Source: Selaginella moellendorffii (taxonomy: Eukaryota > Plantae > Lycopodiophyta). From it: a DNA stretch of 64,000 bases. A model generated the notes under the pieces. That model searched no databases and was not told the origin of the DNA. It saw only the letters and a list, made by a program, of their open reading frames with translations. How positions within the stretch are numbered: position 1 is the stretch's first letter; each line of letters begins with the position of its first letter. A program made the translations under genes and the position numbers. The DNA lies in assembly GCF_000143415.4 (NCBI RefSeq), contig NW_003314281.1:1042833-1106832 (forward strand). Reading direction: 5' to 3'. Of this stretch, positions 1 to 64,000 are shown one piece after another.

Positions 1-141
1 TTTTTCTTTTTTAATATTCTAGCATATACTTTAATTTCATTCCATGTGTTCCATAATCCTAAACTCTCTGCTAACCATCCGATAAATTAAGGATATAGCA
101 GTCTATTTATAGTGAAGGTTTCTCGAATTCTCTCTAGGGAT

Positions 142-1629
142 ATGGAGGTAGTTTTCAGCAATGGCGCACGCACCCTTGGAATTCCTTTGCATGAAAGGCG
201 GGTTAAAGTCCCCGAGGTACTGAGGGCGTTTGGAGCTGGAGTTCTAATGTGGAAGGATGATGGCAGCCTCAAAAAGCTTGAAATGGGCAAGTCACCAGGC
301 GATGAGCTTAGCACTGATATCTTTACTCCTGGGAAGACGTATCAGGTAATCGAAGCCGTCACCTTTGCCGTCGGCTTTGGAGACAAGTATACTTTCCCTT
401 TATTTGATGGGAGGGTTAGAGTCAGAGAAGTCCTAGATGCTTGTAAAGCTGATGGGTTAAGGGTCGAGGATGTAGTAAATGTTCTCCGGGAGCAGGGAGA
501 ATTCAGCTTCTGCAGATTTCGCTCCATGAAGTATTCTGTCAGGTTGCTAGAGAGGTATCGCGTTGAGCGGGATGAGAAGGAAGACAAACTCACACATGCG
601 TACGTATTTGCAAGCCAAGGAATGAGGAAAGTTGAAGGTTGCGACATAGAGGATACATATGCAGTGGCTGCCACCCCAAGTGTATCTCTTTTTGGTGTGT
701 TCGATGGCCATAATGGATCAGCGGCATCTCGGTTCTGCGCAAAACACATGTTCAAGTACTTGACTCAGAACGAGTGTTTCCAAAGAGGCGAGTATGCCCA
801 GAGCCTCAAGGAAGTGTTCCTGCAGATGGACAGGCTAATGAGGAGCCAAGCTGGGCTGCAAGAGATCCAGAATCTGGCAAAGGAGCCCCCAGTGCACGAC
901 GATGCTATTGTTCTCACTGAGGAGCATGGACTAGGGGTGCAGATGGTATGGCCCGAGGACCATCCCGCTTATTACGTGCACGCCAGCCCTGGAACCTGTG
1001 CAGTAGTTGCGCTCGTGCTTGAAAAGAAGGTGTTCATCGCGAGTGCGGGGGATTGTCGCTGCAGCCTGTATAGCAACAAGAAACTGGTCCACTTAACCAC
1101 CGATCATTGGCCATCTACGCCGGAGGAATCAGCGAGGATCCGGAGAGCGGGGGGACAGGTATTGCAGGGAAGGGTGGCCATAGATTCGCTTTTAGGAGAT
1201 CCGGGTACGCTCAACATGTCGAGGGCAATAGGAGATCTTCATTTTAAGATGAACAACACGCTTCCTCAGGAGGAACAGATTGTTTCTGCTGCGCCTGATA
1301 TTGTCGAGGTTGACATCTCGAAAGACTGCGAGTTCTTGATAGTGAACTCCGATGGGGTGTGGAGGGATTATTTCGATACCAGATGTGAGACGATCAGCAA
1401 GGCCATCAAAGAAGATGACAAGGAAGCGGTAGAGAAAGCTGTGGGTATCGATATGAAAGTATTGAGGAACAAACCGTCATGGGGCAGACTTTTATTTGAA
1501 AGACGAGACGATGTGACTGTGATTGTGGTGTCCCTTAAACAAGCAGCATTGCACGGGGCAGATCATTTGAACATCAACAAGTATCCTGCTCATTTCAAGA
1601 AAAGTGAAATAGGGAGTGATAGGAAGTGA
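142..1629 (+). CDS. PP2C-family protein phosphatase with an unusual ~150-aa N-terminal extension; intronless
   Basis: PP2C motifs GMRK..IED, FGVFDGHNG, IASAGDCR, LTTDHWP, LNMSRAIGD, FLIVNSDGVW, DDVTVIVV. First ATG at 142 (the ORF-track start at 112 is GTG). Confidence 0.85.
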   Translation: MEVVFSNGARTLGIPLHERRVKVPEVLRAFGAGVLMWKDDGSLKKLEMGKSPGDELSTDIFTPGKTYQVIEAVTFAVGFGDKYTFPLFDGRVRVREVLDACKADGLRVEDVVNVLREQGEFSFCRFRSMKYSVRLLERYRVERDEKEDKLTHAYVFASQGMRKVEGCDIEDTYAVAATPSVSLFGVFDGHNGSAASRFCAKHMFKYLTQNECFQRGEYAQSLKEVFLQMDRLMRSQAGLQEIQNLAKEPPVHDDAIVLTEEHGLGVQMVWPEDHPAYYVHASPGTCAVVALVLEKKVFIASAGDCRCSLYSNKKLVHLTTDHWPSTPEESARIRRAGGQVLQGRVAIDSLLGDPGTLNMSRAIGDLHFKMNNTLPQEEQIVSAAPDIVEVDISKDCEFLIVNSDGVWRDYFDTRCETISKAIKEDDKEAVEKAVGIDMKVLRNKPSWGRLLFERRDDVTVIVVSLKQAALHGADHLNINKYPAHFKKSEIGSDRK

Positions 1630-2247
1630 TTCATTCGTCGTCTTAATCAATGTTATAGAAATAAGAGAAAACAGCTAAAAACTTGATGATACTTCAAATC
1701 ACCAACATCAATATAAAAATCATGATTTTTATCCATTCTCGCCTCTGGATCGACTCCCTTCCAATGTTCACCCCTTGTTGCTGGATTTGCAAGAAGAAGC
1801 TCTATGAAATCTTTCGTTCAATGTGTACTAATTAATTATAACTTATAATTTAAATTTAAATACATATTAATTCTATGTTATGGAATGGGATTCGATCCCA
1901 TGCCCTTACGGACTGAAACTAAGACCATCTTTAGCACGTAATTATTCTCCTAAACCAGTGTCATATGCATCTCTCGTATCGCTAGGTGTAAGCTTGGATT
2001 CTCTCCTCGTTGCGGGAACCCTCCTTGTGGCGCCGAGGATTGATGCCAATCGACCCAGGTATGAAATTTTCTCTCCGAGCAGTGAGATTCCTGTAGCTGT
2101 GTAGGGTTTAGCGAGCAGCACAGGCCATTTTCCTTTTTGATAGATCAACATTGAAGCTTAGATTCTCTTCTCCAGTGTTTTATCACTCTTTTCTATCGTC
2201 ACCCATTGTGTTTGTTTCTTTCACAGGTAACTGTGATCGCATTTGAG

Positions 2248-5200
2248 ATGGACCAAGATCCCAGCGAAAGAAACGCCACTCTCCTCGAAAACCGGAGCTC
2301 GAGACACTTCCGGTTTTGCATTGACAGGGGTGGAACTTTCACCGACGTCTACGCGGAAGTTCCGGGTGAGTGTGGTTTCAAGGCGATAAAGCTCCTCTCG
2401 GTGGATCCGGGCAACTATGACGATGCTCCCAGGGAAGGAATCCGGAGAATTCTCGAGGAGTTCACAGGAAAAAAGATCCCCAGGTCGGAGAAAATTCCCA
2501 CCGAGAACATCGACTGGATCCGCATGGGAACGACAGTGGCTACAAACGCTTTGCTCGAGAGGAAGGGAGAAAGAACTGCGCTGTGTGTCACCAAAGGCTT
2601 TCGAGATCTCCTCCGGATTGGAAACCAAGCACGGCCGAGTATTTTCGATCTCACGGCCTCCAAGCCGTCACCTTTGTATGAAGAAGTGGTGGAAGCCGAG
2701 GAGCGAGTGAGGCTGGCGCTGGAAAACGATGCTCTAGCCGACGAGAAAGTGGAAGTCGTGCAAGGGATCTCCGGAGAGCTCGTGGAGATTTTCAGGCCTC
2801 TGGATCTGGAAGCTCTGAGGCCATCGCTGGAGGGGCTGCTCGAGCAAGGGATCCAGAGCTTGGCGGTGGTGTTTCTACACTCCTATATCTTCCCAAGGCA
2901 CGAGCAGCAAGTGGAGAAGCTGGCCAAGTCGATGGGTTTCAAGCAAGTTTCGCTGTCCTCGGCATTGGTTCCAATGGTTCGTGCTGTTCCTCGAGGCCAC
3001 ACTGCGACAGTGGACGCGTACCTCACTCCCGTGATCAAGGACTACTTGGCTGGATTCCTCTCCGGTTTTGACGATGGTCTCGACAAAGTTATCGTCTCGT
3101 TCATGCAGTCCGATGGAGGACTCACTCCGGAGAGCCGGTTCTCGGGGCACAAGGCCATCCTCTCGGGCCCGGCTGGAGGAGTGGTCGGCTACGCGAAAAC
3201 TACTTTCGGACTGGAGACTCACCGGCCCTTGATCGGCTTCGACATGGGAGGAACTTCCACGGACGTGAGCCGATATGCCGGACACTACGAGCAAGTTTTG
3301 GAGACACAGACCGCCGGAGTGATCATCCAAGCTCCACAGTTGGATATCAACACCGTGGCTGCCGGAGGCGGCTCCAAGCTCAAGTTCCAAGTTGGTGTTT
3401 TCAAGGTTGGCCCCGAGTCCGTTGGAGCTCATCCGGGACCTGTGTGCTACAGGAAAGGTGGCCAACTTTCGGTCACGGACGCCAACTTGGTGCTCGGCCG
3501 GGTGATCCCGGACTACTTTCCATCCATCTTTGGGCCTCGCGAGGACGAGCCGCTCGATCTGGAAGCCGCAAAGGTGGCTTTCAAAACTTTGGCGGACGAG
3601 GTGAACGAGTACCGGCGGCAAGCGGACGAGAGCTCGGTGGAGATGAGCATCGAGCAGGTGGCGCTGGGATTTCTCGACGTAGCGAACGAAGCGATGTGTC
3701 GGCCGATCCGCCAGCTTACGGAGATGAAAGGATACGAGACGAGCCAGCACGCGTTGGCTTGCTTTGGAGGAGCGGGGCCGCAGCACGCTTGCGCCATCGC
3801 CAAAGCTCTGGGAATACGTGAGGTTGTGGTGCACAGGTACTGCGGGATCTTGAGTGCCTATGGCATGGGACTTGCGGACGTTGTGGAAGACGCACAGGAG
3901 CCTTACGCTGCTACTTACGGACTGGAAGTCATGGCCGAGGTGTCCAAACGAGCTCGAGCTTTAGCTCAGCACGTAACTCGGGAGCTCAAGGCTCAAAACT
4001 TTCGCGACCAGGATATCTCCACCGACTTGTTCCTCAACTTGCGATACGAAGGCACCGACACGACCATCATGATCGCCGAGCCCGAGGACGGGGACTTTGG
4101 AAAGGCCTTCGTCCGCGAGTTTCGTCGGGAGTATGGATTCGAGCTGCTCAACCGGAAGATCCTCATCAGCGACGTAAGAGTTCGCGGTACCGGGATGAGC
4201 AACATTTTGAAGCCTTTGCTTCTGGACAAAGCTGACAGTGGCGATCCTCTAGCGGAGGATAGGAAGCACAGAGTTTACTTTGGAACCGGCTGGCACGACA
4301 CTCGAGTATACTTGCTAGAGAAGCTTGGCTATGGTCACGAGCTGCCAGGGCCTTGCATCGTCATGAATGGGAACAGCACCATCGTCGTGGAGCCGAACAG
4401 CAAAGCCTTCATCACAAAGCATGGAAATATCAAGATAGAGGTCGGGACGAGCGCAGCAAGCTCTGATGATCATCCATCACCCAAGGTTGATACGAAGCTC
4501 GACGTGATCCAGCTCTCCATCTTCAACAACAGGTTCATGGGAATCGCCGAGCAGATGGGAAGAACACTCCAGCGAACTTCCATCTCCACAAACATCAAGG
4601 AGAGGCTGGATTTCTCATGCGCTCTCTTCAGTCCAACGGGGGGCCTGGTTGCAAACGCTCCACACGTACCCGTGCACCTGGGAGCCATGTCCAGCACGGT
4701 ACAATGGCAGCTCGAGTTCTGGCGTGACAACTTGCGAGAAGGCGACGTGCTCGTCACAAACCATCCAGCCGCCGGTGGAAGCCATCTTCCAGACATTACC
4801 GTCGTCACCCCGGTTTTCCGAGATGGCAAGATCATCTTCTTCGTCGCCAGCCGCGGACACCACGCAGAGATCGGTGGGATCACCCCCGGAAGCATGCCAC
4901 CTTTCTCGAAGACGATCCGGGAGGAGGGAGCGGCGATCAAAGCGTTCAAGCTGGTGGAAGGAGGCGTGTTTCAGGAAGATGGCATTGTCAAGATCCTCAA
5001 GGCGAAGACTCTCGACGACGGAGAAACGGATACTATCATCCCCGGGACGAGAAAACTCGAGGACAACCTCTCCGACTTGCGAGCACAGGTTGCGGCAAAC
5101 CAACGAGGAATCGGGCTCATAGCCGAGCTTATCGACGAGTATGGACTGGAAGTTGTGCAAGCGTACATGGGACACGTCCAGGCCAACGCCGAGGCCGCGG

Positions 5201-6102
5201 TGCGCGAGATGCTAAAGTCCGTGGCGGCGAAACACTCACACAAGCGAAGAGAGGATCACGATCACTCGCTGGTGGTGCTCGAGGCCGAGGACTACATGGA
5301 CGACGGCTCCACGATCAAGCTGGAGCTCACCATCGACTCCAAGCTCGGCCAAGCACGCTTCGACTTCGCTGGAACCAGTCCGGAAGTTTATGGAAACTGG
5401 AACGCTCCCGAGGCCGTGACCGCCGCCGCGGTGATCTACTGCCTGCGCTGCCTGGTGGACGTGGACATTCCCTTGAACCAGGGGTGTCTAGCTCCGGTCT
5501 CCATCGCCATCCCGAAAGGATCGTTTCTATCGCCCAGTGACAAGGCCGCGGTGGTGGGAGGCAACGTTTTGACGTCGCAGAGGGTGACGGACGTGGTTCT
5601 CTCGGCCTTCGAGGCGTGTGCGTGCTCGCAAGGATGCATGAACAACCTCACGTTTGGAGACGAGAGCTTTGGATACTACGAGACGATCGCGGGTGGAAGT
5701 GGAGCCGGGCCGGGTTGGAGTGGAAGCAGCGGCGTCCAGTGTCATATGACCAACACCAGGATGACCGACGCCGAGATTTTCGAGCAGCGGTATCCGGTGC
5801 TGCTGCGGGGATTTGGATTGAGGGAGGGGAGTGGAGGTAGTGGAGAGTTTCGGGGTGGCGATGGAGTGGTGCGTGAGATCGAGTTCCGGAGGGGCGTGAC
5901 GGTGAGTGTTTTGTCCGAGAGGAGAGTGCATGCTCCGCGGGGGTTGTGCGGCGGAGGGAATGGAGCTCGCGGGGTGAACTTGGTGCTGAGGAAGGATGGG
6001 AGGTGTGTCAACCTTGGAGGGAAGAACACTGTGCGTGTGGAGGCTGGGGAGGTGCTGAGGATTCTCACGCCTGGAGGTGGTGGCTATGGTGGAGCTCCAT
6101 AG
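2248..6102 (+). CDS. OXP1: 5-oxoprolinase (ATP-hydrolysing), hydantoinase A/B fusion
   Basis: [55 protein letters not shown]. Intronless CDS; probable 5'UTR intron 2059-2226; first ATG at 2248. Confidence 0.95.
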
Positions 6103-6402
6103 AGAGGTAAAGAAAAATTGTTTTTTTCCTTCTCAACTTGTGCTCTTTTTTTTCTTTTCGATCAGCTATTTTTTGCAAAGCCACCGTTCGCAATCTCTCG
6201 CTGGACGTGCTTGCTCTCCACAAACTGGTATGGATCTTCTCTTTTTTTTTTCTCTCGAGAAGTTTGCTTTCGTTTATCAGTTGGAACTTTTGAGACGATC
6301 TCTAGATAACTGGTAAGCATATCCTGCGTTTTGTTTGTCTGGTTGGTGGTGTAGCTGAAATAAAAAGGATGAGAAAGTTGGCTCTAGTCTAGCCCTACGA
6401 AA

Positions 6403-7425
6403 ATGCTCAAGTTTGTGGTGGCTTCCTCCGTGCTGGCTGGAGCTGGATTGCTCCTCCACGCGTCGCCGCCACTCAAATCACCATATAGCTCAAGCACAGG
6501 TGGAGCGCCTTTACCTTCTTCTTCTTCGTTTTCCAGGGGTCGCTACTACCGACCATTCTTTGCAAGGCCTGCTTTTGCCGAGGAGCTCAAGTCTTCCTCG
6601 TCTTACCCAAGATCGGCTACCGGTAAGTTGCTTGCTTGCTTGTTTTCTACTAAAGTTTTTATTGTGGTTTTCTTCTTCCAGGTCGCTCCACTGTACAAGT
6701 CGAGCCCAGTACAGGATTTGGATTTTCCAATCTCGAAAAACTCCCGGGAGCGTCTTGTGAGTTGTCTCTTCTCGGCCTCGGTGAGCTCTCCATATTTTGG
6801 TTTGATTTTGTTTCTGTGAGTTTTACCATGCTCTTGAACGCAGGAGTCAGGGAAAAGAAGATTGCCTTTGTTGCTGTGAAAGCCTATGCAGTGGGATTTT
6901 ATGCGAACAAGGAACAGCTCCCAAACGACTGGGACAAGAACTTTTTGGTCGAAGGTTGGCCTTTTATTCTTTTGTTTGTCCATGGAAAGCGCACACTCAA
7001 ACTTTTGCAGGAGCATTTGAGAAGGGCCTGGTGGTCAAGCTTGCGCGTGACGTCAGTGGTGCACTTTTCTCGTCAGCCTTGAATGACGAACTCAAGCCTC
7101 GGCTAAAATCATCACCCGAGGGCGAGAAAATCCTTTCCGAATTTGGGAAGCTCTTCCAGAACCGGAAGCTGAAAAAAGGTACAACAGTCTACTTCACTTG
7201 GATCCAACCTGATACTCTCTACGTAAGTTTTTGCTTGGTAAGTTCCAGCGCAAGAAATTTGGAGTGATTTTGTAGGTTGGAGTATCAGATGGCGAAACTC
7301 CTGCGACTCCAAACTCTACGTTTGTCTCTGGATTCTTTGCATCAAGACTCTTCGATGTTTACTTGGGAGAGAAATCGGTCTCACCGTCACTCAAGGCTTC
7401 CATAGCTGATCATCTTCATGTATGA
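6403..7425 (+). CDS. Chalcone-isomerase-fold fatty-acid-binding protein (FAP3-like), multi-exon
   Basis: Exons encode GVREKKIAFVAVKAYAVGFY, KLARDVSGALFSSALNDELKPR, LKKGTTVYFTW, LFDVYLGEKSVSPSLKASIA; TGA at 7423-7425. Confidence 0.8.
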
Positions 7426-7812
7426 GAGGTTTGTATTTATTTATTTATTTCAAGAGTTCTTTAAAAGCGGCGAGACTCAGAGAATTTACAGACAATACCA
7501 ATTGGAGCTTCAGCGAACGGTGATGGGAGCTTGAACAGCAGTGAAAGACACAAGTGTATAATCCACTCTGTGGAAAGCTGAAAGTTTCTTGTTTAGGTAC
7601 CTTTGTACGTTCTAGACTCCAGTTCACTGACCACGAGAGTGTTCGCTTAGGATGTGATCCCTAAGTTTGACACTAACGGCCTTTTGGATACTGGATTCAC
7701 TAGAGCTTGAGAAAGAGCCCTCTTCAACAATATTGGTGGAGTAGCTGTCAAGACTTTTAAGAGATATAAGTCCCAAGAGCTCACCATATGTGCCATTTTG
7801 TAACTTGTTTAA

Positions 7813-7888
7813 TATGTGCGTGTGTAGTGGTTAAAATGCTTCATACAAAGTATGTGCGTGTGTAGTGGTTAAAATGCTTTATACAAAA
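7813..7888. repeat. Two-copy direct repeat (tatgtgcgtgtgtagtggttaaaatgctt...atacaaa)
   Basis: Copies start at ~7813 and ~7851. Confidence 0.8.
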
Positions 7889-8030
7889 GGATCAAGAGTA
7901 ATTGGCAACATTTACAAAATCCCCTAATGCCTCCTTTTAATATTTCTTTAGATCTTAGTTTGTCCAATAGTCACTTCAAAAGGAGGGGATAATGTGAGGT
8001 CATTACAATGTTATATACTAATATTAGCAT

Positions 8031-8032
<2 letters not shown>

Positions 8033-8073
<41 letters not shown>
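8033..8073. repeat. (TA)n microsatellite
   Basis: About 20 TA units, read directly. Confidence 0.95.
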
Positions 8074-8075
<2 letters not shown>

Positions 8076-10227
8076 AAGAAGTTATTTAAAGTATTGAAAT
8101 TCAAACTTTAAAACTCAAGAATACGAAGAAATAGCAGTTGCCACTATGTAAGACTAGTTAAAAGTGCAAATTAACACTCAAACCCTATTTATATCTTTTT
8201 TATATCTTAGCCTTCCATCATTAATGTATATACACATGTTTAAGATCTAGAGCACTTAAGCAATACTAAACTTATCCTTAGTGTTTTTACTAACAATTAT
8301 GGTGGAATAAAAGGTATTGCAAGATAAAATGGATTGATAGTAAGAGATTTCAAGAAAAGTAAAAAAGAAACAAAAGAAACAAGAAAGTAAAGAAATTTTG
8401 AAGATTATAATGAATTTTGACAAAAAAAAAAAAACAATCTAATTCAGTTCAAGATGACAAAGATTTCTCTATAACTTTTCTTTAAACTTGAAGCAATTAT
8501 AACCAATTTAGTTAGAGGTAAATGAAAACTCAAAGTTTTGATAATCAAGAAAATTTCTTGATACTCAAGAAAAGTTCTTACCATTTAAGGCTCAATAAAC
8601 TCAAAAAAATCTTCTAGACATTGAAATATTTTTTCAACAAATGTAGAAAATTAATAAAACAACATAATTATCCCTTTGGAGATAAAAAATGTACAAGATA
8701 TGAAGACTATCTCTTTTGCAATTTTTAAAATTATGTTAAACCAACCTTATACTAAATGCTATGTAAAGAAAGAATGTGATTACTACATCATAAAGAAGAC
8801 TGTTTTGAAGATTAAAAATGCCAATAAAGAAGTTAACAAAAAGGAAAATTAAAAAAAATATGAGTGTACTCAAAGAAGACCATACCATTTTGCAAGAGTC
8901 CTAACTCAGATTTATCAAGATTATATTTTCTTTCATACTTTTATTAAATTTTTAGGAACACATAAACAAGAAAACTTTATACCAATCATATTAGTTTTTT
9001 ATAATAAACTTTCCTGAGCATTAGCTAAAAAATTTATAATATAGCATTACAAACCTATTGTCTTCTAAAAATCACTATCCATCTTAGGGTTTGCATTTGA
9101 ATCATCTTCATATTTTTGTGAAGCATTAGCTGCATCATTTAAATCATGTTGGTAAGTTTTGACATAGCTTCTTTTTCCAAGTGACTGAAGCAAGTTATAT
9201 ATTTATTTGAAGGTGGTGATAATAGCTTCTAAAACAATCACACATAGGTGGCCAAGCAATGAGAACTTAGCGAAAAGTAGCCATTGTGTCATATTTATAA
9301 TGCTAAAGTGACAAAAATTAGCAAAAACAATATCTTTGGACCAGGTTGTTGATTATATTGTTTTGCAGCTTGCCATATTTAATTTTCTGAAATAGTTTAG
9401 TACTTATTCCCACTCATCTGTGTGGGACCCTTGCCCTCTATTAAATCTACATTTGCAGGGCAGATCAGCAAAATCTTCTAATGCAACTCAAAGCAATAGC
9501 AATTTGAAACAAAATCTTCTGATCATCATCATGGAGAAATAGCTAAAAGGAAACATAAACTACAAAAGGATGTCCAGCAAGGAATGAGTAGGAAATGTAC
9601 TCTTTGCACATGGAAAGTGGCATAGCCTTGGCTCAGGTTCTAGGCCTCTAAATAACAAAACCATAACTAGCAAAAGTTAATTTGAGAAATATAGAGAAGA
9701 AAAGAAATTAAAAAAATGTAGAACAAAGTGAACTTGAACATTACAAAAGTACCTCTTTAAATGAGTACCATTGATGGGATGTAATTGATGAAATTGCTCT
9801 GTAATGTGGTATTAGTGAGTACCCGCATTAACCAACACTTGGAATGGGCCAAGTTGAAACTTCACTCAGTGATAACTCACCAAATGCCAAACGAGATCAC
9901 CAGGAAAGAAAGTCTCACCTCGTTGTCGTGCATGACTGAATCAACTCGTCAGCACGATCTAGAGTTGCTGCTCGAAAACCGAGAAGAGGCCAGGGTATGT
10001 GACACTGACTCTAGTGTTGCCATTGTTATCAGTGATGGAGGCATAGAGAAGACTGGATGAAAAAAATTCCCTAAAAATTTTTAAAGTTCATTCTTTCACA
10101 TTGTTGCACAAAACGGATATCGTTAGCAAAACATGTCAAAGCGAAAAGCTTATAGACTCTTCGAAGAAACCAGACTTTATCTAAAAAAATGCTTATCTGA
10201 CAAGAGAGCGCTTCTAGAATCGATCAC

Positions 10228-11032
10228 TTAGATGAGCTTCTCGATGAAATCCGCAGCGATTGCAACCGCCCCTCCCGTTAGAGCACCGCTCACCACGGCC
10301 TCGGCGCGAGGATTGGGCTCCGTCAGGGACACGGCGGCTCCAGCCAGTGCTCCTCCAAACATGGCGTTCTTCTGCGCTCGAGCGATCATGCCACGAAAAA
10401 GAGAACATCCATCAATCAATCTTTCAATCATGAACATCCAGGAGGAAAACTTAAAATACGTACCCAGTCGTGAACACCACGGGCTTCCTTCAAACTGATC
10501 GTGGCGCTCGAATAGATTCCAGAGGCCAGGCCTATCAAGTCAGAGACACAGTAGTTTATAGTCAAAAGAGAAAAAGAAAAAAAAGAGAGCTTACCCCACT
10601 GCACAGCTTGCTTCCCGACGGTAAACGCCTAAACCAGGAACAACAACAAAGAAAGTAATGAGAATCATCCCAAAGATAATGTATTCTTTTGTATAGATCA
10701 TACCGCCTCTTCCAGCTGCAACGGGCACTTCGAAGACTTCTTGTCTAGAAACGCAAAAAGGAAAGAATCATCGATCGATTTGAAGCGATACGAGAAGGAT
10801 ACCAGAATTCAAGCTCGTAGACACGAAATCCGCCGCTTCCCTTGCAGCAATCTGAGAGGTCGCGTGGACGAGGCCGACCTGACAAAGAATCGATGATCAG
10901 AGGCGACCAAGAAAGGGAGATTTCGCAAAGACTCACGGCGCCGGCCTTGAGAAACGCCTCCACGGAGCGATTCACAACCGGGTGACCAAGATCCAAGAAG
11001 ACATCGTCATCGCCTTTTCCAAAGCCCGCCAT
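10228..11032 (-). CDS. OEP16: Plastid outer envelope pore protein 16 (Tim17/22/23 family), multi-exon
   Basis: MAGFGKGDDDVFLDLGHPVVNRSVEAFLKAG...KNAMFGGALAGAAVSL...GALTGGAVAIAADFI. Confidence 0.85.
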
Positions 11033-11259
11033 TATATCTGGCGCCAAGAAAGAAGCGGCAATTTCAACAAGGCGCTGGAAAGATCGATCTAGGTATCTTG
11101 ATCGATCGCGAGAGAAGAAGCGCGCGCATACCTGGACGCCTGCGAAAAAGATTAGGGAGCTCCTAAAAAACCCTGGCACGAGATAAGAGAGTAGCATTCA
11201 ATCTCGGCCGTCCGATTTTAAACCTTGCCATTTTTGGGTTTTAGGGTTCTTCGCTGTTC

Positions 11260-13506
11260 ATGGCGACAAAGAATGCCGAGCAGAGGATTGCGGGATTGCC
11301 GGCGGCATTGCAAGCACTGCGCGAGCTCGTTGTGTGGCCCGTGAGATTCTCGGCTGAAGCCTCGTCGATCGGCCTCAAGGTAGTGTTTCCGCAGTGGAAT
11401 CTAGCTGATTGAGTGAAATTTCTAGTGGTCTAGGGGTCTTCTTCTTCACGGGCCTCCGGGAACTGGAAAGGTATGAGTTACACTCGCATTTTTTCTTTCT
11501 TTCTGGTCGATTGATCTGACAATGCAGACGACTCTTGTCCGTGCTATTGCCGAGGAATGTAACGCTCATCTTATATCACTCAGGTGGACATTTTCTTAGT
11601 GTTTTCTAGGATTTTTTTCTTAGTTTCTCGCTACAGTGCAGGTTCCGTACACAAGGCTTACGCTGGAGAGAGTGAGCGAGTTCTCAGGGATGCTTTCTCT
11701 GAGGCTGGAAAGCATGCGGAGAATGGCTCTCCAGCGATTATCTTTATTGATGAGATTGATACTCTTTGTCCCCGCCGTGATGCAAGGTAACCATGTCTGC
11801 GAGAAAAAAGGTGACAATTAATTCTCGGTTTCTCCCTTGCAAGGCGAGAGCAGGAATCGCGATTGGTCGCGCAGCTGAACACTCTAATGGACGGTGTTGC
11901 AAAATCTAGCGAAGAGTCCTCTAAAGTGTTCGTCGTCGCTGCAACGAACAGGTGAACTATATTACGTGCCTTCCCAAGATGGTTTTATGATTTGATAATA
12001 AGTTAGAGTGAATGCAGTCGATCCATCACTTCGAAGACCAGGCCGTTTCGATAAGGAAATTCTGGTGAACGCGCCAAACGCGAGCGAACGGTTTCAAATC
12101 TTGAATGTAAGTCTTCTGTGGTTTTACCACATTGATTTTGTTTGTTTTTTTTTTCCTTCATACAGCTTTACGCGCAAAACATTCCTATGGACAGCAGTGT
12201 CGACCTCGAAGCTCTTGCAGATCGATGTAGTGGCTACGTGGGCGCCGACCTGGAAGCTCTGTGTCGAGAAGCTGCAATGGCAGCTCTCCGGAGATCATTG
12301 AAGAATGGCAGCGAAGAAGACGAGAAGCTTGTTACTTCCAAAGATTGGGACAGTGCTCGGACGAAAGTTGGTCCAAGTGTTGTGAGGGGCGTTGCAGCAG
12401 ACGTTCCGAAAGTGTCGTGGGATGAAATTGGTGGCTTGCAAGATGTGAAGGTTCATCCTCTCTTATCTTGTCCTTTGTTTCTTCTGATGGTTTTACTGTT
12501 CTTGTTCTTTTGCAGAAAAAGCTTCAACAGTCTGTGGAGTGGCCAATTAAACATTCCGTCGCTTTCCAGAGGCTAGGACTGCGCGCCGATCGTGGAGTTC
12601 TATTGCACGGACCACCTGGATGCTCGAAGACTACACTTGTCAAGGCCGTCGCTCACGCTGCACAAGCTACTCTTTTCTCATTAAGGTCCGGATCAAGTTT
12701 TTAAACGTTGAGCGAGTTTTTGTTTCTAATGTCATTAACACAGTGGAGCCGAAATGTACTCCATGTACGTCGGAGAAGGCGAAGCACTTTTGCGCGACAC
12801 ATTTCGTTTGGCTCGAGTGGCAAAGCCAAGCATGATCTTCTTCGACGAGGTGGACGCCATCGCGTCCAGCCGGTAAGTCCGTCCATCACTCATTCCTTGT
12901 TTGTTTCTTATATTTTCAACATTGGCAGAGAAGATAACTCCAAAGATGGGCACTCGGTTGGCGAAAGACTACTATCGACAGTGTTGACAGAGATTGATGG
13001 ACTTGAAACACTGCAGGCATGGGATTACTTTGTATCCTACTTTGTGACTAAATCCGGCTTATGCAGGGTGTCCTCGTCGTAGGAGCCACAAATCGACCGT
13101 CAGCTATAGACTCGGCCTTGTTAAGGCCGGGGCGTTTCGATCGTGTAAGTGAGCAGAGGTACAGTTCGTCACTGTTTCATCTTACAGTTTCATCTTTGTC
13201 TTCCAGGTGATCTATGTTCCACCTCCAGATGCTTCGGAAAGGTTAGAAATCCTGCTCGTCCACACCAAAAAGATGGCTCTCGCTCCCGACGTCGACCTCG
13301 GACAGATTGCCAACGCTACCGAGTGCTTCACCGGGGCTGAATTGGCATCGCTGTGCCGAGAAGCCGCCATCGCTGCTCTGCGAGAAGACGTCGAGAACGC
13401 GAGCGTGGTGTGTAACAGGCACTTCCAACACGCGAGAGATCACATCTCTCCCGCGCTCACGAAGCTGGAAATCGCGAGCTATGAAAGCTTCTCGCGGGAA
13501 AGATAG
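11260..13506 (+). CDS. CDC48B: Double AAA ATPase, CDC48B / AFG2B (SPATA5L1)-like
   Basis: Walker A GPPGTGK and GPPGCSKT, Walker [23 protein letters not shown], no N-domain. One GC-AG intron at 13017-13066. Confidence 0.85.
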
Positions 13507-26569: not shown

Positions 26570-27736
26570 TCATCCGCTTGTAACGTCAGTCTCAGTGACC
26601 GAAACACCAGTGTAAGTACCAGTCTGGGGGAAACTAAAGCTTTCGCCTGTGTCAAGCTTGACAACCATGACACCCGAGTATGGCACGTTGATCTTACCAG
26701 CGTAAGTTACTGCCTGGATGTTAACTGACGCCCCCGGTGCCAGCGTATTTCCCTCGGACCACTCGAGGTTTTTGGTGCCGGAATACTCAACCGTGTTGGT
26801 GGACTGCTCGCTCTCTTGCCACTGATAAGAGCTCTCGGTCTTGAAAATGTCGAGGATGCTGGCATTCACAGTGACGGTCTGGGAAGTGGTGAGGCCTTCG
26901 GCCTGAGACCACGAGTAGGAGATGGTCATATCTTTGCTTCCATCGAGCTTCCACTGAACAGGAACTTCACTGTTGTTGCTGCATTTCAGGGTGTCCAGTG
27001 TCTCTGGAACGATGCTTCCCAGCGCAGAGATGTTGTAGTAGCGTACGCCTTGGAGCTGGCAAGAGACCAGCGGCAGGAGAAACGCAAAGCCCCATGCGTT
27101 TACGTCGTCACCGGCATGGATGTCGGCTCCCACCAGGATCCCGGCGTAGACATTGATTACCGTCGCGCTTCCACCTTGGTAGCCATGCTGGAAAGTATTG
27201 CCGAGGCTTGTGGTAAACATGATAGCACCGGCGCGATCACCTGGTCGTCCAAAAGCACGAGCCAAGGTATAATGCATACCAAGAAGAAGTGATAGAGCAA
27301 GCTTACCAACGTAATCCCATTCGCCAAGCCAGAGGGACATGGACGTGATGAGCTCCCCGGGCTGGAAAGTGTAGGTGTACGAGCTTCCAGCGGGGCTGCC
27401 GTAGAGGTGGCCTTCATTGTCCGTCTCACCCGTCTCCCACAACTTGACAGCTTTGGTTTTGTTACCGTCGTCCCACACTTGGATCTGGCGGATGACCTTC
27501 CCGCTAGTCCAGGCTTCAAGCTGATAGTCGGTGCCACCCGAGGTGTTTCCCACAACTTGGACGGTGCCAATGACGGGGCTGGAGAGCGTAGGAGCTAGAG
27601 ATTGAGCAAAAGGATGAATGCAAGGGAGTTCTAGGAGAGATGCTTTGGTGATGATGGTCTAGAATGGACCTAGATTTATATTGTCCTCGACTTAGTGTTT
27701 GAATCAACCATCGCTGGATTGTTGATCATACTCCAT
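26570..27736 (-). CDS. Jacalin-like lectin + aerolysin-type beta-pore-forming protein (natterin-like/Dln1 type), copy A
   Basis: N-terminal IRQIQVW, YTFQPGELITSMSLW, GADIHAGDDVNAWGFAF; Ser/Thr-rich aerolysin-like C-domain (YSWSQ..VTVNASI..YQW, INVPYSG, GTYTGV). 66-nt in-frame intron 27241-27306. Start uncertain (putative micro-exon ATG at 27736). Confidence 0.8.
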
Positions 27737-29312
27737 GTGCGCGTGATTCTCGATCTCTGAATGAAAGAGTTTCTTACGCTGTTGCTTTTCAACATAATCT
27801 GCATCGACAACAGGTCCTGATTATCACAGAATAAACAAACACCAGAAAACTACGTTCGTGATGAAGGCGCTGCACTAGAAAATTATGCTTAGTGTAAGGG
27901 TTGTCCCATGCATTTGATGAAATCTAGGTCATTCACGTGAACATGAAGGTAAAAAATTTGCCAGCAAGATGCAACAAGATTAAAAACATTTCTCGTTTTA
28001 ATCATGTGAAAGTTTTCTAAGAGGTTTATATGTGTTAATGTAAACGTCAACAAAATCGATGTAGATATGAGTCCTNNNNNNNNNNNNNNNNNNNNNNNNN
28101 NNNNNNNNNNNNNNNNNNNNNNNNNNNNNNNNNNNNNNNNNNNNNNNNNNNNNNNNNNNNNNNNNNNNNNNNNNNTTAACTGTCTACAGGGTTGACAATT
28201 TGGTAAGACTTTGTGCAGCAGTTTCCGATCAAGGGATGAGGCCGGAAAAGATTATCTGGAACGCAAACTAGACGGACATATAGGTTTCTCTTGTTAACGC
28301 GCTGCATTACAAAATTCTGACCACGAGGACTCAAATCTGCATCTGATGTTTACATTAACACATATAAACCTCTTAGAAAACTTTCACATGATTAAAACGA
28401 GATATGTTTTTAATCTTGTTGCATCTTGCTGGCAAATTTTTTACCTTCATGTTCACGTGAATGACCTAGATTTCATCAAATGCATGGGACAACCCTTACA
28501 CTAAGCATAATTTTCTAGTGCAGCGCCTTCATCACGAACGTAGTTTTCTGGTGTTTGCTTATTCTGTGATAATCAGGACCTGTTGTCGATGCAGATTATG
28601 TTGAAAAGCAACAGCGTAAGAAACTCTTTCATTCAGAGATCGAGAATCACGCGCACATGGAGTATGATCAACAATCCAGCGATGGTTGATTCAAACACTA
28701 AGTCGAGGACAATATAAATCTAGGTCCATTCTAGACCATCATCACCAAAGCATCTCTCCTAGAACTCCCTTGCATTCATCCTTTTGCTCAATCTCTAGCT
28801 CCTACACTCTCCAGCCCCGTCATTGGCACCGTCCAAGCTGTGGGAAACACCTCGGGTGGCACCGACTATCAGCTTGAAGCCTGGACTAGCGGGAAGGTCA
28901 TCCGCCAGATCCAAGTGTGGGACGACGGTAACAAAACCAAAGCTGTCAAGTTGTGGGAGACGGGTGAGACGGACAATGAAGGCCACCTCTACGGCAGCCC
29001 CGCTGGAAGCTCGTACACCTACACTTTCCAGCCCGGGGAGCTCATCACGTCCATGTCCCTCTGGCTTGGCGAATGGGATTACGTTGGTAAGCTTGCTCTA
29101 TCACTTCTTCTTGGTATGCATTATACCTTGGCTCGTGCTTTTGGACGACCAGGTGATCGCTCCGGAGCTATCATGTTTACCACAAGCCTCGGCAATACTT
29201 TCCAGCATGGATACCAAGGTGGAAGCGCGACGGTAATCAATGTCTACTCCGGAATCCTGGTGGGAGCCGACATCCGTGCCGGTGACGACGTAAACGCATG
29301 GGGCTTTGCGTT
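27081..29312. repeat. ~1 kb inverted repeat (arms 27081-28075 and 28326-29312) covering promoters and lectin domains of the two toxin genes
   Basis: Arms are near-identical reverse complements with a few substitutions and one short indel; the ORF track shows mirrored peptides on both strands. Confidence 0.95.
28076..28175. other. Assembly gap (100 N)
   Basis: Run of N. Confidence 1.
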
Positions 29313-29874
29313 CCTCAGGCCTCTTGTTTCGTGCCAGCTACTGGATGTCACGTATGGCGATCTTTCAATGGCGTCTGTTTCTCTTCAAAGTCTAGACAGC
29401 TATTCCACCAACGTTGCTGGAGACGGCTCCTTTTCAAGCTCTGAGCAGTCTAGCATCCAAAAGACCATCTCGAGCTCTTGGTCCCAGTCCGAGGGAGTCA
29501 CGTCCTCCATGGATGTTACGGTCACTGCAACGATCCCAGAGATTGGAGAAGTTGGGGACGCGGGCCCCGGAACTAAGTACGAGTGGCAGGAAAGCGAGAC
29601 ATACACGTCGCAGGCATCGATCCAGGCCGTGCAAACGCTCACCTGGTCAGTGAACTGGACTCTCGTTGCTGGACAAAGCATAAGCCTCCAGGCTCAGACC
29701 CATACGGGGTCTATCAACGTTCCATACCAGGGTACCATGGTTGTCACCGTGGTAGCGAGCGAGACAACGGGTGATCCTCCAACGTTTTCGTTTGAGACTT
29801 TCAACTTCCCACAAAGTGGGACGTACACTGGTGTGTCTGTCACTGCGATTGAAGTTCCCATCACGGTCAGCTGA
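28657..29874 (+). CDS. Jacalin-like lectin + aerolysin-type beta-pore-forming protein, copy B
   Basis: Same lectin domain as copy A; C-domain SSSWSQSEG..VTVTATIPEI..YEW, INVPYQG, GTYTGV. In-frame intron 29087-29152. Start uncertain (putative ATG 28657 with intron 28685-28798). Confidence 0.8.
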
Positions 29875-29965
29875 TTAGCAACCATCAATGGAAATATAAT
29901 GTGATAATAAGTTCAACCTTTTAATGTTATTGTTTCCGAGATGGAATGTGGTTACCCTAGCAGCT

Positions 29966-30812
29966 ATGGTTCTTGTGGGAGCGGCGCTCGAGGCTTTGGA
30001 TGCTCAAGACGCGGCGACCAAGGTACCACTTTGCTCAGATTTGCGAAGCGATTGCGTGTTTCTTGACTACTAAGTTGTAGTTGGCTTGGCTCTTGGGTCA
30101 TCCCACTTTGGTAGCCGCCGCTGATGCTTTCAAGGCATCCCCGGCGATAGAGATCAAACAGTCCAGCACTCCGCGTTTCGTGTGTGTTTTGCAAAAGGAA
30201 TTCGCGACCGCTACTCCAGAGTTTGTGGATGTAAGATTGATTTGGAAATAAGCTTGGTTGTAACTCCTTCCCTCTCTCTCTCTTTGTCTCGCAGTTTGTT
30301 GGCACAGATGATGCAACAACTTGTGTGGGAGTGGGAATCCGAGATCCCAAATCCGGACTGTAAGGATGCTCCAAGTTGGTGTGTTACGCTTCTGATGGCT
30401 TTGCAGAACAAGCATCGGGCATTTGGACTTTGCAGGCTGCGTGAAAGAAGGCCTCGCCCAAATGCTTTCTTCGCTTTTTCCGGACAAGGACACCATCCTC
30501 GAGGTGTTGTTCTTGAGTTTTTTTTCTCTTTCTATTTCCCCTGGTTTGTGAGTTGATTTCTACTGCTTGCCTTCTACACAGGTTCATATGGCTGGTGCTT
30601 ACGATGATTCCATCGACATGGAGCTTGGAGGAGATGAGATGGGACACTCTTGGCCTCTGTGCCTAGAACTTGTTGAGGAGTTGCAAGCTCTGCCTTACAA
30701 GCTGGAAATCCGGACGCTTTGCATTCTCCGGCATAACACTGTCACAAGCGATGGGGGTTATCCTTGTCCTGCTGTGAGAGGCTTCGCGGTGAGCAAAGGT
30801 TCCATAGCTTCT

Positions 30813-30847
<35 letters not shown>

Positions 30848-31436
30848 TTTATCAGTTCTCCTGGTTTCGCAGATCGAAACAAAGTCTGGACGCTGTGTTC
30901 CAGCGAGTTTTTCAGCTAACGCCAGTGGTCCGGACGAAATCATTCGAGCACTCTCGATGCTGGCGGGGCCGGCATCCAGGCTCCGGTCCCCGTATGACAC
31001 CGAGTCGGACACTTTCTCGATCAAACCATTCCAGTGGTATCAAGTCTTCTTTCACCTCCGTTTCCATCTTTTTTTCATGGTTTCTTTCTACCTTTCCAGG
31101 AGCCGAGGATGGAAAATGCTCGCAGCGCAGTCGCTAGCTCTGTCTGATGCCGAGCTACTCCAGACTCGATCAACGTCTCCACACGCAGAGGGCCCGAGCT
31201 TCGTCACCTCCATCAGAAGGTAGTGCAAGAGCTCCTTTCCTTGACATGCATCTTTACCACCTTTCAGGATGGACGCTTATATTTACAACCATCCGGACTG
31301 GGAACACGCATTTCCAAACCGAGAGAGCCGAAGGTTCGTAAGAGATCCTGGAACTGGGAGATGGATGCGAGCGGAAGACCCAAACTCAAGAAGAGCTGCG
31401 AGCACAGCCAAAGCTTTATGGGAGCTCTCGCTTTGA
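29966..31436 (+). CDS. NTAN1: Protein N-terminal asparagine amidohydrolase (N-degron pathway), multi-exon
   Basis: Spliced translation gives VLQKEFAT, FVGTDDATTCVGVGIR, SIGHLD, VHMAGAY, STSPHAEGPSF; TGA at 31434-31436. Confidence 0.9.
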
Positions 31437-31479
31437 AAACCACAGGCTCTTCGTCACCACATCCCGAGAGAGAGCTTTG

Positions 31480-32809
31480 CTACAACAGATTCTCAAGCGA
31501 GGCAATCCACGAAGTGAGTCTCGCGTTTACTTGCGCTGGTATCTCGTCGTGAGGACAGTGTCCGGCTTGGAGCTTCACGAGCGTTGCGTCGTTGTAAAGA
31601 GCTTGGATCTTGTCAGCTTTCGAAGACGGGGCCAGTGGATCCGACTCTCCCCACAGCACTAGCAGCGGACAATCCAAATCTCGCAGAAGTTTCTCCAGGG
31701 ATAAATCAGATGGCTGGAACAAGAAGCGAGAGATCATCCTGTTCCAAGAAAAAAAAGCCATTTTTTTCATAGTTTTTCATTTCTTTCCCTTCTACGAACC
31801 TGTAAAACACCTCTGCTGCGTTTGGATCCGCGGCAGGCTCGAGTATAGAATCGATAAGAAACTCGTCCACATGGCTCTTGTCTCTATACACCTGACAAAA
31901 AATACAAACCAAACTTAAAGTATGAAAGAATGGATTCTTGGTTCTTGGGCTTACGTTGTTTAGTGCTGCCTGGATTCGCGAGCGTTGATTCAGCTGCTTG
32001 AAAACAAACAGTAGCGCTTCACGCCTTGCCCAGTCTCTAGCTTTAAAAAACGCCGGCCATCCAGCCGTGTTCTTCGTTGGTTTCTCGACGATCACCTGAG
32101 CTTTTCTACTCTGGAAACGACCAGCCGGGTTTACCAAAGCCAGTGCTGCGACGAGGTCGGGATAGAGCACTGCGGTCTGGAGAGAAGTAAGCCCACCAAT
32201 GCTGTAAGCACCAAGAAACTAGAGAGTAGAAGAGAAAAACTATGAACCAAACTTACCTGTTTCCAACAATCACAGCGGGTCTCTTGACAACTTGCTTGAC
32301 GAAGTCCGCGATCTGGCGGCTCCATAGCTGTGGATCATACTCGATCAAGGCCTTGTCACTCCACCCAAATCCCAGGAGGTCCAACGCAAAAACTTCGTGA
32401 GTTTTGGCAAGCTCGGGGATGTTGTATCTTGCAGCAAGCAAAAAGTTGGAGAAAAAACACTCTCACACACAAGAAAAGAGAGCAAACCTCCAGTGATAAA
32501 CAGATGCTCCAAAGCCATGGACGAGTAGAATTGGCACTCCTTTATGGCCCTGACGAACGTAGTGAATCTTGTGCTCTTGCCACTGCCAGTAATTGTGGCC
32601 GCCCTTCTTGAGCACAAGCTCTGGAAGTTCTTACAGTAAAGTCTAAGTTCTTCCTTGGAGATCAAATACCTGGAGCACTGGAGACGAACTCTTGCTGCTT
32701 GTGTGAAGAAGAACACCTCAATCTATCTAGCCACAGCTCAGCATTGGGATGAAAGCTCAGCTAGATCCTTACCTGGATGAAACACTGCCACCGCCATCGC
32801 CATAGCCAT
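31480..32809 (-). CDS. Alpha/beta hydrolase (pheophytinase-like family), multi-exon
   Basis: ILLVHGFGASVYHWR|YNIPELA, ALDLLGFGWSDK, GNSIGG, LWGESDP, AGHCPHDE. Confidence 0.88.
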
Positions 32810-32883
32810 TTCTCTTGGTATAAAAGAAAAGAGAGCAGCAAACTTTAAAACTTTAAAGGAAAGTTGGTTATAGAGTTTTTTTG

Positions 32884-33313
32884 TCAGCCACACCAGTTTA
32901 AGTTGCCACCCTTGTTCTCTACGCGCTCGTCCAGGCTGAGGCTCGTCCACTGGTAGCCGCCATGGAAATCCTTGCAAGACGCTGCGATGCCCTTGGAGCT
33001 CTGGCTCTCGCTCTCGGTGGCCATGTCTATGACTTCCAAGCCGTAGCAAGTCTGGTAGAATCCCGAGCCTGGAGTTTCTAGCGTCCCATTGTTGTTGGAG
33101 ATGTGAAGATCCAGCGAGAAAGAGCTCGCCAAAGGGCTCGGGTCGCAGATGGCCCAGAGATTATCATAAATCGTGAAAATGTTGTGGCATGTTTGGGAAA
33201 ATCCTCCGCAAGCCTGGAAACCAAGTCACGATTAAGTTTTTAGTGAAAAGAAGCTAAACAACCTCAATGCTCTTGAGCAACTGCAGCCCAATAAAAAGAT
33301 CGATCAAGATCAT
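32884..33313 (-). CDS. Secreted cyanovirin-N homolog (CVNH) lectin, 2 exons, ~126 aa
   Basis: Exon 1 33313-33263 (hydrophobic leader), intron 33262-33214. Exon 2 has two CVNH half-repeats: GFSQTC..SFSLDLHISNNNGTL and GFYQTC..TSLSLDERVENKGGNL. Confidence 0.85.
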
Positions 33314-33637
33314 GTTAGAAAATGGTCAGATGAACAAGAAAAGAAAAAAAGAAAAAAAGATCAGAAATAAAAGGCTTCGATCACTGCTTATACTAAGCAA
33401 ACGATGGACTTACACATGTCAACCCTGTGTATCTCACCGAAGAAACATTGTCGTGTTCTTTCGATTGATCGAGGCCAGAGTTCCTAAGTTTCCAAATTTA
33501 CGTGATGAATTCCCGATAAGTTATAACTTTGTTCGTATTGCCAGAGCGATAGCATTACTTTCTCGAGAAAAACCAAAGTAAGATACAAGATAGACAAACT
33601 CTGCCATGTACCTGAGATCTCGCAGCGATGCTCTGGC

Positions 33638-34768
33638 TCAAAACAAGCTCCACTTCTTGGCCTTTTTCTTCTTCTTTTTGGAGCTGTCCTTTGGCGAGTG
33701 GAGCTTTCCTCCTCCATCGTGTTCTTCTTCTGCGTTTTCGTGCTCCATCCTCAGGAGTTCCTCCAGGTCCGAATCCTCATCACTGCCTCCTCCCGCGGGA
33801 TTTGCCAGTTTCTCGAGCCGAGCTGCGTCCTTGGCCCACTCGATGACTTGCTGAGCCTCGCGAGTCAGTCTCTCCTCCTCGACCGATGCCACCGAGAGCT
33901 CCTTCTTAAGGTTCTTCACGTTTAAGTCCCGGAGAAGGCCATCCGCATCGATCTCCTCCTCGTCACCACCTTCTGTTTCAAAGCTTCTGGCACTTCCACC
34001 TAGAGACTGGCTCTCCTTCTTCTGTTTTTTCTTCTTCTTCTCCAGCGAGACTTCGTCGGCCGCGGACGCTAGCAACCTGTTAACACCATCGTTCTCCACA
34101 GAAGAGAAGCTTCCTTCGTCGGATCGCGACTGGCTTCTCGTTGGATCTTTCTTCTTAGTCATGCTAAGCTGCTTCAGCATCTTCATCGGGGAGAAAGATC
34201 GGTTCTTGCTGGAAGAAGATGAGGAGGATGACGAAAGAGCTGAAGGAGACGACGAAACCTTGACCTGCTGACGCTGCTCCGGAGGATTTGCTCCATGAAA
34301 AGAGTGTGATTCTTGAGAACCACTTGATGGAGACTTGAGTGCCTTGAGCCTGTTCTCGAGCTCAACGGCTAAGACGTCTTCTTCCTCCTCCTCCTCTTCT
34401 TCTTCATGATCTTCCTCCTCCTGATCTAGAGTAAGATCAAGCTCTTGCTGTGAACGAGAAGATTTCTTGGCATGGATGTCGACACCTGTGTCTTTGCCTT
34501 GATGATTTTTCTTCACTGCTGCTGCTGCCGCTGGTGGTGGTGGTCGAGACTTGAGGTTCGCGAATCGAACGAGAAGATTACCCTCCAGCCCACCACCATC
34601 GTCCTGCCTTTCACCACTGCTAGGAGGGGCTTCGAATCCTTTAGCGGTCCTGTGACTAGTACCCACGGTGCTCAGCTTGAGCACACTCTCTTCTTGGAAC
34701 TGATTCAGCAAGTTCTCTACTTCTGCATCGTCGGCATTGCTAGAATCCCTGTTATAAAATCCACCCAT
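33638..34768 (-). CDS. Low-complexity acidic/basic protein of unknown function with MIM1-like motifs
   Basis: 376-aa single-exon ORF; motifs LLVRFANLKS, LENRLKALKS, VIEWAKDAARLE. Confidence 0.65.
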   Translation of the reverse strand: MGGFYNRDSSNADDAEVENLLNQFQEESVLKLSTVGTSHRTAKGFEAPPSSGERQDDGGGLEGNLLVRFANLKSRPPPPAAAAAVKKNHQGKDTGVDIHAKKSSRSQQELDLTLDQEEEDHEEEEEEEEEDVLAVELENRLKALKSPSSGSQESHSFHGANPPEQRQQVKVSSSPSALSSSSSSSSSKNRSFSPMKMLKQLSMTKKKDPTRSQSRSDEGSFSSVENDGVNRLLASAADEVSLEKKKKKQKKESQSLGGSARSFETEGGDEEEIDADGLLRDLNVKNLKKELSVASVEEERLTREAQQVIEWAKDAARLEKLANPAGGGSDEDSDLEELLRMEHENAEEEHDGGGKLHSPKDSSKKKKKKAKKWSLF

Positions 34769-35012
34769 CTTGAGAAGGAAAAACCCACCTTGTCCTTGCT
34801 AGATTATCTTCTCCATCGCTTACACTACACGCATGAACCCAAGCCAGTGCTCAGTCTGAATCGCAGCTAGGCCCAGCCGTCGTCGTACAGCATCTTCTTG
34901 TAGCCACCACAATTGACGCTCGCTGCTCTCTTTTGGTGACATCACCGGACTAGCCTAATGGAGAAAAGGAAAGTGGTGTTAGTAAAATAGTACAGGAAGA
35001 AGGTAACTCACC

Positions 35013-38686
<3,674 letters not shown>

Positions 38687-38836
38687 GGCAATGGGATGAT
38701 AAAACCTAAGCCCGGGGACAATACCATTCAACCATCAAATTAATATTCTCTTAAGTTCTCTTATTAGTGGTAAGAATGTTTATCAAAACTTTGCTCCATA
38801 GCATTAGCTTTTATTCGCTCGTTTCTCTTCGCCCTT

Positions 38837-40946
<2,110 letters not shown>

Positions 40947-41160
40947 AGCCGAGGAGAGATGCGTCGCGCCCTACTCGAAGCTCTCCCTGTGTAGAATCGT
41001 CCTCGATTATACCTACGTCTCCAATATAAAAGGGGAAAAAATTTTCAAAGGTGGAGGTAGAAGCAATCCTAGCCGCTCGTTTGGATGCTCACGAACATTC
41101 CCATAAACCCTAATTTTTAGTCAGTCAACAAAAGGAGCTTTATTTCACTTGTAGTGACTT

Positions 41161-41999
<839 letters not shown>

Positions 42000-42110
42000 A
42001 GCGCTCGCTCCCAAGAACCCTAAATTTGATAGTGCATTCAGATTTAAAATCCAACGACGGAGATTTGTACCAGTTAATCGAACGGCCAGTATTCAATGGT
42101 GGAGATTCTT

Positions 42111-45100
42111 TCATTTTCTCTCTCGGAAATTTGCGAGGAGTTCTTCTCTTTCTTTTTGGCTCGCCGATACCATCCACTGGCTAAATTCTTTGACGCCCAA
42201 TCCTTTGAACTTGGCGAGCTCGGAGAAGAGCTCCGATTTTTTCGTCGCTGGCTTTTGCTTCGCCGCTGTTGGTTCTTTGGAGCGATCCAATTCTTTGGCT
42301 GTTTGATCGCTCCGCTGTCTTTGCTTTGGTTTTGTTTCCTTTGGAGCTTTTGATCCCTCCGCTTCTCCCTGTCTTTGTTTTGGTTCCCTTCTTGTTGTTG
42401 ATGCTGATTTTCGGACGGTCTTTTCTTCTGTCACCCGAGTAGCTCTCGTTCTCCTGGTGCTCGTTTCGCGCTCCTCGTCGCCTGAATCGATGACATCGAC
42501 GGGTTCTTCATTCTTTTGGCCACGAAGTAATCGAGCATTCACCACCTCTTCGTTCTTGTGAGCGTAGACCACACCTACAAAACTCACAGTATGTAAGAAA
42601 CAAAAATCCGACTCGCCAGAAAATCACGAAGAATTACCTGATTTTGTCAGCATGTCTTGGAGTCCCACTGTTTCCTCTTCGTCTGTCTTCTGCGAGTCTT
42701 GCATATTTTCTTTCACCAGACGAGCAAGGCCGCTGACTCCATGCTCGTCATCTTCTTCTTCATCCCCGTCGTTCTCAAGAGCTCTTGGCCTCCCTCTACG
42801 AGGCCTACACGGTCCATCACTGTCGCTGTCGTAACTTTCGACCTGTATCTTCATTAATCTCTCTTCGTGCTGCTCAATGATGTCACTCGTGAAGACTTTG
42901 TCTTGAAGATCCCGGAACAGGTTGCTCAGTCCAAAAAGCTCCCCTTTGTCACCTTTGGAGTCCTGTGAATAACAAAGTTGAAACGAGGAAACAACAAAAA
43001 GAAGATGTTCTACCTGAACTCCTTCGAAGTATCGCTTCTCGCGATTTCCCGTGACTGCAAGGTTGAAAAGCTGCTGCTTGTATATTTGCCTGGTATAAAT
43101 TAACTCCTCCAAAGACCCTGCAGCCAGTAACCGGAACACAGTGACATGGCGTTTCTGACCAAAGCGGAAAGAGCGATCTTGCGCTTGGAGATCTTGTGCT
43201 GGATTCCAGTTTGGATCAAAGACTACCACCCTGTTTGCACTCACCAGATTGAGTCCAAGTCCACCAGCACGAGTAGAGATGAGGAACACCTGGAAAAGTA
43301 ACAGTTTGTATAGAAAGAAAAAACAAATCGTTCCACCACCTGTTTGCTAGGACTAGTATTGAACTCGTCGACAATGCCCTGTCTTGCATTCATAGGTGTT
43401 GAACCATCGAGCCGGCAAAAGCAGTATCCTCGACGAATAAGAAACTTCTCTAGAATTCCAAGCATCCTGTTTAAATACATGAATTCGCAAGTCAAACTCA
43501 CCATAAAACTGTGTCACACCAACCTCACAGAGTAGCTAAAGAGCAGCACCTTGTCACCTTGTGAAGTCCACTTGGACAAAAGGTTCTTCAGCGCAAGCAT
43601 CTTGCCGCAATTCTGAGAGTCACTTAAACCGAGAAAGCTCTCATCTGGTTGAATGCCACCGAGAGAAGGAGCATCGTCACCGAACACTAGTGATGCAAAC
43701 GCTGCGTCCTTCGTTCTCTTCTCGATATCGTCACTAAGATTTGGCTTAAGAAGCTCGAGATGATTGCTCACCTGGAGAAACCAATTCACGTTAGGAGACA
43801 AATGCGTAAGAACATGTTCAAACCTGCTGGAGTTTGTTCAAGCATGGAAGAACCAAGCAGCAGGGGCATGACTCGCATCCATCTGGATTGCCCTTGTGAA
43901 GATACGACCAAATCGGTCCCTTTGGAGCAGTTCTCAGGCAACACTTCGAGCTCGGCTCCTCACTACCGCAGCCACAAGGTTCGTTTTTCCTGACCAGGCA
44001 CTGAAAGTCGGGACTTTCGAGGAGACGTTTGTAGACGCGCCTCTGTATAGGACTCATTGCGCAGAAGATGACAATGTCCTCCTTCCCTTTCAGCAGGTGT
44101 CCTATCGTCTCGTCTTTTGTTCGTCTCAAAGAGTACCTTCGTAGAACAGCCAATAGATGTTGTCTTCGTTTCTCCGCAAGCTCTACTAAAACCTGTGAGG
44201 CACTGATTTTCTGTCCCTGCTTGATTGGCTCATCGTAGTATCCTCGAAAATGCTCTCGTGTCCCAAGGCATCCCGGAGCAGCCCACTCGAAAACGTTGAA
44301 CAAATCGATCAACTTATTCTGTAAGATTGTCCCTGTCAACCCGAAGCGGCACTTCGTGCGTAGCCTGCAGCATGCCTTGTAGAGCTGAGACTTTTCGTTT
44401 TTCAGGCGGTGTGCCTCGTCCACAATCACACAGTCCCAATCAATCTCCTGCAGCGAGCTTCCGTGTATTCTAAAAGTATCATGGCTGGTAATGACTACGT
44501 CGAGCTCGTCTCTCCGGACCTTGTCCACGATGGCCTCCCTTTGAGCACCATGGTAAACGCCGAGAGGGAAGCTTCCCCAAGCTTCAAACTCCCGCTGCCA
44601 ATTCTCTATCACTGAAGTTGGACAAAGCACCAGCACGACCTTCTTCTTTGCTTCACTTAAGTTTGCCTTCGATCGGAATGGAAGCCGAAAGAGCTCACCA
44701 TCGTTGTGAAGTATAGCTGCGATGAAAGCTATCGACTGTATGGTCTTTCCTAGCCCCCTACACACACACACACACAAGAAATCAAGAATAAACTTTTTGA
44801 CGCGGTTTAGATGGTACTTACATATCATCACCCAGAATTCCACCGATTTTTTGCTTGTAGAGATTGTAGAGAAACCGGACACCTTCACGTTGATGCTCCA
44901 GTAGCCTGCTATTAATCGGTGCTGGAACCTACAGCAAGAAAAATATCCATGACCAAAAATTTCTTCACAAAGAATGGCTAGAGAAATTGCAAGAAGGAAA
45001 GAAAGAAGAAGAAAAAACGCTTGAACAAACCTCTACTCTCTCTGGTGATCCTTCGTCTGACAATAAAAGAGGCTCGTATGGACCTTCTTTCTCGGATTGT

Positions 45101-45363
45101 ACCAAAAGCCCAGCGTCGCTGTCCAATCTTTCCCCGGATTCTTCCTCGGCAGTCACAGAAGCAGCATTGTCTTCCTCGATTCTCACACACGGCCGCTTGA
45201 GAAGAGGCTCGTCGATTTTCTGAAGAGGCTTCTGCGCTGTGCCGCTGGAATCCTCATACCTTTGCCTCTTGACGCTGCCGTAGATCCGCGCCTTGGATGC
45301 CTCGAGCGATTCTAGCTGCTCGCGAATGCTCGTCTTGGCGGGCTTCCTGGCCAGCGTCTCCAT
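42111..45363 (-). CDS. SWI2: SNF2-family helicase SWITCH2/CHR9 (ERCC6L2-like)
   Basis: GLGKTIQ, VDEAHRLKN, LTGTILQN, RLDGST, STRAGGLGLNL, WNPAQDLQAQDRSFRFGQ. Confidence 0.9.
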
Positions 45364-47740
45364 CACTACACTTTCTATAAACCCTAAAAACAAACGTTAC
45401 AAAAGGGGGAAAGAGAAAATAGGGCTTAAGCGCGCCTATCGCCAGTGCGAGAGATTTCGAGCGCCATTCTCTTTCTCGCAGGAAGATCCTCGCGTTCTTG
45501 CCGGATTGAAAGCCTGCGGGAGCTTGAGGGAGCTTGAGATTGGTAAGAGGATCCATCACAGCGGCTCTCCAAGCATTCTGGTCTCTAATGCCTCGATTTC
45601 CATGTACGCGAAATGCGGGAGCATGCCGGATGCGCGAGGAGTCTTCGATGGAATGGCGCGTCGCGACGTGGTTTCCTGGACAGCTTTGATCTCCGGGTAT
45701 GTTGAGAACAGGGAAATCGATCGGGCTTGTGAGAGCTACGATCAAATGGAAGGTTGCGAGCCAGATGCTCGAGCGTTTCTCGCGGTTCTTACAGCTTACA
45801 CCCGTCTAGCAGCTCAAGAAGAAGGAGTCCAAGATTGTGGCAAGCTCGCTAAAGTTGAGGCTCTTGGAAAATCCATGGCCTTGCACGACCAGATTTTTGG
45901 AAGGGGCTGTGACAGGGATATCTTCGTAGCAAGCTCGCTGGTGGATCTCTATGCCAAGTGTGGGAGCTTGGTGGATGCCCGAATAGTTTTTGACAGGATG
46001 GCCGAGCACAACGTAGTTTCGTGGACTAGTCTGGTGATGGGATACGTAGAGAATGGGGAGGCTGGGATCGCTTTGCAGCTTTTTAGGTGCTTCCACAGCA
46101 CAGGACTGGAGTTGAATTCTCGAGTCATGGTTGCCGCCCTTATGGCCTGTGGAAGCTTGGCATCGAAGGAAGAGGGAACTCAAGTTTGTGGAAGGCTTGT
46201 CAAGATCGGGTGTCTAGAACAAGGTGTGGTTTTATACGAGCAGGCAAAATCCCGGCGATTGGACTCGGAAGTTCACGTAGCGAACAGCTTGATCGACATG
46301 TTTGCGAAGTGTGGGAGCATGGAGAGAGCTTGTCGGGTTTTTGAGACAATGGAGGTTCGGAACGTTGTGTCGTGGACGTCATTGATACAGGGGTATGTAG
46401 AGAACGGGAAGGAGGAGCTAGCTCTAGATCTCTTTGGCAGTATGGGAACTCCACCAAACGCTTGGACTTTTACCACAGTGCTTGTGTGCTACGCTTCTTT
46501 AGCAGCAAAATCCAGTTGCGGAATCATGAAGACCAAGTGGCTAGAGAAAACAAAGGCTCTCCACGATGAAGCTGTAAAGTCTGGCTGTTCTTTGGGTATC
46601 GTCATGGCCAACACGCTAGTTTTTACCTACATGAAGTGTGGGAGCACGGTAGATGCCGATCAAGTTTTCAGCAGCATTGGACAGATCGCAAACGTTGTTT
46701 CGTGGACGTCGATGATTCTCGGGTATACAGAAAATGGAGAGCACGAACAAGCTCTAGAACATTTTTACAGGATGAAAGCAGCAGGAAGTGCTCCCGATTC
46801 TCGAGCATTTGTCTCAGCTCTTACGGCCCTGGGAAGATTAGCGGAGAAAGAAGCGAATGAGCTCCAGGATTCTGCCAAGACCAAGTGTCTGGAGAGAGCA
46901 GTGGAGATGCACTTGGAAATCACAGCAAGCGGGCTCGACTCGGACAGTTTCGTCGCAAACACGTTGATGGAGGTTTATGCAAAGTGTAGGTGCATGCCGA
47001 AGGCTCGCCAGGTCTTCCAAGGGATGGTGAATCGCAACACCGCAAGCTGGAACACTATGATCCTGGGCTATGTCAAGAATGGTGCTAGTGAGCAGGCTTT
47101 GGAAACATTTACTCGTATGAAACTCGAGCCACGCCGGGGTTGTGAACCGAATCATCAAACTTACGTCGCGGTGCTGACTGCTCTTGGAGACTTGAGCACA
47201 GGGTTAGAGGCTGGCCGAGAAATTCATGGAGAAATATGCAGGAGAGGACTGATCGAAGAGACATCATCAAGCTCTCCCCCGGTTCTAGCAACTTGTTTGC
47301 TGGATTTCTACGCGAAGTCCGCGAGCATGGCTGCTGCCCGGCACGTCTTCGACTCGGCTTTCCTCGGTGGTGGTGATGCTGCTATTTGGAACGCACTGAT
47401 CTCCGGCTACAGCATCCAAGGTGACACTTTCCAAGTTTGTAGCTCGTTCCGGGAGATGAGAGGCGCAGGGATCCAACCGGATGAGGCTACGTTCCAATCG
47501 ATCTTGATGTCGTGCAGTCACGCCGGTCTCTTGGACGAGGCAAGGAAGTTCTTCCGCGAGATGGGCAGTGTCTATGGAATCGCTCCAAGGATGGAGCATT
47601 ACAGTTGCATGGTCGATTTGCTTGGAAGAGCAAACCGTGTTGAGGAGGGTATGGAGCTCCTGGAAAGAATGCCATGGAAAGCTGATACTGTGGCATGGAC
47701 GAGCATATTGAGCGCTTGGTCTCAAATGGAACAAAAGTAG
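45326..47740 (+). CDS. PLS-class PPR protein with elongated L motifs; E domain truncated, no DYW
   Basis: Repeated MYAKCGS / NVVSWT motifs, L2-S2 (SCSHAG, EHYSCMVDLLGRA). First in-frame ATG at 45326. Confidence 0.88.
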   Translation: MLVLAGFLASVSITTLSINPKNKRYKRGKEKIGLKRAYRQCERFRAPFSFSQEDPRVLAGLKACGSLRELEIGKRIHHSGSPSILVSNASISMYAKCGSMPDARGVFDGMARRDVVSWTALISGYVENREIDRACESYDQMEGCEPDARAFLAVLTAYTRLAAQEEGVQDCGKLAKVEALGKSMALHDQIFGRGCDRDIFVASSLVDLYAKCGSLVDARIVFDRMAEHNVVSWTSLVMGYVENGEAGIALQLFRCFHSTGLELNSRVMVAALMACGSLASKEEGTQVCGRLVKIGCLEQGVVLYEQAKSRRLDSEVHVANSLIDMFAKCGSMERACRVFETMEVRNVVSWTSLIQGYVENGKEELALDLFGSMGTPPNAWTFTTVLVCYASLAAKSSCGIMKTKWLEKTKALHDEAVKSGCSLGIVMANTLVFTYMKCGSTVDADQVFSSIGQIANVVSWTSMILGYTENGEHEQALEHFYRMKAAGSAPDSRAFVSALTALGRLAEKEANELQDSAKTKCLERAVEMHLEITASGLDSDSFVANTLMEVYAKCRCMPKARQVFQGMVNRNTASWNTMILGYVKNGASEQALETFTRMKLEPRRGCEPNHQTYVAVLTALGDLSTGLEAGREIHGEICRRGLIEETSSSSPPVLATCLLDFYAKSASMAAARHVFDSAFLGGGDAAIWNALISGYSIQGDTFQVCSSFREMRGAGIQPDEATFQSILMSCSHAGLLDEARKFFREMGSVYGIAPRMEHYSCMVDLLGRANRVEEGMELLERMPWKADTVAWTSILSAWSQMEQK

Positions 47741-47913
47741 AATTTCTACACTTCCATCATATGTATGATAAAAGGTTTGAAAGGTGACAGAACTTAATAA
47801 CAAGAGAATCAAGCAGGATACTTGCTGATGTTTATATGATCTGCCAGAACATTACAAGCTTTTCTCTCTCCATTCTTATATACTACCAGAGTTTCAGAAA
47901 GAATCACAAGCTA

Positions 47914-50001
47914 TTAACAAGATAAAGTTGTTGCAAGGAGGGCATAGGACGACGAGCTCTGAGGATCTAACACGAATGCTTCTCTTGCAACTAATCTCCC
48001 TTGCGCCGCATTACTATGAAGTTTGCAAGCAGTGAGCAATGCCTTCCACCCAGCCCCATTTTGATACTTCTCAGGGATCAGTGCCATGACCTGAGACGCC
48101 TCACTCACAAGCCCCACTCTCCCCAGCAAGTTTACCATCGAGTAGTAGTGCTCCCTCGTCCAATCCACCGAGTGGTCCATCAAGATTGATGTGAAGCAAC
48201 TCCGTGCTGCCGCTAAAACACCAACGTCGCTACAAGCAGCGAGCAAACAAAGCCCACCGACGTGATCGATCTCGAGGCCATGAAGCAGCATTTGCTTCAC
48301 GAGCTCTAGAGCTTCCTGGTTATGCCCGTTCTGGGCATATCCAGTAAGCATCGCATTCCAGGAGACGGCATTTCGTTCGAGCATACCATCGAAGAGCCTC
48401 TTCGCCGCTACTACGTCTCCGGCTTGCGAAAACGCCGCCACCATTGCGTTTGTCGAAACCAAACTCCTTTGCGGCATCTCATTGTAGATTTCCAACGCGT
48501 TTGAAAGTTGCCCAGACTGGGCAAATGCTGTGAGAAGTATGTTCCAGGACGCTGAATCTCTTTCCTTCATGCAATGGAATGCCTTGCTAGCGTCCTCCGT
48601 ACAGCCCGCCTGCGCGTACGCTCCTACCAGCGTGTTCCCGCTCCGTACGTCCCTCTCCGGCGCGCTGTCAAAGAGAAACTTGGCCTCTTCGACGAGCCCG
48701 GCCTGCGATAAGGCGACGAGCATCGCGTTGCACGAGACGACGCTGATCTCCGGCATGGAATCGAATGTGAGCTTGGCGTCGCGTAGGCGCCCATTCTCGG
48801 TGTACGCTGCCACTGCCACCGTGCCCAGGACCACGTCCCAGCGAGGGAGCGATCGGAGGATCTCGCCCACTTGATCCACGAGCCCATGGCGCGAGTAAGC
48901 CGCGATGATCGCAGTGAAGGTCGCGATATTGGGGCGATCCATCCGCGCGAGCAGTGCCTCTGCCTCGTCGAGGTTTCCCGAGAGAGCGTATGCCTGGATC
49001 ATCGTGTTCCAGGAGACGTGATCCCTCTGCTGGGGATCCATTGATTCAAAGAACTCTCGGGCTCGATCTAGCGAGGGATCCATTGCGACGAGCACGCTCA
49101 GGATCGAGTTGCAAGAGACGGTGTCTCGCACGGGCATCGAATCGAAGAAGCTCTTCGCTTGATCGAGATACCCGTTCTGGGCATAAGCTTGGAGCATTGT
49201 GTTCCACGACACTGGATCTCTCTCCTGGGATGAATCAAAGAGAGCTTTTGCTTTCTCCAAGTGCCCAGCCTGGGCATATGTTGCGATCATCGCATTTCGC
49301 GACACAAGATTTGGACAGGGCATTTGGTGGAAGATCGCCTCTGCCTGATCGATCTGTCCTAATCTTGCGTGGAGTGCCAGCATCGAATTCCAAGAGACGC
49401 TGTCGTGCTCCGGCATGGATTGCAGCATTTCTTTGGCCTTCTCCAAATGCCCATTCACGGCAAGAGCTTGGATCATGGCATTCCAGACGAACAGATTCCT
49501 GGCGGGCGATCGATCAAAGAGTAGCTGCGCTTCGCGGAGTTTACCGTCCTGCGCGTAGGCCGCGATCATTGCTGTGGTCGCGACGAGGCTCCCGGCGCCC
49601 GCCACAGCCGCGCTATCGAGCAAGCTCCTCGCTTGTTCTAGATGCCCAGTTTGGGCATGTAGGGTGATCATGGTGTTCCACGAGACAGCGTTCCTGTACG
49701 GCATGGCGTCGAAGACGCGCTGGGCCTGGTCCTCCTGGCCATTGCTGCCGTACGCCTGGATGAGTATGTTATAGGAGAAGAGATTGGGCCGCGCGATGGT
49801 GTCAAAGGCGCGTTGGGCGTCGCTAGGGCAGCGGCATTTGCCATACATTTGGATTAGGAGGTTGGAGAGGTAGAGATTTTGGCGCAGGGCGGCGCTACTC
49901 GCGATGATCCGCGCGTGGATCTTTCTCGCCGCGGCTAGATCGCCGCTCTCACCGCAGATCTTCACGGCGCTGGCTAGCTCCTCGATCGCTGATGATTGCA
50001 T
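47914..50001 (-). CDS. PLS-class PPR protein with long SS-motif run and partial E domain
   Basis: Many 31-aa SWNxM..AYAQ.G repeats; EHYYSMVNLLGR, WKALLTACKLH. Confidence 0.9.
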   Translation of the reverse strand: MQSSAIEELASAVKICGESGDLAAARKIHARIIASSAALRQNLYLSNLLIQMYGKCRCPSDAQRAFDTIARPNLFSYNILIQAYGSNGQEDQAQRVFDAMPYRNAVSWNTMITLHAQTGHLEQARSLLDSAAVAGAGSLVATTAMIAAYAQDGKLREAQLLFDRSPARNLFVWNAMIQALAVNGHLEKAKEMLQSMPEHDSVSWNSMLALHARLGQIDQAEAIFHQMPCPNLVSRNAMIATYAQAGHLEKAKALFDSSQERDPVSWNTMLQAYAQNGYLDQAKSFFDSMPVRDTVSCNSILSVLVAMDPSLDRAREFFESMDPQQRDHVSWNTMIQAYALSGNLDEAEALLARMDRPNIATFTAIIAAYSRHGLVDQVGEILRSLPRWDVVLGTVAVAAYTENGRLRDAKLTFDSMPEISVVSCNAMLVALSQAGLVEEAKFLFDSAPERDVRSGNTLVGAYAQAGCTEDASKAFHCMKERDSASWNILLTAFAQSGQLSNALEIYNEMPQRSLVSTNAMVAAFSQAGDVVAAKRLFDGMLERNAVSWNAMLTGYAQNGHNQEALELVKQMLLHGLEIDHVGGLCLLAACSDVGVLAAARSCFTSILMDHSVDWTREHYYSMVNLLGRVGLVSEASQVMALIPEKYQNGAGWKALLTACKLHSNAAQGRLVAREAFVLDPQSSSSYALLATTLSC

Positions 50002-50057
50002 AGGATCGCATCGCCGGGAGGTTTAGGGTTTATCGATCGGGGGCGAAATATGAGGAG

Positions 50058-52341
50058 ATGAGGAGAGCCGCGTCTCGGCTGCGCGGAGTCGTGCTGCATT
50101 CGATCCATCGGGAGTTTACCAGCAGCGGCGTGAGGAATGCGAGAGACAAGGTCGGGCCGTCTGGAGAGATCAGTAAGTTTGCAAGGAAGAAATTCGAGAA
50201 GCTGCGGCAGCAGCCGGTGGAGAGGCCCTATGTCGCTCCACAGCCGGCGGCGCCGCTCTCGCCTGTCAAGGTGGTGGAGATTTTCGAGGGCATGACGATG
50301 CGGGAGCTTGCATCTCGGCTCCAGCAGTCAGAGAGCGCTGTGCAATCCATCCTGAATGATCTTGGCGAGAGCTGTGAGTCCGGTGACGAGGCGCTGGCCT
50401 TCGATGCATCAGAGCTAGTTGCACTGGTACGTGATCTTTCCTTTCTTTCTCTAGTTCTTTTCTTTTCGCAAGTCTTTGCTGCTTCTCTTTAGATGATTTT
50501 GCTGCTTATCTCAGATGAAAAGATCTTTGTAGCTTCTTATTGTTGATTCACTGATCATTACTTTTCCAGGAATTCGGAGCTCAAGTGAAAAGAGTTGACG
50601 CGGAAGTAAGGAAAGATGATCCTCAGAAGGAAGTGATTCCACTGCGTCCTCCAGTGATCACTGTTATGGGGCACGTCGACCACGGGAAAACTTCGCTGCT
50701 CGATGCACTGCGCAAGTCATCTGTTGCTGCGGGTGAGGCCGGAGGAATCACGCAGCACCTCGGTGCTTTTGTCGTGAAGATGTCCTCGGGAGCATCCCTT
50801 ACCTTTCTGGACACGCCGGGCCACGCGGCTTTCAGTGCAATGCGAGCTCGCGGGGCGGCAGTGACGGACATCGTCGTTCTCGTCGTTGCTGCCGATGATG
50901 GTGTCAAGCCTCAAACGCTAGAAGCGCTGTCTCACGCACAGGAGGCCAAGGTTCCGATAGTGGTGGCGATCAACAAGTGTGACAAGGAAGACGCGGATCC
51001 TGCCAGGGTGCGGCAGCAGCTTATCATGCACAGCGTCGAACTTGAAGAGATTGGTGGCGACGTCCAGGTTGTCGAGGTCTCGGCTAAGCAGAGCACGGGA
51101 CTTAACAAGCTGGAGGAAGCTCTACTGCTCATGTCAGAGATGATGGACCTCCGAGCCCGGACCGACGGCGATGCTCACGGGGTTGTCATCGAGGCAAGGC
51201 TTGATCGGGGCCAAGGGCCTTTGGCAACGGTGATAGTGCGATCGGGCACGTTGAAACAGGGAGCCATTGTCGTTGTTGGTCACCAGTGGGGGCGTGTGAG
51301 ATGCTTGCGGGATATGACAGGAGCTATTGTCAAGTCTGCTGGGCCTGCTACACCTGTTGAGGTATCAGGACTCCGGGGAGCTCCGCTAGCTGGGGACTCG
51401 CTCAACGTTTTGCAAAGTGAGGACAGGGCTAAGAAGCTGGCCGAGAAGAGGCAGCTGATTATGGAGCAGGACAGATTGCAAAAGCGTAGCTTAAAAGCTG
51501 CTGCTGCTACTCCTGCTACTCCGGCCGCCGAAGATGAAGGGACCGACCAAGCTCCGAAGGCAGTCAACATGCCGCTCGTTGTGAAAGCCGACGTGCAAGG
51601 GACCTTAGAAGCTGTTCTTGAAGCCCTCGAAAGCTTGAACAACGAACAGGTGAAGTCCTATATTTTACCTTCTTTCATCTGAGGTTGTCTGTAACCTTTT
51701 GTACCAGGTATCTGTGAGTATCGTGCATTCCGGAATTGGCCCCGTGTCGGAAGCAGATTTTCTTCTAGCCGAAGCATGTCAGGGCTGCTTAATTGCTTTC
51801 ACCGTCAAGTGCTTGCCATCGGTAGAAGCAATGGCTCGTCGTGCTAAAATCCCGGTATGTTCTTTTTTATGCATTGACTTGAAACTACTTTTCATGTTTC
51901 CATTTACAGCTTGTTCATCACCGTGTGATTTACCATTTGTTGGAAGAAGTGGGGAAGCTGATAATTGAGAGGGCTCCAGGAACTTCGGAGACCCGGATTG
52001 CCGGGCAGGCCGAAGTTCTCGCCATCTTTGAGATTAAAGGCAAAGGCAGGGCAGGGGTTGGAGCAGCCAAGATTGCAGGCTGCCGAGTCTTCGAGGGACG
52101 CCTGCTCAAGGGTCAGCGTGTCAAAGTCCTCCGGAGTGGCACGGAGCTGTTTGACGGGAAACTTTCGTCGCTCAAGAGGGAGAAGCTGGACGTGGACACG
52201 GTTGGGAAGGGGACGGAATGCGGGCTTATTGTCAACGAATGGATGGAATTCAGTGTCGGGGACGTTGTGCAGTGCATCGAAGAGTACAAGAGATTGCCGA
52301 CGTTTGTTTCTTCGGATGGGAAAGCGAGGATCGAATGCTGA
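50058..52341 (+). CDS. Mitochondrial translation initiation factor IF-2
   Basis: [40 protein letters not shown]; presequence-like N-terminus. Confidence 0.92.
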
Positions 52342-52630
52342 GGTTTTGCTAGAATGACACCAGAGTGGTTTTGGTAACTCCAAACTTGACAGAAACTTTT
52401 CAGGTACTGTATTCTTCTCTCTTTTTTTCTTCTTCTTTCTTCTCTTCTTTGCGGTTAGCAATAAGAAGTACTGTGCTCTTTAATAACCCCGTGCATTGCA
52501 GCTGGTTTGGTGTATACCTTGCTTCTTCTAGTGTCTTTGTCTACCTTTCCTTCGTAATCCGGCATTGCTCGAAGAGTCTTTGGCGTCGATATAAGCTGCT
52601 TGTTTCGTCCTAGGTAGAGCAACTAGAGCT

Positions 52631-53169
52631 ATGGAAGACGACTATCGCTACTATCAGCTAGGATTGAGAGTCTTGGGATTTGCTCTTACTTCTGTGGCTT
52701 TTTCGTGTATGGGAGCAGCGCTTCCAGTGTCCCCGACATCTCTGACGCGCTATGCCTCGTTCAAGTAAGCAATCTTTGTGGAAGAGATCCTTTCTAACGA
52801 GTTTCCTTTGCAGCTTTTTGCTGGCTACCAATGTCCTTGCATGCCTCTACTCGGGAGCTCAGGTTGCCGTTTTAGCAGCGAACAGAAAGAAGCTCACAGA
52901 TTTTTACAAAACCTCCAGCTTAATGCTCGATCAAGTAAGTCACTACATCTATAGTTTTCGTCAGGTCGCACGCATCCTCTCTTTTGCAGATTTTCACTTG
53001 CTTGCTGCTTGCAAGCGCGTCGGCAGCTAGTGCCGCTTTCCAAGCGCTCGAACTGTGTAAGCAAGACCTGGCCACTTGCCTACGAGTAACATCGTCGGTG
53101 GTAGCGGGATTTGTGGCCTTTTCAGCACTCTACGCCTCCACAGTCGTATCGTTCCTCACCGCAAGGTAA
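52631..53169 (+). CDS. CASP-like (DUF588) four-TM protein, 3 exons
   Basis: LGLR..FALTSVAFSCM, YASF|FLLATNVLACLYSGAQ, LDQ|IFTCLLLASASAA, C..V..SV...F.AF. Confidence 0.82.
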
Positions 53170-53239
53170 ATCCCGGCTGTTTTTCGATATGTATATACAT
53201 ACACTCAATTGCTTACTACTTGTCATGTACAAAACAGGG

Positions 53240-54072
53240 CTATCGAGCTATCAAGTCGAGATCATCATCCTCCTCCAGATCATGCTCGTTCATCTGCTTG
53301 ATCCTCTTGCCGTCTCGAGGGCCGGTTCGTCGCTTTTGCTTCCCGCTGCGATCCAAATAGAAGAAAGTTGAGAATAAGGTAAACAAGTTTGCGTGCTCTA
53401 CTTACGGCCCGTTTGCTGGCGTTCCCGCGATCTTGATCCGACTTTGGCCGCTTCCATCTAGTCTTCCCTCGGTGTCTCGTCCTAGAGCATTCTCTTCGGC
53501 CTTGGAAGAGACAACAAAAAGAAGAATGGCCGGGTATGGAGAAAAAGTTGGCATTACTAGACACATAATTCTCTGGTTTTGGTGGTTTTTTTTTTCTTTC
53601 AACTTACAGCAGGGGAAGTGACCGAAGACAAAGAAAACAAACGATCCTCGGTGGAGAACTTGCGTGGTCTCTTCATGCTGAGACAGAAAGAGAAAGAGAT
53701 TCAAAGGTTACGTTAATCTTTGATTCGAGCAATGCTTTTTTTTTTTTTTTTTTTTTTTTTTGGTTGCTTTGCTCGAGAGCAAACTTACTTTCCAGCTCCC
53801 TTGGCGGAGGAGAGAAATCCCTCGAATCCCTTGAGAACGTTGCCGCACTGGCTCGAGTCGTGCAGATAAGTGGTCTCGAGATCATACACCTGTAAATGAT
53901 TCCGGAATATCCAGAGATGCCAAAGATATATTCCCTTTACACAAACCTGCTTCTCAACGTTTCGGAGCTCCTCGAGGAGCTTCTCCCGTTTGGAGACGCA
54001 CAGGGCGAGATTGGCCTGTGGATTCAACTGCGCGGCCGCGCGCTGCTGCTGGCTCGCCGCCATATCTACCAT
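53240..54072 (-). CDS. EAF6: NuA4 HAT subunit EAF6/MEAF6
   Basis: KREKLLEELRNVEKQ|VYDLETTYL...GNVLKGFEGFL, EDRLFSLSSVTS. Confidence 0.9.
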
Positions 54073-55145
54073 TTTGGCCCGGGGGAAACAAAACCCTAGC
54101 GCTAGGGCTATGGGCAGATATTCCGTCAGCTTGACGGAATGTCTTTCCCGACATCTACTCCATACATTTTAAATATATATATTAGTTTTAATATTATATG
54201 TATTAAATTGGGGAATCCAAAAACGAGGATTTGAAGAAACATCAGGTGGAGCAACAATATATTCGTTGCCAGCACAAAGTTAAGTGCTTCCATGACAGAA
54301 AAAAGAAAGATTCTTATTCATAAGAACAAGCAAAGGTGGAAGAACGAAGAAGATAGACCGATTATTTTTTTAATTCTGGAGGGCTGAATGTTGTGGCAAA
54401 CCTCAGGCCCTATTTGCTGCCGCACTTCCACTGAGTAAGCAGACCCCTTAGACAAAGCACGATTGGGAAAATAAATCAACTGGGTGGATGGGAGTTGTAT
54501 TGTTGGTATGGTCTCACTTGTATGAAGAATGATCTTTAAATATACCATCCACCAAAAATGAAGAAAAATAAAATAAAATAAAATTGAGCTTCACACTTGT
54601 GCAACTTATGACCTCAAAATTCTTCTGTCTCTGTCTAAGGGCATTACAAAACTTCTAAAATTTACAACAAAACACAGAAAACAAAGCAGCATATAAACTT
54701 GATCAAGATGCCATCAGACTAGGACATCAACTCCAACAACACATACCACCTTGCCTAAGGTGGCTGTATGGACTCCATCTCTACCATCACCTTGTAGTTA
54801 AGATGCAACTCCAAGCACGTCTTGAGATCATAGTGGAATCTGAAAGTGCTGTCCACCCAAACATGCACAGTGCGGCTCAAATCTGCTGTCCATGTTATGA
54901 GATAGCTTTTTGAAGCCCTGCGAAAGTACACAAGCAAAGTTATAGAAAACAAAACGAGAGCAATCTAACTTACTAGTAGAGAAAAACGCATGGTCTGCAT
55001 GGTGTCAAAGCCGAGACAAAACTTGTGGCCGACTTCCAGCTCAGGAACTCCAAAACTCTCCAAATAGAGCTTCACGATCAGCTTCCAAATGGTGTATATT
55101 ACTTCCAGGAATTAGACTTCAACATTGTATAATCACAAGTGTTTT

Positions 55146-55415
55146 TCAAAATTGAGGGACACAATAACCAAACGCTCCTACTCCTTGGAGTATGGAAACA
55201 TACCCTTCACAACATTTCTCTGGGTCACCAAAACCCTTACACAAAGGCTCGAAACAATCCTGAAGTAGTTTGCGATGCCCAGTCAAGTGATCTAAAATGC
55301 AGAAAATTAGATTCAGTATTAAAATCGCCGCAGAAGAACTTATTTGTGTTATAAACACAAATGAGATGAAAACAATCATGAACAAAACTAGACTCAGCTT
55401 CTGAAAATTGCCCAT
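55146..55415 (-). CDS. Secreted knottin/ICK-like cysteine-rich peptide, possibly degenerate (5 Cys)
   Basis: Signal peptide, RKLL pro-site, then C-x4-C-x8-CC...YC. Confidence 0.55.
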   Translation of the reverse strand: MGNFQKLSLVLFMIVFISFVFITQISSSAAILILNLIFCILDHLTGHRKLLQDCFEPLCKGFGDPEKCCEGYVSILQGVGAFGYCVPQF

Positions 55416-55740
55416 TCCCCACTAGAGCCAAAGCAAAAGTTATGTCAGACTCGGTACAAAGTCAGCTTGACAGTGGATACGACCCGTCACACAGTGCATA
55501 TGGTTGCTTAAGAATTTAAAGCCTTGAGTCACTTAAAGCTACCTTGAAAACTGATTATAATTCACAGGTGTTTCTATGGAACATGATACAATCCACTCAA
55601 GACGTCTTTCACTTTTACTGTGAGCAGACATTCCGTCAACATGGGGAAATGAGCTCTTTGCCCTCCGTCGGTCGGTGGTTTCGGGGAGTGGATTTAAAAA
55701 GAACTGTGTAGAGATGTCCGTTCCCCCGCGTGTGTGAGGA

Positions 55741-56300
55741 ATGGAGGTTTGTCCGCTGCTTGCGCTTCGAATCAGGCTTGTGATCCAGAAGCTCAAACGC
55801 GCCGCGCTCAGGCTTAAAGGTAGATCGTCCATTGTTCTTTGGATCCCAGAGATTTAGCTTCTTATCAGGAAAGAAGAAGAGGAAGAGCTCCACAGAGCAG
55901 AGAATCCAGCCGGCTAGAAGACCACCCGAGGAAATCAAGAGAGACTATGGATTCCAGGTCCGCAAATCATCTGGCAATAGAGATGCTAGCTTTGTTTTGG
56001 TTCTTACTTGAGTGCATCTCTCTTATTGACAGGATTCTCCAGCAGCAAAGGCCAGGGCTGCTCTAGCAGAGCGCCACGAGAAGCTCGAGGTAAATTGGAT
56101 CTTAGATCTTACACTCTTTTTTAGACTAGGAAGAGAGATTCCAGTCCAGATTCCCACTATCTCACTTTTAAACAACGGTCCAGAGGGTAGAGGACAAGGC
56201 CCAAACACTACAGAGCAGTGCGGAGAACTTCGCCGGGCTGGCGAGAGAGGTGGTGAGAGAGGCGGAGAAGACGAAATGGTGGCAAGTTTGGAGATATTGA
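55741..56300 (+). CDS. Soluble tomosyn-type R-SNARE-only small protein, copy 1 (4 exons, ~113 aa)
   Basis: Spliced: MEVCPLLALRIRLVIQKLKRAALRLK|GKKKRKSS..EIKRDYGFQ|DSPAAKARAALAERHEKLE|RVEDKAQTLQSSAENFAGLAREVVREAEKTKWWQVWRY*. Confidence 0.72.
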
Positions 56301-56610
56301 TCGTTCGTTGCTTAAACAAACAAAAAGACTATGCTCGATCGATTTTGATGATCGCGTAGTTCTTTCTGGAACCCAACGTGAACGCGCGCTTGTAAATCTC
56401 GTTGATCGATTCGCCCGGAAACCGGGTCCGGGGTGAAGAAGGAAGAATGGGGCCTCTTCGGGGGGCCAAACCGCCCACTGTCTGCTGCCCCATCCTCGGC
56501 GCGGGCAGACGCCTCCCAGCCAGAGAGGGGAGGGAGGAGGGCGAACGGCTTCTTCGGCCGCCCCACGCAAAAACCAGCGGAGAGTGGAAGAATGTTTGCT
56601 GTGGCCCGCC

Positions 56611-56815
56611 AAGATCGGCTTTAGATTTCCCACCATTTCAGCCGGACAACGTTAGGCTCTTTGGATTGCAGAAAGATGATGCTCACCTGCAAGCGCTCCT
56701 GCCGTTCCATCAATCGATCTCTAGCGTGTGCCGCGGCGCTGCTTGCCTCCTAAACCCCATTCATGCAAATTCGAGTGAGTGAATGAGCTGAAAGTTAGTT
56801 ATCGCTGCTCGGATC
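56611..56815 (-). pseudogene. Truncated copy of the tomosyn/Lgl 3' end
   Basis: Matches 58855-59160 but most of the last exon is deleted. Confidence 0.8.
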
Positions 56816-57535
56816 TTCCCGACAGAACGCCAGTTTAATTATTTATTGTTCACAGACTAAATGTTGTTTAGTTTGTGTGTGTGTACGTATATATATTTTA
56901 AATTTGAGGAATCCGGATTTGAAGGAACGTCCAGTGGAGCTCAATCATCACATATCCATAAATTCTGGAGGGCTGAATGTTATGGCGAACCTCAGGCCTA
57001 TTTGCTGCGCACTTCCACTGAGTAAGCAGACCCCTTAGACAAAGCACGATTGGGAAAACAACCAATTGGGTGGATGAGAGTTGTAATGTTGTCATGGTAT
57101 GAAGTAAAATCTTTAAATATATCATCCATCAAAAGTGAAAAAAAGAAAATAAATATTGAGCTTACCTGCCTCAAAACTTATTTATATTTGCTCTGCAGAT
57201 TTACAACAAAACACAGAAAACAAAGAAGCATATAAGCTTGAACGAGATGCCATCAGACTAGGACAGGATCAACTCGAACAACACATACCACCTCGCGTAA
57301 GGTGGCTGTATGCTCGTAGTTAAGATGCAACTCCAAGCACGTCTTGAATCACGGTGGAACAGCCCTGCGAAAGTAAGCAAAGGTATAAAAAGAAAAACGA
57401 GAGCAATCTAACTTACTAGTAGAGAAAAACGCATGGTGCCGAGACAAAACTTGTGGCCGACTTCCAGCTCAGGAAGTCCAAAACTCTCCAACTAGAGCTT
57501 CATTATCATGGGCTTGTGCTTCAAAAGACTGCATA

Positions 57536-57763
57536 TTACTTCCAGGAACTAGACTGCAACATTGTATAATCACACGTGTCACCAAAACCCCCACGCAAAG
57601 GCTTGAAACAATCCTGACGTAGTTTGCGAAGGAGTATCTGAAATGCAGAAGATTCAACATTAAAATCTGGGCTTATGAACATGGCCGCAGAAGAGCTTAT
57701 TTGTGTCATAACACAAATGAGATGAAAACAATTATGAAGACTCAGCTTCTGAAAATTGCCCAT
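57536..57763 (-). pseudogene. Degenerate second copy of the knottin-like peptide gene
   Basis: Deletions in the signal peptide and across the CC..C core relative to 55146-55415. Confidence 0.65.
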
Positions 57764-58138
57764 TTCCCTCTAGAGCCAGAGCAAAAGTTATGTCCTCGTC
57801 TTACACATTTATATATACATATATACAAAGTCAGCTCTACAGTGGATACGACCACGTCACACTGTGCATATGGTTGCTTAAAAATTTAAAGCCTCGAGTC
57901 ACATTCAATCATACACGCAATTGGTTAAAGTTACCTGGAAAACTGATTATAATTCGCCAGGTGTTTCTATGGAACATGATACAATCCACTCTCTTGTGAG
58001 CAGATATTCCGTCAATATAACGGAATGTGCTCCCTGCCCTCCGTCAGTCAGTGGTTTCGCGGAGTGAATATTCGGTGTGGATTTAAAAAAGAACTGTGTA
58101 GAGATGTCCGTCGCCTGTCTCCCCCGCGTGTGTGAGGA

Positions 58139-58678
58139 ATGGAGGTTTTTCCACTGCTTGCGCTTCGAATCAGGCTTGTGATCCAGAAGCTCAAACGCGC
58201 CGCGCTCAGGCTTAAAGGTAGATCGTCCATTGCTCTTTGGATCCCAGAGATTTAGCTTCTTATCAGGAAAGAAGAAGAGGAAGAGATCCACAGAGCAGAG
58301 AATCCAGCCGGCTAGAAGAACACCCAAGGAAATCAAGAGAGAATATGGATTTGAGGTCCGCAAATCAACTGGCAATAGAGATGCTAGCTTTGTTTTGGAT
58401 CTTACTTGAGGGCCTCTCTCTTATTGACAGGATTCTCCAGCAGCGAAGGCCAGAGCTGCTCTAGCAGAGCGCCAGGAGAAGCTCAAGGTAAAGTGGATCT
58501 ACTCTTTTTTAGAGTAGGAAGAGAGATTCCAGCCCAGATTCCCACTATCTCACTTTAAACAACGCTCCAGAGGGTAGAGGACAAGGCCCAAGCACTACAC
58601 AGCAATTCGGAGAACTTCGCCGCGACGGCGAGAGAGCTGGAGAAGATGATGGCCTCTCGCAAATGGTGGCAAGTTTAG
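58139..58678 (+). CDS. Soluble tomosyn-type R-SNARE-only small protein, copy 2 (exons 58139-58217, 58267-58355, 58431-58487, 58571-58678; 110 aa)
   Basis: Spliced: MEVFPLLALRIRLVIQKLKRAALRLK|GKKKRKRSTEQRIQPARRTPKEIKREYGFE|DSPAAKARAALAERQEKLK|RVEDKAQALHSNSENFAATARELEKMMASRKWWQV*; all introns GT-AG. Confidence 0.75.
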
Positions 58679-58864
58679 AAAGATTGATCGTTCGTTCGTT
58701 AGCTCTTCGTCAAACAAACAAAAGAACTAGGCTCGATCGATTTTGATGATCGAGTAGTTCGCGTAGTTCTTTCTAGAATCCACCTCGCTAAAGCAATGAG
58801 AGGGAGGGACGTGGACGCGCGCTTGTAAATCTCGTTGATCGATTCGAAAGTGACAAGATCGGCT

Positions 58865-61800
58865 TTAGATTTCCCACCATTTTCTAGACTCCATTTTCTT
58901 CGCGAGCTCTTCAGCCATTGATGCAAAGTTCTCTGCGCTGTCTTGCATTTCTTCCGTCCTCCGGTTTATGTTCTGTTACCAGCCGGACAACGTTAGGCTC
59001 TTTGGATTGCAGAAAGAACATGCTCACCTGCAAGCGCTCCTGCCGTTCCATCAATCGATCTCTGGTGTGTGCCGCGGCGCTGCTTGCTTCCTAAACCCCA
59101 TTCATGCAAAATCGAGTGAGTGAATGAGCTGAAAGAAACTTCTCTGGTAGTTAGTTACCGCAGATCTTTTGTGACCATAGGCTGCCTTGATCTCTTCGGC
59201 TGTTCGCATTGTCGGCGTTTTGCTTGATTGTTTAGTCTCCGTTGAGCCACCTTCAAAAAGCATATTTCTCTCCTCGTCCTCGTCCCCTTTGATAGAAGCT
59301 TTCTTCTTGCCTGCTAAAAGCAAACGATTGTAAGATTGATTCTTGTACTAGAAAGAAGTACCTTTGTTGAAGCTACTTCTCAACTTTCTCATCACACCGC
59401 CCTTTTTTACCGAGCCTTCCGAAGGCGATGGCGATGGCGATTTCAAGTCGTCGTCACCGAGATCGATGTCATCTGCAGAGCCATAGTGTGAGAGAGAAAG
59501 AGAGAATTGGAACCTTGACCTTACCAATATCTAACTCAGTTTCTTTATCAGGACTGTCGGTCTGCCGCTCAGTATGTTGCTCGGCATTTCGATCACTATG
59601 GCGTTCGTTGGAAGAAGACTCTGAACTCGCAGCCGCCTTCAGCCTTTTCACTATACTAGTTCCATGGGAGGCGACCGGTGACACTTGCTTCGAGAAAAGC
59701 TTGGGGAGCTCAAGGGCCGTACGCTCCCCGCCCACAGCATTGCCTAGAGAATGCTTTAATTCTTTCATAACTCCGCCAAAAAGATCCTGGATCTGACTTT
59801 GCTGTAGAACGAAAGACATTTACATTTACATCAGTCAGTAAGCCAAGAGAAAAAACAAGCTCTCACCTTCTTCTTGGCTGCTTGAACACTCGCTTTGATG
59901 GCTGCTTCTGTTGCTGTGGCAACATCTTTATCGTATAGTAGCGGGTAAGAGCCCGGTAACCTGTTCCAAATGTTTTAGCTATTAAAGAAACTTTCCACTA
60001 ACACACCTCATGTCGTTTTCATCTGCAACGACTGACATAAACAAAACCTCCTGATCTGCATCAACCTGTCAAAAGACCATTCAGTATGGAGATGATGGAA
60101 AATGATAGTCGACATACTGCAGTTACACGTCCATTGGATGCTACAGCAAAAGTTCTGAAGAAGCTTGGACTGCTGCCAAATTCCCAACGTAAAGACTCAC
60201 TTAGCGAGGTTAATTTGATAACCTCCAACGCTGGTAACGACCTGCTGGCACAAAGAACATTAAAACAATGCATTACAACCCTGGCAACGTTACCGGATTT
60301 CAATATCACCGGTATCATATAAAAGAAGAAGACCGGAGCCGTGTATTCCGCTATCAAATACCGATGCCGCGCAGCAAGGCTTTTCAAGTCTTTCTTTTCT
60401 AATTGTTGTTCGCATTCCCTGAAACAAAGCATTTGGAACAAAACCTTTGAATTCTTTAGAATAACGAACCTGAAGAACAGATGAAATAGAATACACGCGC
60501 AATGAATCTTCAGAGCATAATAGTACGAGGTTGTCAGATCCTGTCCAGTCGTCGTCCTGTTTCACATCCTCCTCTATTTCTTCGTTCCCTTCGGCAGGTT
60601 CAATATGGCTACCTGAGCTGTCAGTCTCAATAACAGCCATTACAACGGACCGTTTAGAGGCTTTCCTTGAAGGAGCTCGAGATACTGATTTTACTGACGA
60701 TCCTGATGGATCTGATTAAGAGGACATACAATTCAGCATCCAGCTAGCTTTTGGAAAAAAGGGAGAAAGGCGTACCGAGAACATGTAGAGAAATCGCAAC
60801 GGAAGGATTATTAGGACGACCAGAGCCAATAGTCTTCCCGCTGCTGCCATCAATTGCAGCAATACACGCATCCTTCAGTAACACAAGCACAATAGTGTCT
60901 TGTTTGAACGATTTTGGGTCGCGTGCTAGAAGACTTATAAAACAAGACGAGACAATTCCTGAGGGACTCCCACATTTCCCATGGAAACGAACCACGCAAG
61001 CTTCGATATCGAACAAGGTAACCTGTTTCAAAAACCCGATCAGTCGTAAAAACAATAAATGCTTGTGCATACCAATCCATTGTCATCGCCAATTGCAATA
61101 CAACGACAGTCGGTTCTGATAGTTAAGCTTCTGATTGGTGCTGTGTGGAGGTTTAGAATAGCAAAACACTGAAACCCAGCAGAATACTCTATTTCTCTTT
61201 CTGCAGGCGGAAGGTGATTCTGTAAGCTTTGTGACGCAAAAACAAATTTTACTTGTCGATGGCTCGTTCTTGCTGATAAAATGGCACGTCCCTTCCCCCG
61301 ATTCGCCTTGCATTGTATATACAAAAACCTGCGCGTGGTGAAATTCATATCCATTGGGTAATTCTCCAAAAAGAAACTTACAAGACCAGCCTCGTCACCA
61401 GCTGCTAGCAGCCCAACCGTTGGACAGAAGTCAATAGCACATGTGGAGGCTAATTCCGATCCTACCAGCTCCTGTACAATGGTTTTCAGCGTTTGGAGTT
61501 ACACAAATCATTCGCTTACTCTATTATTCACCGACGCCAAAAAATAGAGACATGGTGTTGAAGCGTCCCAAACGTTGATCAGACCATTTTCATGACCAGT
61601 TATGTAGAGACAGGGTGGCGACCTTCTGTCAACGGTAGTAGAGCTGAAGTTTCCGCCACTGACAGGCCATCTCATTCCTGATGGAAACGCAGGAGGCACG
61701 TTACCCTTCAATAAGCGTGGAATCTGATCCATAAAAAGATTAGGCATACATCATAAAGCAAGAAGAACGAGCCTACCTTCAGTATAATACTTGCAACTAT

Positions 61801-63577
61801 ACTTTGATCTGGAATGGCCAACAGTCTCGCACACGTGACTGTAGAAAACGTCAAAGGAAGCTGGAAGGGAACAGGTTGAGCAGGAGGCTTCTCAGCTTTT
61901 ATAGAGTCGTAGATGTTGGCTTCCTCATACACATCCAAAGAACCAGGTGATGAAAGCACCAACATCGCTCCGTTCCCGATACTCGGGCCACTAGGCAATA
62001 TAATCACGTCCGCAAAAGGTCCACGAAGTGGGAGTTGCATTTGACAAGCAGGATCTGTTACAGGTAAGACCTGCAAGAAAGGAAGATAAGAAAGATGCAG
62101 GCACAAAATGTAAAGACAAACCGTCACAACTTCCGCCATTCCCATTTCCTGTCCTCCAAACACGTAAAGGTAACCACTAGGCCCCTTGTCACTCTTGACA
62201 GAAGTAGACCACCTCATCACCACGACCGGCATTCGAAATTCCTCCGAAGATAAAATGATCTTGAGAACTGGTGAGCTCGAAACGTCTGGTTTTTCTGCTT
62301 TTCCCTTGGGATTGACAGGGATGTTCCACAACCAGATATCACCATCTGTGTAGCCGCAAGCGAGTAGCGTGCCAGACGGGCATGCCCAGCACGCACAGCA
62401 CGGTTCCTTCTCTTCCTCGTCACTACCTGAAGATTTCCCGCCAGAAAGTTTTCTCTGCTGATCTTCGGTTCCTCCGCGGATGGCAAGGACTTGAGCTTCA
62501 TGAAGTCCCCACAATACAATAACACCGTTCCCATAGACAATAACAACCCTGGAAAAAGAAAAATCAGGACGATATCAGTCCCAGAAACAACCAGAAACTA
62601 TTAGTTTTTTCTTTTTCATTTCTCTTGCCTGCTATGAACAGCATCGGGTTGAGGAAGAATGCTCACCACCGACGGTGCACTTGAGTCGTCCGTATCTATC
62701 AATCCACCTGCAATCGAATAGATAATAAAGAACTGCTAAAACATTTTCGCTAGAAACGTACTTAATGTCAAATGGGCAGGAACTGTGTATTGCATCTCGA
62801 CAAAACAACGATCCTCGTTGTTGAAATGGAGTACAGAAACCTGCCCGGTTTCATCTCCAACGTACCTGAAAGAACATATAAACAACACCAAGTTAATACA
62901 ACATGAGATACCAGACAAAAAACTCATACATAAATGCTGTTGCTTGAATAACTGCGAACGCAGTGATGTCAGCTTCCCACGTTTTAGACGAGACAAGCTC
63001 CTTTGTACTCAAGTCCCAAACCTGTCCAAATACCAACGAACATACTCTCAAGAACAGCAAGAAAGGTAACGAAGAAAATCCAAAGCTACCTCGATTTCGT
63101 TGCGAGTTGTGACATGGATCAATCGTCCTTCATTGTTAACGAACTGTGAAAAGGGACTCATTTCATGGCTAAACAACAACACACCCAAATAAACTACCTC
63201 GAGATATTTACAAGGCGCATTCGCGGGCGATTTGAAAAGAACTTCAACTCCTTCACGGCCAAAGATTTTGATCCTTCCATCCCTGTGCCAAAATAAAATC
63301 CGAGAAGACTAACGAAAGAGATCGCTTGCATGCTGACAAACCTTGAGGCAATTGCCAATAAACGCTGGCCGGGCTCATACGCGAGGACAGAGGCCGAGGC
63401 AGGAATCCCGTGATGAACAGTTAGTCTCAGATCCACATGCGTGGGCTTGAGACTATTCACTGATTTCGGGGATGATGCCTGTAATGCAGATTCCAATCAA
63501 ACATTGCCTCGATCCGGGAGGCTGGAGCTTACCTCGCCACTGCCACTGGATTTCTGCTGGATCACGCGCTTAAACAT
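58865..63577 (-). CDS. Tomosyn / Lethal-giant-larvae-like WD40 protein with C-terminal R-SNARE, many exons
   Basis: [48 protein letters not shown], and C-terminal MERQERLQ|[35 protein letters not shown]. Confidence 0.9.
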
Positions 63578-63650
63578 CGCTGCTACGAATCAGGCATCAC
63601 CTGAGCCGATCCATCTTGATTTCACGGGCAATGCGGCCCTGCTGCCACAA

Positions 63651-63965
63651 AACCCTAGCCCCGGATCGGCGAGCGATCCAACACGCAATATTACCACGCA
63701 GATCGATGCGCGCAGCGACGAGATCCAGCGCGATCAACAGGAGGAGGCGCCAGAGCGGATTTGGGGCGAAGAGAGCGCCACAATGAACGAGGAAATGAAG
63801 AGAAATGTCGACGGCGTCCATTGGTGAGGCCAAGGCTAAAAGACCTAAGACTTACGAAATTTGGGCCATATGGTCCATTCAACTATTGTACGAATATTCG
63901 CATCGTGCTTAGTTATTCTCTCTAAAGCAAAGCCAATCGAAGCCGTCCACCCGGAGCCAATCGCG
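63651..63965. promoter_or_regulatory. Tomosyn upstream region with telo-box-like AAACCCTAG, site II TGGGCC and CCAAT boxes
   Basis: aaaccctag at 63651, tgggcc at 63862, ccaat at 63933 and 63957. Telo-box-like motifs also lie near other gene ends/starts (41105, 45378, 50023, 54091). Confidence 0.4.
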
Positions 63966-64000
63966 TCCGTCTCATTTTCATGAAGCATATTCTTTAATCA

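Follow-up and report, generated by a model that had tools for sequence, protein, structure and literature searches.

Two predicted natterin-like genes in a small palindrome of Selaginella moellendorffii share a near-identical front half and lack the start codon of their other-haplotype copies

The stretch of Selaginella moellendorffii DNA analysed here (64,000 nucleotides, henceforth the window) carries two genes, A on the minus strand and B on the plus strand, which lie head-to-head and are transcribed away from each other. They are probably an inverted pair of natterin-like genes that has been homogenised by gene conversion and in which both members became start-less through a copied deletion. 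The loss of the start codon by a 9-bp deletion shared by the two genes is new here. The features concerned are the following.

26570..27240, minus strand: gene A exon 2; last 54 jacalin codons, followed by the aerolysin-like pore domain of A type (about 26573-27077); stop codon 26570-26572
27241..27306, minus strand: gene A intron; 66 nt, GT..AG, phase 1; same sequence as the gene B intron, which RNA shows to be spliced
27307..27595, minus strand: coding part of gene A exon 1; no start codon; encodes the jacalin domain's first two thirds (translation; Pfam Jacalin, E 2.5e-5)
27589..27590, minus strand: site of the 9-bp deletion in gene A (alignments of five copies)
27054..28049, no strand: left palindrome arm; gene A upstream region, exon 1, intron and lectin part of exon 2; identity edge 27080/27081
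28050..28343, no strand: spacer separating the arms; contains the assembly gap 28076-28175, whose edge the A arm reaches
28344..29339, no strand: right palindrome arm, gene B side; sharp identity edge 29312/29313
28798..29086, plus strand: gene B exon 1 coding frame; jacalin, without start codon (translation; Pfam Jacalin, E 1.4e-5)
28803..28804, plus strand: site of the 9-bp deletion in gene B (alignments of five copies)
29087..29152, plus strand: gene B intron; 66 nt, GT..AG; a joint that leaves out these 66 nt occurs in four of four RNA runs
29153..29874, plus strand: gene B exon 2; finishes the jacalin domain and continues into the aerolysin-like pore domain of B type (about 29316-29871); stop codon 29872-29874

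Transcripts, domains and predicted fold

The intron of gene B is removed in RNA contigs from four studies, and towards the 3' end contigs covering 29283-29934 (with ends at 29903-29934) show zero differences in four runs. The apparent main RNA 5' end of this gene, at about 28809, is defined by one Logan contig (28809-29247) joined to adapter in one run (X1), and a low-depth contig covers the region upstream. Letters specific to A and to B are both present in RNA from the same samples at similar contig depth, which bears out the original prediction in so far as the two genes are expressed together. In run X1 the contig depth of both was far above that of the neighbouring gene; such contigs speak to presence and joints, levels and rarer, longer transcripts being beyond their reach. 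The product of gene A exon 2 equals the RefSeq model P0002 from its internal Met onwards. A search of 25500-31000 against Rfam gave no match.

The exon products were searched and folded separately. An N-terminal jacalin-like lectin (PF01419) was matched by exon 1 of both genes at E values of about 1e-5, and the spliced model of the other haplotype (P0003) matched the complete jacalin profile (4-135 of 136, E 6e-11). Against the PDB (phmmer), exon 2 of gene A hit Dln1 (4zno, E 1.9e-16) and exon 2 of gene B hit 5zu4/4zno (E about 7e-13), the matches overall (E 2e-16 to 9e-13) covering Dln1 residues 107-328, and with them the end of the lectin and the whole pore module, at 23–25% identity. The AF2 models were confident (pLDDT 89.5 for A, 91 for B) and had their best Foldseek matches in the same structures, 5zu4/4zno for A (TM 0.82-0.84) and 4zno/5zu4 for B (TM 0.79-0.80). 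Further matches after Dln1 and LIP were LSL, epsilon toxin, Cry51 and proaerolysin, and the neighbours in the ESM Atlas were clusters combining jacalin with ETX/aerolysin. Neither Pfam Aerolysin (PF01117) nor ETX_MTX2 (PF03318) matched either exon-2 product, even at E 1, and for the relative P0008 the ETX_MTX2 match was sub-threshold only; membership of the wider aerolysin fold class therefore rests on predicted structure. With these sequence matches and a predicted fold at TM of about 0.8, the Dln1/natterin-like architecture (jacalin plus aerolysin) proposed earlier for both proteins stands, as judged from sequence and models.

The last Asp of the loop of jacalin-related lectins has a role in sugar binding. 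In the G-x-D-I-D loop of this family that Asp is present in 64 of 82 members, and in all copies described here the position is Asn (GDDVN). The original prediction had given the two proteins one receptor specificity; formally this holds, the lectins being near-identical, but the residue that usually binds sugar is replaced. The pore modules differ at their putative insertion loop, for which an AGIP-type motif has been named (PMC8402412). Gene B has ATIP and keeps the Pro found in 70 of the 82 members, while gene A has ASIL, with Pro changed to Leu and a hairpin tip shorter by 5 residues.

A shared deletion at the start codon

The assembly contains both haplotypes of this genome, and the other haplotype provides three copies (L1_A1, L1_A2 and L1_B). 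Compared with it, both window genes lack 9 bp, and with them the start codon that all three copies have; the deletion is known from this assembly only. Neither gene has an in-frame AUG before codon 86, none lies upstream before an in-frame stop, and an AUG-started open reading frame spanning both domains is absent from A and from B. Past the apparent 5' end of B, the AUG that comes first (28976-28978) is not in the coding frame; the earliest one that is follows at 29053-29055 (27340-27338 in A). Two near-cognate codons are in frame just past that end, ATT at 28822-28824 and GTG at 28840-28842, the latter in good context. That the AUG comes from a coding exon further upstream or from a spliced leader was considered and rejected, as the RNA contigs contain no such splice. 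The sole RNA joint on the upstream side of exon 1 is explained by the different structure of the other haplotype, and the unattached end at 28809 consists of Illumina adapter. A full-length protein would accordingly be absent among the products expected from the window genes.

The copies on the other haplotype are damaged as well. L1_B has a 4-bp frameshift, L1_A1 and L1_A2 have premature stops that cut them inside the pore domain, and one repeat unit lacks B entirely, so that none of the five copies (two in the window, three on the other haplotype) is intact over its full length. Since pN/pS between haplotypes is 0.16-0.6 (0.16-0.35 in the pore domains), these lesions would be recent; with the pore reading frames of A and B open and pN/pS below 1, some function may persist.

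It is conceivable, if unlikely, that the genes work as shortened or unconventionally started proteins, from the AUG at 29053 (27340 in A) or, close to the 5' end, from a codon other than AUG. Initiation at the near-cognate codons, both of them in frame and downstream of the apparent 5' end, may yield a nearly full lectin, while the in-frame AUG may give a protein with a truncated lectin, as RefSeq has annotated it (P0002); the models P0001 and P0002 begin at that AUG. The low pN/pS of the pore domains, the spliced mRNA and its high contig depth in run X1 relative to the neighbouring gene also favour such products. Against them, the out-of-frame AUG at 28976 comes earlier, has a better context than the one at 29053 and opens a frame that overlaps it; translation from 29053 leaves out more than half of the jacalin profile, so that the lectin could not fold; and on the other haplotype the A-type copies end prematurely within the pore domain. 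The protein beginning at 29053 (27340 in A) would consist of the pore module plus only a third of the lectin.

The palindrome and its identity boundary

The shared front half of the two genes lies in an inverted repeat, two arms of 996 nt (27054-28049 and 28344-29339) that are 98% complementary and separated by 294 nt; no other long repeat was found in 24000-32500. In sliding windows, A and B are about 100% identical from 28050/28343 to about 27260/29130 and 94–98% up to 27085/29305, and from 27075/29318 identity falls to 35–65%. Direct reading places the first mismatch past the WGFAFL motif at 29313 in B, equivalent to 27080 in A. In the ten codons beyond this boundary the protein is similar, yet almost all synonymous sites differ. 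The two lectins differ at four residues, of which exon 1 encodes one and exon 2 the other three. Over 167 aligned codons of the pore domains identity is 45.5%, dN is 0.53, and pS has reached saturation at 0.78. The original prediction is matched on each of these points: about 1 kb of identity through promoter, intron and lectin, some four lectin replacements, an abrupt stop at WGFAFL, and beyond it diverged synonymous sites with about half of the residues changed.

Along the alignment dS rises stepwise, from 0.015 to 0.11 and then to saturation, which suggests repeated conversion tracts. The window arms are 98.8% identical to each other, and the same arms compared across haplotypes are 96.1–97.4% identical; six substitutions and the 9-bp indel are common to both window arms against all three other-haplotype copies. 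That the window arms are closer to each other than to their counterparts points to gene conversion, and the earlier proposal that conversion within a palindrome lies behind the shared front half is supported by these private variants. Primate sex chromosomes have ampliconic palindromes whose arms undergo gene conversion with each other. The pair described here resembles them in its inverted arms of about 99% identity, in its short spacer, which is partly inverted in the other haplotype, and in arms that are more similar within a chromosome than between homologues, the pattern by which palindrome conversion is recognised. Unlike the primate palindromes, the window arms are 1 kb long and end inside the genes at a domain boundary, so that half of each gene is homogenised.

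The pore domains of A and B are sisters in a tree of 61 family members (SH-aLRT 91), and their path length of 1.25 indicates that the duplication is old. The history that we favour would begin with two natterin-like genes of S. moellendorffii that stem from an old inverted duplication, with the lectin N-terminal and the pore module C-terminal. Repeated arm-to-arm conversion would have kept the inner kilobase (upstream region, exon 1, intron and the rest of the lectin) near-identical and would have ended at the lectin/pore boundary, leaving the pore domains to drift to 45% identity. The 9-bp deletion most likely arose once and was then copied to the second arm by conversion. Both genes are strongly transcribed and correctly spliced, yet their mRNAs are without an AUG for the full lectin-pore protein, and the window genes are most likely null or crippled alleles of recent origin and not a pair of working toxins. 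How many conversion events there were, and in which direction they ran, is inferred from these comparisons; the ancestral protein may have served in defence as a pore former targeted to glycans.

A domain swap would likewise leave identical arms with their end at the domain boundary: through a single inverted duplication, recent and partial, the promoter and lectin half of one gene would have been placed on an already diverged paralogue, with no conversion going on. We regard this as improbable: the stepped dS along the arm speaks against it, and so does the presence of a pair with the same boundary in both haplotypes although the window arms are more alike within than between them, which requires at least one exchange after the haplotypes split. 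The arm-to-arm conversion preferred above makes the locus a compact natural case in which exchange in a small palindrome would homogenise the promoter and one domain while the other domain is free to diverge, and in which the same process can disable both genes together by copying a null mutation.

The question of a working toxin pair and related systems

The original prediction had proposed two working, co-regulated toxins that share a receptor-binding lectin and carry different pore modules, forming a mixed pore or an active/inhibitor pair. There is something in its favour: upstream regions and lectins are identical, RNA of A and of B occurs in the same samples with contigs of comparable depth, both pore reading frames are open with confident aerolysin-fold models, and the derived loop of A (Pro lost, shorter tip) next to that of B, with its Pro, could look like a modulatory partner. 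The idea of two working toxins nevertheless fails at the start codon, which is missing for the full protein in both genes with no upstream coding exon spliced on. The hetero-oligomer or inhibitor idea finds no support; on the other haplotype the A-type is cut by stops, the B-type is frameshifted and one repeat unit has no B, and these lesions indicate that selection does not keep the pair together in this genotype. Paralogues from an oligomerising family can be expected to score in a complex prediction in any case. A word-index search and a further protein search turned up no A/B pair from any other species. We therefore consider the working pair very improbable, and give even less credence to a version in which the start-less mRNAs are translated and A and B co-assemble into a two-component natterin-like pore, with a shared conversion-maintained lectin and two specialised pore subunits.

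That one of the arms is an assembly artefact, a haplotype copy collapsed or wrongly joined across the gap, is scarcely credible: a gap of 100 N (28076-28175) does sit in the centre of the palindrome, with the A arm running into it, in an assembly known to hold both haplotypes, but the arms differ at 8 sites with both versions present in RNA, both sides are 3–5% from the other haplotype scaffold and share haplotype-specific variants, and the same head-to-head pair occurs on that scaffold (GL377719.1) in ungapped sequence, by which the arrangement is taken to be real. The other haplotype has a 286-nt spacer between remnants of the inner arms, partly in the opposite orientation. The gap in the window is 481 nt from the first coding base of A and 623 nt from that of B and is confined to the spacer, hence no reading frame is broken by it.

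Zebrafish Dln1 (4zno/4znq) and lamprey LIP (5zu4) have the same domain order as the window genes, jacalin then aerolysin. Compared with them, gene B retains the pore-loop motif and gene A is without the conserved Pro; the window genes are plant genes with one intron, with Asn for the lectin-loop Asp and without a start codon, and the pair is known here from sequence and predicted fold. The word-index protein search returned four proteins, all from S. moellendorffii, and a third paralogue locus (L003) was read by tblastn. Family matches were patchily distributed, including fungi and a Rhizobium plasmid as well as a jacalin-type protein of Ceratopteris (P0014). The original prediction had pointed to the PtIP-65/96 type of insecticidal fern and lycophyte proteins; a literature search found no paper tying PtIP-65 or PtIP-96 to the family of the window genes.

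Aerolysin-like genes of S. moellendorffii have already been reported, together with a tandem array in Ceratopteris, in Marchant et al. 2022 (PMC9477723), and a natterin-like entry from the same species appears in Lima et al. 2021 (PMC8402412). These accounts concern the same species and family as the window genes, and the patchy distribution seen here agrees with the gene-transfer idea that they put forward; their relevant passages say nothing of a head-to-head palindrome, of partial conversion or of lesions. 'Aerolysin-like' models of this reference genome should be taken with caution, as they are truncated or broken alleles, and functional work should therefore first seek intact natural alleles. 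Among plant proteins, the amaranthin-aerolysin chimeric lectins (Dang et al. 2017, PMC5554364) also join a lectin to an aerolysin-type domain; compared by description, their lectin fold is amaranthin and that of the window genes is jacalin.

Layout and products of the inverted gene pair

A repeat search over 24000–32500 returned a single long inverted repeat, with 996-nt arms that are 98% complementary and spaced 294 nt apart. Following each gene outwards, an arm comprises ca. 450 nt of upstream sequence, the initial coding exon, its GT..AG intron of 66 nt and the opening 54 codons of the second exon. The two genes, A and B, are transcribed divergently, each pointing away from the other.

Features of the inverted pair (positions in the window)
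27054–28049, left arm (A side)
28344–29339, right arm (B side)
28076–28175, assembly gap of 100 N, within the inter-arm spacer
27595–26570, − strand, gene A: exon 1 27595–27307, intron 27306–27241, exon 2 27240–26570
28798–29874, + strand, gene B: exon 1 28798–29086, intron 29087–29152, exon 2 29153–29874

The gap sits in the spacer, 481 nt from the first coding base of A and 623 nt from that of B, and thus interrupts no reading frame. On the A side the arm extends up to the gap edge, and the palindrome's actual centre may therefore fall inside the gap. Indirect evidence suggests that the flanking sequences belong together: both arms carry variants that set them apart from the other haplotype, the scaffold of that haplotype (GL377719.1, here L001) carries this same head-to-head pair without a gap, and in a second unit of this scaffold 51-nt inner-arm remnants flank a 286-nt spacer, close to the assumed 294 nt. 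Part of this spacer is in opposite orientation; a segment of ca. 50 nt (28276–28327 in the window versus L001 9488–9540) is reversed between the haplotypes, as expected if recombination between the arms flips the spacer.

Exon 1 of both genes matched the Pfam jacalin domain, and a spliced database model from the other haplotype (P0003) covered nearly the entire profile (4–135 of 136), ending at the motif WGFAFL. The exon-2 products gave no match in a Pfam search; they matched the solved natterin-like structures Dln1 (4zno) and lamprey LIP (5zu4) (E 2e-16 to 9e-13) over the lectin end and the entire pore module. AlphaFold models from an 82-sequence alignment were confident (pLDDT 91 for B, 89.5 for A), and Foldseek placed them nearest to the same two structures (TM 0.79–0.84), followed by LSL, epsilon toxin, Cry51, parasporin-2 and proaerolysin; the ESM Atlas neighbours were clusters of jacalin plus ETX/aerolysin. 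Among the 82 relatives, the last Asp of the lectin G-x-D-I-D loop is present in 64 and is Asn in all copies here, while the Pro of the AGIP-type pore-loop motif, found in 70, is kept in gene B and gone in gene A, whose hairpin tip is also five residues shorter.

Directly downstream of B lies an expressed multi-exon gene resembling N-terminal asparagine amidohydrolase (29944–31800, + strand; Pfam N_Asn_amidohyd on models of the other haplotype), with five GT..AG introns in RNA. One database model wrongly joins it to the lectin gene.

Identity between the arms and comparison with the other haplotype

In a sliding comparison, A and B are ~100% identical from the inner arm ends to ~27260/29130 and 94–98% identical onward to 27085/29305, where identity falls abruptly to 35–65%. 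The first mismatch past the WGFAFL codons is at 29313/27080, and over the ten codons beyond the boundary the protein remains similar yet nearly all synonymous sites are changed. The lectin parts differ by four residues; dS rises from 0.015 over exon 1 to 0.11 over the lectin-coding stretch of exon 2. Beyond it, the pore parts share 45.5% protein identity, with saturation at synonymous sites (pS 0.78). The observation in the original prediction, an abrupt identity edge, about four lectin differences and diverged pore domains, was thus correct in every detail. As the jacalin match of P0003 ends at WGFAFL, the conversion boundary coincides with the domain boundary. The stepwise increase in dS is consistent with several conversion tracts of unequal length.

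The other haplotype is collinear with the window at 95–97% identity and differs in structure.

Elements of the L001 locus
a head-to-head pair of one B-type gene and one A-type gene (A2); exon 1 of the B-type copy has lost 4 bp, and A2 has premature stops at codon 96 and pore codon 160
another copy of the adjacent amidohydrolase gene
a unit without B, then a further A-type gene (A1), with a premature stop at pore codon 160

A duplication of ~7.4 kb, containing the amidohydrolase gene and an A-type gene, is seen within L001 1–12000; its second unit lacks the B gene and retains just the inner-arm remnants (9273–9323, 9610–9658). Across the 696 columns common to the five copies, identity between the two window arms is 98.8%, against 96.1–97.4% for the same arms across haplotypes. 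Relative to each of the three L001 copies, the window arms have six substitutions and one indel in common, a signature of inter-arm exchange since the haplotypes diverged.

Transcription, and loss of the start codon

The original prediction missed that both window genes carry a start-codon deletion. An AUG in good context heads the lectin domain in all three L001 copies, and is missing from A and B because of an identical 9-bp deletion in the assembly sequence (28803/28804 in B, 27590/27589 in A). Upstream, the lectin frame contains no in-frame AUG, only 24 open codons and then a stop. The first in-frame AUG is codon 86 (29053–29055 in B, 27340–27338 in A), where the RefSeq models (P0001, P0002) start, and the product predicted from it retains less than half of the jacalin domain. 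An intact full-length frame is found in none of the five copies (two in the window, three in L001). The pN/pS between haplotypes is 0.16–0.6, so the genes were constrained for most of the divergence time and the lesions seem recent.

Four runs from four studies, compared with 28176–30700, are RNA, as shown by splicing of the introns in B and in the neighbouring gene. All four contained contigs of the B pore domain with zero differences (29283 to 29903–29934) and the 66-nt splice. The three letters distinguishing arm A from arm B (29248, 29253, 29276) occurred in two runs, at about half of the summed depth in one of them (X1), and both genes are therefore transcribed. In X1 a deep contig starts at 28809, fused directly to Illumina adapter; upstream of this position the run has no deep window-type contig; the region is covered by a shallow contig. 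These contigs of one run hint that the main 5' end lies shortly after the deletion site. An mRNA beginning at this position would have 28976 as its first AUG, an out-of-frame codon with a more favourable context than the in-frame AUG; initiation at the in-frame near-cognate codons ATT (28822) or GTG (28840) of B is conceivable. A shallow X1 contig over 28346–28805 matches the B gene of the other haplotype in spacer and upstream sequence and continues into the common 5' region, so there is some transcription from within the palindrome centre.

The best reading is an inverted natterin-like pair with converted front halves, diverging pore halves and a start deletion on both genes. In an old pair of this kind, arm-to-arm conversion would keep promoter and lectin halves in concerted evolution while the pore halves diverge, and the same process would have put the deletion on both genes of the window haplotype. 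These are still highly transcribed and most likely no longer make the full lectin-pore protein. The proposal that A and B form a two-component pore or an active/inhibitor pair found no support, and what is seen on the other haplotype argues against selective maintenance of the two together.

Relatives and further copies

The closest database proteins are S. moellendorffii entries named aerolysin-like or jacalin-type, and natterin-like or aerolysin-like genes of this species already appear in passages of PMC8402412 and PMC9477723. An exhaustive profile search gave 247 relatives, among them a Ceratopteris jacalin-type protein, fungal proteins, a Rhizobium plasmid protein and many metagenomic or Logan proteins. 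A pore-domain tree of 61 members groups A and B as sisters (SH-aLRT 91) lying far apart (path length 1.25), so an old duplication within the lineage gave the two pore types. The nearest outside relative, on a genomic Logan contig of ERR14651393 (L002, 1449–2545), has an intron at the matching position; its AUG opens a hydrophobic, signal-peptide-like N-terminus, which is absent from the spikemoss copies. Judging from Dln1, LIP and other proteins with the aerolysin fold, the ancestral protein probably served in defence as a glycan-directed pore former; we know of no activity for plant members of the natterin-like subfamily.

A third, distant natterin-like paralogue on scaffold GL377606.1 (L003, 5001–5934) has a shortened lectin part and a switch of reading frame between ~5755 and 5782; RefSeq and JGI models disagree on it, and it may also be damaged. 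In the window, ~21 kb from the pair, a stop-broken 41-residue piece (7672–7791, − strand) matches the beginning of the B-type pore domain at 63% identity and is probably a relic of another copy. The stretch 8001–10000 is strongly AT-rich (GC 0.295 versus ~0.47 in the surroundings).

What the first reader, a model, noticed from the sequence alone, without database searches (positions are those of the whole stretch)
55741..58678. Two intact genes for a stand-alone soluble tomosyn-type R-SNARE microprotein, next to tomosyn itself
Seen: two four-exon genes missed by the ORF track (55741-56300 and 58139-58678). They encode ~110-aa proteins with an amphipathic/basic N-terminus, a GKKKRK stretch, and the tomosyn tail (EIKxxYG, LAERQEKL..AENFA...KWW). 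There are no WD40 propellers and no TM anchor. The last two introns fall at the same positions and phase as in the adjacent tomosyn gene, but the sequence is well diverged and on the opposite strand. Both copies keep frame, splice sites, the zero-layer Arg and KWW despite many substitutions, while the neighbouring knottin copy and tomosyn fragment have decayed. Known: tomosyn and amisyn R-SNARE motifs compete with VAMP for Q-SNAREs. Inference: a microProtein-like SNARE decoy born by old partial inverted duplication, which could inhibit or tune exocytosis. I do not recognise it as a described plant family.
Basis: partly seen in the sequence, partly recalled or inferred. Interest (0 to 1): 0.85.

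Follow-up and report, generated by a model that had tools for sequence, protein, structure and literature searches.

The report
Two small tomosyn-tail R-SNARE genes
This spikemoss carries two expressed, spliced small genes that encode only the SNARE-binding tail of the neighbouring secretion brake tomosyn; they may act as small soluble regulators of secretion, but that role has not been tested.

Summary
The window is Selaginella moellendorffii. Two four-exon genes (55741-56300 and 58139-58678, + strand) encode 113-aa and 110-aa proteins. Each has a basic amphipathic N-terminus, GKKKRK, and a tomosyn-type R-SNARE motif with zero-layer Arg70, hydrophobic layers -3 to +8, and KWW. Neither has WD40 repeats or a membrane anchor.

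Stranded RNA-seq confirms every predicted junction. No upstream exon is joined to exon 1.

All three introns, not two, sit at the position and phase of tomosyn's last three introns. Intron sequences no longer align with tomosyn's, so the partial inverted copy is far older than the tandem duplication (about 4% intron divergence).

Selection is mixed. The tomosyn-proximal copy compared with its allele on the other haplotype gives dN/dS 0.08 (p = 6e-4). Between paralogs dN/dS is about 1.2, with changes concentrated in exon 4.

The genes are not new to databases: they are SELMODRAFT_413339 and SELMODRAFT_413340, annotated as hypothetical V-SNARE proteins. I found no paper describing such proteins. 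No ortholog outside this species was found.

Similar tail-only genes are annotated in poplar (also beside tomosyn), flax, coca and grasses. A third, N-terminally anchored one exists in this genome.

This scan already noted the same pair on the other haplotype scaffold (s1-344410). Q-SNARE binding and a decoy function remain inference.

The parts
55741..56300 (+). Mini-tomosyn copy 1 (tomosyn-distal), 113 aa, = SELMODRAFT_413339. Exons 55741-55819, 55869-55957, 56033-56089, 56184-56300.
   Evidence: Translation and GT..AG introns. Matches P0004. Junction reads: 55819/55869 5+5; 55957/56033 0+3 plus an X1 contig; 56089/56184 0+4 plus an X1 contig. Depth is low on exons 2-4 (2-7).
58139..58678 (+). 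Mini-tomosyn copy 2 (tomosyn-proximal), 110 aa, = SELMODRAFT_413340. Exons 58139-58217, 58267-58355, 58431-58487, 58571-58678.
   Evidence: 100% identical to P0001. Junction reads: 13+7, 14+21 and 9+12, plus allele-derived reads. Depth 15-31. dN/dS 0.08 against the haplotype allele.
55693..55700 (+). TATA-like TTTAAAAA, about 40-48 nt upstream of the copy 1 ATG.
   Evidence: Read from the sequence. RNA depth rises from about 1 to 21 between bins 55574-55710 and 55711-55847, and molecules end at 55738. Promoter role is inferred.
58082..58090 (+). TATA-like TTTAAAAAA, about 49-57 nt upstream of the copy 2 ATG.
   Evidence: Read from the sequence. Depth is 4 in bin 58040-58176 and 28 in the next bin. 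Promoter role is inferred.
58865..59310 (-). Last three exons of the parent gene tomosyn (LOC9636559, 1138/1139 aa): 59310-59159, 59090-59028, 58972-58865 including the stop codon. They lie tail-to-tail with copy 2, with 186 nt between the two stop codons.
   Evidence: Sequence. Junction reads with CT..AC ends. Identity to P0024. Intron positions and phases match those of the mini genes.
56610..56748 (-). Decayed tomosyn tail fragment in repeat unit 1. It holds a copy of the penultimate exon (56687-56748, 3 differences from the real exon) and a 29-nt remnant of the last exon (56610-56638).
   Evidence: Self-blastn and exon comparison. Reads mapping here all carry A>G at 56723 and join real tomosyn exons, so they come from the other haplotype's tomosyn allele and not from this fragment.
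54372..59135 (.). Tandem duplication that made the two mini-gene copies. Unit 1 is 54372-56794 and unit 2 is 56961-59135.
   Evidence: Self-blastn, 77-96% identity with many indels. Per-100-column divergence is 1-23% where the units align.

Best explanation
These are two real, transcribed, protein-coding partial duplicates of the 3' end of the neighbouring tomosyn gene of Selaginella moellendorffii. An old inverted DNA-level copy kept tomosyn's last three introns and coding exons and gained a new 26-codon first exon and its own promoter. A much later tandem duplication doubled it.

Each product is a basic protein of about 13 kDa. It has an N-terminal amphipathic helix and a polybasic GKKKRK stretch, a short linker, and one long helix that is a tomosyn-type R-SNARE motif (Arg at layer 0, hydrophobic layers -3 to +8, C-terminal RKWW). 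There is no propeller and no membrane anchor.

The most likely mechanism is inferred, not shown. The motif would zipper with plasma-membrane Qa (SYP1) and Qbc (SNAP33) SNAREs into a four-helix bundle that cannot drive fusion. It would thereby compete with VAMP72 and damp or hold exocytic acceptor complexes, as the tomosyn tail and vertebrate amisyn do. The basic amphipathic N-terminus may hold it on anionic membranes. The proximal copy is the conserved working copy. The distal copy is evolving fast, either relaxed or diversifying.
For: Shown. Intact frames and canonical splice sites. All six junctions are read in stranded RNA-seq, in the correct orientation. Spliced contigs appear in two further studies, and there is no joint into exon 1. 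Depth is roughly a fifth to a third of the tomosyn tail.

Family signal. Pfam Synaptobrevin E 8e-6. The best PDB match is the tomosyn SNARE motif, with Arg70 on the zero layer. A profile search hits more than 100 tomosyn tails, down to E 1e-12. AlphaFold predicts helices 5-32 and 59-109. No TM segment.

Origin. Intron positions and phases are identical to tomosyn's: AAAG|G.AAGAAGAA in phase 1, then two phase-0 introns. There is 84% identity over 25 nt across the first acceptor and 72% over 68 nt in exon 4. The intron bodies are not alignable with tomosyn's (p = 0.09-0.8; the third intron was compared 3 nt short at its 3' end). The two mini copies differ by only 4.3% in their introns.

Constraint. 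Copy 2 against its haplotype allele shows 7 synonymous and 2 non-synonymous changes, w = 0.08, binomial p = 6e-4. Layer positions 0 to +8 stay hydrophobic or small in all four alleles.

Published background. [quoted passage not shown]
Against: dN/dS between the paralogs is 1.0-1.3 overall and 1.2-2.7 in exon 4.

Only S. moellendorffii proteins match over the full length, although the gene looks old.

Layers -7 to -4 contain Pro and Gly, so the motif is N-terminally short. The plant tomosyn tail shares this feature.

KKKRKR also reads as a classical nuclear localisation signal.

The Pfam score lies just under the gathering threshold in my scan.
Confidence: 0.55

Rival explanations
1. These are transcribed but functionless lineage-specific duplicates drifting towards pseudogenes. 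This would apply above all to the distal copy 1. The open frames would persist by chance and by gene conversion.
For: Paralog dN/dS is about 1.2, and exon 4 is the most diverged part of the gene. Copy 1 has low depth on exons 2-4 and a rearranged, extended C-terminus. No orthologs were found elsewhere. The neighbouring tomosyn fragment has decayed.
Against: The copy is far older than the tandem duplication, since its introns no longer align with the parent's. Yet it keeps its frame, three intron pairs and the heptad core. The copy 2 allele comparison gives w = 0.08, p = 6e-4. The exons carry no indels, while the flanks are full of them. All four alleles are spliced and expressed.
Confidence: 0.2
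2. The proteins are functional but are not SNARE decoys. The very basic N-terminus with KKKRKR may take them to the nucleus or nucleolus or onto nucleic acid. Alternatively, the helix may pair with some other coiled-coil partner, for example tomosyn itself.
For: pI is 10.4-11.0, net charge is +12 in the first 34 residues, and a classical NLS-like motif is present. The exposed faces of the SNARE helix change quickly.
Against: The conserved features are the specific R-SNARE ones: Arg at layer 0, layers +1 to +8, and RKWW. Polybasic stretches next to amphipathic helices are also typical binders of anionic membranes.
Confidence: 0.12
3. The main role lies at the RNA level. Copy 2 converges on tomosyn and their 3' ends overlap, so the pair may act as a natural antisense regulator of tomosyn.
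For: Only 186 nt separate the stop codons. Reads of both orientations cover 58588-58861.
Against: This does not explain the conserved frame, the low allelic dN/dS, or copy 1, which faces only a dead fragment. No small-RNA data were examined.
Confidence: 0.06
4. The models are the 3' exons of a longer gene, WD40-bearing or otherwise, whose upstream exons were missed.
For: A few reads and one contig extend to 55658-55710, upstream of the TATA-like box.
Against: No splice joint enters exon 1. Depth falls 20-fold just upstream of the ATG. RefSeq and JGI models are 110-124 aa. The upstream neighbours in the other haplotype are small genes on the other strand.
Confidence: 0.03

Closest known systems
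Tomosyn / STXBP5 of plants (Arabidopsis AtTMS/TYN11 At5g05570 and TYN12 At4g35560; here LOC9636559 in the same window)
   Same: The C-terminal R-SNARE motif ends in RKWW and carries the EIKxxYG box. All three intron positions and phases are the same. The genes are physically adjacent.
   Different: The roughly 1000-residue double WD40 propeller is missing, and a new 26-residue N-terminus is present. The tail is only 36-39% identical over the last exon. It lies on the opposite strand.
Amisyn (STXBP6) of vertebrates
   Same: It is a small protein whose only SNARE element is a tomosyn-like R-SNARE motif without a membrane anchor. From my own knowledge of the literature, it forms non-fusogenic complexes with syntaxin-1 and SNAP-25 and has an N-terminal membrane-lipid-binding module. 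This is the closest functional analogue.
   Different: It has an independent origin and is restricted to vertebrates. Its N-terminal module is a PH domain, which is absent here. No plant counterpart is described in the papers I could search.
Tail-only tomosyn-like proteins annotated in angiosperms: Populus LOC7460359/POPTR_016G117700, Linum, Erythroxylum, Nepenthes, Lonicera, Setaria LOC117838980, Hordeum LOC123448916, Oryza DAI22_03g139600
   Same: They are proteins of about 70-130 aa that end in a tomosyn R-SNARE motif and carry no propeller. The poplar gene also lies directly beside full-length tomosyn.
   Different: Their N-termini are unrelated. The poplar gene is on the same strand as tomosyn. 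The tree cannot tell whether they share an origin with the Selaginella genes. All are uncharacterised.
SELMODRAFT_411303 (P0021) of the same genome
   Same: It is a short (153 aa) tomosyn-tail protein. It shares tomosyn's last two introns.
   Different: It has an N-terminal hydrophobic anchor instead of an amphipathic basic helix. It lacks the GKKK intron, sits on another scaffold, and has a more conservative tail (56% identity to a full-length tomosyn tail, P0094).
Exocytic R-SNAREs VAMP721/722 and the plant microProtein concept (e.g. LITTLE ZIPPER; from my own knowledge)
   Same: Like VAMP72, it has an R-SNARE motif with Arg at layer 0. Like microProteins, it is a truncated paralogue that keeps only the interaction domain.
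   Different: It has no longin domain and no tail anchor, so it cannot be fusogenic. A dominant-negative action is not demonstrated.

Membership tests
R-SNARE (Pfam PF00957 Synaptobrevin) | Significant match to the family profile | tested here: inconclusive
   E 8e-6 and 2e-5, but 26.0 and 24.6 bits against the gathering score of 26.4. The database's precomputed annotation lists PF00957 for three of the four alleles.
R-SNARE (Pfam PF00957 Synaptobrevin) | Arginine at the zero layer, with heptad hydrophobic layers around it | tested here: met
   Arg70 aligns with the zero-layer Arg of tomosyn (1URQ) and VAMP2. Layers -3 to +8 are A, A, L, R, L, V, A, L, S, F, A, L. Layers -7 to -4 are not heptad-like because they hold Pro, Tyr and Glu.
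R-SNARE (Pfam PF00957 Synaptobrevin) | C-terminal transmembrane anchor (fusogenic brevins and longins) | tested here: not met
   The protein ends 2-5 residues after KWW. The highest hydropathy mean is 0.92. The same is true of tomosyn and amisyn.
Tomosyn / Lgl family | Two N-terminal WD40 beta-propellers | tested here: not met
   The products are 110-113 aa. No upstream exon is joined in RNA-seq. So this is a derivative of tomosyn, not a tomosyn.
Tomosyn / Lgl family | Tomosyn-type tail (EIKxxYG box, ERxEKL, AENFA, RKWW end) and descent from a tomosyn gene | tested here: met
   Profile hits are almost all tomosyn C-termini. Three intron positions are shared with the adjacent tomosyn, and nucleotide similarity remains.
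Amisyn (STXBP6) | N-terminal PH domain followed by a tomosyn-like R-SNARE motif | tested here: not met
   There is no Pfam domain N-terminal of the motif. The N-terminus is a single predicted helix. It is an analogue only.
microProtein (truncated paralogue acting through the retained interaction domain) | Small size, descent from a larger multi-domain protein, and only the interaction domain retained | tested here: met
microProtein (truncated paralogue acting through the retained interaction domain) | Titrates the partners of the parent protein (here the Q-SNAREs) | not testable with these tools
No complex prediction was run.

The most novel reading that the evidence does not exclude
Land plants may have repeatedly made stand-alone tomosyn-tail R-SNARE proteins by partial duplication of tomosyn. 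Examples are two soluble and one N-terminally anchored form in Selaginella, a Malpighiales clade that in poplar still sits beside tomosyn, and a grass group. Together these would form an undescribed class of small exocytosis regulators that work like vertebrate amisyn.
Probability: 0.3. Interest if true: 0.7.

Novelty: new variant of a known kind. Interest (0 to 1): 0.5.

Why it matters
Tomosyn is the only known R-SNARE-type brake on secretion in plants, and its knock-outs have little phenotype. If small tail-only paralogues bind the same Q-SNAREs, they would be unrecognised regulators of exocytosis. Exocytosis underlies growth, cell-wall delivery and defence.

They would also be easy to test, because each is about 110 aa and a single helix. 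Their repeated appearance in a lycophyte, in grasses and in Malpighiales would be a clear example of microProtein evolution by partial gene duplication.

If they are inert, the locus still documents how a gene fragment can gain a promoter and a first exon and stay spliced for a long time.

Tried and rejected
Phylogeny of the 80-residue tails. The mini genes form one long branch (0.95) whose position is unresolved. AU tests reject neither a clade with Selaginella tomosyn (p = 0.107) nor a clade with the Malpighiales short proteins (p = 0.222). The origin therefore rests on synteny and introns, not on the tree.

Homology of exon 1 to tomosyn's preceding exon. The local alignment is no better than shuffles. 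An end-anchored alignment reaches p = 0.007, but its boundaries were chosen after the fact. I treat this as suggestive only.

Apparent cross-copy splicing. Reads show joints 55819->58267, 58487->56184 and tomosyn->56748. I rejected trans-splicing and use of the fragment as an exon. The joined forms match the mosaic alleles of the other haplotype: its proximal allele has exon 1 identical to copy 1; reads carrying Asn57 fit its distal allele; and its tomosyn exon has G at the position equivalent to 56723.

Orthologue search. Two word-based searches and one exhaustive profile search found no full-length relative outside S. moellendorffii. The collections are thin for other lycophytes, so this is weak evidence of absence.

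Literature. Six full-text searches found no description of tail-only tomosyn proteins in plants. One of them was badly framed and uninformative. Li et al. 2019 (PMC6836850) is not held.

Full report
**What is there.** The window comes from Selaginella moellendorffii. The spliced product of the second model is 100% identical to SELMODRAFT_413340, and the first corresponds to SELMODRAFT_413339.

- Copy 1 has exons 55741-55819, 55869-55957, 56033-56089 and 56184-56300 (113 aa).
- Copy 2 has exons 58139-58217, 58267-58355, 58431-58487 and 58571-58678 (110 aa).
- All introns are GT..AG.

The proteins are 80% identical to each other. No further copy lies in the window.

**Is it an R-SNARE?**
- Pfam Synaptobrevin matches both proteins at E 8e-6 and 2e-5, a fraction of a bit to two bits under the curated threshold.
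- Against solved structures the best match is the SNARE motif of m-tomosyn (1URQ_A, E 0.022), followed by VAMP2. In those alignments AERQEKL lies on LDERGQKL and LERDQKL. Arg70 is therefore the zero-layer arginine, and layers +1 to +8 read L, V, A, L, S, F, A, L.
- An exhaustive profile search of 1.84 billion representatives gives 114 hits. Almost all are C-termini of tomosyns, down to E 1e-12.
- AlphaFold predicts an N-terminal helix (5-32), a short helix on EIKREYG, and one long helix (59-109). The usable motif thus runs from about layer -3 to beyond +8. Layers -7 to -4 hold Pro, Tyr and Glu, much as in the parent tail.
- There is no hydrophobic segment (maximum KD19 of 0.92). The first 34 residues carry a net charge of +12 and are amphipathic.

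**Are they expressed, and are they whole genes?** I laid two stranded RNA-seq runs from 2026 and Logan contigs of two older runs from other studies on 55300-59400.
- RNA of the + strand covers both genes. Tomosyn shows the opposite orientation, as expected.
- Every predicted junction is read. For copy 2 the counts are 13+7, 14+21 and 9+12 reads. For copy 1 they are 5+5, 0+3 and 0+4 reads, plus spliced contigs.
- Depth on copy 2 is 15-31, against 54-138 on the tomosyn tail exons. Copy 1 is weak on exons 2-4.
- No joint enters exon 1. Depth drops about 20-fold just upstream of the ATG, behind a TATA-like box. The 'longer WD40 gene' alternative therefore finds no support.

Several abundant 'impossible' joints also appear: exon 1 of copy 1 to exon 2 of copy 2, exon 3 of copy 2 back to exon 4 of copy 1, and tomosyn exons to the dead fragment at 56687-56748. 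Reads from the other haplotype explain them, because that haplotype's alleles are mosaics of the two window copies. Its proximal allele has an exon 1 identical to copy 1. Its distal allele carries Asn57 and an exon 4 like copy 1's. Its tomosyn exon differs from the fragment only at the position equivalent to 56723, which all those reads show. So four alleles are expressed, and the fragment itself is not shown to be.

**Origin.** Tomosyn (LOC9636559, 1138/1139 aa) runs on the minus strand. Its last exons are 59310-59159, 59090-59028 and 58972-58865.
- The mini genes share not two but three introns with it.
- The first lies in phase 1 inside the Gly codon of K|GKKK (AAAG|GCAAGAAGAA in tomosyn, AAAG|GAAAGAAGAA in the mini gene).
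- The two others lie in phase 0, after the YG box and after ER.EKL[KQ].
- Nucleotide similarity survives across the first acceptor (84% of 25 nt) and in exon 4 (72% of 68 nt, E 1e-8).
- The intron bodies are no longer alignable with tomosyn's (p = 0.09, 0.2, 0.8; the third intron was compared 3 nt short at its 3' end).
- The body of exon 1 has no convincing counterpart.

The gene is therefore a DNA-level, inverted partial copy of the tomosyn 3' end that acquired a new start. It is much older than the tandem duplication that doubled it. The two units (54372-56794 and 56961-59135) differ by only 4.3% in the mini-gene introns. Unit 1 also copied tomosyn's last two exons, and these have decayed to one exon copy and a 29-nt stub.

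**Selection.**
- Between copy 2 and its allele on the other haplotype there are 7 synonymous and 2 non-synonymous differences (w = 0.08). The chance of 7 or more synonymous changes among 9 is 6e-4.
- Between paralogs w is 1.0-1.3 overall, 0.4-0.6 in exons 1-3, and 1.2-2.7 in exon 4.
- Exon 4 is five times more diverged than the introns (24 of 108 nt against 9 of 207 nt). Part of that is a compensating 12-nt insertion and deletion in copy 1, which also adds three residues.
- The core layers stay hydrophobic or small in all alleles. Most changes fall on exposed positions and on the stretch between layer +8 and KWW.

My reading is that the proximal copy is constrained and the distal copy is relaxed or diversifying. 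The numbers are small.

**Distribution and prior knowledge.** Full-length relatives were found only in S. moellendorffii: two genes on each of two haplotype scaffolds. Public annotation calls them hypothetical or 'V-SNARE coiled-coil homology domain-containing' proteins.

The same genome has a third short tomosyn-tail gene, SELMODRAFT_411303. It has an N-terminal hydrophobic anchor and shares tomosyn's last two introns.

Tail-only proteins are also annotated in several angiosperms:
- several Populus species (two paralogues), where the P. trichocarpa gene lies 0.7 kb downstream of full-length tomosyn on the same strand;
- Linum, Erythroxylum, Nepenthes and Lonicera;
- the grasses Setaria, Hordeum and Oryza.

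The four Malpighiales proteins form a clade (93/87). The place of the Selaginella branch is unresolved.

I found no paper describing any of these proteins. Reviews list only full-length tomosyns in plants. [quoted passage not shown] This scan had already flagged the same gene pair on the other haplotype (s1-344410) and the anchored gene (s1-399048).

**Mechanism.** Shown: the structure of the genes, their transcription and splicing, their descent from tomosyn, and constraint on one copy. Inferred: that the helix enters SYP1-SNAP33 acceptor complexes in place of VAMP72 and so damps or parks them, as tomosyn's tail and amisyn do, and that the basic amphipathic N-terminus provides membrane contact. 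A nuclear role for KKKRKR, simple drift, or an antisense relation with tomosyn (stop codons 186 nt apart, reads of both strands over 58588-58861) remain possible.

**Verdict.** The genes are known to databases but not to the literature. I rate it a new variant of a known kind (anchorless tomosyn-type R-SNARE regulators), of moderate interest.

Noticed in passing
L002:6001-6582 (GL377579.1), protein P0021 / allele P0148: This is a third short tomosyn-tail gene of S. moellendorffii (153 aa). It has an N-terminal hydrophobic segment followed by KRQKKEK, and it shares tomosyn's last two introns. An R-SNARE motif anchored at the N-terminus instead of the tail is unusual. Only S. moellendorffii hits were found.
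   Followed up: partly
L003:1130-10757 (Populus trichocarpa chr16); also P0046, P0054, P0062, P0100, P0010, P0013: Tail-only tomosyn-like proteins (about 100-110 aa) are annotated in Populus (two paralogues, several species), Linum, Erythroxylum, Nepenthes and Lonicera. The poplar gene lies 0.7 kb downstream of full-length tomosyn on the same strand. A Dovyalis gene model (P0005) fuses the tomosyn tail with the short gene.
   Followed up: partly
L004:10001-10772 (Setaria viridis); P0066 (Hordeum), P0071 (Oryza): Grasses also carry short tomosyn-tail proteins (71-129 aa) with a diverged tail (ENFA.LAQQI...KWW). The Setaria gene is not next to tomosyn.
   Followed up: partly
window 58588-58861: The 3' ends of mini gene copy 2 (+) and tomosyn (-) converge. 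Reads of both orientations overlap here, so this may be a natural antisense pair.
   Followed up: no
window 59311-59314 (minus strand): Tomosyn uses two acceptors 3 nt apart (tag|cag|G). The reads split roughly evenly: 81+32 against 48+42. This matches the 1139-aa and 1138-aa RefSeq isoforms.
   Followed up: partly
The second is truncated. RNA depth was 0-2 in the two runs laid.
   Followed up: no
window 56414-56609: A G+C-rich stretch in repeat unit 1 has no counterpart in unit 2. It replaces most of the copied last tomosyn exon. One X2 contig covers 56475-56592.
   Followed up: no
L001:9647-10190 (other haplotype): Intron 1 is 42 nt in this haplotype, because of a 7-nt deletion. Its retention therefore stays in frame, which gives the 124-aa RefSeq isoform X1. 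In the window haplotype intron 1 is 49 nt, and retention would break the frame.
   Followed up: partly
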